DNA of 40,448 nt from an uncultured Legionellales bacterium (GTDB lineage Bacteria > Pseudomonadota > Gammaproteobacteria > Eutrophobiales > Eutrophobiaceae). The notes beneath the pieces are model-generated. The model saw only the letters and a program-made list of their open reading frames with translations. It had not been told where the DNA came from and did not search any database. Made by a program: the position numbers and the translations under genes. Shown in pieces: positions 1 through 40,448 of this stretch. The number at the start of each line of letters is the position of its first letter. The stretch's first letter is position 1. The DNA is taken from NCBI GenBank assembly GCA_913041115.1, contig CAJWIE010000001.1, positions 1 to 40,448 of the forward strand. Reading direction: 5' to 3'.

Positions 1-74
1 ACAGCACTGGCAGGTGCAGCAACTGTTGCAGCAAGTACAGCAGCAGCTAATTTTGATTTCTTAAATTGAGTCAT
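1..74 (-). CDS. 5' end of a gene for a secreted/periplasmic protein (signal peptide only; continues past window start)
   Basis: The reverse complement reads ATGATGACTCAATTTAAGAAATCAAAATTAGCTGCT... = (M)MTQFKKSKLAAAVLAATVAAPASAV. This has a Lys-rich n-region, an Ala/Leu h-region and an A-x-A cleavage site. AGGAGG (rc of 80-85) lies 5 nt upstream of the ATG at 74; the alternative ATG at 77 is only 2 nt from the SD. Function unknown. Confidence 0.5.
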   Translation of the reverse strand, partial: MTQFKKSKLAAAVLAATVAAPASA

Positions 75-414
75 CATTTCCTCCTACTCATTATTTAAGT
101 TTGTTTTTAAAAATTCTAAAAACTTAAAACTCTAGAAATTTAAGTTATCCCCCAAAGCTCTACATCTACCCCAGAGGATATTAGAAAAGCAATATAAAGG
201 AATTTTCGCCCTGTATTACCAGGACAGAAGGTGAAATTACTACAGAAATTACAGTGTTGCAAATAGTTTTTGTAGAAAAAACAACAATAATAAAATTAAA
301 CCAATAATATGTTGTTTTAAACCAACAAATGTATAAAAAATACCATATATTTCAATTATATATAGATAATAAAATAAAATAAATTATTTTTTTCAATTCA
401 TAAATTTTATATTA

Positions 415-438
415 TTTTGTTGTTTTTATACAACAAAA
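415..438 (-). terminator. AT-rich hairpin downstream of the DUF779 gene; possible weak terminator
   Basis: TTTTGTTG (415-422), an 8-nt loop, then CAACAAAA (431-438), about 40 nt after the DUF779 stop. There are no G/C pairs beyond one per arm and no clean U-tract, so it is weak. Confidence 0.25.
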
Positions 439-476
439 TACCTACGACGTACTAGCTTCGATTTTTTATATCTTAA

Positions 477-857
477 TTAGGCAACGTCTGCGAATGATAC
501 TGGTTTAACATGTTTCAGTTCTTCATCAGTAAAAATCCGTGAAATAGTCATAAATCTTAAACCCAACGGAATTTCAAGAGAAAAACTCGAACCACGCCCT
601 TTTGAAACATCAATATTGATATGCATATTCTTATAATATTCGAATTGGTCTGAAGCCATGTAAAACGAGCAGCCATGAATCTCCCCTAGACATACATCTC
701 GGCTACCAATTAAAAAGTCACCTTTTTGAAAGCACATTGGGGCTGAACCGTCACAACAACCACCACTTTGGTGAAAGATTAATTCACCATGTTTTTTTCT
801 CAATTTATCGATGACCTGTCTGGCTTTTAATGAAATTGAGACTCGTTCTACCTGCAT
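477..857 (-). CDS. DUF779 family protein (conserved partner of aldehyde dehydrogenases)
   Basis: The track ORF 477..902 begins at a GTG. An ATG at 857 (MQVERVSISLKARQVIDKL...) is preceded by GGAG. The motif HQSGGCCDGS...CF matches what I recall of DUF779. It sits 72 nt downstream of the aldehyde dehydrogenase on the same strand. Confidence 0.75.
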   Translation of the reverse strand: MQVERVSISLKARQVIDKLRKKHGELIFHQSGGCCDGSAPMCFQKGDFLIGSRDVCLGEIHGCSFYMASDQFEYYKNMHINIDVSKGRGSSFSLEIPLGLRFMTISRIFTDEELKHVKPVSFADVA

Positions 858-929
858 TTTAAATACTCCAAAAAAAATGGGCAATCCTTTCGAACCGCCC
901 ACTATACTTCGCCTTTGAAATGTCAGGTT

Positions 930-2447
930 CTAAAAGAATCCAAGCTTATTCTTATCATAAGACACTATCACATTCTTGGTGTGACGGTAATGGTTTAACA
1001 TCATTCTATGTGTTTCACGACCAATACCTGATTTTTTATAACCACCGAATGAAGCATGTGCGGGGTAATCATGGTAACAATTACACCAAATACGTCCTGC
1101 TTCTATTCCTCGAGCCATTGATTGCATTTGATGGATGTCGCGTGTCCACACGCCGGCGCCCAAACCATAAAGCGTATCATTGGCGATTGCGAGAGCTTCT
1201 GCCTCATCCTTAAAGGTTGTTACACTAACAACCGGCCCGAATATTTCCTCCTGGAAGATACGCATTTTGTTGCTACCTTTGAAAATGGTTGGCTTGATGT
1301 AGTAACCATTTGGGTGAACAGGATTGTCAAACTTTTCGCCGCCAAGTAAAACTTCAGCTCCTTCCTGTTTGCCCACATCAATATAGTTTAGTATTTTTTC
1401 ATATTGATCATTTGATGCTTGTGCGCCCATCATTGTATTCATGTCTAATGGATCACCCATTACAATTGCCTTAGTACGTTCTAAACAACGTTCCATAAAT
1501 TTATCGTAGATACTTTCATGGATTAATGCTCTTGATGGGCAGGTACAGACTTCACCCTGATTAACCGCAAACATAACAAAACCTTCGATCGCTTTATCTA
1601 AAAAAGCATCATCTTCTGCCGCAACACTGTCAAAGAAAACATTTGGTGATTTTCCGCCAAGTTCCAGGGTTACTGGAATAAGATTCTCTGAGGCGTATTG
1701 CATTATTAAGCGACCAGTTGTTGTCTCGCCAGTAAACGCTACCTTCTTAATATCTGGATGTGTTGCTATTGGTTTACCTGCCTCAGGGCCAAAACCGTTA
1801 ATAATATTAACAGTACCTGGGGGAAGTAAATCGGCAATCACTTCAATCAAAGCATGAATTGAGATTGGCGTCTGTTCGGCCGGTTTCAAAACAACACAAT
1901 TACCCGCCGCTAATGCTGGCGCTAATTTCCATACCGCCATTAATATTGGAAAGTTCCATGGAATGATTTGACCAACAACTCCTAATGGTTCATGCACCTC
2001 CATCGTCACTCTGGTTGAGTCTAAATCTGAGCTTTCACCAGATTCTGACCGTATTGCGCCACCAAAATAGCGAAAATGATCGACAGCTAAAGGTAAATCG
2101 ACCAGTGATGACTCTCTAATAGGTTTACCATTGCCCCATGTTTCAATAGCCGCAAGCATATCCAAATTTTCTTCTATACGATCTGCGATTTTAAGAAGAA
2201 TATTGCTGCGTTCTGTTGCCGAACTTTTATTCCAGCTTTCAGCTGCCTTCCATGCGGCTTTAACTGCTAGATCTACATCTTTTTCATTTGATTGTGATAT
2301 TTTAGCAAGCACACTACCATCTATAGGTGAAGTATCTTCAAAATATCCCCCATCAACTGGCGCTACCCACTCACCGCCAATATAATTATCATATTTTTCC
2401 CTGAGAGTAGGCTTTTGACTCGCCACTTCATCTGGATTTGCTGCCAT
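930..2447 (-). CDS. NAD(P)+-dependent aldehyde dehydrogenase (ExaC/PedI/AldB-like)
   Basis: 505 aa. It has the catalytic Glu motif LELGGKSP, the catalytic Cys motif [11 protein letters not shown] and the cofactor motif [11 protein letters not shown] at 2447 with GGAGGCGG (rc of 2453-2460) as the SD. Confidence 0.95.
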
Positions 2448-2843
2448 AATTCCGCCTCCTGTTAGTCAACTAATAACAATAATTTGTTAAAAGATTTAAA
2501 TTTTCCCTAAAAGTTTTCTAGAAAAGTCATCTAAGTAGCTAGTTTATCACCAGATTTTTTGACTGATGCTAAAACCAATTATGAAGATCACACGCATCCT
2601 GCTTTATACTAATACTTATTTTGTATTTGTAGGGATTATAGACAGATGCTACTGGAATATCACCAGTAAATTAGGTTAATTTCATTAAATAATTTCCTTT
2701 AAAATTAGAACGTTGCAAATTACAACAATTGGGAATGCTATAGGCAGGAAAGGCTAAATCAATAACCTAATTAATGAAAATTGAATTTGTCCTTTATTGG
2801 GCCGTCTAAAGTATGTAATGTATTTAAAAAAAGAGCGGTAATC

Positions 2844-3650
2844 ATGTTATCTAAAAAATTTTACTATTTAGCCTGTATCTTGCTTTCATGCTCAATGAAT
2901 ATCCATGCTGAAGTGATTGCAATTGATTTTGTGTATATCGGAAAGAACGACCACCCTGCACTTTTAGGTGTTAAGCAAGGTATAGAAGAATCGAATCTTC
3001 AAGGACAGTTTCTAAATCAGAAATATAGTTTAGATATAATTCCAAATAATGATCTTGATAAGTATGATTATTCAAAATATATAGCGGTCCTAACAACACT
3101 AAATTCTAAACAATTAAAAAACTTAGCTAATCAATTAACTGACACGCCAATTTTCAATCTTGCCGATGAAAATGACGAACTAAGACTAAACTGCATAAAA
3201 AATATATTACATATCACACCGAGTAGTAAAATGAAGTCAGACGCCTTAATACAATGGGAAATTAAAGAACCAAACTCAAAAGCTATTCCTCAAGCATGGC
3301 ATCATAGTTTTGTAAAATTTGCTGCGCGCGACCTTAATAAGCGTTTCAAAAAAAATCATAATACATATATGAACGATCACTCATGGGCAGGTTGGGCGGC
3401 AATAAAAATGACCTCAGACACAGTAGCAAGAACTGAAATAACTGATTCAAAAAAAATGTTAAATTACCTGAGAAACGACCTTTCTTTCGATGGTCAAAAA
3501 GGAAGTGATATGAATTTCAGAGTAAATGGGCAATTACGACAATTAATATTACTAGTAGAAAATGATAAAGTAATTGCCGAAGCACCAATAAGAGGTGTAG
3601 CAAAACCTCCGACATTAGATAGTCTTGGAATTGTCGAGTGCTCTAAATAG
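2844..3650 (+). CDS. Periplasmic binding protein, type I (LivK-like) fold; resembles the PQQ-dependent alcohol dehydrogenase system substrate-binding family
   Basis: The track ORF starts at TTG 2781. The ATG at 2844 gives MLSKKFYYLACILLSCSMNIHA-EV, a signal peptide. GVKQGIEESNLQGQFLNQKYSL and the AGWAAIKM...VAR segments resemble LivK-type PBPs. It is followed 31 nt later by a YVTN propeller, the pairing known from PQQ-catabolism clusters (TIGRFAM-type association, recalled not searched). Confidence 0.55.
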   Translation: MLSKKFYYLACILLSCSMNIHAEVIAIDFVYIGKNDHPALLGVKQGIEESNLQGQFLNQKYSLDIIPNNDLDKYDYSKYIAVLTTLNSKQLKNLANQLTDTPIFNLADENDELRLNCIKNILHITPSSKMKSDALIQWEIKEPNSKAIPQAWHHSFVKFAARDLNKRFKKNHNTYMNDHSWAGWAAIKMTSDTVARTEITDSKKMLNYLRNDLSFDGQKGSDMNFRVNGQLRQLILLVENDKVIAEAPIRGVAKPPTLDSLGIVECSK

Positions 3651-3681
3651 AATATCAGAAAAACAAATAAGGAGATAATTA

Positions 3682-4638
3682 ATGAGATTCTTTTATACGC
3701 TATTAACATTAATATTATTTTTATCTAATTCTGTTGTTGCGAATGCTGATAATCGAATATTTGTTACTAATGAAAGAAGTAATACAGTCTCGGTTATCGA
3801 CGCAAAGTCATTAAATGTTGAAAACACAATTGAAATCGGTGAACGTCCTCGGGGAATTGGTCTCTCGCCAAATGGAAATGAACTTTATATCGCAATCAGC
3901 GAAGAAAATAAAATTGTTGTTATGGACCCAGATTCATTAGAAATTCTGAGAGAATTTAAGGCAGGTTCTGATCCTGAAACTTTTGCTGTTCATCCAAATG
4001 GTAATATTTACATTTCAAATGAGGATGATGCAAAGGCAACTGTTTTTAATCCAAAAACCGGAGAGAAAATTGCAGAAATCAAAGTTGGTTTAGAGCCAGA
4101 GGGTGTTGCTATATCTCATGATGGAGAACGAGTAATCATTACAAGTGAATCAACTAATATGCTGCATGTTATAAGAGCTTCAGAAAATATAATTGAAAGT
4201 AATATTCTTGTCGGTTCACGGCCACGTTCGGCTGTTTTTACGAAGTCTGGTGATATTGTATACGCAACCGCTGAAATTAGTGGTGAAGTTGTTAAAGTTG
4301 ATATTAATAAAGCTAAAATCATTAAAACTGGATCAACCGGTGATGCTAAATCAAAACCAAAAGATGTTATCCTCAGTAAAGATGAAAAAATTATCTATGT
4401 AGCAGGCGGCCGAGCAAATAAGGTTATTGTTATGGATGCTGATACCCTCGAAATTATTAAAAACATACCAGTTGGAAAACGTGTCTGGGGTTTAGCAATG
4501 TCTAGTGATGGTCAACGTATTTTTACAACAAACGGCGTAAGTGGTACCGTTTCTGTTATTAATACTGTAAAAAACGAAGTTATTAAAACTATCGAAGTTG
4601 GTAAATTTCCTTGGGGAGTTGTTGTAAAAGATAAATAA
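3682..4638 (+). CDS. YVTN-family seven-bladed beta-propeller protein (PQQ-dependent catabolism-associated type)
   Basis: 318 aa with signal peptide MRFFYTLLTLILFLSNSVVANA. There are about six visible repeats of the pattern V-x-V-[IM]-D-x(5-8)-I-x-VG-x-x-P-x-G-[IV]-x-x-S-x-[DN]G-x-x-[IL]-[YF]. AAGGAG SD at 3669-3674. Confidence 0.8.
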   Translation: MRFFYTLLTLILFLSNSVVANADNRIFVTNERSNTVSVIDAKSLNVENTIEIGERPRGIGLSPNGNELYIAISEENKIVVMDPDSLEILREFKAGSDPETFAVHPNGNIYISNEDDAKATVFNPKTGEKIAEIKVGLEPEGVAISHDGERVIITSESTNMLHVIRASENIIESNILVGSRPRSAVFTKSGDIVYATAEISGEVVKVDINKAKIIKTGSTGDAKSKPKDVILSKDEKIIYVAGGRANKVIVMDADTLEIIKNIPVGKRVWGLAMSSDGQRIFTTNGVSGTVSVINTVKNEVIKTIEVGKFPWGVVVKDK

Positions 4639-4639
4639 A

Positions 4640-5284
4640 TTATGCTTTGATAATATTATGCCTAATCGCTATCCTCGCAATATCCGCGACGGTAGAGGCT
4701 TGCAGCTTGTTTTTTATTTGTGAGCTGTAATTAGCTACAGTCTTATAACTTATATTTAATTCTTTACTAATCTCATTAGTATTTTTGCCTTCCGCTAATA
4801 AACAAAAAATTTGAAACTCTCGAGCTGATAAATCTGATAATAGAGAATCACCCTCTCGTGACTGCTCATACTCATAAGTCATCTTTTGTCTCAGATCATC
4901 ATCAATATATTTTTTACCCTGTGACACATGCTTAATGGCTTTTGATAGTAATTTAGGATCTGTGCTTTTTGTCATATAGCCAATGGCACCTGCTTGCAAA
5001 GCCCTTTCAACAAAAACAACCTCTTCATGCATAGTAAAAACCAGCACTTTGATATCATGATCATTAGAAACTATACGTCTAATAGCCTCAATACCATTTA
5101 TCCCTGGCAAAGATATATCCATAACAACAACATTAGGACGAAGTTTGGTAGATAACTCAATTGCCTCTTCTCCAGTATCTGCCTCAGCTATAACATCAAT
5201 ATAATCAATATTTTTTAATAAAATTTTATAGCCAGCACGAACAACAGCGTGGTCATCAACTAAAATTACTTTGATTTTTTTCAT
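4640..5284 (-). CDS. NarL/FixJ (LuxR-type HTH) response regulator, ExaE/PedR-like
   Basis: 214 aa. The receiver has VILVDDH...VVVMDISLPG (phospho-Asp context). The C-terminal LuxR HTH is LSAREFQIFCLLAEGKNTNEISKELNISYKTVANYSSQI. It lies 14 nt downstream of its kinase. Confidence 0.9.
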   Translation of the reverse strand: MKKIKVILVDDHAVVRAGYKILLKNIDYIDVIAEADTGEEAIELSTKLRPNVVVMDISLPGINGIEAIRRIVSNDHDIKVLVFTMHEEVVFVERALQAGAIGYMTKSTDPKLLSKAIKHVSQGKKYIDDDLRQKMTYEYEQSREGDSLLSDLSAREFQIFCLLAEGKNTNEISKELNISYKTVANYSSQIKNKLQASTVADIARIAIRHNIIKA

Positions 5285-5298
5285 GTAATAAATAACTA

Positions 5299-6633
5299 TT
5301 AATTTTCTATAGGAATTAGTATATGTATATTAAAGCCATTACCTGGCTTACTAAAAAATTCAAATTTTCCATTATGCATTTCAACGCGTTCTTTCATGCC
5401 CAATAACCCAAAACCAAGCTTCACATCATCTATATCTAGACCAATACCATCATCATATATTTCTAAATCAATTTTCTCTATATTATTATGTTCAGTTTTT
5501 TTTGCCCTTACAGTAATCCTGCTTGCTTTGGAATATTTTAATGTATTAGTTAAGCTTTCTTGAATAATTCTGTATAAACTTATTTTTAATGATTCTGATA
5601 AATTATCAGGAATATTCGAGAAGCTAAAATCACAAAAAATCTCATCTTGATTATCGTTCCATTCGTCCATCATATTTTGCAATGCTTTAATCAAACCAAA
5701 TTCATCGAGCACAGATGGACGTAATCTATGCATCATATTTTTTGCAACCTGATAAATATGATCTGAATAATCAACAATTGTTTTTACGCTTGAATTAATA
5801 AATCTTTTTTCCAATGTTGTTTTATTTGAAATCGATACAGCGACTGCTTTAATAGCAGTAATTGTTTGTCCTAATTCGTCATGAAGTTCCTGGGAAAGTA
5901 CTCGCCTCTCCTCTTCTTGGATTTCAAGTAAACGATGTCTTAAAAATTGGTTCCTTTCACTGGTTTCAAATAATACTTTTGCCATATGATTGAATTGTGC
6001 TGAAATACGATCAAGCTCAGGTAGAGGGAAATGAGGCAGTTCCAACTTATAGTTGCCTTCCTTTATATCGGAAAGCCCTTCTAATATTTTTTCAATAGGT
6101 GATAGATATAGCCCTATCAATACATATATAAGAAAATTAGCAAGAACAATAAATACTGATAAAAATATTAAAATATTTCTTGTTTCAATCCAACTCTCAT
6201 GAATTTCATCTAATGGATCAGGTTTTATGAGAACATCAATCGGTGTTGTAACAGGCGTATATAACCATCGGCGAATTTCAGTGGCGGGTGGCTGTACAAG
6301 ACTAACAAACCACTCTGGCGCATCGCTTTCCTTAAATAAAATATCCTCATCACTTGGTATAAGAATATCAGTAGGGCTTCTAAGCTCGATGTGAAGGTGC
6401 CTTATTGTTTTTAATTCTGCTAATTTACGTAAAAAACTCAGTTTCTGATCGCCGGCATCAGGTAATGAAGAGGCTGATGCTGCTTGAATTAATTGAAGCG
6501 CAAGTTGTGTGCTCGATTCGACCTCGCTGTGGACAGAACGACGTGCATTTGTGATGGTATAAAAACTACTACACAAAAACAAAATGACTAATAACGTAGT
6601 TATTAAGATATTAAGCCTGACCCTAAGGCTCAT
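5299..6633 (-). CDS. Sensor histidine kinase, HisKA_3 (NarX/ExaD-like) class with periplasmic sensor domain and HAMP
   Basis: 444 aa with two TM segments (ILITTLLVILFLCSSF and ILIFLSVFIVLANFLIYVLIGLYL). The H-box is LSQELHDELGQTITAIK. The HATPase motifs are IIQESLTNTLKYS...DDGIGL...GFGLLGMKER. Confidence 0.9.
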   Translation of the reverse strand: MSLRVRLNILITTLLVILFLCSSFYTITNARRSVHSEVESSTQLALQLIQAASASSLPDAGDQKLSFLRKLAELKTIRHLHIELRSPTDILIPSDEDILFKESDAPEWFVSLVQPPATEIRRWLYTPVTTPIDVLIKPDPLDEIHESWIETRNILIFLSVFIVLANFLIYVLIGLYLSPIEKILEGLSDIKEGNYKLELPHFPLPELDRISAQFNHMAKVLFETSERNQFLRHRLLEIQEEERRVLSQELHDELGQTITAIKAVAVSISNKTTLEKRFINSSVKTIVDYSDHIYQVAKNMMHRLRPSVLDEFGLIKALQNMMDEWNDNQDEIFCDFSFSNIPDNLSESLKISLYRIIQESLTNTLKYSKASRITVRAKKTEHNNIEKIDLEIYDDGIGLDIDDVKLGFGLLGMKERVEMHNGKFEFFSKPGNGFNIHILIPIEN

Positions 6634-6809
6634 AGAACTATTTCACCTCTTTAATAATCTAATTATTCGGTATAAAGTCTGACTTATTGCCACAGAAATA
6701 TGATAAATTTCAATTAAATATATTAAAATTTCTATGTAAAAGCTTACTTGTTAATTTACAATACCACCAATTTTATTAGAACTATATAAAGAACAGGGAA
6801 AAATTCCTA

Positions 6810-7772
6810 ATGGAAAAAAACATTAAATATTTTTTAATTAGACTCTCATTCGGCATTCTACTGATATCTGTTGTTTTTGCAGAGCCAGAAACAACTGATT
6901 CAACAACTGATTCCGTTATTCAAGAAGATAGTGCTGCCGCTGAAACAACACCAGAGCCTAAAAACAATGAAACTTCAGAATCTCTAGAAAATGAAAATAC
7001 CGCTCCTGTGGTAAAGGAAAAAACTGTAAATACAGCTGACAATCAGGATTTACCCAATGAAATTGATGCGGAAAAAACTCTTGGGGCTGCTGTTGAGACT
7101 AAAATTGAAGCTCAAAAAGAGGCAGTTAAATCACAAAATACAATTGATCAGTTGACAGATGAAACAAGAGATATGGTGCAAGAATATCGAAATGCTATAC
7201 GAAAAACAGATAGTCTTAGTTCTTATAACCAGCAATTAGCAAAATTAGTAAAACAACAAAAAATTTCCCTAAGTTCTATACAACGACAGCTTGAAAATGC
7301 AGAAGAAACGAAACGTAGTATTGTTCCTTTTATAAATAAAATGATAGGGACTCTTGAAAAATTCGTGCGACTTGATCTGCCATTTCTTCTAGATGAAAGA
7401 CGTCAACGTATCTCTACATTAAAACAAATTGTAAATTTTCCTGATATCACGCTCCCTGATAAATATCGCCGAGTAATGGAAGCTTATCAAATAGAAATTG
7501 AGTACGGGCGAACAATTGAGGCCTATAACGACACTATTACAGTTGATGGTAAGGAATATACTGTTGAAATATTACGTGTGGGACGACTTCTTATGACATT
7601 TCAAACGTCTGACGGAGAACTCAGCGGTATATGGAATAAGCATTCTAAAGCATGGAGAAAATTACCATCAGAATATAATCGTTCAATTAATCAAGGCCTG
7701 TTAATAGCAAAAAAACAAGCTCCACCTGAATTAATTAAGCTACCCGTTACTGCTGCGGGGAAAAAATTATGA
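6810..7772 (+). CDS. DUF3450-type periplasmic coiled-coil protein (TtpB-like, TonB2 system)
   Basis: 320 aa. It has a signal peptide, then an acidic/Thr-rich stretch of about 70 aa, then a coiled-coil and a C-terminal domain. Its stop overlaps the next start (ATGA at 7769-7772). The position ahead of a large MotA/ExbB protein matches the Vibrio TonB2 cluster order. Confidence 0.65.
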   Translation: MEKNIKYFLIRLSFGILLISVVFAEPETTDSTTDSVIQEDSAAAETTPEPKNNETSESLENENTAPVVKEKTVNTADNQDLPNEIDAEKTLGAAVETKIEAQKEAVKSQNTIDQLTDETRDMVQEYRNAIRKTDSLSSYNQQLAKLVKQQKISLSSIQRQLENAEETKRSIVPFINKMIGTLEKFVRLDLPFLLDERRQRISTLKQIVNFPDITLPDKYRRVMEAYQIEIEYGRTIEAYNDTITVDGKEYTVEILRVGRLLMTFQTSDGELSGIWNKHSKAWRKLPSEYNRSINQGLLIAKKQAPPELIKLPVTAAGKKL

Positions 7773-9214
7773 ACAGATTAATGATATTAGTTTTTATTCT
7801 TTTCATATCTTTTTCGTATGCAGAAGAAGCAAGTAATTTGGATGAACTATTAGAACAAGTAAAAAAAGAGCGGACATTACAGAAAGAAGAACTTTTACAA
7901 AGGGAATCGAGATTTAAGAATGCATATAGTAAACAAAAAAAACTATTAGAAGTTGCTGCAAAAAAACTTAAAGAAGAAGAAGATCGAAGCGAATCATTAA
8001 AAGCTACATATGAAAGTTATGATAGTGAGATAAAAAAACAAAAAGATATATTAGATGAAAGAATGGGTACCCTTGGTGAACTGGATGGAATTGTCAAACA
8101 AATAGCAGGTGAACTTGATTCCATAATTGATACATCACTGGTCTCTGCGCAGAAACCTGATAGAGATAAAATACTCGACATATTGTCAACCAGAAAAGAA
8201 CTTCCCTCGTATGAAGATTTGGAAGAGCTCTGGCTATTAGCCATGGACGAAATGGTTGAATCTGGGAAAGTGGTTCGCTTTCCTGGAAAAATAGTAACCG
8301 CCTCAGGAAATGAAATAGAACAAGAGATTACTCGTATTGGAGTTTTCAACGCTATCTCTGCTGGTCGTTTTCTAAGATCGTTGCCAGAATCAGGGATTTT
8401 AATAGAACCAGGCAGGCAGCCGGGGCAGCGTTTCCTTGAAATGGCGAGAGGAATTGAAAATGCAGATTCAGGAATACACCCTTTCCCTGTCGATCCGACT
8501 CGCGGAGCAATGTTAGCATTGCTAGTACAAGTGCCCGATCTTAAAAATCGTATAGAGCAAGGTGGTTTAATTGGATATGCTATTTTAATTATTGGATTTA
8601 TAGGCGTTTTATTGGCTATTGAAAGGCTAGTCAGTTTATTTCTAACAAATCGAAAAGTACAAGAACAACTAGAAAGTAACGAGCCCGGCGATAATCCGCT
8701 TGGCCGTATTATGATTGTTTATAAAAATAATCCTGAAACAGATGCTGAAACTCTCGGGTTGAAACTTGATGAAGCTATCCTAAAGGAAATGCCAAGACTT
8801 CAACGCGGCCTATGGACAATAGCGCTGCTCGCTGCCGTATCACCGCTACTTGGATTACTTGGTACTGTTACTGGTATTATCGAGACATTTCAATCTATCA
8901 CATTGTACGGAACGGGCGACCCTCGTGTTATGTCTGGCGGTATATCACAGGCGCTCGTAACAACAGTTATGGGACTACTAGTTGCTATTCCACTATTGCT
9001 CTTTCATGGGTACCTTTCTTCAAAAAGTAATGGGCTAGTTCAAATTTTAGATGAAAAAAGTATTGCTTACGTTGCATTACTAGCAGATGAAAATCGTAAA
9101 AAAGTTTTTGGTCAATCTCAATTTCAAAATGTTAGAAAGGAAGATAATGCTAAACCAAATACAGTAAATAAAGAGGATAATGAACCGGAATTCTATATAC
9201 CAGAAGATGAATAA
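7769..9214 (+). CDS. Large MotA/TolQ/ExbB-family proton channel protein (TtpC-like)
   Basis: 481 aa. The N-terminal periplasmic coiled-coil is followed by a C-terminal channel domain with LLGLLGTVTGIIETFQSI and GGISQALVTTVMGLLVAIPLL. Confidence 0.8.
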   Translation: MNRLMILVFILFISFSYAEEASNLDELLEQVKKERTLQKEELLQRESRFKNAYSKQKKLLEVAAKKLKEEEDRSESLKATYESYDSEIKKQKDILDERMGTLGELDGIVKQIAGELDSIIDTSLVSAQKPDRDKILDILSTRKELPSYEDLEELWLLAMDEMVESGKVVRFPGKIVTASGNEIEQEITRIGVFNAISAGRFLRSLPESGILIEPGRQPGQRFLEMARGIENADSGIHPFPVDPTRGAMLALLVQVPDLKNRIEQGGLIGYAILIIGFIGVLLAIERLVSLFLTNRKVQEQLESNEPGDNPLGRIMIVYKNNPETDAETLGLKLDEAILKEMPRLQRGLWTIALLAAVSPLLGLLGTVTGIIETFQSITLYGTGDPRVMSGGISQALVTTVMGLLVAIPLLLFHGYLSSKSNGLVQILDEKSIAYVALLADENRKKVFGQSQFQNVRKEDNAKPNTVNKEDNEPEFYIPEDE

Positions 9215-9244
9215 ATCATTTTTTAATTACATTGATGGAAAATA

Positions 9245-9799
9245 ATGATGTTTGATCAGATTGAAATGATGAGAGATTTTTTTACTAAAGGCGGGCCTGT
9301 CTTAGTGAGTATTTTTTTGCTTTCTATAGTTTTATGGATATTGATTCTTGAGCGATATTATTTTCTTTTTAAGGTATGTCCAGGAAAAATTAATCAAATT
9401 GTCAAAGAATGGCAAGAGCGACAAGATCATTCATCTTGGTATGCATTAAAGATTAAAGATGGTCTAGTAAGTGAAGTATCAACCGCATTAAAACAAAATC
9501 TTATACCAATACAAACGTTAACTGGCATACTCCCTTTACTAGGATTATTAGGTACTGTAACTGGAATGATTTCAATATTTGAGGTTTTAAATGTTTTTGG
9601 CACGGGTAATGCTCGTGGAATGGCAGAAGGAATATCGAGAGCTTTGTTGCCAACAACAGCTGGTTTAGCAACATCTATTATTGGAATATATTTTAGTGCC
9701 GATCTAAATAAACGCGCTAAAACGAGAGAAATGATGGCAAAAGATGCATTAACGATTGAAAGAAAAACAAATAAAATTCAAGATCTACTGACTAAATAA
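9245..9799 (+). CDS. exbB: ExbB (MotA/TolQ/ExbB proton channel), short form
   Basis: 184 aa. Motifs are LPLLGLLGTVTGMISIF and GISRALLPTTAGLATSIIG. It is immediately followed by exbD and tonB. Confidence 0.85.
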   Translation: MMFDQIEMMRDFFTKGGPVLVSIFLLSIVLWILILERYYFLFKVCPGKINQIVKEWQERQDHSSWYALKIKDGLVSEVSTALKQNLIPIQTLTGILPLLGLLGTVTGMISIFEVLNVFGTGNARGMAEGISRALLPTTAGLATSIIGIYFSADLNKRAKTREMMAKDALTIERKTNKIQDLLTK

Positions 9800-9804
9800 C
9801 AATC

Positions 9805-10212
9805 ATGAGACAAACACACGCAAAGCAAGAATCAGAAGTTCAAAATATAGACTTAACACCTCTTATTGATACTGTATTTATTTTATTAATATTTTTTCTA
9901 GTTACATCTTCTTTCACGAAAGAATCAGGTATTGATGTTGATAGACCAACTGCGCAAACTGCTGTTAGAGAAGAGCAAGGGAGTATGATTATAGCAGTTA
10001 GTAAAGAAGGAGAGGTTTGGATAGATAACAATAAAATAGAACTTAATGCGGTACGCTCACATGTTGAACGTGCACATGCCCAAAATCCTGAAGGAACAAT
10101 AATAATACTAGCAGATCAGAATTCGAGAACAGGAATCACTGTGGAAGTACTTGATCAAGTTCGTCTAGCTGGAGTTACAAATGTTTCAATAGCGGCTTCT
10201 AATGAAGAATAA
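9805..10212 (+). CDS. exbD: ExbD/TolR biopolymer transport protein
   Basis: 135 aa. The N-terminal helix is DLTPLIDTVFILLIFFLV, carrying the conserved membrane Asp. The periplasmic domain ends ...IIILADQNSRTGITVEVLDQVRLAG. Confidence 0.9.
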   Translation: MRQTHAKQESEVQNIDLTPLIDTVFILLIFFLVTSSFTKESGIDVDRPTAQTAVREEQGSMIIAVSKEGEVWIDNNKIELNAVRSHVERAHAQNPEGTIIILADQNSRTGITVEVLDQVRLAGVTNVSIAASNEE

Positions 10213-10232
10213 AAAATATTTTATTCTCTACT

Positions 10233-10919
10233 ATGAAAATACCCAAGCTAAATATTCTAGAAAATACAAAGATACCTACATTTATTATTGTTGCAATAAT
10301 TTTAAATATTGCCATATTTATTCTTATCCAAAGACTTGTTAATAGAGAGCATGGTTTCGATATCAATCTAATTGATAGAAACTTTCTTGATTTTACACGC
10401 GTTATTGAAAAACCTATCCCGCCTCCAGAAAAAATTGAAGACATTGAGCCACCACCTGAAGAAGAGGATCCGCCACCTCCCGAAATGCCGACACCTGAAA
10501 TCGAAAAACCTCAGCAAATGGATGTTGAATTATCTACACCTGAAATTGATGTGCCAATGTCAATGGCAGGAGAGCCATATTTAGGAGAAATTGGTGATGG
10601 CTCAGGAAACGCAGGTGGATTGGGTCATCCGGGAAAACCTAATATTGATAGTAACGTTGTTCCTTCGCTCAGAATACCTCCAGCTTACCCTAAACGCGCA
10701 CTTCGTAGCGGTATCGAGGGTATTGTAACGGTTGAATTTACAATTACCATAGATGGGTCTGTTAAAGATGCTGAGATTGTAGAAGCAAAGCCGCCCAATA
10801 TCTTTGATAAAGCTGTATTAAGAGCAATTGCAAAATGGAAATTCAATCCTGATATGGTAGACGGTCAACCCGTAGAGAAACGAGCAAGACAAGATATAAA
10901 ATTCACACTAAAAAAATGA
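10233..10919 (+). CDS. tonB: TonB energy transducer
   Basis: 228 aa. It has an N-terminal TM and the Pro/Glu-rich spacer PIPPPEKIEDIEPPPEEEDPPPPEMPTPEIEKP. The C-terminal TonB domain is PAYPKRALRSGIEGIVTVEFTI...DGSVKDAEIV...FDKAVLRAIAKWKFNP. Confidence 0.9.
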   Translation: MKIPKLNILENTKIPTFIIVAIILNIAIFILIQRLVNREHGFDINLIDRNFLDFTRVIEKPIPPPEKIEDIEPPPEEEDPPPPEMPTPEIEKPQQMDVELSTPEIDVPMSMAGEPYLGEIGDGSGNAGGLGHPGKPNIDSNVVPSLRIPPAYPKRALRSGIEGIVTVEFTITIDGSVKDAEIVEAKPPNIFDKAVLRAIAKWKFNPDMVDGQPVEKRARQDIKFTLKK

Positions 10920-12145
10920 TTTTTTTCAAAACAATGAATATGAAGCAAATAATATTAAGTATTTTAATAGTCATTTTTTCATATACAGCAAACGCTAGAG
11001 ATAATTACTCACTACAAACAGGAACATACTCTGTTCTCAATAAAGTTCAAAAAGATATGGATGAGGGTAAGAATGAGGAAGCATTAAAAAAATTAGAAAA
11101 AATTATATCATCAGGAAATATCAAAGATTATGATTCTGCAGTTATTTATCAAACAATTGGTTTTGTGCAAAATAATTTAGGAGATTTCAAAGCAGCTGCG
11201 GAAAATTATACAAAAGCATTATCTTATAAAGTATTACCAGAAGATATTACTCACGGTCTTTACTACACAGTTACTCAATTACTTGTATATTCAGAGAGAT
11301 ATCAAGAAGGAATTGAATATATTCTAAAATGGTTTGCAAAAGAAAAAGAGCCTAAGGCTGAAGCCTATATTCTTGCCGCAACTGCATATTATTATCTTGA
11401 AAATTATAGTGAAGTTATTAATTTTGCTAGCAAAGCTTTGCCTTTAATAAAAACTCCGCCTTTAAATTGGTATGAACTCTTATTGGCTGGGTATTATGAA
11501 ACAGAAGATCTGAATAATGCAGCAATAATTCTTGAAAATATAATCTTCAAATATCCTGCAAGAAAAAAATATTGGATCCAACTTGCTGGCATATACCAAA
11601 GATTAGAAAGAGACGAAAAGGCATTAGCTATTTTTGAGCTAGCTTATGCAAAGGACTTCTTAAAAAAGAAACAGATAATACAACTATGTAAAAATTATCT
11701 TTATTTTGAGATGCCTTATAAAGCAGCAGTAATTTTGGAAAAAGAAATGGCTACTGGAAGAATTGATAGTACTCTTGAAATGTTAAATATGTTAGTAGAT
11801 GCATGGATACTAGCTCAAGAAAGCGAAAAAGCTGAGTCTGTATTTAATGAAATTATTAATTCATATAACGATGAAAAATCTAGACTAAGACTTGGTCAAC
11901 TCCACATTGAAAATGAACAATGGGAAAAAGCAGTTGATGTTCTAAATGTTGAGCTTGAAACAGAAGATATAACCCTACTATCAAAAATAAGCCTCTTACT
12001 AGGCATTGCTCTATTTAACTCAGAAAACATAGCTGAAGCTAGAGAATCATTTACCCAGGCATTATCTGATAAAACAACTGAAGAGCAAGCTAAATGGTGG
12101 CTGGATCATATTAAAAGAAAAAGCGAAGTAACTAAAAATAGCTAA
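10916..12145 (+). CDS. TPR-repeat protein (TtpD-like terminal gene of TonB2 clusters)
   Basis: 409 aa with an ATGA overlap with tonB. The true start may be ATG 10940, giving signal peptide MKQIILSILIVIFSYTANA. There are multiple TPR-like helical repeats (A..Y.KAL...P...). Confidence 0.7.
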   Translation: MIFFKTMNMKQIILSILIVIFSYTANARDNYSLQTGTYSVLNKVQKDMDEGKNEEALKKLEKIISSGNIKDYDSAVIYQTIGFVQNNLGDFKAAAENYTKALSYKVLPEDITHGLYYTVTQLLVYSERYQEGIEYILKWFAKEKEPKAEAYILAATAYYYLENYSEVINFASKALPLIKTPPLNWYELLLAGYYETEDLNNAAIILENIIFKYPARKKYWIQLAGIYQRLERDEKALAIFELAYAKDFLKKKQIIQLCKNYLYFEMPYKAAVILEKEMATGRIDSTLEMLNMLVDAWILAQESEKAESVFNEIINSYNDEKSRLRLGQLHIENEQWEKAVDVLNVELETEDITLLSKISLLLGIALFNSENIAEARESFTQALSDKTTEEQAKWWLDHIKRKSEVTKNS

Positions 12146-12199
12146 ATAGTTATTTTTATATTATCCATAAGACGAAAATACGTCGGAATATTATTTTTA

Positions 12200-13147
12200 A
12201 TGAAATATATATATTTATTAATACTAAATATCTTTGCTATTCCAAATTTTTCATACGCTAATAACGACATTGAAAGCTTATGTAAAAAGTTTCCAATATC
12301 AACTAAGGTGCGTGAAATTCATTCAAATCATGACGATAATATTATATTTAAATCTGGTGTTTTGTGGAAAATTATTACTCCAAACAAAAAGACTAACTAT
12401 CTATTTGGAACAATACACTCGCAAGACTATTCTGTAAGTAAATTTTCTCCTGAAGTTAGATTAACGTTAGTGAAAAGTAAGAAATTAATCTTGGAAATTA
12501 TTCCGAATAATGATGCAAATGTAATCTATAAAAACAAGATGTATTACAAAAACGGGGAACAACTTAATAATCTTATAGAAAAACCTCTTTTTCAAAAACT
12601 TACAGAACAAATAAAATATTATGATTTAAGCGAAGGTGAATTAAATAATCTTAAGTATATGAAACCGTGGGCAGCATTTAATTTAATTGGAAGACCTAAA
12701 CCTGTTCGAGCTCCAACGCTTGAAAGTAATTTACTAAAATTAGCGCAAGAAAGAATGCTAGAAATAGATTCACTCGAAACTATGGATGAAATAATATCAT
12801 CTCTAGATGAATTATCTATACATGATCAACTTAATATACTAAAAGATACAATATGTAATCGTAAATATATAATTGAAGAAACAAAAACATTAATTGGTTT
12901 ATATATTAAGCGTAATGCTTTAGAGATTGTTAAATTTAGTAAAAAAAAACATGCTAATGAATCAATATATAATCAGTTTATGGAAAAAATGCTACACGAT
13001 AGAAATAAAAAGATGATAAAAAAAATATCCAATGAATTTGAAGAAGGAGATGTGTTCGTTGCCGTTGGTATTTTACATCTTATTGCCAAGCGTGGGATAT
13101 TAGAAAAACTTCAAAATCTAGGTTATGCTATTGAGACAATCTATTAA
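12200..13147 (+). CDS. TraB/GumN family protein
   Basis: 315 aa with a signal-like N-terminus. The family-typical motif is LWKIITPNKKTNYLFGTIHSQD, and the C-terminal part is VAVGILHL...GIL..L...GY. Confidence 0.7.
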   Translation: MKYIYLLILNIFAIPNFSYANNDIESLCKKFPISTKVREIHSNHDDNIIFKSGVLWKIITPNKKTNYLFGTIHSQDYSVSKFSPEVRLTLVKSKKLILEIIPNNDANVIYKNKMYYKNGEQLNNLIEKPLFQKLTEQIKYYDLSEGELNNLKYMKPWAAFNLIGRPKPVRAPTLESNLLKLAQERMLEIDSLETMDEIISSLDELSIHDQLNILKDTICNRKYIIEETKTLIGLYIKRNALEIVKFSKKKHANESIYNQFMEKMLHDRNKKMIKKISNEFEEGDVFVAVGILHLIAKRGILEKLQNLGYAIETIY

Positions 13148-13152
13148 TTTGA

Positions 13153-13449
13153 TCATTTTTTTGAATTAAATTTTTCTTTTTGTTCTGTGGTAGCTTCCTT
13201 TTGGTATTTCTTTTTCCACTCCAAATATGGTATGCCATAAATAATCTCTCTAGCCGATTCGTAATCAATCTTAATATCTCTTTCCTCGGCAGCTGCTCTA
13301 TACCATTTCGAAAGACAATTTCTACAAAAATCAGCTAAATTCATAAGATCAATATTCTGTACTTCTGTATGAGCTCTTAAATGCTCTAACAATCTTCTAA
13401 AAGTTGCCGCCTCAATTTCTACTCGCTTATTTTTGTCTATTTTTTTCAT
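13153..13449 (-). CDS. DUF1244 family protein
   Basis: 98 aa. FRRLLEHLRAHTEVQNIDLMNLADFCRNCLSKWY matches my recollection of the DUF1244 core. It lies 5 nt downstream of the sigma-54 regulator on the same strand. Confidence 0.65.
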   Translation of the reverse strand: MKKIDKNKRVEIEAATFRRLLEHLRAHTEVQNIDLMNLADFCRNCLSKWYRAAAEERDIKIDYESAREIIYGIPYLEWKKKYQKEATTEQKEKFNSKK

Positions 13450-13454
13450 ATTTC

Positions 13455-14852
13455 TTACAAATTATATTTCTTGATTCGATAACGCAAGGCCATCCGTGTA
13501 ATTCCAAGTTCTCTTGCTGCCTTTGATACATTGCGATTTGTGCGTTCTAAAGCTGATTTAATTAATTGTAATTCTGCCTCACCCAATGTTATATCATGAT
13601 TAATTTCTACTTCATTATTAATTTTTTCATTTTTATCTATATTAAGAATATTAATATCGATAACCCCTCCTCCACTTAGTAAAACAGCACGCTCAATAAG
13701 GTGCTTTAATTCTCTAACGTTTCCATGCCATGAATATTCTTTAAGTTGCTTAAGTGCTTCTTTTGAAAATCCCTCAAATAATAATCCATAACGTTTTGAT
13801 GTTAAACTAGCACAGTAATTTGCTAATAATAAAATATCTTTATCCCTATCTCGCAAGGATGGCATAGTAAGTGTTATGACATTTAATCGATAATATAAAT
13901 CAGAACGAAATTCTCCTCTTTTCACTAATGACTCAATATCCCTATTTGTTGCAGCTATTATCCATGCAGCAACTGGAAGTTCTTTTGTTGAACCCAGTCT
14001 TCTTAATGATCTGCGCTCTAATACTGCTAAAAGCTTTGATTGTAAATCAATTGGTATTTCAGCAATTTCATCTAAAAATAAAACACCCTCTTCAGCAGCT
14101 TCAATTAAACCTGCTCGAGCAACATTTGCATTTGTAAATGCTCCTTTTTCATGGCCAAATAATTCTGACTCTATCAAATCTTTCGGTAAAGATGCGCAAT
14201 CAACGTGGACAAAAGGTCTTGTGTTTAAGCCGCTTTTCGCATGTAGTAAACGAGCAACCACATCCTTGCCCGTCCCAGTTTCACCAAGAATTAGTACCGT
14301 CGGTGGAACACCCGATTCAGACTGGGTGAGAGATGATATCTTCTCGACTTGCTCCCGTATAAAATTGATTTGTCTGCATTCTCCAAGAAATTTAACTTCT
14401 TCGAAAGCATGTTGTTCGCGTTTTGCTGAATAGCTTAATTTTTGCGTAAGTTCATTTTTATCAATTACTTTTTTAACATTTACATATAACTCTTCCAGGT
14501 CAATGGGTTTCTTTAGATAATCAGAAGCACCTAATTTCATTGCAGATACTGCGTCTTCAAGTTCTCCATATGCAGACATTACTAGTACTTCAGTATTCGT
14601 ATTTTTAGATTTTATTTCATTTAATAAATCAAGTCCCGAACCATCCGGCAATCGCATATCTAACAAAATAAGATCAGGAATATTTTCTTTTAAATACAGT
14701 CTTGCAGATTTTAAATCAGATGCTAAGTTAATATCATATCCTTTACGTAACAAATGTTTTTTCACTGCATTTCCAAAAACAGTTTCATCTTCGACTAAAA
14801 GAATTTGTTTTTTTAGAATAGGTATTTCAGTAGACATTGAGTCATGCATCAT
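13455..14852 (-). CDS. Sigma-54-dependent (NtrC-family) response regulator
   Basis: 465 aa. The receiver has ILLVEDE...LILLDMRLPDGSG. The AAA+ domain has Walker A GETGTGKD, ESELFGHEKGAFTNA (a variant of GAFTGA), FLDEI and FRSDLYYRLNV. The Fis-type HTH is VSKAARELGITRMALRYRIKKY. Its start overlaps the kinase stop (ATGA at 14849-14852). Confidence 0.95.
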   Translation of the reverse strand: MMHDSMSTEIPILKKQILLVEDETVFGNAVKKHLLRKGYDINLASDLKSARLYLKENIPDLILLDMRLPDGSGLDLLNEIKSKNTNTEVLVMSAYGELEDAVSAMKLGASDYLKKPIDLEELYVNVKKVIDKNELTQKLSYSAKREQHAFEEVKFLGECRQINFIREQVEKISSLTQSESGVPPTVLILGETGTGKDVVARLLHAKSGLNTRPFVHVDCASLPKDLIESELFGHEKGAFTNANVARAGLIEAAEEGVLFLDEIAEIPIDLQSKLLAVLERRSLRRLGSTKELPVAAWIIAATNRDIESLVKRGEFRSDLYYRLNVITLTMPSLRDRDKDILLLANYCASLTSKRYGLLFEGFSKEALKQLKEYSWHGNVRELKHLIERAVLLSGGGVIDINILNIDKNEKINNEVEINHDITLGEAELQLIKSALERTNRNVSKAARELGITRMALRYRIKKYNL

Positions 14853-16318
14853 GAAAATCCCTTACCTAAATTAATCGGGGCTTTAATAATTACTTCGGTC
14901 CCTTTTCCTGATTTTGTTTTAAAATCAAGTTGCCAATTATGTTTTTGGCATATCTTGAAGGCTATAGGTATTCCTAAGCCCGTACCATAACGTTTTGTTG
15001 ACGGTCCCGGCTCAAGATTTCCAGGTTTTGGCTCAAAAAGTAGCCCAGAACCGCTATCTTGAATTCGAATCTCAAGTGTATCTTTATTATTTATTATATT
15101 AATTTTTAGAATACTTGATTCCGAACTCGCATCAATTGCATTTGCTAATAAACTATATATTGCCTGCTCCATCAAATCTGGATCAACATTTAATAAAACT
15201 GAATCTTCCCAACCATTTTTTACTAGCTTTATTCTTTTTTCTTTTATTTTGTTATCAAGCACTTCTAATACTGCATCAACTAGTCGTGATGCATCAACAT
15301 TAATTAAATTTGGCTCTAAAGGGTGCAAGTACGAAACTAATGAGCTAACCCATCGACCTAAACGATCTATCGTATCTATTATGGCCTGTTTTGATTCATT
15401 AATTTCTTTTTTATTATCAGCGTGTTCAAGTAATTGTGCGCTCGCCCTAATGCTTGCTAATGGATTGCGTATGTTATGGGCAACAACTGGAATTAGTGAG
15501 CCCAATGCAACTTGCCTTTCATTTTCTAAAAGTGCTTCTCTATTACGTGATAGTTCATCAGCCATTTTATTAATCGTATTAGCTAATTCTGATACTTCTT
15601 CAACACCCTCTTCTTTTATTTGGTAATTTAATTTGCCGTGACTTATTTTACCTGCGCCTTCCATAACATTAGCAATTGGCGCAATGAATTGTATTCTCAT
15701 AATATGACGAGTATAAAAAACAATAATAAACGCAATAATAAGGGGTATAGGTATAATAAATGGTGCAAATTTTGTCCAGATTTCAAGTGTTTTATCTAAT
15801 TCTTCATGGTTACCTCTTAATAATGATTTGAATGAATGGTATCGATTTTCGAATTTCCCTACCATTTGCTGAGCAAAGGTTGGATTAAGAATCTGAATTT
15901 TTGATAAACGATCGGCAATATACGGGTTACTGAAAATATTATTCATATCAACCTGGATTTCTCTGTAAGAAAGATTCAGTTCCTGAATTGCTTGATCCTC
16001 TTTACGTGAATTCGACTTTCTTCTAAGTTCGTTAAATAATTCAGAAATACTACGTGAATATTCAGGATATGTTTCTAGCGCATGAGCATCTTCTAGTATT
16101 CGTGCGCGAATCATTTCTTGAATCTGTGCATAAAGCTCGCCTCGTATCTGTTCAGTAAGATAAAACATTGCATTTATACGGACTGATTCTGCCGAATTCT
16201 GCTGCCAAAAAAATGCTGAGACCCCACCAATCAGACCCATAGCAGCAACTAGAAATAAAATTGCAATTTCATGACGAAATATAAGATTATTTAAAGACTT
16301 AGGTGAAAAAAATGACAT
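14849..16318 (-). CDS. Sensor histidine kinase (two TM, HAMP, HisKA, HATPase_c) partnered with the NtrC-family regulator
   Basis: 489 aa. The H-box is VAHNIRNPLASIRASAQLL. The N/G boxes are LLANAIDAS...QDSGSGL...GTGLGIPIAFKI. Confidence 0.9.
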   Translation of the reverse strand: MSFFSPKSLNNLIFRHEIAILFLVAAMGLIGGVSAFFWQQNSAESVRINAMFYLTEQIRGELYAQIQEMIRARILEDAHALETYPEYSRSISELFNELRRKSNSRKEDQAIQELNLSYREIQVDMNNIFSNPYIADRLSKIQILNPTFAQQMVGKFENRYHSFKSLLRGNHEELDKTLEIWTKFAPFIIPIPLIIAFIIVFYTRHIMRIQFIAPIANVMEGAGKISHGKLNYQIKEEGVEEVSELANTINKMADELSRNREALLENERQVALGSLIPVVAHNIRNPLASIRASAQLLEHADNKKEINESKQAIIDTIDRLGRWVSSLVSYLHPLEPNLINVDASRLVDAVLEVLDNKIKEKRIKLVKNGWEDSVLLNVDPDLMEQAIYSLLANAIDASSESSILKINIINNKDTLEIRIQDSGSGLLFEPKPGNLEPGPSTKRYGTGLGIPIAFKICQKHNWQLDFKTKSGKGTEVIIKAPINLGKGFS

Positions 16319-16340
16319 AGTTGTTAATTATATCTTACAA

Positions 16341-16358
16341 TTGGTCCAAATGAACCAA
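16341..16358. promoter_or_regulatory. Inverted repeat TTGGT-N8-ACCAA in the kinase/pqqA divergent intergenic region; candidate activator binding site
   Basis: TTGGTCCAAATGAACCAA read directly. It lies about 110 nt upstream of the sigma-54-like element and about 200 nt upstream of pqqA, a position consistent with an enhancer-binding-protein UAS. This rests on position only. Confidence 0.2.
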
Positions 16359-16466
16359 ACTTTTGGATAAAATTAGCCAAAAAAAACAACAATTGTTCCT
16401 TTCATACTGGCATTTTTTATTCCTAACCAATTGTTTATTATGATAATAATAGAAAATCTCTAAAAT

Positions 16467-16482
16467 TGGCATGATATCTGAA
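16467..16482 (+). promoter_or_regulatory. Weak sigma-54 (-24/-12)-like element upstream of pqqA
   Basis: TGGCAT-GATAT-CTGAA compared with consensus TGGCAC-N5-TTGCA. The GG and the spacing are correct, but the -12 has G and not the GC dinucleotide. It is about 80 nt upstream of the pqqA ATG. Confidence 0.2.
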
Positions 16483-16561
16483 TAATAAAAAGTGCACGGT
16501 AATTAAAGTGTCCCGTTCTCATCGGGTATTTAACAACTAACTATTCTTAAGGAGAGTTAAT

Positions 16562-16636
16562 ATGAAATGGGAAACTCCAGAATATAGTGACATCCGCTTT
16601 GGCTTCGAAGTCACCATGTACATCAACAATAAATAA
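16562..16636 (+). CDS. pqqA: PqqA, pyrroloquinoline quinone precursor peptide (24 aa)
   Basis: ATG at 16562 preceded by GGAGAG (16551-16556). The translation is MKWETPEYSDIRFGFEVTMYINNK*, close to known PqqA peptides (e.g. [23 protein letters not shown]) and including the cross-linked Glu-X3-Tyr pair (E16...Y20). It is followed by an intrinsic terminator. It is too short for the ORF track. Confidence 0.85.
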   Translation: MKWETPEYSDIRFGFEVTMYINNK

Positions 16637-16655
16637 TTGTTGTCTTAGCTTAAGC

Positions 16656-16689
16656 AAAAAAAGGAGTCTTTTGACTCCTTTTTTATTTT
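16656..16689. terminator. Bidirectional rho-independent terminator between pqqA (+) and cytochrome b561 (-)
   Basis: A7 run, GGAGTC (16663-16668), loop TTTT, GACTCC (16673-16678), then TTTTTTATTTT. The A-tract/T-tract symmetry allows termination in both directions. Confidence 0.65.
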
Positions 16690-16712
16690 GCTCCCAGTGC
16701 ATTCTTATTTGA

Positions 16713-17240
16713 TCAAAACCACATTCTTTTAAATAGATGAAATTGTTTTTTATAAATATGGTACATCGCACCTGATATATGCAGAAATATAAGTAGTCCG
16801 AAAATTACTGCGCTAATATCATGCATTGTGGTGAATAACTGATTAAGTTCGGGCGACTTCCATCCCCAATGAGGCAGGGGTATTCCCCAAAATTTTGTTT
16901 TATACCCACTAAAAGAAGAGGATATATATCCTGTAATGGGTTGAATAAACATCATTAGATAAAGTAAATTATGCGTAGATACTGCCGCTATTTTTTGGAT
17001 GGGAGTTACATCATCTGGCAAAGCAGGTGATTCTGAAATAAGTTTCCAAAATAATCTAAGCAAAACTAAGAGTGCGAGTGTTAAACCCATTGATTTATGT
17101 AACGCAAAAAACCAACTTCGCTCATCACTGCCCTTCGGCAAATCAACCATATATATACCTAAAATAAACATACATATTAGTAAAATTGCCATGATCCAAT
17201 GAATAATAACTGCAACTGTATTGTATCGTCTAATATCCAT
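16713..17240 (-). CDS. Cytochrome b561 family protein (CybB-like, dihaem membrane cytochrome)
   Basis: 175 aa with four TM helices. His ligands are in the typical contexts (VAVIIHWIMAILL, FALHKSMGL, STHNLLYLMMF, FLHISGAMYH). Confidence 0.85.
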   Translation of the reverse strand: MDIRRYNTVAVIIHWIMAILLICMFILGIYMVDLPKGSDERSWFFALHKSMGLTLALLVLLRLFWKLISESPALPDDVTPIQKIAAVSTHNLLYLMMFIQPITGYISSSFSGYKTKFWGIPLPHWGWKSPELNQLFTTMHDISAVIFGLLIFLHISGAMYHIYKKQFHLFKRMWF

Positions 17241-17313
17241 TCGCTATTCCCACGTGATAATATAGTATTATAAATAACCATCTTATATACATAAATATTA
17301 AAAATAAAAAAAT

Positions 17314-17874
17314 ATGTCTAAAAATCTAATAATATTTTGTATTCTTACTATCATTATAGTTATGCCTCTACCAATAAGTGCTGAGGATTACCAGATTATA
17401 GTTTCCAAAAGCAATAAAGAACTTGCATTAAAAAAATCAAATAATATTGTAAAAAAATATCATATCGCTACTGGTAAAGGCGGACAAGGAACTAAAAGAA
17501 AACGTGGCGATAGTAAAACACCATTAGGTGTCTATCGAATTTCTAAACTTAGTAAAAGTAAGCGCTTTTATTATTTTATACAACTTGATTACCCAAATTT
17601 AATCGACGCATGGTATGGTTTTAAAAATGAAGTTATTAATGGTGGTGATTTTAAACGTATTGCAAGTGCATATAAAAAGCGTGAATTTCCGCCACAAGAT
17701 ACAAATTTAGGAGGACAGATAGGAATTCATGGCATTGGTAATACAACAAAAAAGAAATTAGCAATTCATAAAGAACTTAACTGGACCGATGGGTGTATCG
17801 CTTTAACAAATGATGATATAAGTGATCTTATAAAATTTATTAAAATTGGAACAACTGTAGTAATTAAAGAATAA
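17314..17874 (+). CDS. L,D-transpeptidase-fold protein, YafK-like (YkuD domain)
   Basis: 186 aa with signal peptide ...PLPISA-ED. GDSKTPLGVYRI...LDYPN resembles the YafK family. The catalytic motif is IGIHG...NWTDGCIALTNDDISDL (His/Cys of YkuD domains). Confidence 0.75.
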   Translation: MSKNLIIFCILTIIIVMPLPISAEDYQIIVSKSNKELALKKSNNIVKKYHIATGKGGQGTKRKRGDSKTPLGVYRISKLSKSKRFYYFIQLDYPNLIDAWYGFKNEVINGGDFKRIASAYKKREFPPQDTNLGGQIGIHGIGNTTKKKLAIHKELNWTDGCIALTNDDISDLIKFIKIGTTVVIKE

Positions 17875-17886
17875 TAAACTCATATC

Positions 17887-18438
17887 ATGGAAAACAACAT
17901 AAAGGTAAAATATCAACGTGGTGCATTAACAAATTATTTGTATGGGTACTGTGTATTGAGTACGTTTATTTTTATATTAATAATTTTTGATATTATTACA
18001 TATAAAACATATGATGATATTTATAAGAAATTTTCAGAGAAAGATTATATTGATATTATTCAAGATGCAGAATTTGCTATTACTGAAAATAATTTTCGTA
18101 TTGTAAACCGTATAAATATTGGAGAAGCCATTCAAGAAAGGAAGGGTGTAATATTTCCAAGAAATGAAGTGATATTATTTTGTAATTTAACCACCGCTGA
18201 AGAAATGTTGAAGCTTGAACCCGATTTCATTAGTTTCTGCCCATATAAAATAACTATTTCAGAAAGATTAGGAAGGTCGGATCTTGAAGAAAAAATTATG
18301 ATTTCGACACGTCTTTTACCAACAGATACAGAATCAACCGATATAAATAATCTTTCAGTTAATATGAATGAAATTTTACGTAAAATAGTGGAATATGCTG
18401 TATTAGAAGACCCTTTTGTCATTAATCTTGATAAATAA
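17887..18438 (+). CDS. Membrane-anchored DUF302 domain protein
   Basis: 183 aa with one N-terminal TM (YLYGYCVLSTFIFILIIFDIITY). The C-terminal part FPRNEVILFCNLTTAEEMLKLEPDFISFCPYKITISE parallels the DUF302 core (F-R-P-Y-x-IL-G-A-C-N-P-x-x-A...P-C-N-V-V-V) as I remember it. Confidence 0.5.
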   Translation: MENNIKVKYQRGALTNYLYGYCVLSTFIFILIIFDIITYKTYDDIYKKFSEKDYIDIIQDAEFAITENNFRIVNRINIGEAIQERKGVIFPRNEVILFCNLTTAEEMLKLEPDFISFCPYKITISERLGRSDLEEKIMISTRLLPTDTESTDINNLSVNMNEILRKIVEYAVLEDPFVINLDK

Positions 18439-18453
18439 ATATATACATCATTT

Positions 18454-19197
18454 ATGAAGATACAACCAGAACATAATCTACTACTCAAATGGTTAATTTT
18501 AACTGGTCTTATTGGCTTTTCAGCAATAGTCGCCTGGAATGAAGGGGTTATTTCGTCACTGTACAGTGTCGATAAAAGTCATATTTCTATGGCAATAACA
18601 TTAATTTATCTTCTAGTTACCCTACATTGTGCTCAAAGAATATATACAATTTCAACAGAAACTAATTTATCGAAAAGAATAGAAGATATTATAAAAAATG
18701 AAAAAAAAATAATTCTAAATATTAATGACGATCAAGTTTTAATAAATTCAAAAATAAAATTGCCTGAGTGTCTAATGACTGAATATATAAAAGATCTATG
18801 CTTTCGTAATAATAATATTTCTGTACCTAATGATAATGGTTTAACCTCAGATCTAAATGATGTCTATAATTCAAGATTAAAAGGTCCCCAAGAAATTGGT
18901 TGGTTTGTCTCAGATATGATGTTAAAGCTAGGTCTGTTAGGAACAATTATTGGATTTATTTTTATGCTCGGATCTGTTGCCAACATTGCGGATTTTGATG
19001 TCAGTAATATGCAAAAAATATTACGGCATATGAGTAATGGAATGGGCACTGCTCTTTACACAACATTGACAGGTTTAGTGTGTAGTGTTTTATCGGCGAT
19101 GCAGTATCATATGATAGACAGACATGCTGATGAATTAATAGAGTTAACCAGCCATACGACACAAATTCATCTCGTACCAAAAATAAACACTAACTAA
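18454..19197 (+). CDS. MotA/TolQ/ExbB-family proton channel protein (third paralogue in window; 4 predicted TM, MotA-like topology)
   Basis: 247 aa. It has two N-terminal TM helices, a loop of about 85 aa, then KLGLLGTIIGFIFMLG and NGMGTALYTTLTGLVCSVLSAM, the two signature helices of the family. Confidence 0.75.
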   Translation: MKIQPEHNLLLKWLILTGLIGFSAIVAWNEGVISSLYSVDKSHISMAITLIYLLVTLHCAQRIYTISTETNLSKRIEDIIKNEKKIILNINDDQVLINSKIKLPECLMTEYIKDLCFRNNNISVPNDNGLTSDLNDVYNSRLKGPQEIGWFVSDMMLKLGLLGTIIGFIFMLGSVANIADFDVSNMQKILRHMSNGMGTALYTTLTGLVCSVLSAMQYHMIDRHADELIELTSHTTQIHLVPKINTN

Positions 19198-19201
19198 TAT
19201 A

Positions 19202-19795
19202 ATGCGCGTCAAAGATCGATTTCGTTCTGATCCTTTTACTGATTTATTATTTAACGCCCTTCTCGGCTTTACTTTCCTATTTCTTGTTGCAATTATGTTT
19301 ATGAATCCCGAGGCAAAATCAGGTATTATTGATCCAAAAGCAGAGTACATACTTACAATAACTTGGGAAGATAATAATCCTGATGATATTGATGTGTGGG
19401 TCGAAGATCCTGAAGGACAACTCGTTTATTTTCGAGCAACAGAGGCTGGACTTCTGCATCTCGATCGTGATGATCGTGGGTTAGTAAATGACACAATAAC
19501 AATTGATGGCAAGGAAGTACAAAACCCATTAAATCAGGAGGTTGTAACATTACGTGGTGTTGTAAAAGGAGAATATGTTGTCAATCTTCATTATTATGCC
19601 TCAGAAACAAACAAACCAGTTGATGTTAATGTGCGGCTTGCAAAAGTTAATCCAAAATTAGAGATTATGTACTACGGAAAAGTTAATCTTGAGAAAAAAG
19701 GTGACGAAAAAACAGCGTTTCGTTTTAGTATCATACGAAACGGTAAAGTTTCAGGTATTAATTTTCTTCCTAAACAACTCGTTATCGTAAATTAG
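19202..19795 (+). CDS. Single-pass membrane protein with ExbD/TolR-like Asp-bearing N-terminal helix and an unassigned beta-rich C-terminal domain
   Basis: 197 aa, starting 4 nt after the MotA-like gene. The helix is DPFTDLLFNALLGFTFLFLVAIMFM (Asp14 = 19241-19243), comparable to ExbD PLIDTVFILLIFFLV in this window. The remainder (ILTITWEDNNPDDIDVWVEDPEGQLVYF...) has no ExbD/TolR/MotB/OmpA motif that I can see. Confidence 0.55.
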   Translation: MRVKDRFRSDPFTDLLFNALLGFTFLFLVAIMFMNPEAKSGIIDPKAEYILTITWEDNNPDDIDVWVEDPEGQLVYFRATEAGLLHLDRDDRGLVNDTITIDGKEVQNPLNQEVVTLRGVVKGEYVVNLHYYASETNKPVDVNVRLAKVNPKLEIMYYGKVNLEKKGDEKTAFRFSIIRNGKVSGINFLPKQLVIVN

Positions 19796-19809
19796 ATAGA
19801 GAGAATATT

Positions 19810-20322
19810 ATGACACTAGGCATAACAGGTATTATCTCAGCCTATATATTACTTGCGTTATTACTCCTAAGTATTAATCTTTATTCAAAATGGTCGTGGC
19901 ATATAAAAGCTGCGACTATTATCCTAACATCTGTTTTTTATATCGTAACTTATTATTCATTACCAGCATTACTAGGATGGCCAACTTCTCAAAACCCACC
20001 CGCACAATTTAGATTACTCGCTGCGCATGTCGAACAACCTGATAAAGAAAAAAATACAAAAGGGGCTATTTATCTCTGGTTATCGAAAATTATTAATTTA
20101 ACAGAATTAACCGAACCAAGGGCCTATGAGTTTGATTACTCAATTGAACTTCATGAAAAAATTATTAACGTAAATGCTAAATTGAATAAAAATATTAAAC
20201 AAATTGGTGAATTTAAAGATCCTGATAATGCATTCAATGAAATAAACGAACAAAAACGTGGTGTTAAATCTGTAAAAATTGAATTCTATGATTTGCCAGA
20301 TCCACTATTTCCAGATAAATAA
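19810..20322 (+). CDS. Hypothetical 2-TM membrane protein, last gene of the five-gene operon
   Basis: 170 aa with TM helices ITGIISAYILLALLLLSINLY and AATIILTSVFYIVTYYSLPALLGW, followed by a charged soluble domain. A GAGAG SD-like sequence lies upstream. No family recognised. Confidence 0.55.
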   Translation: MTLGITGIISAYILLALLLLSINLYSKWSWHIKAATIILTSVFYIVTYYSLPALLGWPTSQNPPAQFRLLAAHVEQPDKEKNTKGAIYLWLSKIINLTELTEPRAYEFDYSIELHEKIINVNAKLNKNIKQIGEFKDPDNAFNEINEQKRGVKSVKIEFYDLPDPLFPDK

Positions 20323-20334
20323 ATTACCAACTAT

Positions 20335-21033
20335 TTAATATAGAACTTTTGACATTCTTACGTATTTTTCAATAAGTTCAATCATTTCGATTTCAGATAA
20401 TTTTGATTTGCTATTATCAAACCAATGTTTTTCATTTTCGATAATCTTGCTGGCAATAATTTTACTATTAATATTGCCTTTATCATCTCTACAAATGCCT
20501 GGTGAATTTATTAATAAGGATATGGCGGCACCTAATACAATCTCATTTTCTGATTTATATATTCCATCTTGTGAGATTCCATGATTAATAGTATTACTAT
20601 CATAATTATTAGTTCTTAATGATTGAGTTATAAAAGTCATTAACGTATTAAATTCATCAGGAATATTAATTCTACTAATTGTTGCCCAATGATATAGATC
20701 TACTGGTTTTACTTCCCATTCATTTTCTGGTTTATTAATATTTAAGACTTCTAATAGATTCTTCCTCACACATTCGTTTGCATGTTCTTTTAGGTTATTA
20801 ATTCTCTCAACTAGATCCTTATCTAAAATATTTTTTTTAGATGGATTAATAGACAATAATAATAATATTCCTTCGCTATGTAATAACCATTTTTCTTTTT
20901 TACACCATTTTTCATATAGTTTTTGCTTATTAATTTTTTCTTCATCATATATTTCGTTTGGTACAGTGTTCCTTTGTATCTTATTATTCTTATTAAAAAT
21001 GAATATAGATAACTTATTGATAATATTAATCAT
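20335..21033 (-). CDS. Hypothetical protein, no recognisable family; 12 nt downstream of tilS
   Basis: 232-aa ORF with an ATG start. It is very AT-rich (Asn/Lys/Ile-rich) and has no TM or signal peptide. It is the only long ORF covering this interval. Confidence 0.55.
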   Translation of the reverse strand: MINIINKLSIFIFNKNNKIQRNTVPNEIYDEEKINKQKLYEKWCKKEKWLLHSEGILLLLSINPSKKNILDKDLVERINNLKEHANECVRKNLLEVLNINKPENEWEVKPVDLYHWATISRINIPDEFNTLMTFITQSLRTNNYDSNTINHGISQDGIYKSENEIVLGAAISLLINSPGICRDDKGNINSKIIASKIIENEKHWFDNSKSKLSEIEMIELIEKYVRMSKVLY

Positions 21034-21045
21034 TAGATAAAATAT

Positions 21046-22416
21046 CTACTGTAAAACTTTATTATAACCAGACCAATATATATCTAATGATCTTTCATTT
21101 CCTGACGCAGAAAACCTTTTACCTATACAAAAACCTGGAATAACTGCTAATTCTTCATTTATATAAATAAGTGGCACTCTATCTCTTAACCATGGAAGTA
21201 CACCATACTCTTGAAATAATTGCTTTACGGTTTTTGAGTTAGATAAACTGTTTAAATAAATTTTCTCGCCACCGTGTCTGTATCGAATAGTAATTTTAGC
21301 TCCATTAATACACGATTTTAGAATCCCTTTGCCATAGGTTTCTTTAGCAATTAACTTTTCGCCTTGAATTTCTAGTGGTGAATTTGTATTCCAATAAATC
21401 TCTTCATTTTCATCATGAGTTTTAATTGTTTCTAAAGCATACAAATGATCCCTATATTTTCTAACTTCTGTATTTTTCCAATTCACGCACGGAGATTTAT
21501 CAGGGCCAGCGTTAATAAGAGTTGTGATAATCTGACTCATATGTTTAGAGCCAGGTTTCTCAAGATTTAAATTATCAAGCCAGTAAAAAATGAGATTCTT
21601 TTGTCTTGGTAAACTTAGTTTTTTTAACATTTTTATATCAAGATTTATCAAATTTTTACACAAAACTTTTTTCATATCTTCTAAGGCAATTTCACCAAGA
21701 AGATTCATCGATTCTTTTTGGTGACTAATAACTCTTGATATATTTTGACGATAAGAAGGCCATGAGTTTTCGACATTTGCTAATACTCTATGTCTTAGAT
21801 AATTTCTGTCGTAACGAATATCTGAATTAGATTGATCGTCTTGCCATAAGAGATTATTAATTTTTGCATATCTTTCTAGTTCACTTCGTCGAATATGTAA
21901 AAAAGGCCGTGCATGGAATCCATCTCCAAACCTCTTGACTACTGGCATTGATGATAATCCTCGAGGACCTGCACCTCTAAGTGCCTGAAGAAAGAATGTT
22001 TCAACTTGATCGTCCATATGATGCGCGGTAAGTAGTACATCATCTTTGGACATTTCTTTCCCTATAAGAAAATAGCGTTTATCTCTAGCCCAGCATTCAA
22101 CACTTACATTTTTTGGGCAATTTTCATGAATACTAATTGCTGTAAAAGGTATGTTATAGCTTGCACATTCCTTTTTACAGAACCTCTCCCAATCATTGCT
22201 TTTTTCATACAAACCATGATTAATATGAATTACTTCTAATGATTGCTTTAAATTTTCTCTAATTGAAAAAAGAAGATGGAGTAACACGCTAGAATCAATT
22301 CCACCACTATAAGAAATTATTATTTTTTTTGAATCTGAAAATGAATCAAGAAATTCTTTAAGATCAGACTTGGACAAAGTATTTCTTATATACTGTTCTT
22401 TTTCTATATCTAACAT
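21046..22416 (-). CDS. tilS: tRNA(Ile)-lysidine synthetase
   Basis: 456 aa with the PP-loop motif IISYSGGIDSSVLLHLL and LLTAHHMDDQVETFFL. It is in the conserved position after accA. Confidence 0.93.
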   Translation of the reverse strand: MLDIEKEQYIRNTLSKSDLKEFLDSFSDSKKIIISYSGGIDSSVLLHLLFSIRENLKQSLEVIHINHGLYEKSNDWERFCKKECASYNIPFTAISIHENCPKNVSVECWARDKRYFLIGKEMSKDDVLLTAHHMDDQVETFFLQALRGAGPRGLSSMPVVKRFGDGFHARPFLHIRRSELERYAKINNLLWQDDQSNSDIRYDRNYLRHRVLANVENSWPSYRQNISRVISHQKESMNLLGEIALEDMKKVLCKNLINLDIKMLKKLSLPRQKNLIFYWLDNLNLEKPGSKHMSQIITTLINAGPDKSPCVNWKNTEVRKYRDHLYALETIKTHDENEEIYWNTNSPLEIQGEKLIAKETYGKGILKSCINGAKITIRYRHGGEKIYLNSLSNSKTVKQLFQEYGVLPWLRDRVPLIYINEELAVIPGFCIGKRFSASGNERSLDIYWSGYNKVLQ

Positions 22417-22439
22417 ACTTATTTAGAATGTTTCAGTAA

Positions 22440-23393
22440 TTAATTTTCTTCAAACCTACCAAGTTGCCTAAGTCTTTCTTGCCTTTGTGTGACGATTTGC
22501 GATACGGGTTTCACGCATATTTGCGCCAACTCTTCAACTAATGCTTGTTTAACTCTTTTTGCGATTTCATCAAAATCACGGTGTGCCCCGCCCAAAGGCT
22601 CATCGATAATTCTGTCGATAAGTCCAAATTCTTTTAATTTCTTTGCATCGATACCCATTGATTGAGCAGCTTCTTTTGCTTTATCTGCACTTTTCCATAG
22701 AATTGATGCGCACCCCTCAGGAGAAATCACAGAGTAAGTGCTATATTCAAGCATCAACAAATGATCAGCAACCCCTATTGCTAAAGCACCTCCAGAACCG
22801 CCCTCACCTATTACAATTGATATTATCGGAGTTTTAAGTTCTGACATTACTAATAAATTCTTAGCAATTGCTTCGCTCTGCCCACGTTCTTCAGCGTCTA
22901 CTCCAGGATATGCTCCCGGTGTATCTATAAAAGTTAATATAGGCATAGTAAATCTTTCCGCTAACTGCATAATACGAAGAGCTTTACGATAACCCTCGGG
23001 TTTTGGCATTCCATAATTGCGCCTTATTCTCTCTTTTGTATCTCTTCCTTTCTGGTGGCCAATAATTGCTACCGATTGTTTATTAAGATGGGCTATGCCA
23101 GTGATTATTGCAGGATCATCAGCAAAATATCTTTCGCCATGTAACTCTTCAAAATCTACAAAAATTCGATCAATATAATCTCCTGTATAAGGACGTTTTG
23201 GATGTCTTGAAATTTGAGAAATCTGCCAAGAAGTTAAAGATGAAAAAATTGATTGAGTTAAATCGTCGCTGCGTTTTTTTAGAGCAGCTATTTCCTTATT
23301 TACATTTATATCTTGCTCATTTTCAACGCTACGCAATTCTTCAATCTTTGCTTCAAGTTCGGCAATTGGTTGTTCAAAATCTAAAAAATACAT
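22440..23393 (-). CDS. accA: Acetyl-CoA carboxylase carboxyltransferase subunit alpha
   Basis: 317 aa. [21 protein letters not shown]..., ...[10 protein letters not shown]...[11 protein letters not shown]... and [10 protein letters not shown] are all classic AccA motifs. Confidence 0.97.
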
Positions 23394-23411
23394 ATCGTTA
23401 ACTTTATTTAA

Positions 23412-26400
23412 TTAAATATAACTACTATTATAGTCCAGTTTTATATTTTCTTTGCCAATTGATTCTGATAATTTATCCAATAAATCATCATTTATTGTAA
23501 GATTCCAATCTGAGCCCAAATTAAGATCTGCTGTTGCTTGTCCGTTATTATAACGTATATATACTTTTGAGCTCCCGTTTCGATAAGGTAAAATTGTCTT
23601 TTTTAACTTTTCTATACCTCCGTTACTCAAATATCTTTTTTCAATACTAAGAATCAAAGATGATCTTTCTTTTCTGATTTGGTCAAGACTAAAGATTTGA
23701 TCGGCGCGTACTGAAAGCCCACTTTCAATATAATCATCCTCAATGGCCTTACCCTTAACAATAATTAATTGATCTTTTATTAGAAGATTCCTATATTTCT
23801 GATATTCGCTAGAATATACATTCACTAAAACACGAGCTGTTCTATCATCAAGTCTTATCTCTGCCATACGTCCCCTACTTCCTGTACGTGTTCTAATGCC
23901 CATTATGTATCCGGCGATAAGAACACTTCCTATTTTACATTTGGATAATTTTGAAGTAATAAAATCCTGCAATTCATCTTCGTAACGATTAATTGGATGG
24001 CCTTTTAGATAAAAACCTAGTGTTTCTTTCTCTCCAATTAGTCTTTCTTTATCATTCCAATTCGGAACAATCATATAATCAGAACTATCATTACTGCTTT
24101 CTTCATTATCATTAATTATTTCTAGACCAAACATATCATCTTGACCAGATGTATGATTTTTAAGATATTGCTCAGATAATGAAATTGCTTTTGATAAATT
24201 ATGCGCAAGAGTACTTCTACTAACTCCAAAAGAATCCATTGAACCTGAACGAATTAAGGCTTCAAGAACACGCCGATTAACTTTTCGTAAATCTACCCTT
24301 TTACAAAAATCAAATAAACTAGAAAAGTTATTGCCAGCTTCTCTTGATATGATGATAGCTTTAATAGCCGACATTCCGACGCCTTTAATTGCTCCTAAAC
24401 CATATGAAATAGTTTCTTTATCGGTAACTGTAAAACTATATTGACCATGATTAATTGAAGGAGGTTGTATCTGAATCTGCATCCTTCTTATTTCCTCTAA
24501 TAATGTAACAATCTTATCTGTATTATCCATGTCGGAAGATAAAACTGCGGCCATAAAAGCTGCTGGATAATGCGCTTTTAACCAAGCCGTTCTATAGGCC
24601 ACCAAAGCATATGCAGCAGAATGTGATTTATTAAAACCATAACCTGCAAATTTTTCCATTAAATCAAAAATTCTTGCTGACTGCTTCTCATCAATCCCTC
24701 TTGAGTGACATCCTTCTGTAAAAATTACCCTCTGCTCTGCCATCTCTTCAGGCTTTTTCTTTCCCATAGCTCTACGTAATAAATCTGCAGCTCCAAGTGT
24801 GTAGCCAGCTAAAATCTGGGCAATTTGCATGACTTGCTCTTGATATAAAATTATTCCATACGTTGGTTTTAGTGCATGCTCAAGATCGTTGTGCATATAT
24901 CTAATGGAAGCACCAGATTTTCTTTCGATAAAATCATCAACCATCCCAGACTGCAAAGGTCCAGGTCTGAATAATGCAACAAGCGCAATCAAATCATCAA
25001 ATTTATCTGGCTTTAAACGTTTAATAAGCTTTTTCATCCCATCTGATTCTAGTTGAAAAACTGCGGTAGTCTGTGTGCTTTGAATTAATTTATACGTAAG
25101 GGAATCATCTAGTTTAATTTTTTGAATATCTACTAAATCTTCACCATTATTTTTTCTAATTCTGTTAATATCATTTAATGCCCAGTCAATAATTGTTAAT
25201 GTTCTTAGGCCAAGAAAATCAAATTTAACAAGACCAATATCTTCAACGTCACTCATATCGAACTGAGTAACTATAGTTTGCGAGGTTTGTTCACAATAAA
25301 GAGGCATATAGTTAAATAATGGTTTTGGTGCAATAACTACACCGCCAGCATGCCTGCCTGCATTTCTTGTAATACCTTCAAGTTTTTTTGCAAGGTCAAT
25401 TAATAACTTAACATCATCTTCTGATTTATATCTTTTATTAAGTGCTTTTTCTTCTGTTAAGGCCCTATCAAGAGTCATTGTCATTGCTAAATCAAATGGA
25501 ATAAGTTTTGCAATTTGATCTACGAAGCCATAGGGAAATCCTAAGACTCTACCAACATCTCTTACAACCGCTTTAGCAGCCATAGAGCCGAAAGTTATAA
25601 TCTGTGAAACATGATCAATTCCATATTTTTTTGAAACATACTCAATTACCTCATCTCTATGATCCATGCAAAAATCAATATCAAAATCAGGTAATGAAAT
25701 ACGCTCAGGATTTAAAAAACGTTCGAAAAGTAAATCATACTTAATAGGATCAAGCTCAGTAATACCAAGTGAATATGCAACTAGTGAACCTGCACCAGAT
25801 CCTCTCCCTGGTCCAACCGGAATTGCATTCTCCTTTGCCCAACCAACAAAATCAGCAACTATTAAAAAGTAACCTGAAAATCCCATACTTATAATTACAT
25901 CAAGTTCTTTTTTCAATCTTTGATGGTAAATATCTGATTTTTTTCCTGAGTCTTCCTTTTCTTCCTTTAAGATATTATTTAATTTTATTGTCGCATCGTT
26001 AACTAAACGTTTATCTTGAGTTTCGCTCTTATCAACCGGGAAATAGGGTAAAAAATTCTTACCTAGATTAAATTCAATATTGCATCTTTGCGCAATGTTA
26101 ATAGTATTTGTGATTGCTTCGGGAATATCTGAAAATAAATCTTCCATTTCCTCAGCACTACGTAAATATTGTTGTCGTGTATATTCTCTTGGGCGCCGCT
26201 GATCTTCTAAGGTATAGCCTTGGTTAATACACACACGAGCTTCATGCGCTTCAAAACTAGATTCTTCTAAAAATCTTACATTATTTGTTGCTACAACAGG
26301 CATACTATGTTTTTCAGAGTAATTTAATCCACGATATATTAAAGCATCTTCATCTTTTTTACCTATTCTCTGTAACTCAATATAGAAACGATTCGGAAAA

Positions 26401-26870
26401 ATTGAAAATAAGTTTTCTATTCTCTTTTCTGTTTCACTAGTATCATTTGAAACAAATAACTCGGTCAAAAGTCCATTTTCTGCGCAATCTATGGCAATTA
26501 ATCCATCATTATATTTTTTTAGCCAATCAAAATATATTAATGGGATACCTAAATGTTGTCCTTCCATAAAACTTTTTGTGATTAATTTTGATAAGTTCTT
26601 ATACCCATCAATATGCTGACACAGTAAAATTATGTTAGAGAATCTACTTTTATCATCAGATACTAAATTTAGTTGTGAGCCTATCAATGATTTAATCCCT
26701 TGATTATGCATAGCACGATAGAATTTTACGGCAGAAAAAACGTTATTTTTCTCAGTAACTGCAACTGCCGGCATATTCTTATTAGCAGCAATAGTAGCTA
26801 AATCATTGATTTTTATTAATCCATCAACTAATGAGTACTCAGTGTGTAAATTTAAATGAATGAAGCCCAT
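23412..26870 (-). CDS. dnaE: DNA polymerase III subunit alpha
   Basis: 1152 aa. The PHP domain starts FIHLNLHTEYSLVDG. The polymerase core has GPGRGSGAGSLVAYSLGIT..DP and DFDIDFC. An OB-fold tail is present. Confidence 0.98.
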   Translation of the reverse strand: MGFIHLNLHTEYSLVDGLIKINDLATIAANKNMPAVAVTEKNNVFSAVKFYRAMHNQGIKSLIGSQLNLVSDDKSRFSNIILLCQHIDGYKNLSKLITKSFMEGQHLGIPLIYFDWLKKYNDGLIAIDCAENGLLTELFVSNDTSETEKRIENLFSIFPNRFYIELQRIGKKDEDALIYRGLNYSEKHSMPVVATNNVRFLEESSFEAHEARVCINQGYTLEDQRRPREYTRQQYLRSAEEMEDLFSDIPEAITNTINIAQRCNIEFNLGKNFLPYFPVDKSETQDKRLVNDATIKLNNILKEEKEDSGKKSDIYHQRLKKELDVIISMGFSGYFLIVADFVGWAKENAIPVGPGRGSGAGSLVAYSLGITELDPIKYDLLFERFLNPERISLPDFDIDFCMDHRDEVIEYVSKKYGIDHVSQIITFGSMAAKAVVRDVGRVLGFPYGFVDQIAKLIPFDLAMTMTLDRALTEEKALNKRYKSEDDVKLLIDLAKKLEGITRNAGRHAGGVVIAPKPLFNYMPLYCEQTSQTIVTQFDMSDVEDIGLVKFDFLGLRTLTIIDWALNDINRIRKNNGEDLVDIQKIKLDDSLTYKLIQSTQTTAVFQLESDGMKKLIKRLKPDKFDDLIALVALFRPGPLQSGMVDDFIERKSGASIRYMHNDLEHALKPTYGIILYQEQVMQIAQILAGYTLGAADLLRRAMGKKKPEEMAEQRVIFTEGCHSRGIDEKQSARIFDLMEKFAGYGFNKSHSAAYALVAYRTAWLKAHYPAAFMAAVLSSDMDNTDKIVTLLEEIRRMQIQIQPPSINHGQYSFTVTDKETISYGLGAIKGVGMSAIKAIIISREAGNNFSSLFDFCKRVDLRKVNRRVLEALIRSGSMDSFGVSRSTLAHNLSKAISLSEQYLKNHTSGQDDMFGLEIINDNEESSNDSSDYMIVPNWNDKERLIGEKETLGFYLKGHPINRYEDELQDFITSKLSKCKIGSVLIAGYIMGIRTRTGSRGRMAEIRLDDRTARVLVNVYSSEYQKYRNLLIKDQLIIVKGKAIEDDYIESGLSVRADQIFSLDQIRKERSSLILSIEKRYLSNGGIEKLKKTILPYRNGSSKVYIRYNNGQATADLNLGSDWNLTINDDLLDKLSESIGKENIKLDYNSSYI

Positions 26871-26883
26871 TTATAAAATTTCT

Positions 26884-27480
26884 TTAAATATATTTTGATA
26901 CAGGTGAAAAAGTTATACGATGTATGTCAGTAATACCTAATCTTTCTAATGATTCAATATGCTTTCTTGTTGGGTATCCTTTATGAGATGAAAAACCATA
27001 ACCTGGATAAATCTTATCTAAAGCAATCATTTCATTATCACGCTCTACTTTCGCAATAATCGATGCTGCTGAAATAGCTGGAATAAGATTATCTCCTTTG
27101 ATGATTGCCTTTTTTTTAAAATTTATATCGGGTGTAAATTTTCCATCTACCAAAACAATATCTGGATTTATCGTTAATGCCTCAACGGCACGCTGCATTG
27201 CTAATAAACTTGCTTGTAAAATATTTATTTGAACAATTTCATCCACGTCAGCTCTTCCCAACGACCAAGCTAATGAATTTGATTTAATTTTCTCTGATAT
27301 GAGAAAACGTTTTCTAGGAGTTAATTTCTTAGAATCACAAAGCCCATCAATTTTTTTATCTGGATCAAGAATAACCGCTGCAGCTACCACTGGTCCCGCT
27401 AAAGGCCCCCTTCCTACCTCATCTACGCCGGCAACTATATCAGTCTTACGTATAATTAGATTATTTGGTAACTTTATCAT
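26884..27480 (-). CDS. rnhB: Ribonuclease HII
   Basis: The track ORF starts at TTG 27489. The ATG at 27480 gives MIKLPNN.... The active-site motif [19 protein letters not shown] is present. It overlaps the lpxB 3' end by 20 nt. Confidence 0.93.
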
Positions 27481-28612
27481 TTTCAACAAGTTTCAGAATT
27501 GCATTTGCCGCCTGATAATTAGCTTTTTTTCTAAGCTCGATTGACATTTTTGTAAATTGGCTTATTGTTTTCTTTATATTCTTTTCAGAATTCAGCAACT
27601 TATCTAGCTCAGATGCTAGAATGTTTGCCTTACATTTAAACTGCAAACATTCCGGCACTATATTTTCACCGGCAAGAATATTAGGTAATGATGCATATGG
27701 GATTTTCGCTAATAATTTTACAATAAAATAAGTCGGCCATGAAAGTTTATATGTAACTATCATTGGCTTTTTAAGTAACATTGCTTCAAGCGATACTGTC
27801 CCGGATACAAGTAAAATTATATCTGCTGACTCAATAACGCGATGAGTATTGTCAAGATACATTTTAACAGCTAAGTTAGGTGAATTTCTTTTTCTTAATT
27901 CTTCAAAAATTTTAAGGCATTTCTCATTTGCTAGTGCACTTACAAAAAAAAGATCATTATGACTAGATTCTGCAATTAATGCTGCTTTTAGGAGAGGTGT
28001 TCCTATTCTTTTTATTTCAGACAAACGACTACCAGGCAGAAGTGCAATAACTTTCTTATTATGCGGTATATTCAATTCAGTTCTTGCTAAATTAATATTT
28101 GGTTCTTCAGATAATTTATCTGCTAGCGGATGTCCTACATATTTATTAGGCACATTAAATTTATCATAAATAGCTGTCTCAAATGGGAACAAATTTAGAA
28201 TCAAATCAACAGATTCTTTTATTTTTTTTATTCTACTACCCCTCCATGCCCATATAGATGGACTAACGTAATGAACTGTCTTTATGCCTGCTTTATGTAG
28301 TTTTCTTTCCAAAAATAAATTAAAGTCAGGAGCATCGATGCCAATAAAAATATCTGGTGGATTTTTCAGAAAATGTTTTATCAATTCTTCCCGTATTTTT
28401 TTTAATTCGAAATACCTTCCTAATACTTCCGTAAATCCCATTACAGATAATTTCTCCATTGGAAATAAAATACTCATATTTTTTTTTGCAAGTTTTTCGC
28501 CACCTATACCTTCAATTGATAGGTTCTTAACTCTTTTATTTAATTCACTAATAAGCTCCGCACCAAGCATATCGCCCGATGGTTCGCCAGTGACAATACC
28601 TATGCGTAACAT
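27461..28612 (-). CDS. lpxB: Lipid-A-disaccharide synthase
   Basis: The track ORF begins at TTG 28624. The ATG at 28612 gives [21 protein letters not shown], matching the E. coli LpxB N-terminus pattern (GE.SGD). Confidence 0.93.
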
Positions 28613-28648
28613 ATGGTTATTCAAATTTAATATGTAAAGATGATTTCA

Positions 28649-29422
28649 TTATCTAACAATCCCTCGTTCTGATGATAAAATAAATGAATGTATAGCTTCT
28701 ATATTTTCTGATTCTGTAGATAATTTCATCAATTCATCAAGAGCATCTGAGAGGGGTAGACCATCACGGTAAATAATTTTGTATGCTTTTTTTAATAAAT
28801 TAATTGAATTAGAATCGAACCCATTTCTTTTTAAACCTTCACGATTAAGGCCGGATGGTTTTGCTGTATTGCCGGATACCAGTATAAATGGCGGTACATC
28901 CTTGACAATAACTGACGAAATTGCTGAAAAACTGTAACTACCAACACGGCAAAATTGATGTACCCCAGTAAAACCACCGAGAGTCACGAAATTCTCAATA
29001 GTGACGTGACCAGCTAAAGTTGTATTATTAGCGAATGTTGAATTACTACCAAGAATACAATCATGGGCGATATGAACATAAGCCATTATCCAATTGTCGT
29101 TCCCAATAACTGTTTTGCCGCCGCCTGCATCAGTGCCTCGATTAATAGAAACATATTCTCGAATCGTATTACCTGATCCGATAACTAAAGAAGAATTGCT
29201 GTCCTGATTAAATTTCTTGTCCTGCGGATCATCTCCAATTGAACAAAAATGAAATATTTTATTATTTGGCCCTATAGATGTAGGTCCGTTAATCACAACA
29301 TGTGAACCGATAACTGTACCCGAATCTACTGATACATCTTGACCGATTACTGAATACGGGCCAATGGACACATCTTTGTGTACATTGGCGTCCGGATGAA
29401 TAATAGCAGTTTTATCAATCAT
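28649..29422 (-). CDS. lpxA: Acyl-ACP:UDP-N-acetylglucosamine O-acyltransferase
   Basis: 257 aa. It has left-handed beta-helix hexapeptide repeats starting MIDKTAIIHPDA and a C-terminal helical domain. It sits between fabZ and lpxB. Confidence 0.95.
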   Translation of the reverse strand: MIDKTAIIHPDANVHKDVSIGPYSVIGQDVSVDSGTVIGSHVVINGPTSIGPNNKIFHFCSIGDDPQDKKFNQDSNSSLVIGSGNTIREYVSINRGTDAGGGKTVIGNDNWIMAYVHIAHDCILGSNSTFANNTTLAGHVTIENFVTLGGFTGVHQFCRVGSYSFSAISSVIVKDVPPFILVSGNTAKPSGLNREGLKRNGFDSNSINLLKKAYKIIYRDGLPLSDALDELMKLSTESENIEAIHSFILSSERGIVR

Positions 29423-29426
29423 GGAA

Positions 29427-29882
29427 TTACTCCATGATTGTAGTTAGTAATTCAGCTGAAGCTACTTCTTCAGAATTAACAGATGCAGAGGCATTGAATT
29501 TCCACATACCCCTCTTTACTGATAAGAACTTAACATCAATGATTAATTGATCTCCAGGTCCTGCAGGTTTTCTAAAACGTGCTTTGTCAATACTCACTAG
29601 ATAATATAGTTCATTTTCTGAATTTCTAACCTCATCTAATCCGTATGCGCCAAGCAAAGCAGTTGCTTGAGCAAATGCCTCTATAATTAATACGCCAGGC
29701 ATTACAGATTTGCTAGGGAAATGTCCTTGAAAACATGGTTCATTATAAGTTATGTTTTTAATCGCTTTAATACGCTCTCCTTGTTTAACTTCAATAACAC
29801 GATCTATCAATAAGAATGGATAGCGATGTGGTAAAATTTTTTTTATTTCTTCAATATCAATTATTTTTTGCATATCTTTCAT
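29427..29882 (-). CDS. fabZ: 3-hydroxyacyl-ACP dehydratase
   Basis: 151 aa. Motifs are LPHRYPFLLIDRV and CFQGHFP..SVMPGVLIIEA. Confidence 0.95.
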   Translation of the reverse strand: MKDMQKIIDIEEIKKILPHRYPFLLIDRVIEVKQGERIKAIKNITYNEPCFQGHFPSKSVMPGVLIIEAFAQATALLGAYGLDEVRNSENELYYLVSIDKARFRKPAGPGDQLIIDVKFLSVKRGMWKFNASASVNSEEVASAELLTTIME

Positions 29883-29894
29883 AAATATTTTTTC

Positions 29895-30899
29895 TTATTT
29901 TAATTTCAACATTATTTTTTTAATAATTTCATCAATATTTTTTAAACGAATAATATTTCTTCTCCAAATCTTATTTTCTGTTACAGGTAACCCAGACGAA
30001 TACATTCCGGGGGATTTTATTGAATTAGAAACCCCTGACATACCTGTAATAATAACATCATCGCTAATTGCTATATGTCCGCTTATTGCTGATGCTCCAC
30101 CGATCATACATCGTTTTCCAATAATAGCGCTGCCGGCAATACCAGTACATCCTGCAATAGCAGTATTTTCGCCAATTATAACGTTATGCCCAATCTGTAC
30201 CTGATTATCGATTTTTACACCTTTTTCAATAACTGTGTCATCGATTGCTCCTCTATCAATTGTTGAATTTGCTCCTATTTCAACATTATCCTCAATTTTA
30301 ACAGAGCCTATTTGAGGAATTTTGATCCACTTGTCTGCTGCTTGTGCTATACCAAAACCATCAGCCCCTAATACAACTCCAGGATGAAGAATTACATTCT
30401 TCCCAATAATAACATTACGACATAATGTTACATTAGCAATTAATGAACTATCCTCATTAATTTCAACATTATCTTCTAAAACACAATTTGGGCCTATATA
30501 TACACCTGAATGAATAACAACATTATTACCAATAACTACATTAGCAGATATAGTTGATGAATCATCAATAACACAATCACTTCCCACTACTGCGCTATCG
30601 GCAATTCCAGAAGATCTAGGTGCATTCGGGTATAGGTAATTAGCAATTTTTGCATAAGCTAAATATGGTGTATCGCTAACTAATGCATATGAAGGGCATT
30701 TTTTTAAATCTTCTTCAGACAAAATTACAGCTGACGCTTTAGTTAGCAGCAAATCATTAACGTAACGACGATTTGATAGAAATGCGATTTCACCTTTTTT
30801 TGCGCGTTTTAGGGTATTGACAGATACAATACTACAATCGGATGCTCCTTCTAACCTTGCACCGCTTACTTGAGACAATTCACCAAGTGTTGCTGGCAT
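29895..30899 (-). CDS. lpxD: UDP-3-O-acylglucosamine N-acyltransferase
   Basis: 334 aa. It has extensive hexapeptide repeats and an N-terminal domain with LSNRRY. Confidence 0.95.
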   Translation of the reverse strand: MPATLGELSQVSGARLEGASDCSIVSVNTLKRAKKGEIAFLSNRRYVNDLLLTKASAVILSEEDLKKCPSYALVSDTPYLAYAKIANYLYPNAPRSSGIADSAVVGSDCVIDDSSTISANVVIGNNVVIHSGVYIGPNCVLEDNVEINEDSSLIANVTLCRNVIIGKNVILHPGVVLGADGFGIAQAADKWIKIPQIGSVKIEDNVEIGANSTIDRGAIDDTVIEKGVKIDNQVQIGHNVIIGENTAIAGCTGIAGSAIIGKRCMIGGASAISGHIAISDDVIITGMSGVSNSIKSPGMYSSGLPVTENKIWRRNIIRLKNIDEIIKKIMLKLK

Positions 30900-30946
30900 A
30901 AAATTACTCGTAAAATTTATTTTATATTATTGATTGTCGCAAATTT

Positions 30947-31453
30947 TTATTTTTTAAGATATTCAATAACTAATCCGCTCATATCAACCTTAGGGCTTGC
31001 GTATAATACACCTTCGCTTAATACCAAATCATAATTATTGTCTTTTGCAACTTGTTGTATTGACTGAATAATTTGTTTCTGAATTTTTACCATTTCCTCA
31101 TTACGTCGATAATTTAAATCTTCTCTAAACTCGTCTTGCTTTCGTTTGAGGTCGCGTTTCTTTGATATAATTTCTCTTTCAAGCTTTGTGCTCTCTTGCT
31201 CACTCATTATAGCTCTATCTTTTTTAAATTTATCCTCAAGATCTTTGATGCTTTTTTGCTCTGCTATTAATTCTTTATCTCGAGGAGAAAATTCATTCTC
31301 AATCATTTTTCTTGCGACATCTGCCTGAGGTGATTTTTCTAATACGCGAATTGCATTGACTGCTCCAATTTTATAAGTCTCTTCGGCACTAACCCCAAAA
31401 ACTAATAAAAAAGTAAACGTACAGGTTAAAAATAAGTTAAATAAAATCTTCAT
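30947..31453 (-). CDS. skp: Periplasmic chaperone Skp (OmpH family)
   Basis: 168 aa with a signal peptide and a charged coiled-coil body. It is in the conserved position between bamA and lpxD. Confidence 0.85.
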   Translation of the reverse strand: MKILFNLFLTCTFTFLLVFGVSAEETYKIGAVNAIRVLEKSPQADVARKMIENEFSPRDKELIAEQKSIKDLEDKFKKDRAIMSEQESTKLEREIISKKRDLKRKQDEFREDLNYRRNEEMVKIQKQIIQSIQQVAKDNNYDLVLSEGVLYASPKVDMSGLVIEYLKK

Positions 31454-31471
31454 TATAATCGCTCCATATAA

Positions 31472-33760
31472 CTAAAATGATGTACCAAAAGTAAACTGGA
31501 AATTTTGCTCTTGGTCTGTGCTTTTTGTAGCAAATGGTACAGCATAACTTGCGCTTATCGCGCCAAAAGGTGATACCCAGATTGCGCTAATCCCGGAAGA
31601 ATATCTGATATCATCAAACTCAATATCTTCATCTGGACCATACACGTTTCCCGCATCTATAAACCCAGTAACTCGCGCTTGTTTAACATCTCTCAAAAAT
31701 GGAAATGGTAAAATAACTTCAGCATTTCCTACAATTTTAGTCGACCCTCCCAAAGGTCTGCCTGATGTATCTCTTGGGCCAATTGTATTTTCCTTATATC
31801 CTCTAACAGAACGGGGACCGCCTACATAAAAGTTTTCAAAAAATGGTAATTCTGTTGTATCCCCAAATGCATCACCATAACCAACATCTGCGCCTAGAGT
31901 CAAAACATAATCTTCATATATATCCTTGAACCATTTTGTTTCATAGTTTACTTTGTAATACTCAACATCTGAACCGACAGGAAGAACAACTTCTGTGGCA
32001 ATACGATGATATGTTCCTTTATCAGGTAAGATTGCTTTGTTCCTTGTGTCGTAACTAAACCCTAGATTCCAACTAAGAATGTCATATTCACTACCATTTA
32101 AGGTTATAAAATCTCTAACCTGTGTGGATGCGGATCCGCCAAGACTAATCTCAGTTTTCTTGTATAGTAATGAAGTATCAACTGAATTAGTTTCAGATAT
32201 TGGAATGCCGAAAATTACGTCAGCTCCGACATTTTTTGAATCAAATTCAGCTAAATTTGCATCAAATGCATCAGTCTCTTTATAAAATGCGTTAAATCCT
32301 CGGCTAATACCATCGATTGTATAATACGGGTTTAAATATCCTATGCTATATACACTATTAATTTCACTATTATTAAAGGCAAAAGAAACTCTGTTACCGC
32401 TACCAAGAAAGTTATTTTGTGAAAGGCTTGTCGTTAAAATTAAACCAGAGCTTTGCGAAAAACCAAGACCAATACCAAACTGCCCGCCTGGTGCTTCCTC
32501 TACGGCATAGTTCACATCTACTTGGTCTGATGTGCCAGGAATTATTGGTGTCTCAACGTTAACATCTTTAAAAAAACCTGTTCTTTGTAAACGTAATTTC
32601 CCCCTCTGAACTTGTTTAGTTGATATCCACGCCCCTTCTTGTTGGCGCATCTCGCGCCTTAACACTTCGTCTTTGGTTTTACTATTACCAGAAAAATTAA
32701 TACGTCTAACATAAACACGTTTTCCTGGATCTACAAAAAAAGTAATGGAAACAGTTTTGTCTTCTTTATTTATATCAGGAATAGAATTTACATTTGCAAA
32801 TGAATAGCCTACTTCGCCTAAACGATCAGTAATATTTTTTGTTGTTTCTGTAACTTTCTTTCTAGAAAAAAGTTCTCCTGATTTAATTAAGATTAATTCT
32901 AGTAATTCATTCTGTGGCAGAGTTAAATCACCACCCAGTTTGACAACCGATACATTATATAACTCACCTTCGGTAATATTTATTGTGATATATATATCCT
33001 TTTTATCAGGAGTAATTGTTACTTGCGTTGAATCAAGAGTAAAATTTAAGTATCCGCGATCTAGATAATAGGTGCGTAAAGATTCCAAATCACCAGATAA
33101 TTTTTGTTTAGAATATTGATCATTCTTAGAAAAAAATGAGAACATTGTCGGCGTACTTAGCTTGAACTCTTTAAGTAGTTTCTTTTCGCTAAAAATATTA
33201 TTTCCTACAATGTTTATCTTCTTTATTTTAGCGACAAGTCCTTCAGAAACATTTATAGCTATAGCAACCCTATTATTATCTATCTCTGTCACTGTTGATG
33301 TAATTTGTGCTGCATACTTACCAAATGAATAATATTGTCTCTGTAATTCTTGCTTGACCATATCCAGTTGAGATTGTAAAAATACCCTACCCTCGGCAAA
33401 ACCAATTTGTTTTAGATTATCCAATAATTCATCAGTCTTAATATCCTCATTACCTGATAAACTTATTGTTCCTATCGCAGGACGTTCTTTAAATACAAGG
33501 ACTAAATCATTACCATCTTTTTCCACCTTTACGTCATCAAAGAATCCTGTTTTAAACAATGTTCTTACTGCGTCAGAAGATAGTGCGTCATTAAAAATAT
33601 CGCCAACCTTCATCGGTAAATAATTAAAAACAGTCCCCGGGGTAATTCGTTTTAGACCTTCAACACGTATATCTTCTATAACAAATTCTTCTCCTGCCTC
33701 TACCGAAACAAAAGAAGCTAAAAATATTAAAATATATAAAAATTTAAATGCCTTAGACAT
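31472..33760 (-). CDS. bamA: Outer membrane protein assembly factor BamA
   Basis: 762 aa. It has a signal peptide, five POTRA-like segments (starting IEDIRVEGLKRI) and a C-terminal beta-barrel ending QFTFGTSF. Confidence 0.95.
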   Translation of the reverse strand: MSKAFKFLYILIFLASFVSVEAGEEFVIEDIRVEGLKRITPGTVFNYLPMKVGDIFNDALSSDAVRTLFKTGFFDDVKVEKDGNDLVLVFKERPAIGTISLSGNEDIKTDELLDNLKQIGFAEGRVFLQSQLDMVKQELQRQYYSFGKYAAQITSTVTEIDNNRVAIAINVSEGLVAKIKKINIVGNNIFSEKKLLKEFKLSTPTMFSFFSKNDQYSKQKLSGDLESLRTYYLDRGYLNFTLDSTQVTITPDKKDIYITINITEGELYNVSVVKLGGDLTLPQNELLELILIKSGELFSRKKVTETTKNITDRLGEVGYSFANVNSIPDINKEDKTVSITFFVDPGKRVYVRRINFSGNSKTKDEVLRREMRQQEGAWISTKQVQRGKLRLQRTGFFKDVNVETPIIPGTSDQVDVNYAVEEAPGGQFGIGLGFSQSSGLILTTSLSQNNFLGSGNRVSFAFNNSEINSVYSIGYLNPYYTIDGISRGFNAFYKETDAFDANLAEFDSKNVGADVIFGIPISETNSVDTSLLYKKTEISLGGSASTQVRDFITLNGSEYDILSWNLGFSYDTRNKAILPDKGTYHRIATEVVLPVGSDVEYYKVNYETKWFKDIYEDYVLTLGADVGYGDAFGDTTELPFFENFYVGGPRSVRGYKENTIGPRDTSGRPLGGSTKIVGNAEVILPFPFLRDVKQARVTGFIDAGNVYGPDEDIEFDDIRYSSGISAIWVSPFGAISASYAVPFATKSTDQEQNFQFTFGTSF

Positions 33761-33772
33761 GATTATTATTAT

Positions 33773-35140
33773 TTACCCTAATAGTCGGACAAAATCATTG
33801 TAAAGAGCGAGTCCCATCAGCCCTAATAACAAAATTAAACCAATTTGCTGTCCGGTGTTTTGTATCGAGTTAGAAACGGGTCTACCTGTAACAAATTCGA
33901 TAACGTAATAGACTAAATGCCCACCGTCTAGCAACGGTATTGGTAACAAATTAAGCACGCCTAAACTTATACTAACTATTGCTAAGAAGGTTAAGAATGC
34001 CGTAATACCCACACCTGCTTGCTGACCCGCATATTTAGCGATACTTATTGGGCCACTCAAATTTTTAACTGATGCATCGCCAGTAATCATTTTAGCAAGT
34101 ACCTTAAGAGTTAGCACTGACATTTCCCATGTCTTTTGAAATGCTCTTAAAATAGCAAAATGTATTGAATATTGTTCTAACGCAAAATAGGAGTCGTATA
34201 AATCATCATTTATTACTGGTCTTGCTCCTATACGGCCAATATTTTTATCTTCTAATTGATAATTTTCCGGTTTTAATTGTATATTTATAAATGTTTCTTC
34301 GCGTAATATCTCAACATTTAAGTGTTTGCCAGGGCTTTCTTTGATAATCTCAACTAACTCCTCCCAAGAATCAATCAAATCACTATTAATAGCGATAATT
34401 CTGTCATTTTTTAATAATCCACTTGTCTCTGCGGGGCTATTTTTTTGTATTTCTCCAATAATTGCAGGTAATTTAAACTTAACTATATCTAAACCAATTT
34501 TATTCAATAACTTACCCTCTGCCATTTCATCAATTGAAATATTAGAAAGATTTAAATTTAGGACTTCTTTATCTCCGTCAGTATTGATCACGTCAATACT
34601 GACAATATTCTCAGAAACTATATTACTGACAAGTGCGTCATGAACTGCGAGCCATGTTGGTGTGTTTTCTCCATTAATAGCTAATATTTCTTGCCCCTCT
34701 ACAAAACCAGATTTTTTGCTAATCGAGGAAGGCTCTACGTTACCTATAATAGGTTTTAAAGCATTCATTCCAATAGAATAAACGATTGAATATGCAATGA
34801 TTGCAAAAATAAAGTTGAAAACGGGTCCAGCTAAAACAATACAAAATCTTTGCCAAACCGGCTTACCATTAAATTCACGCTTTCTTTCTTCATCTTTAAT
34901 TTCTCCTTCTCGATCATCCAGCATCTTTACATAGCCCCCTAACGGAAGGAGTCCTATAGTAAATTCCGTACGATCATAACCACTAACTTTTGTAAAAATT
35001 GAACGACCAAAACCAATTGAAAAACGTAGTATCTTTACATCAAAAAAACGCGCTACCCAAAAATGGCCAAATTCATGAAAAGTAATTAATAGTCCTATTG
35101 AAATAACGAAAGCGATCAGGGAAAATAATATCTCATTCAT
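33773..35140 (-). CDS. rseP: RIP zinc metalloprotease RseP
   Basis: 455 aa with HEFGHFWVAR (HExxH), PDZ region(s) and the LNLLPIPLLDGGH motif. Its start overlaps the dxr stop (ATGA). Confidence 0.95.
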   Translation of the reverse strand: MNEILFSLIAFVISIGLLITFHEFGHFWVARFFDVKILRFSIGFGRSIFTKVSGYDRTEFTIGLLPLGGYVKMLDDREGEIKDEERKREFNGKPVWQRFCIVLAGPVFNFIFAIIAYSIVYSIGMNALKPIIGNVEPSSISKKSGFVEGQEILAINGENTPTWLAVHDALVSNIVSENIVSIDVINTDGDKEVLNLNLSNISIDEMAEGKLLNKIGLDIVKFKLPAIIGEIQKNSPAETSGLLKNDRIIAINSDLIDSWEELVEIIKESPGKHLNVEILREETFINIQLKPENYQLEDKNIGRIGARPVINDDLYDSYFALEQYSIHFAILRAFQKTWEMSVLTLKVLAKMITGDASVKNLSGPISIAKYAGQQAGVGITAFLTFLAIVSISLGVLNLLPIPLLDGGHLVYYVIEFVTGRPVSNSIQNTGQQIGLILLLGLMGLALYNDFVRLLG

Positions 35141-36312
35141 GCGCCCATATTCCTAATAGTTTCTATCGCACGTTTTCTTGCCAGACTATCATCCCCAAGA
35201 ATTGTGTCGAGACTATCTGCATTGTTATGTGTTACATCATTCATAACGGATTCAATAACCTTCGGAATATCTGTAAACATTATTTTTTTATTTAAGAATT
35301 CATTTACTGCCACTTCGTTTGCAGCGTTTAAAATTGCACTGCTTGTACCTCCTTGTTTAATTGCTTTACGTGCAAGCTTTAAACACGGAAACCTGTCATT
35401 TTCTGGTTTTCTAAAATCAAATTGAGCAATATCAAATAAATCTAATCGCTGTACATCTGTCTCAATTCTCTCCGGCCATGCTAACCCAAAAGATATGGGA
35501 ATACGCATATCAGGATTTCCTAATTGGGCCAACACCGACCCATCTTTATGCTCAACTAGTGAATGAATAATACTTTGCGGATGAATTACAATATCAATCA
35601 AATCAGGCTCTATATTAAATAGCCATGATGCTTCAATTACTTCAAGCCCTTTATTCATCATTGTTGCCGAATCAACTGAAATTTTTCTGCCCATTTTCCA
35701 TTTAGGGTGTTTGCATGCTTGTTCGGGTGTTTTCAAAGGAAGTTCATTTATGGGGGTATTAAGGAAGGGGCCGCCAGAGGCAGTTAGCATTATGCTTCTA
35801 ATTGTGTTGCTCCCCTGATTGCTTGTATTAGCAATACATTGAAAAATCGCATTATGCTCACTATCGATTGGTATTAGTTCGGCGTCACTCTCGGCAATGG
35901 TATTCATGAATAATTTACCAGACATCACAAGAGCCTCTTTGTTAGCAAGTAATACACGCTTACCTGCTTTAGCTGCTGCTAGTGTTGGTAATAATCCGGC
36001 TGCGCCAACTATTGCAGCCATAACGTAATCTACTGTATTGAGTTCTGCGACTTTTACTAAACCATCGATACCTGCCAAAACTGATGTATCGGGAGATTTC
36101 TTTTTTAATTTTTCTTCCAATTTTGACGCTGATTCTTCGTCAGCCATAACTGCATATTCAGGCTTATATTGCAGACATTGTGTAACAAAAACATCTAAAC
36201 TGGTATTGGCTGTCAATGCTTTAACATTAAACTTATCTTGATGACGTGAAATAACATCTAATGTGTTAACACCAATGCTACCGGTTGAACCTAAAATAGT
36301 TATTTCTTTCAC
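35137..36312 (-). CDS. dxr: 1-deoxy-D-xylulose-5-phosphate reductoisomerase
   Basis: The N-terminus is (M)VKEITILGSTGSIG, and the LANKE and SEH motifs are present. There is no ATG. The candidates are TTG 36315 (track) and GTG 36312. An AGGA lies 6 nt upstream of the GTG, so I favour GTG. Confidence 0.95.
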   Translation of the reverse strand: MKEITILGSTGSIGVNTLDVISRHQDKFNVKALTANTSLDVFVTQCLQYKPEYAVMADEESASKLEEKLKKKSPDTSVLAGIDGLVKVAELNTVDYVMAAIVGAAGLLPTLAAAKAGKRVLLANKEALVMSGKLFMNTIAESDAELIPIDSEHNAIFQCIANTSNQGSNTIRSIMLTASGGPFLNTPINELPLKTPEQACKHPKWKMGRKISVDSATMMNKGLEVIEASWLFNIEPDLIDIVIHPQSIIHSLVEHKDGSVLAQLGNPDMRIPISFGLAWPERIETDVQRLDLFDIAQFDFRKPENDRFPCLKLARKAIKQGGTSSAILNAANEVAVNEFLNKKIMFTDIPKVIESVMNDVTHNNADSLDTILGDDSLARKRAIETIRNMGA

Positions 36313-36332
36313 CAAAATTCCTATATCTAAAA

Positions 36333-37301
36333 TTAATTAGTAAGATTACTATAAAAAATAATCAAGAAAAAAATATAAACAACAAAAGCACTCATTAAAC
36401 TATCAATTCTATCTAATACACCACCATGACCAGGAAATAATTTACCGCTATCTTTTTTTCCTGCCTCTCTTTTCATAATACTTATATAGAGATCGCCTAA
36501 TATAGAAAAAATAATTGTAACAAACGCTAATAAAAGAAGTTCTTTGAATGTAATAATATTTAATAAGTTAAAAAAAGGATTATTAATAATCAAAGAATGC
36601 TGAATCTCTCGAAGAAGATATACCAAAAATAAAGTAATACTAGTACCCGCAATTAATCCGCCCATCACCCCTTCCCATGTTTTACCCGGACTTATATTGC
36701 TAGCTAGCAGACGTTTTCCAATTTTTTTACCAACAAAATAGGCTGCAATATCAGCGCCCCATACAATCAATAATGGTAGAATTATTATATACTTATAAGC
36801 AACACTCCCAACTAACCCACCTGAAATCATTACCGCCGTAATGGACCAGAAGCCCCATAACAAAAAAATACCTACTAATGAATTAAATAAAGGTGATTTT
36901 GGCAATAAATTTTTCTTTCGGATCTGGTAAAAAATAATTTGAATGGGTGCAACTAAAAACCAAAAGATTAAAGAAATAAACCATAATACAAATAAGAAAT
37001 GAAGAATATTTAAATTATCGTGCAATATATAAGATGTCTGATTACTTAAAGTTTCATTTATTTGACCCGAATAGACAAGGGTTAGGTATTCTGACAAAAC
37101 AATTGAGATAAAAATTAAATTAAAAAAATATAGCAAATACTTGACCTTATTGTTTACTCCGCAAAGATCTATCCACTCCCAAATTCCAGTAAGAATAAAT
37201 ATGGAAAATATTATTAAAAACCAGACAGGTGTGAATAAAAAAAGTGACAAAACAATTAAAAGAGATAATATTAATGCTGTAATAATTCTTTCTTTAAGCA
37301 T
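36333..37301 (-). CDS. cdsA: Phosphatidate cytidylyltransferase
   Basis: The track ORF extends to 37358 inside uppS. The ATG at 37301 (MLKERIITALILS...) overlaps the uppS stop by 8 nt (ATGCTTAA). It is a multi-TM protein with the C-terminal signature GDLYISIMKREAGKKDSGKLFPGHGGVLDRIDS. Confidence 0.9.
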   Translation of the reverse strand: MLKERIITALILSLLIVLSLFLFTPVWFLIIFSIFILTGIWEWIDLCGVNNKVKYLLYFFNLIFISIVLSEYLTLVYSGQINETLSNQTSYILHDNLNILHFLFVLWFISLIFWFLVAPIQIIFYQIRKKNLLPKSPLFNSLVGIFLLWGFWSITAVMISGGLVGSVAYKYIIILPLLIVWGADIAAYFVGKKIGKRLLASNISPGKTWEGVMGGLIAGTSITLFLVYLLREIQHSLIINNPFFNLLNIITFKELLLLAFVTIIFSILGDLYISIMKREAGKKDSGKLFPGHGGVLDRIDSLMSAFVVYIFFLIIFYSNLTN

Positions 37302-38034
37302 TTTTATTTTCCCCAATTTGTTCGGACGTTTTACCAAACCTTCTTTGCCTTTTTGCATACCAATCTAAAGCAAGATCAAACTGGTCAACATTAAAATCAG
37401 GCCATAAAATATCTGTGAAGTACATTTCTGTATATGCAATTTGCCACAGAAAATAATTGCTTAATCTTCTTTCGCCCCCGGTTCTGATTAGAAGATCTGG
37501 CTCATCGTAATCTGCTAGTGACAATTTTTTATTTACTAGCTCTTCATTGATTTCATTCTTAGTAATTTTTTTAGATGCCATATCATCTATTATAGACAAT
37601 AGAGCATTATAAATATCCCATCGTCCACTATAATTTAAGGCAACGTTCAATGTCAGCTTTGAATTATTAGATGTTAGTGATTCAGATTCACTCATAGATT
37701 TTTTCAATTTTTTGGAAAATTTATCCGTCTCGCCGATAAAATTTAATTTAATGTTGTTCTCATGTAAATCTTTGACTTCAGATTCTAATGATGAAATAAA
37801 CAGATCTAATAATAACTCAATCTCTTTTTTTGGGCGCTGCCAATTCTCGCGACTAAAAGCATAGACAGTAATTGTAGTTAATTCGAGTTTTACGGCATGC
37901 TCAATTAAATTCCTTAATACTTTGACACCGACTTTATGTCCAGCGGAACGTAACAATCCATTTTGCTCTGCCCACCTACCATTCCCATCCATTATGATAA
38001 TGATATGCTTGGGTTTTGAAGATTTACTATTCAT
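37294..38034 (-). CDS. uppS: Di-trans,poly-cis-undecaprenyl-diphosphate synthase
   Basis: 246 aa. Motifs are HIIIIMDGNGRWA, YAFSRENW.RP, RTGGERRLSNF/YLLWQ.AY.E. Confidence 0.95.
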   Translation of the reverse strand: MNSKSSKPKHIIIIMDGNGRWAEQNGLLRSAGHKVGVKVLRNLIEHAVKLELTTITVYAFSRENWQRPKKEIELLLDLFISSLESEVKDLHENNIKLNFIGETDKFSKKLKKSMSESESLTSNNSKLTLNVALNYSGRWDIYNALLSIIDDMASKKITKNEINEELVNKKLSLADYDEPDLLIRTGGERRLSNYFLWQIAYTEMYFTDILWPDFNVDQFDLALDWYAKRQRRFGKTSEQIGENKNA

Positions 38035-38106
38035 AAGTAAATTATGTTATGAATCAGGGAAAAATAATCAATATATTTTTGGGAAGAGTTCCAAATGGAT
38101 ATGATG

Positions 38107-38664
38107 TTAAATTTCTAGCATTTCAGCCTCTTTTTTCTCAAGGCTCTTTTCAACAAGCACAATATGCTCATCGGTTAACTTTTGAATACGTGACTCTGCC
38201 TTTCGCTCATCATCATCTGAAATAATTTTTTCTTTCACTAGATTCTTGCATGAAGAATTAGCATCTCGCCTTATATTTCGAATCGCCACACGAGACTGTT
38301 CGGCTTCGGCACGAACAACTTTAATTAAATCTTTTCGTGTCTCTTCGGTTAAAGATGGAAGTGGAACCCTAATTACTTCGCCCGCTGTTACAGGATTTAA
38401 ACCAAGATCTGCATTCATAATACCTTTTTCAATATCTGGGATGCTTCCCTTATCAAATGCATTAACACTAAGTGTTCTCGCGTCAATTACATTAATACTA
38501 GCCAATTGGTTAAGCGCTGTACCTGCTCCGTAATAGTTAATTTTTACGTGTTCAAGTAAACTAGGATGTGCGCGACCTGTTCTTATTTTTGCCATCTCAC
38601 TTTTAAGAGACTCTATGCTTTTAAGCATACGATTTTTTGTGTCATTGATAATATCTTCAATCAT
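38107..38664 (-). CDS. frr: Ribosome recycling factor
   Basis: The track ORF begins at TTG 38685. The ATG at 38664 gives [21 protein letters not shown]... (185 aa), a typical Frr length and N-terminus. Confidence 0.95.
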
Positions 38665-38688
38665 AATTTTTCTACATAAAGCCAATTA

Positions 38689-39414
38689 TTAATTTACTAA
38701 AGTTCCTTCATTTTCTCCCGTGGCAGCTCTTAGAAGTACTCCAGGTTTTGTCATATCTAGTATTCTTAAAGGTATTTTGTTTTCCCTGCAAAGAACGACT
38801 GCAGTTGTATCCATAACACCTAATTTACGCTCAATCACATCATCATAATTCAATGTTTCGTAACGAGTAGCGCCATGATTTTTAACAGGATCAGAGGAGT
38901 ATACACCGTCAACCTTAGTTGCCTTAATTAATAGTTCCGCACTAATCTCTATTGCGCGCAAACTTGCTGCTGAATCTGTTGTAAAAAAAGGATTTCCGGT
39001 TCCTGCTGCAAGAATTACAACACGCCCTTTTTCTAAGTGTCTAACGGCACGTCGGCGAATATAATCTTCACAAACTTGGTTAATTTTTAGTGCTGACATA
39101 ACTCTCGCATGTACCTCAATACGCTCCAGCGCATCTTGCATTGCAAGGGAATTCATTATTGTAGCTAACATACCCATATGATCTGCTGTAGCACGATCAA
39201 TACCTCTTGCTGCAAGCCCAGTACCACGAAAGATATTACCGCCTCCTATAACAATAGCAATCTCTACATCTATTTTAGTAAGTTCAGATATTTCAGCTGC
39301 AAGACGATCAATAACTTTGGGATCAATGCCGTAAGTTTCTTCGCCCATTAATGCTTCACCGCTAAGTTTTAACAAAACCCGTCGATATTTCAGTTCATTG
39401 GGCAAATTAGACAT
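38689..39414 (-). CDS. pyrH: UMP kinase
   Basis: 241 aa. Motifs are [23 protein letters not shown] and [11 protein letters not shown]. Confidence 0.97.
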
Positions 39415-39420
39415 ATAAAA

Positions 39421-40290
39421 TTAGTCACCTTTTGCCTGTGACATAACTTCTTCTGCAAAATTATCACTACGTTTTTCGATCCCTTCTCCCACCTCATATC
39501 GAATAAACGATAGAACTTTCGCTTCTGCTGATTTTAGTATTTTTTCAATAGATTGGTCAGGATCTTTTACAAAGGATTGTCCTAATAACGTTATTTCCTT
39601 AATATATTTTTTTATTCTTCCTTCAACCATTTTTTCAATAATTTCTGCTGGCTTTCCACTTTCTTGTGCTTGTGCCATATAAATTTCTCTTTCCTTATCT
39701 AAAACTTCCTTTGCGACATTATTTTCATTGATGTAAAGAGGTTTGCTTGCGGCAATATGCATTGCCATATCCTTCGCCAATTCTCGATCTCCTCCTTCAA
39801 TTTCCACAACTACTCCAATACGTGTTCCATGCAAATAAATTCCAACCTGATTTTTGATGGAATGTTTTTCAAACCGTCTTATAGTGACTTTTTCGCCAAT
39901 CTTTGCCACTAACTGTTGAGTTGTTTCTTCAATAGTCTGATTTCCAATATTGAGTTTCAACAAATCGTTAACATCATCAATATTGTTATTTATTATCGCT
40001 CCAGTAATACCTTCTACGAATGAAAGAAAATTATCGTCTTTCGCAACGAAATCAGTCTCGCAGTTCACTTCAAGCATAACAATATCGTTTTCTTTTTGCT
40101 TAATAGAGATTATTCCTTCTGCAGCTATGCGACCAGCTTTTTTTGCCGCTTTTGCGGCACCTGATTTACGCATTATCTCAATTGCAACCTCAATATCACC
40201 ATTTGCATCGTTCAGTGCCGCTTTGCAATCCATCATACCAGCGCCTGTACGTTCTCGTAATTCCTTAACTAATGAAGCAGTAATTTCCAT
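39421..40290 (-). CDS. tsf: Translation elongation factor Ts
   Basis: 289 aa. The N-terminal UBA-like motif is ITASLVKELRERTGAGMMDCKAAL. Confidence 0.97.
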   Translation of the reverse strand: MEITASLVKELRERTGAGMMDCKAALNDANGDIEVAIEIMRKSGAAKAAKKAGRIAAEGIISIKQKENDIVMLEVNCETDFVAKDDNFLSFVEGITGAIINNNIDDVNDLLKLNIGNQTIEETTQQLVAKIGEKVTIRRFEKHSIKNQVGIYLHGTRIGVVVEIEGGDRELAKDMAMHIAASKPLYINENNVAKEVLDKEREIYMAQAQESGKPAEIIEKMVEGRIKKYIKEITLLGQSFVKDPDQSIEKILKSAEAKVLSFIRYEVGEGIEKRSDNFAEEVMSQAKGD

Positions 40291-40301
40291 AGATATTTCC
40301 T

Positions 40302-40448
40302 TTATGAATTATCCAATAAATCCTTTGTTTCACCTTCTTCATTTACTTCTTTTGTTTTTTTACGTATTGCTTTCTTTTTGGTTGCTTTCTTTTTGGTTAC
40401 TTTCTTTTTGGTTACTTTCTTTTTGGTTGTGGTAGTCTCGTTTTGATT
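40302..40448 (-). CDS. rpsB: 3' end of the upstream gene, presumably 30S ribosomal protein S2, with Lys-rich repetitive C-terminal tail
   Basis: The minus-strand frame is open to the window edge: ...NQNETTTTKKKVTKKKVTKKKATKKKAIRKKTKEVNEEGETKDLLDNS*, with the stop at 40302-40304. The rpsB call rests only on the near-universal rpsB-tsf synteny; no S2 core is visible. Confidence 0.55.
   Translation of the reverse strand, partial: NQNETTTTKKKVTKKKVTKKKATKKKAIRKKTKEVNEEGETKDLLDNS
40369..40428. repeat. Four tandem copies of a 15-bp unit (GCTTTCTTTTTGGTT x2, ACTTTCTTTTTGGTT x2), in-frame within the presumed rpsB tail
   Basis: Read directly. The units are at 40369-383, 40384-398, 40399-413 and 40414-428. 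Each encodes T-K-K-K-[AV] on the minus strand. Confidence 0.9.

What the first reader, a model, noticed from the sequence alone, without database searches (positions are those of the whole stretch)
16562..16636. Unannotated stand-alone pqqA (24 codons) with no pqqBCDE in 40 kb
The small ORF MKWETPEYSDIRFGFEVTMYINNK carries the PqqA hallmark E-X3-Y within FGFEVTMY. It has a GGAGAG SD 5 nt upstream and its own strong terminator 20 nt downstream. It is invisible to length-thresholded ORF callers, and the track instead lists a spurious antisense 74-aa ORF.

No pqqB/C/D/E follows. The gene is monocistronic, convergent with cytochrome b561 and divergent from a sigma-54 two-component operon. PQQ-related accessory genes (propeller, binding protein, ExaDE-like regulators, aldehyde dehydrogenase) sit 10-16 kb away. 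This suggests precursor supply is regulated separately from the processing enzymes.
Basis: partly seen in the sequence, partly recalled or inferred. Interest (0 to 1): 0.6.

Follow-up and report, generated by a model that had tools for sequence, protein, structure and literature searches.

The report
Stand-alone pqqA under sigma-54 control
This is a real copy of the tiny gene whose 24-residue peptide is turned into the redox cofactor PQQ. A pqqA lying apart from the enzyme genes is already known, but here it, a second copy and the enzyme operon share one promoter type and one palindromic enhancer, which point to the neighbouring sensor kinase and activator as a dedicated and apparently undescribed switch for PQQ synthesis.

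Summary
The ORF at 16562-16636 is a genuine pqqA: it scores 46.9 bits on TIGR02107 (cut-off 20) and 43.1 on PF08042 (cut-off 21.1). It has a Shine-Dalgarno site, a 12-pair terminator, and substitutions across relatives concentrated at third codon positions.

It is not an orphan in the genome. pqqBCDE lie on contig C51, and a second pqqA encoding the identical peptide lies on C17. A PQQ alcohol dehydrogenase gene is present but split across two contig ends. Stand-alone and multi-copy pqqA genes are already published (Methylophilaceae; Methylosinus OB3b).

The new element is the wiring. pqqA2 and pqqB carry canonical sigma-54 promoters, and the window copy carries the same motif without the -12 C. 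All three have a TGGTT-N6-AACCA palindrome about 100-145 nt upstream. The adjacent kinase and NtrC-type activator (loop GAFTNA) stay next to pqqA across many gammaproteobacterial families, and 37 of the 40 sampled genomes with the kinase also have pqqB. So "regulated separately" is only partly right: the units are physically separate but probably co-regulated.

This scan had already noted the same module on other DNA.

The parts
13455..14852 (-). NtrC-family response regulator and sigma-54 activator (REC + AAA+ + HTH_8) with loop GAFTNA in place of GAFTGA; proposed activator of the pqq promoters
   Evidence: Pfam PF00158 205.7 bits, PF00072 and PF02954. It reaches no NCBIfam equivalog cut-off. 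GAFTNA is present and conserved in 24 of 24 family orthologues. The fifth loop residue is not Gly in 23 of 24 distant orthologues.
14849..16318 (-). Membrane histidine kinase (HAMP, HisKA, HATPase) that partners the activator, divergent from pqqA
   Evidence: Pfam. Synteny with pqqA holds in 24 of 26 orthologous loci, the other two being truncated. Orthologues occur in 40 of 400 genomes of the class, 37 of which have pqqB.
16342..16357 (.). Upstream palindrome 1, TGGTCCAAATGAACCA (TGGTT-N6-AACCA with one mismatch); proposed activator-binding site, starting 125 nt upstream of the -24 element
   Evidence: Conserved in genus orthologues and shared with the pqqA2 and pqqB upstream regions. Genome-wide specificity. 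Coordinates.
16364..16379 (.). Upstream palindrome 2, TGGATAAAATTAGCCA (two mismatches), centred 22 bp from palindrome 1
   Evidence: A tandem second site is present in all genus orthologues and at pqqA2, and in distant families about 22 bp from the first. Coordinates.
16467..16482 (+). Sigma-54-type promoter motif TGGCATGATATCTGAA, with GG at -24 and correct spacing but TGA in place of TGC at -12
   Evidence: TGGCAYGA-N4-TG is conserved in all close orthologues, and distant orthologues have a canonical GC at the same position. There are no more sigma-70-like sites than in shuffles.
16494..16511 (+). Leader hairpin 1 (GCAC / GTGT, 10-nt loop), beginning at about the predicted transcription start near 16493
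   Evidence: RNAalifold. Helix 1 is 97% paired, with 3 of 5 pairs changed on both sides. Loop length varies from 4 to 10 nt among species.
16512..16526 (+). Leader hairpin 2, CCCG-TTCTCAT-CGGG
   Evidence: Helix 2 is 100% paired, and all 4 pairs show compensatory changes. Stem variants include CCCA/TGGG, CTCGG/CCGAG and CCTGA/TCAGG.
16527..16537 (+). Conserved U-rich TTTAAC box between hairpin 2 and the ribosome-binding site; role unknown
   Evidence: Conserved in alignment A1. A similar TTTTAAC box lies in the pqqA2 leaders.
16550..16556 (+). Shine-Dalgarno sequence AGGAGAG, 5 nt before the ATG
   Evidence: Sequence. The AGGA core is invariant and the neighbouring bases nearly so in the leader alignment.
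16562..16636 (+). pqqA (copy 1), 24 codons, the PQQ precursor peptide with E16 and Y20
   Evidence: PF08042 43.1 bits and TIGR02107 46.9 bits. 38 distinct nucleotide sequences give 9 peptides, and variable sites by codon position are 3/3/21.
16657..16689 (+). Intrinsic terminator with an A-run before and a T-run after the stem, so probably bidirectional and shared with the convergent cytochrome b561 gene
   Evidence: 12-pair stem with 4 G-C pairs and a T-tail. It is part of the minimum-free-energy fold of the predicted 201-nt transcript, z = -4.4.

Best explanation
The ORF is a functional pqqA. Its peptide supplies Glu16 and Tyr20, which PqqE and PqqD cross-link and which PqqB and PqqC (encoded on contig C51) then mature into PQQ for the cell's periplasmic PQQ alcohol dehydrogenase. 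That chemistry is established knowledge and was not tested here.

The gene is a self-contained unit of about 200 nt. It comprises a sigma-54-type promoter (16467-16482), a leader with two hairpins of which the first sits at the predicted 5' end, a strong ribosome-binding site, 24 codons and an intrinsic terminator.

I infer that the divergently encoded kinase and NtrC-type activator (GAFTNA loop) switch it on by binding the tandem TGGTT-N6-AACCA palindromes upstream. I also infer that the same activator drives the second pqqA (C17) and pqqBCDE (C51), which carry the same palindrome and canonical sigma-54 promoters. PQQ synthesis would then be one regulon in three pieces.

The stand-alone state looks like the remnant of an older layout, with the two-component system beside a full pqqA-BCDE operon. 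That layout is still seen in other families.

PqqA is consumed one peptide per cofactor, so two gene copies and a hairpin-capped, presumably stable short mRNA would raise precursor supply. That last point is inference.
For: **Identity.**
- HMM scores are well above cut-off.
- Codon-position variation is 3/3/21 over 38 distinct sequences.
- The two paralogues give an identical peptide with 11 synonymous differences in 75 nt and have unrelated flanks. Both types occur within the genus: both in four of the six relatives, one type in each of the other two.

**Pathway.**
- pqqB scores 409 bits, pqqC 350, pqqE 558 and pqqD 105, all over cut-off, on C51.
- PQQ dehydrogenase fragments lie at the ends of C21 and C64.

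**Promoters.**
- TGGCACGCTAACTGCA lies 77 nt before pqqA2, and TGGCACGATTATCGCA lies before pqqB. Both are conserved in the genus.
- The window copy has TGGCAYGA-N4-TG conserved. Distant orthologues have the canonical GC at that place.
- rpoN is present.
- Of 117 consensus-like sites, only 9 lie outside long open frames. Five of these sit at contig ends, two are pqqA2 and pqqB, and the remaining two are a site on C19 and a weaker one on C84.

**Enhancer.**
- The palindrome is shared by all three units across the genus.
- There are 5 exact copies genome-wide against 1.35 expected by chance, and 2 of them are at pqq loci.
- The combined palindrome-plus-promoter signature occurs at 5 sites, 3 of them the pqq loci. 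Shuffled genomes gave 0-2.

**Regulator link.**
- Kinase-pqqA synteny holds in 24 of 26 loci and in 12 of 29 loci from other families, with canonical promoters and tandem palindromes.
- 37 of 40 kinase-positive genomes are pqqB-positive, against 28 of 360 kinase-negative genomes.
- The kinase lies within a few kb of pqqB in G101, G075, G172, G421 and G319.

**Leader.**
- 98.3% of cells are paired, 7 of 9 pairs change on both sides, and 0 of 500 shuffles reach the observed values.
- The leader model hits only kinase-adjacent copies.
Against: - The window copy lacks the -12 C (TGA), and so do its close relatives (A, G or T at that position). The GC dinucleotide is normally near-invariant in sigma-54 promoters, so this copy may be weakly sigma-54-dependent or not dependent at all.
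- The activator's sigma-54-contact loop is GAFTNA, not GAFTGA.
- More complete genomes of the genus also encode a canonical NtrC, so a second activator is available.
- The window's second palindrome has two mismatches.
- The genome is only 80% complete, so regulon size is a lower bound.
- The covariation alignment was fitted to the model, and the sequences are related.
- The co-occurrence counts are not phylogenetically independent.
Confidence: 0.7

Rival explanations
1. The window copy has lost sigma-54 dependence. It would be transcribed constitutively or by another sigma factor from the AT-rich spacer, while only pqqA2 and pqqBCDE remain under the activator. The retained palindromes would then serve autoregulation of the divergent kinase operon.
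For: The -12 C is replaced in the whole close clade by A, G or T, with no single base conserved there. Palindrome 1 lies only 24 nt from the kinase start codon. One sigma-70-like site (ATGACA-18-TACAAT) lies on the + strand at 16312-16341.
Against: TGGCAYGA-N4-TG, its spacing and its distance to hairpin 1 are conserved while the flanking sequence diverges. Sigma-70-like sites are no more frequent than in shuffles (4 against 3.1), and none lies within 200 nt of the ATG. Distant orthologues have a canonical GC at the homologous place.
Confidence: 0.17
2. The pqq promoters are driven by a different sigma-54 activator, such as the NtrC of the genus, which would tie PQQ synthesis to nitrogen status. 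The neighbouring two-component system would control something else.
For: Genus relatives encode an NtrB/NtrC pair with a canonical GAFTGA loop. The neighbouring activator has a variant loop.
Against: Adjacency of the kinase and activator to pqqA is conserved across more than 20 families, and they co-occur with pqqB in 37 of 40 genomes. The palindrome TGGTT-N6-AACCA differs from the NtrC site as I recall it (TGCACC-N5-GGTGCA, from memory). The variant loop is conserved, which argues for function and against decay.
Confidence: 0.06
3. The window copy is a redundant, poorly expressed or silent duplicate, and pqqA2 on C17 is the working precursor gene.
For: In other bacteria with several pqqA copies, one copy has been reported to dominate (recalled from a Methylovorus study that I did not read here). 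pqqA2 has the better promoter.
Against: The peptide of the window-type copy is almost invariant across more than 25 species, with synonymous changes only. Its ribosome-binding site, leader structure and terminator are also conserved. It is the copy with the deepest conserved synteny.
Confidence: 0.05
4. The real gene is the antisense 74-aa ORF (16547-16771, -), and the PqqA-like frame is coincidental.
For: The antisense ORF is open in this genome.
Against: The + frame passes two curated HMMs. Variation sits at third positions of the + frame. The antisense open frame changes length from 36 to 122 aa among relatives and runs through the terminator and into the cytochrome b561 gene.
Confidence: 0.01

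Closest known systems
Stand-alone and multi-copy pqqA genes of methylotrophs (Methylophilaceae with 3-12 copies, PMC4109929; Methylosinus trichosporium OB3b, with an unannotated pqqA away from pqqBCDE at about 12,000 RPKM, PMC3615186)
   Same: A tiny unannotated precursor gene away from a single pqqBCDE cluster, more than one copy per genome, and its own short transcription unit. In OB3b only the pqqA-sized region is highly expressed.
   Different: A different lineage, an uncultured marine gammaproteobacterium with a genome of about 1.3-1.5 Mb. Here the copies carry a sigma-54-type promoter, a shared palindromic enhancer and a conserved adjacent two-component system. None of these is mentioned in the passages of those two papers that I read.
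Canonical pqqABCDE(F) operons of Pseudomonas, controlled by the LuxR-type regulator AgmR (PMC12997753)
   Same: The same biosynthetic genes and the same PqqA signature. A PQQ alcohol dehydrogenase, an ExaC-like aldehyde dehydrogenase, a PQQ-associated propeller and a LuxR-type two-component pair are also present in this window and genome.
   Different: pqqA is not in the operon. The operon begins at pqqB with its own sigma-54 promoter. The proposed regulator is an NtrC-type sigma-54 activator, not AgmR. No PqqF reaches the cut-off.
NtrB/NtrC-type two-component systems with a nearby sigma-54 target (AtoS/AtoC, ZraS/ZraR)
   Same: A membrane kinase plus a REC-AAA+-HTH_8 activator, tandem inverted-repeat sites 100-150 nt upstream of a -24/-12 promoter, and a divergent target gene.
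   Different: AtoC gives the best NCBIfam score, 364 bits against a cut-off of 714, so this is not an orthologue of any named system. The sigma-54-contact loop is GAFT[N/S/H/T]A throughout the lineage. The targets are PQQ genes.
5'-terminal stem-loops that stabilise bacterial mRNAs, such as the ompA 5' UTR (recalled, not checked here)
   Same: A hairpin placed at the very 5' end of the predicted transcript and conserved with compensatory changes.
   Different: The function is untested. There is no Rfam match. A second hairpin and a U-rich box follow, which could equally be a protein-binding or sRNA-binding site.

Membership tests
PqqA (TIGR02107 / PF08042) | Score above the curated cut-off of the family models | tested here: met
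   TIGR02107 46.9 bits (cut-off 20) and PF08042 43.1 bits (cut-off 21.1).
PqqA (TIGR02107 / PF08042) | Conserved Glu-X3-Tyr pair that becomes the PQQ skeleton | tested here: met
   E16-V-T-M-Y20. The pair is kept in 8 of the 9 peptide variants found among relatives; the ninth (L066) has a stop at the Glu codon.
PqqA (TIGR02107 / PF08042) | Processing genes pqqB, C, D and E present in the same genome | tested here: met
   All four are over cut-off on contig C51 at 5215-8289 (-).
PqqA (TIGR02107 / PF08042) | The peptide is actually converted to PQQ | not testable with these tools
   This needs genetics or biochemistry. A PQQ-dependent dehydrogenase gene is present.
Sigma-54-dependent promoter | GG at -24 and GC at -12, ten bases apart | tested here: not met
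   The window copy reads TGGCATGATATCTGAA: GG and the spacing are correct, but -12 is GA. The feature is met at pqqA2 (TGGCACGCTAACTGCA), at pqqB (TGGCACGATTATCGCA) and at the homologous position in distant orthologues. The window promoter is therefore filed as sigma-54-like, not as a proven member.
Sigma-54-dependent promoter | rpoN and an activator present in the genome | tested here: met
   rpoN scores 476 bits on C8. The activator is at 13455-14852.
Sigma-54-dependent promoter | Upstream activator-binding sites (enhancer) | tested here: met
   Conserved tandem palindromes lie 100-145 nt upstream and are shared by three pqq units. Binding itself is untested.
Sigma-54-dependent promoter | Transcription lost without rpoN or the activator | not testable with these tools
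   No transcript data.
NtrC-family sigma-54 activator (bacterial enhancer-binding protein) | REC + AAA+ sigma-54 interaction domain + HTH_8 architecture | tested here: met
   PF00072, PF00158 (205.7 bits), PF25601 and PF02954.
NtrC-family sigma-54 activator (bacterial enhancer-binding protein) | GAFTGA loop that contacts sigma-54 | tested here: inconclusive
   The loop is GAFTNA, conserved in 24 of 24 orthologues. It is non-Gly at position 5 in 23 of 24 distant orthologues. F and T are kept. Whether this variant couples to sigma-54 is untested.
Rfam RNA families (for the leader) | Match to a curated covariance model | tested here: not met
   No relevant match at E up to 1 over 15800-17400. Only weak hits on the terminator.

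The most novel reading that the evidence does not exclude
A dedicated two-component system, made of a periplasm-facing kinase and an NtrC-type activator with a lineage-specific GAFT[N/S/H/T]A loop, is the master switch of PQQ cofactor synthesis in a large share of PQQ-making Gammaproteobacteria (37 of 65 pqqB-positive genomes sampled). It would act through TGGTT-N6-AACCA enhancers and sigma-54 promoters on pqqA and pqqBCDE. The kinase-adjacent pqqA mRNA would carry a previously undescribed structured leader. The signal sensed by the kinase would be the unknown cue that sets PQQ supply.
Probability: 0.55. Interest if true: 0.55.

Novelty: new variant of a known kind. Interest (0 to 1): 0.45.

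Why it matters
PQQ is the cofactor of periplasmic alcohol and sugar dehydrogenases that matter for methanol, ethanol and volatile-organic turnover in the sea and in soils.

How cells set PQQ supply is known in only a few model organisms: AgmR in Pseudomonas (PMC12997753) and, as I recall without having checked it here, the mxb and mxc systems in Methylorubrum.

A conserved kinase and activator pair wired to pqqA and pqqBCDE gives a concrete regulator to test, a defined DNA site, and a way to ask what environmental signal turns cofactor synthesis on.

On the practical side, the case shows again that 24-codon pqqA genes are missed by length-thresholded gene callers. A genome can then look as if it lacked the precursor. 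The shared promoter and palindrome could serve as a search handle for such hidden copies.

Tried and rejected
- **Rfam.** The search across the locus gave nothing relevant.
- **"Sigma-54 serves only PQQ."** I first thought the neighbouring activator was the only genuine sigma-54 activator, and that sigma-54 might serve PQQ alone in this streamlined genome. More complete genomes of the genus carry a canonical NtrB/NtrC pair, so I rejected that. The C7 activator-like gene is NtrX-like and has no GAFTGA loop.
- **Other sigma-54-like sites.** Candidates on C9, C19, C46, C84, C89 and C94 were inspected and judged to be chance, intragenic or at contig ends.
- **PQQ dehydrogenase promoter.** A sigma-54-like motif before that gene on C21 (TGGCGTATCGATGGA) has the wrong spacing and no palindrome, so the enzyme gene is not assigned to the regulon.
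- **Hairpin 1 as a DNA palindrome.** I considered it as a protein-binding site and rejected this as less likely, because the loop varies from 4 to 10 nt.
- **Hairpin 2 plus U-tract as an attenuator.** A 4-bp stem in this genome is too weak for me to argue that.
- **DUF1244 gene.** It follows the activator directly only within the genus, so it is not part of the core module.
- **Organism.** It could not be named below the level of uncultured marine Gammaproteobacteria. Near relatives are deposited as "Legionellales bacterium SP289" and similar.
- **Literature.** Searches for pqqA with sigma-54, sigma54, rpoN or enhancer-binding protein found no paper describing this wiring. The library holds open-access papers only.

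Full report
**1. The observation**

ATG 16562 to TAA 16636 on the + strand encodes MKWETPEYSDIRFGFEVTMYINNK.
- AGGAGAG lies at 16550-16556, five bases before the ATG.
- A 12-pair stem at 16657-16684, flanked by an A-run and a T-run, starts 20 nt after the stop. The terminator scan found 2 such sites where shuffles gave 0.2.
- The peptide scores 43.1 bits on Pfam PqqA (cut-off 21.1) and 46.9 bits on TIGR02107 (cut-off 20).

Among 53 pqqA copies collected from relatives there are 38 distinct nucleotide sequences but only 9 peptide variants. Variable sites fall 3/3/21 on codon positions 1/2/3. That is the signature of a translated gene.

The antisense 74-aa ORF is not conserved. The antisense open frame spanning pqqA ranges from 36 to 122 aa among relatives.

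**2. Genome context**

The window is contig C1 of a 1.25-Mb, 120-contig assembly that is 80% complete with 35.5% G+C. Its nearest deposited relatives are uncultured marine Gammaproteobacteria MAGs.

- The window holds no pqqB-E. They lie together on contig C51: pqqB 7375-8289, pqqC 6631-7356, pqqD 6350-6628 and pqqE 5215-6405, all on the minus strand and all over their curated cut-offs.
- The 290 bases upstream of pqqB contain no pqqA.
- A second pqqA on C17 (4493-4567) encodes the identical peptide with 11 synonymous differences and unrelated flanks.
- A methanol/ethanol-family PQQ dehydrogenase gene is present but split over the ends of C21 and C64.
- No PqqF reaches its cut-off.

The upstream accessory genes are as described:
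- the propeller is over the TIGR03866 cut-off;
- the binding protein gives a partial TIGR03863 match;
- the aldehyde dehydrogenase is ExaC-like;
- a LuxR-type regulator and kinase pair is present.

**3. Is a stand-alone pqqA unusual?**

No.
- In this genus every genome has pqqA and pqqB on different contigs or tens of kb apart. The window-type and C17-type paralogues both occur in the genus, together in four of the six relatives.
- In sister genera some genomes keep an adjacent pqqA-pqqB plus extra copies.
- Published work reports 3-12 pqqA copies with one pqqBCDE in Methylophilaceae (PMC4109929).
- It also reports an unannotated, separately located and very highly expressed pqqA in Methylosinus trichosporium OB3b (PMC3615186).

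**4. What is new: shared cis-elements**

*Promoters.*
- pqqA2 is preceded by TGGCACGCTAACTGCA, and pqqB by TGGCACGATTATCGCA. Both are near-consensus sigma-54 promoters and both are conserved through the genus.
- The window copy has TGGCATGATATCTGAA (16467-16482), with GG and the spacing correct but TGA at -12.
- Across 24 orthologous loci the motif TGGC-N8-TG is always present at the same distance from the leader.
- More distant orthologues have a canonical GC at the same position, for example TGGCATGAGTAATGCT, TGGCGCGATTTATGCT, TGGCACAGTTCTCGCT and TGGCACGAGATTCGCG.
- The promoter type is therefore ancestral, and the loss of the -12 C is specific to this clade.
- rpoN is present.
- Of 117 consensus-like GG-N10-GC sites in the genome, only 9 lie outside long open frames. 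Five of those are at contig ends, two are pqqA2 and pqqB, and the other two are a site on C19 and a weaker one on C84.

*Enhancer.*
- About 100-145 nt upstream of each promoter lies a TGGTT-N6-AACCA palindrome.
- There are two tandem copies 22 bp apart before each pqqA paralogue. In the window these are 16342-16357 and 16364-16379. There is one copy before pqqB.
- All are conserved in the genus.
- Exact copies number 5 genome-wide against 1.35 expected, and 2 of them are at pqq loci.
- The combined signature of palindrome plus -24/-12 motif occurs at 5 sites, 3 of which are the pqq loci. Shuffled genomes gave 0-2.

**5. The regulator**

Divergent from pqqA are a membrane histidine kinase (14849-16318) and an NtrC-family activator (13455-14852) with REC, AAA+ and HTH_8 domains. 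The activator reaches no named NCBIfam equivalog.

*The contact loop.*
- Its sigma-54-contact loop is GAFTNA.
- This is conserved in 24 of 24 family orthologues.
- Position 5 is non-Gly (S, N, H or T) in 23 of 24 orthologues from other families.
- The NtrC of the same genus keeps GAFTGA.

*Linkage to pqq genes.*
- Kinase-pqqA-cytochrome b561-YkuD synteny holds through the genus and many genera.
- 24 of 26 kinase-orthologue loci have the divergent pqqA, and the other two are truncated.
- In a 400-genome sample of the class, full-length kinase orthologues occur in 40 genomes from more than 20 families. Of these, 37 have pqqB, against 28 of the 360 without the kinase. The odds ratio is 146, but kin are not independent.
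- Two of the three exceptions are weak matches at 29-31% identity.
- In 12 of 29 distant loci a pqqA sits beside the kinase, most with canonical promoters (for example TGGCATGGTATCTGCA, TGGCACGCGAACTGCG, TGGCACGCCTCCTGCA) and the palindromes, in several as a tandem pair 22 bp apart.
- In G101, G075, G172, G421 and G319 the kinase lies within a few kb of pqqB. The ancestral layout was therefore probably the two-component system beside a whole pqqA-BCDE operon.

The window's stand-alone pqqA is best read as what stayed behind when pqqBCDE moved, with each piece keeping enhancer and promoter.

**6. The leader**

Between the promoter and the ribosome-binding site lie two adjacent hairpins (16494-16511 and 16512-16526) and then a U-rich TTTAAC box.
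- The first hairpin begins at about the predicted start, near 16493. That estimate places the start 12 nt after the -12 position and is an inference.
- RNAalifold recovers both hairpins.
- A covariance model finds the leader only at kinase-adjacent pqqA copies, including three loci outside the training set.
- On that alignment 98.3% of cells pair, 7 of 9 pairs change on both sides, no shuffle of 500 reaches the observed values, and slid controls collapse.
- Caveats: the alignment is fitted to the model, and the sequences are related.
- Rfam has no match.

I infer a stabilising 5' stem-loop, in keeping with the very high pqqA mRNA levels reported elsewhere. A protein-binding or sRNA-binding role is not excluded.

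**7. Weak points**

- The window copy fails the strict -12 GC test, so it is sigma-54-like but not proven.
- The activator loop is non-canonical.
- A second activator (NtrC) exists in the genus.
- Literature searches found no description of sigma-54 control of pqq genes, and in Pseudomonas the regulator is AgmR. The library covers open-access papers only.

**8. Earlier notes of this scan**

First-reader notes on this window had flagged the imperfect sigma-54 motif, the TTGGT-N8-ACCAA repeat and GAFTNA. I confirmed and extended all three.

Follow-ups on other genomes reported stand-alone or tandem pqqA genes with sigma-54 promoters and an adjacent kinase and activator, including in Gemmatimonadales. 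The scan has therefore found this module before on other DNA. Those are unverified AI notes and are not counted as evidence here.

**9. Verdict**

- The gene itself is ordinary and of a published kind.
- The conserved regulator, enhancer, promoter and leader module is an apparently undescribed variant of PQQ control, moderately interesting and directly testable.

Noticed in passing
L066 (JAJFKL010000044.1), minus strand, pqqA about 250 nt from the kinase start: This relative's kinase-adjacent pqqA has TAA in place of the cross-linking Glu codon (MKWDTPEYSDIRFGF*VTMYINNK), while its promoter motif, leader and ribosome-binding site are intact. It is either a sequencing error or a very recent pseudogene.
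   Followed up: partly
G001 contigs C7 and C8 (L018, L041; PBJS01000002 and PBJS01000003): The whole kinase-pqqA-cytochrome b561-YkuD locus occurs twice, almost identically, in one MAG. It is either a true segmental duplication or bin redundancy (contamination 4%).
   Followed up: no
G000 contigs C21 (about 17103 to the end at 17489) and C64 (5830 to the end at 6336): The genome's methanol/ethanol-family PQQ dehydrogenase gene is broken across two contig ends. An automatic annotation could therefore miss the only PQQ enzyme.
   Followed up: partly
window 13153-13449 (-): A DUF1244 gene (126 bits) sits 5 nt after the activator gene. It follows the activator directly only within this genus and lies about 1.4 kb further away in a few other genera, so it is not part of the conserved module.
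   Followed up: yes
G000 contig C7 (L050:1075-2433), with a kinase before it and trkA after it: An NtrX-like response regulator has a sigma-54-type AAA+ domain but no GAFTGA loop. It is therefore probably not a sigma-54 activator.
   Followed up: partly
G003:C9 (L121:1012-3478) and equivalents in G001, G004, G005 and G006: A canonical NtrB/NtrC pair is present in five genus relatives but not found in this 80%-complete assembly.
   Followed up: partly
G000 C17, about 4215-4240, and the same place in the six genus relatives: A conserved block, GGCGGCGAATTTAGCAYAAAC, lies about 200 nt upstream of the pqqA2 promoter in all seven genomes. It is unexplained and may be the end of a neighbouring gene or of an RNA.
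   Followed up: no
window 16318-16357: The first palindrome lies only 24 nt from the kinase start codon, so activator binding may also autoregulate the kinase and activator operon.
   Followed up: no
window 16527-16537, and the pqqA2 leaders (C17, about 4465-4475): Both pqqA paralogues share a TTTTAAC box 15-30 nt before the ribosome-binding site although the rest of their leaders is unrelated. It could be a translational or RNA-binding-protein signal.
   Followed up: no

Follow-up and report, generated by a model that had tools for sequence, protein, structure and literature searches.

An uncultured Legionellales bacterium (contig CAJWIE010000001.1) carries five tightly packed genes, one of which encodes a MotA/TolQ/ExbB-family channel protein. 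The question that this locus raises is whether the genes form a new ion-driven machine of the cell envelope and, if so, which of them belong to it. The original prediction was that all five act as one system, in which a non-canonical stator pair is linked to peptidoglycan or lipoprotein tethering. Our analysis partly supports this interpretation. A divergent MotA/ExbB-type protein with an Asp-helix partner of non-ExbD/TolR type is indeed present, but co-conservation is limited to genes 3-5, here referred to as subunits A, B and C. In the following, the window is the whole stretch of DNA that was analysed, 40,448 nucleotides long.

The five-gene locus

A listing of open reading frames confirms five ORFs on the plus strand of the window, separated by 12, 15, 4 and 14 nt, see Table 1. 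No terminator-like site lies within the five-gene stretch, and all five products are predicted envelope proteins. The ORFs are real genes and not chance occurrences, as all of them are kept in related genomes and the constraint on B exceeds that on AccA (median identity 75.5 % vs 68.3 %). The surroundings are a core housekeeping region, tilS-accA-dnaE-lpxB-lpxA-fabZ-lpxD-bamA-rseP.

Table 1. Coordinates of the five genes and of the regions of interest within them.
Feature	Position	Strand	Length	Evidence
Gene 1, YkuD-fold protein	17314..17874	+	186 aa	PF03734, E=1e-22
Gene 2, TM-anchored DUF302 protein	17887..18438	+	183 aa	PF03625, E=8.5e-8
Gene 3, subunit A, MotA/TolQ/ExbB-family channel	18454..19197	+	247 aa	PF01618, E=3e-9
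Channel-lining region of A, Thr164 to Thr204	18943..19065	+		TolQ profile alignment, invariance in alignment A5
Gene 4, subunit B	19202..19795	+	197 aa	New family, no Pfam domain
Asp14-Asn18 codons in the membrane helix of B, putative ion-binding site	19241..19255	+		Invariant in alignment A4
Periplasmic beta-sandwich of B	19346..19762	+		AF2 model, twelve strands
Gene 5, subunit C	19810..20322	+	170 aa	New family, no Pfam domain

The domains proposed for genes 1-3 (YkuD, DUF302 and MotA_ExbB) are all found by Pfam above the gathering scores, and the quoted motifs IGIHG...DGCIAL, LGLLGTIIGF and GMGTALYTTLTGLV are present. Gene 1 contains the catalytic His ... Gly-Cys motif of the YkuD L,D-transpeptidase fold (His139 in IHG, Cys161 in DGC) and a signal peptide ending ...ISA/ED. 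It was rejected as an equivalog of LdtF/DpaA/YafK, since the NCBIfam match is partial and scores 42 bits, whereas the cut-off is 365. Gene 2 is a member of DUF302 (32.4 bits, cut-off 23).

The separate TonB2 cluster that had been noticed upstream is located at 6810-12145. It encodes a DUF3450 protein, a 481-aa MotA_ExbB protein, ExbB, ExbD, TonB and a TPR protein, with the ExbB, ExbD and TonB genes at 9245-10919. The cluster ends 5.2 kb before gene 1; from its ExbB/ExbD genes to gene 3, the distance is about 9 kb. Within genes 1-5, no TonB_C, TolA/TolB/Pal, OmpA-like or flagellar domain is detected by Pfam or NCBIfam, in agreement with the predicted absence of the usual partners. There are no flagellar genes in the window. 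TolA, TolB, Pal and CpoB domains are absent from the Pfam-scanned neighbour genes, both in the window and in the related loci, where the scan covered a sample of the genes.

Genes 3-5 are the conserved unit

The conserved unit is A-B-C and not the quintet. A, B and C are kept in 79, 80 and 79 of 80 related genome loci, respectively, so that the proposed neighbourhood conservation stands for genes 3-5, while it fails for YkuD (62/80) and DUF302 (47/80). The three genes occur in the order A-B-C in 78 of the 80 related genomes and in 78 of 80 viral contigs from IMG/VR, as well as in two cultured Rhizobium phage types and in Azospirillum brasilense Sp7. The 2-TM protein C is a core subunit; its gene is found immediately 3' of B in 79/80 genome loci and in every one of the 80 viral loci. 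The gene for B, which starts 4 nt past the stop of A in the window, directly adjoins A or overlaps with it in most loci.

Altogether, the cassette is present in 288 IMG/VR contigs and in 25 cultured Rhizobium phage records. The phage copies have no constant fourth gene beside the trio, and in one phage the trio adjoins a phage lysozyme. In further bacteria, the trio stands alone amid unrelated genes. Among the examined loci, the trio has no partner of the outer membrane or of peptidoglycan beside it with any consistency. The window copy has a fixed position in the core region across genomes of 61-93 % identity, and its clade is apart from all viral copies.

Subunit A

Subunit A matches PF01618 over residues 159-230 (37.2 bits, gathering cut-off 22.9), and the same family is matched by the phage A proteins and by other bacterial A proteins. 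When the A family profile is compared with PDB, three members of the superfamily are found: TolQ at 6.6e-5, MotA at 3.8e-4 and ExbB at 9.8e-4. Four transmembrane helices are predicted, at about residues 9-27, 43-61, 152-178 and 196-216. Within approximately residues 75-150 lies a cytoplasmic insert of some 70 residues, which is missing from the phage versions; these are 113-175 aa long and have no cytoplasmic loop.

Conservation reaches at least 90 % in bacterial and phage copies alike at W13, D40, G160, G163, T164, G167, T204, G207 and Q217, with T164 and T204 scored over 82 bacterial and 66 viral sequences. In the profile alignment to TolQ, T164 is placed on T145, T204 on T178 and T199 on E173. 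T164 (codon 18943-18945, in LGLLGT) and T204 (codon 19063-19065, in ALYTTLTG) are invariant in alignment A5. A thus has the conserved polar threonines of the superfamily in its last two transmembrane helices, at positions that would line the ion path. The last helix is rich in threonine (ALYTTLTG), and this may resemble the Na+ site of PomA. PADLOC reports weak matches of A to ZorA models (best E 6.5e-6), covering approximately residues 150-234 against profiles of 420-700 positions.

Subunit B

Subunit B is predicted to be a single-pass, N-in protein with a helix at residues 11-33. The claim that this helix begins with an Asp is correct, as Asp14 (codon 19241-19243) is located three residues into it; Asn18 (codon 19253-19255) is in the same helix. 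Neither residue varies in alignment A4, and in the bacterial as well as the viral set both reach at least 90 % conservation; they may form an ion-binding site. The acidic residue of ExbD, TolR and MotB occupies the same helix position as Asp14. As in the rest of the superfamily, the gene adjoining A encodes a protein that is predicted to be N-in and to cross the membrane once, with a conserved Asp near the cytoplasmic end of its helix.

No homology to the known inner subunits could be detected. Pfam, NCBIfam and PADLOC contain nothing for B, and neither PF02472 nor the combination of MotB_plug and OmpA is found in it; among 39 relatives of B, only two touch PF02472, at E ~0.005. An hhalign comparison with the ExbD of the window itself detects nothing, and ExbD, TolR and MotB are absent among the PDB matches of the B helix profile. 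A fold search with the B model gives no PDB match below E 0.01 and none to ExbD, TolR or MotB. The periplasmic part of the 197-aa protein is thus unlike these proteins, just as had been proposed.

The ectodomain (residues 49-187) follows a short linker and is a predicted periplasmic all-beta sandwich with an invariant acidic cluster. In the AF2 model, which has a pLDDT of 82, the sandwich consists of twelve strands with pLDDT 80-93. The conserved residues are W55, D62, D64, D69-P70, D88-R89-D90-D91, D97 and E113. The sandwich has weak matches to PPC, DUF2135 and a subtilisin C-terminal domain, and it probably binds Ca2+ as a module of the PPC / DUF2135 kind. In BFVD, uncharacterized phage proteins are matched at E 3e-5. 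The family is large: clustering at 50 % identity gives 1781 clusters, and a threshold of 90 % gives more than 7250.

Subunit C

Subunit C has two transmembrane helices, at approximately residues 4-22 and 37-55. Both ends are predicted to be periplasmic because the loop between the helices is basic. The predicted periplasmic domain of about 115 residues has GWP and PRAY motifs as well as YDLPDPLFPDK at its C terminus, and G56 and R104 are invariant. Pfam, NCBIfam, PADLOC and PHROGs give nothing for C, the family profile has no match in PDB, and the annotation is "hypothetical" everywhere.

Comparison with known systems

The gene order of the cassette is that of the Tol and Ton systems (TolQ-TolR-TolA and ExbB-ExbD-TonB), i.e., a channel, an Asp-helix subunit and a membrane-anchored periplasmic protein. 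A also shares PF01618 and the two channel threonines, and the output is presumably periplasmic in both cases. However, A has four predicted transmembrane helices instead of three, in B a very short linker and a new acidic beta-sandwich take the place of the ExbD/TolR domain or fold, and C has two transmembrane helices and neither a TonB_C nor a TolA domain. Further, the cassette occurs in phages and has no linked TolB/Pal or TonB-dependent receptor. Membership of the Ton system was rejected as TonB_C and ExbD (PF02472) domains are absent from genes 1-5, and membership of Tol-Pal as no tolB/pal/cpoB linkage was found in the scanned neighbour genes.

MotAB and PomAB share the predicted four-helix topology of A and the Asp near the cytoplasmic end of the single helix of B. 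In contrast to these, B lacks the OmpA-like peptidoglycan-binding domain and the plug motif, phage A proteins lack the large cytoplasmic torque-generating domain, and a third subunit, C, is obligatory. The all-beta ectodomain of B, with no OmpA match, and the lack of flagellar genes in the window exclude a flagellar stator.

TolQ-like pentamers with "transpore helix" vWA partners, and vWA TonB-like transducers, have been described (Mol Biol Evol 2025, PMC12204202, section 8). As in the cassette, a TolQ-like gene without recognisable tolR/exbD is found there with a partner in which an Asp-bearing helix is combined with a periplasmic domain of non-canonical type, and vWA neighbours recur, as a vWA-TM-FHA gene follows C in 45 of 80 relatives. 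However, the partner B is a beta-sandwich without a VWA match and not a vWA protein, so this partner class was rejected, while the neighbouring vWA protein of the relatives is of the type SP-vWA-TM-FHA and is missing from the window, where its gene has been lost. A 2-TM third subunit and phage copies are not reported in PMC12204202.

ZorAB of Zorya is another non-flagellar MotA/ExbB-type pair tied to phage biology, with weak ZorA matches of A. The cassette, however, lacks the ZorA tail, the peptidoglycan-binding domain of ZorB and ZorC/D, and the window copy is core-genomic, very highly conserved and seemingly inherited vertically. Membership of ZorABCD was rejected since only the region of about 150-234 in A matches ZorA profiles and B and C match nothing. 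GldLM and PorLM, of type 9 secretion and gliding, are 5:2-type motors, in which the inner subunit has beta-rich periplasmic domains in place of a peptidoglycan-binding one. However, GldL has two transmembrane helices and is outside PF01618, GldM is a multi-domain protein that spans the entire periplasm, and no T9SS genes are linked to the cassette. No description of the A-B-C cassette was found in the searched literature, nor of the five-gene combination that had been put forward as undescribed.

A proposed mechanism

We favour, with moderate confidence, the reading that the products of genes 3-5 make up a self-contained machine in the inner membrane, which is of the MotA/ExbB/TolQ "5:2 motor" kind and belongs to a previously undescribed subclass. 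The cassette would probably convert ion flow into periplasmic work. We infer a 5:2-type assembly in which A is the channel-forming subunit, with the conserved ring of threonines carried by the last two of its four predicted helices. B would be the central "axle", in which Asp14 takes up and releases the coupling ion inside the ring of A, with Asn18 one turn further on. As B has no detectable similarity to ExbD, TolR or MotB, neither as a whole nor in the helix, this role is assigned by analogy and gene linkage. The acidic sandwich would replace the periplasmic domain of ExbD/TolR/MotB and be kept near the membrane by a linker some 14 residues long.

C is likely a peripheral adaptor, a 2-TM hairpin in the gene position that tolA or tonB takes after tolQR or exbBD. 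This role is a guess from the gene order, since C lacks an SHLS-type motif and is similar to neither TonB nor TolA. Ion flow would then move B relative to A, and the work may be delivered in the periplasm through the sandwich of B and through C. In this reading the output could not be cytoplasmic, because the minimal phage A proteins are almost without a cytoplasmic domain.

Alternative explanations

It is unlikely that the five genes work as a single system, with the YkuD-fold enzyme driven or regulated by the motor in peptidoglycan or lipoprotein tethering and with DUF302 as a further subunit. The shared strand, the short gaps, the uninterrupted stretch and the five envelope products would fit this, as would the position of YkuD directly 5' of the trio in the loci that have it, including L035, where the flank is rearranged. 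However, neither gene is found in the distant bacterial loci L056, L066 and L068-L079, beside the bacterial trios that stand alone or with any phage copy. DUF302 is missing from 33 of 80 loci and its median identity is only 40.7 %; in many loci, YkuD runs straight into gene 3. Unrelated flanking genes are kept comparably (histidine kinase in 51, regulator in 47 and tilS in 41 of 80 loci), and other lineages have different accessories, either the vWA-TM-FHA gene, whose product has a signal peptide, a vWA domain, a central transmembrane helix and a cytoplasmic FHA domain, or a DUF3108-like lipoprotein. YkuD and DUF302 are lineage-specific add-ons outside the machine, although probably co-transcribed with the trio. 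As they are not co-conserved with it, the link to peptidoglycan or Lpp tethering can at most be such an add-on.

The remaining alternatives concern what A-B-C itself does. It could be a gated ion channel or PMF sensor that generates no force, which we also consider improbable; a phage might use it to control its host's membrane potential or the time of lysis, and a bacterium might use it as a valve for envelope stress, gated by the sandwich of B as a sensor of Ca2+ or another ligand. The near absence of a cytoplasmic domain in phage A proteins, the lack of a consistently linked outer-membrane or cell-wall partner, the neighbouring lysozyme in one phage and the linker of B, which in the model seems too short to reach far into the periplasm, point in this direction, and a conserved helix Asp next to a MotA-like protein could also fit such a channel. 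On the other hand, all characterised MotA/ExbB/TolQ members couple ion flow to mechanical work (reviewed in PMC9389320), and protein-protein work, more than simple gating, is suggested by the conserved third subunit, which has a periplasmic domain, and by the extremely high conservation of the entire B ectodomain. Even less probable is a minimal Zorya-like defence, by which phages exclude competitors and which bacteria have domesticated. The cassette is compact, autonomous and common in phages, and A has its ZorA matches; these are, however, confined to the shared MotA_ExbB core, with no long ZorA tail, ZorB-type domain or ZorC/D-like effector, and B and C match no PADLOC model. Defence genes are typically patchy and fast-evolving, while the window copy is fixed in a core region, forms a clade apart from the viral copies and has a B that evolves more slowly than AccA. 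Finally, an ordinary spare ExbBD/TolQR paralogue serving a TonB or TolA encoded elsewhere is largely refuted. Several ExbBD sets per genome are frequent, the window has its own TonB2-type cluster and A is in PF01618, but B has no ExbD domain or fold, A is equidistant from TolQ, MotA and ExbB, the dedicated third subunit is always present and the cassette is found in phages too.

Phage copies of the proposed motor

Returning to the motor reading, we tentatively propose that A-B-C is a new autonomous class of 5:2-type ion-driven envelope motors, with an axle unrelated in sequence to ExbD/TolR/MotB, a Ca2+-binding beta-sandwich and a dedicated 2-TM coupling subunit. In bacteria it would be retained as a core function under high constraint. 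Many phages, including the cultured Rhizobium phages, would carry a miniaturised copy and use it on the host envelope during infection, either to energise or to remodel it. If true, these would be, as far as the searched literature goes, the first virus-encoded motors of the MotA/ExbB/TolQ superfamily. The place of the 2-TM protein in the core, the vWA-TM-FHA gene of the relatives and the commonness of phage copies are observations that go beyond the original prediction.

Conserved unit of the gene cluster

The five plus-strand open reading frames are found where they had been predicted, with gaps of 12, 15, 4 and 14 nt between them. In the NCBIfam and PADLOC scans, gene 1 also gives a partial, sub-threshold match to LdtF/DpaA/YafK, and gene 3 gives weak sub-threshold matches of its core to ZorA/TolQ/ExbB.

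Features of the window in and around the five-gene cluster
Feature	Position	Strand	Assignment
TonB2-type cluster, complete	6810-12145		DUF3450 (TtpB-like), 481-aa MotA_ExbB (TtpC-like), ExbB, ExbD, TonB, TPR (TtpD-like)
TonB2-type cluster with the next gene	6810-13147		next gene of the TraB/PrgY/GumN family
Two-component pair	13455-16318	-	NtrC-type sigma54 activator, HAMP/HisKA kinase
Hairpin	16657-16684		12-bp stem, A and T runs on either side; resembles a bidirectional terminator
Gene 1	17314-17874	+	YkuD (Pfam, E=1e-22)
Gene 2	17887-18438	+	DUF302 (Pfam, 8.5e-8)
Gene 3 (A)	18454-19197	+	MotA_ExbB (Pfam, 3e-9, residues 159-230 only)
T203, T204 of A	19060-19065	+	Thr-Thr doublet, in addition to T164
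Gene 4 (B)	19202-19795	+	no Pfam match
Asp14 to Asn18 of B	19241-19255	+	Asn18 one helical turn past Asp14
Ectodomain of B	19346-19762	+	DDxDxWVxDPxG part gives weak phage-protein matches
Gene 5 (C)	19810-20322	+	no Pfam match
232-aa gene	20335-21033	-	conserved hypothetical protein, no Pfam domain

Each gene of the window was scored against 80 genome loci, 93 % to 61 % identical, that were fetched from at least 599 matching stretches. Genes A, B and C are nearly always present, and the misses of A and C are located at contig ends, while the counts show that YkuD and DUF302 are retained roughly as often as unrelated flanking genes. With iterated profile searches across all of the fetched loci, the order A-B-C is found in 78 of the 80 genome loci and in 78 of the 80 viral loci. 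YkuD and DUF302 are gone from the most distant loci (L056, L066 and L068-L079), and in some bacteria the trio stands alone among unrelated metabolic genes. The observations behind the original prediction, i.e. the reading frames, their domains and the separate TonB2 set, stand, but its interpretation does so only in part. A functional quintet, the alternative that it proposed, would be conserved as one unit of five genes; the unit that is conserved is the trio.

Occurrence and conservation of the cluster genes and their neighbors (median identity across 37 genomes)
Gene	Loci	Median identity
A	79/80	50.0 %
B	80/80	75.5 %
C	79/80	55.9 %
YkuD	62/80	53.2 %
DUF302	47/80	40.7 %
Histidine kinase (flanking)	51/80	
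Response regulator (flanking)	47/80	
TilS (flanking)	41/80	37.5 %
AccA		68.3 %

Two variants of the locus were seen. In the MAG CAXXLL01 the cassette is present twice (L054 and L066), with all accessory genes in one copy and the trio only in the other, and in another genome gene C is in tandem duplicate (L040, 2943-4012). Plasmid-borne mobility was considered and rejected, as the matches are Azospirillum chromids only.

The trio is not the ExbBD of the TonB2 system because the upstream set is already complete, with its own ExbB and ExbD; the two clusters are separate, as had been stated. Downstream of the five genes lies core housekeeping sequence (tilS, accA, dnaE, lpxB, lpxA, fabZ, lpxD, bamA, rseP), and the 232-aa gene lies between the trio (or a vWA gene, see below) and tilS in 25 related loci. 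The two-component pair is a conserved neighbor on the other side. Control of the cluster by this sigma54-type pair was also considered, but a -24/-12 match is absent upstream of gene 1 and a regulatory link is therefore not evident. Across the window, whose DNA is AT-rich, 17 such matches occur where about as many, 14.4, would be expected by chance.

The channel subunit A

Subunit A belongs to the MotA/TolQ/ExbB family, and its family profile matches TolQ (6.6e-5), MotA (3.8e-4) and ExbB (9.8e-4) about equally well; PHROGs gives no annotation for it. Hydropathy and the alignment predict four transmembrane helices. In the window's clade the protein has about 70 additional cytoplasmic residues, an insert that is missing from phage A proteins, and the median length is 173 aa for viral versus 248 aa for bacterial proteins. 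Nine residues have a conservation of 90 % or more in bacteria and phages alike, namely W13, D40, G160, G163, T164, G167, T204, G207 and Q217. In the family profile T164 and T204 align on the channel threonines T145 and T178 of TolQ. T164 and the doublet T203-T204, together with Asp14 and Asn18 of B, may resemble the PomAB site for Na+, as would be fitting in marine hosts.

The inner subunit B

The family of B comprises 1781 clusters at 50 % identity, nearly all with proteins of some 200 aa that match over their full length. At 90 % identity there are more than 7250 clusters; every one is named hypothetical, and none has a Pfam domain. The alignment-based AlphaFold2 model (pLDDT 82; the single-sequence model, at 46, is unusable) consists of a helix (residues 11-33), about 14 linker residues and a twelve-stranded beta-sandwich (49-187). 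The helix residues D14 and N18 are invariant, as is a cluster of acidic residues in the sandwich (D62, D64, D69, D88, D90, D91, D97 and E113).

The periplasmic part of B had been predicted to be unrelated to ExbD/TolR/MotB, and every direct test for ExbD homology agrees: Pfam, NCBIfam, hhalign against the ExbD of the window, and PDB searches with a full-length profile and with a helix-only profile are all negative. A Foldseek search with the model finds no relative in the PDB (best E 0.011, TM at most 0.43), and ExbD, TolR and MotB are not among its matches. At the sequence level the sandwich is weakly similar to PPC, DUF2135 and subtilisin-type Ca2+-binding beta domains, and we infer that it could bind Ca2+.

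Phage virion proteins may contain the sandwich domain as well. The weak match of the sandwich to phrog_1735, of unknown function, is the sole PHROG match for A, B or C. In BFVD, B matches uncharacterized phage proteins only, which are large (e.g. from Campylobacter phage CP21, E 3e-5), and in the PDB the ectodomain matches a "virion structural protein" (11pb_C) at E 0.095.

The third subunit C and the ranking of constraint

Subunit C has two transmembrane helices with a basic loop between them, and therefore both its ends are predicted to be periplasmic; the periplasmic domain has about 115 residues. Its conserved residues or motifs are GWP, PRAY, G56 and R104, and no relatives are found in Pfam, the PDB, PHROGs or PADLOC. 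The constraint on B exceeds that on the essential enzyme AccA, though the cassette is wholly unannotated.

Occurrence in phages

Distant homologues of B lie on contigs with terminase, ERCC4 nuclease, sigma factor, primase and methylase genes. A tblastn search of isolated phages gives 25 records of Rhizobium phages with a full-length homologue, of a ~150-kb and a ~68-kb type. Here B is flanked by an overlapping upstream gene whose product is a minimal MotA_ExbB protein (113-147 aa) and by a downstream gene of about 150 aa; Rhizobium phage RHph_N3_19, for example, has a minimal set of 113, 194 and 154 aa (EVB99_065-067). A scan of IMG/VR finds relatives on 288 viral contigs, with large terminase, DNA primase, head maturation protease, PhoH, HNH endonuclease and sigma factor as recurrent neighbors and no constant fourth gene. 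The cassette is very widespread, very conserved and common to bacteria and phages.

Copies within the window's clade share at least 52 % identity, and their identity to the sampled viral copies does not exceed 50 %. These values speak for vertical inheritance in the clade and against a recent transfer from phage to host.

The genes that follow the phage trio are often envelope-glycan genes. A gene of the nucleotide-sugar epimerase or GDP-mannose-dehydratase type comes after C in 16 of 70 viral loci, a Glyco_transf_9 gene is seen in one locus, and one phage has a ClpP-like protease and a phage lysozyme (examples in viral loci L095, 6151-7158; L172, 7156-9001; L083, 7232-8227; L171, 7199-8258).

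Proposed mechanism and comparison with known systems

On the best-supported reading, A-B-C is a 5:2-type machine driven by ions; its assembly, stoichiometry and ion coupling are what we infer. A would form the ring, and the Asp-bearing helices of B would form the axle. The work output would lie in the periplasm, since a cytoplasmic domain is essentially absent from phage A proteins. C is likely a coupling subunit; it occupies the operon position of tolA or tonB. Within the 5:2-motor kind, the finding is best seen as a cassette of three genes in which both the axle and the third subunit are new.

That the cassette is an ordinary ExbBD paralogue is very unlikely. It resembles Tol and Ton in gene order, channel residues and the Asp-helix; however, B has no detectable homology to ExbD, TolR or MotB, in contrast to the inner subunits of the MotA/TolQ/ExbB motors. 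Further, the cassette has none of the partners that define the Ton, Tol-Pal, flagellar, Zorya and T9SS motors, in agreement with the predicted lack of the Ton, Tol-Pal and flagellar ones. A defense or exclusion module is another alternative. PADLOC gives weak ZorA-core matches for A but none for B and C, and both context and conservation speak against it. The three proteins might also form a gated channel or a sensor.

The nearest published idea is that of TolQ-like genes paired with "transpore-helix" vWA proteins and vWA transducers (PMC12204202); however, these systems have other partners, and no phage copies are described. A 2025 classification of MotAB relatives includes uncharacterised "generic ion transporters" with DUF appendages (PMC12505986) and does not describe the cassette. 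The "MotA" of a marine methylophage paper was discarded as a relative, being the T4 transcription factor. The full-text literature search found no published description of the cassette, which agrees with the earlier view that the five-gene combination is not a described system.

Motors of the MotA/ExbB/TolQ kind are, to our knowledge, the only Gram-negative route from inner-membrane ion gradients to work in the periplasm or at the outer membrane. Each new motor class (Ton, Tol, flagellar stators, gliding/T9SS, Zorya) has opened a field. The cassette is compact, with three genes only, and its axle would mean that the Asp-helix principle can combine with an entirely different periplasmic module. 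Hundreds of phage genomes contain it, and this implies that an ion-driven envelope machine is brought along by the phages themselves, a mode of host manipulation that would be new. The miniature A proteins of phages (113-175 aa) would be attractive minimal models for structural and single-molecule work. The trio is present in Azospirillum brasilense Sp7, which is available as a cultured carrier together with Methylohalomonas lacus HMT 1 and the Rhizobium phages P10VF, RL38J1 and the RHph series.

Accessory genes by lineage

In the most distant loci a DUF3108-like lipoprotein gene follows the trio in place of YkuD and DUF302. In 45 of the 80 loci a gene for a 490-aa protein lies directly 3' of gene 5 (e.g. 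locus L003, 7152-8624), encoding a signal peptide, a vWA domain, a transmembrane helix and a cytoplasmic FHA domain. As the accessory genes differ among lineages, we suggest that YkuD, the lipoprotein and the periplasmic vWA domain are differing periplasmic clients plugged into one engine.

The DUF3108-like lipoprotein has about 235 aa, a lipobox Cys and a conserved EWYAPGVGLVK motif in the distant clade L068-L079 (e.g. L069, 7124-7822; also recorded at L044, 106-1041). Loci L072 and L073 have two or three tandem paralogues, and the 40-kb window contains no copy. The vWA-TM-FHA gene is absent from the window and from its nearest relative (L001), a clean loss; in the window only 12 nt lie between the stop of gene 5 and that of the convergent 232-aa gene (20322-20335).
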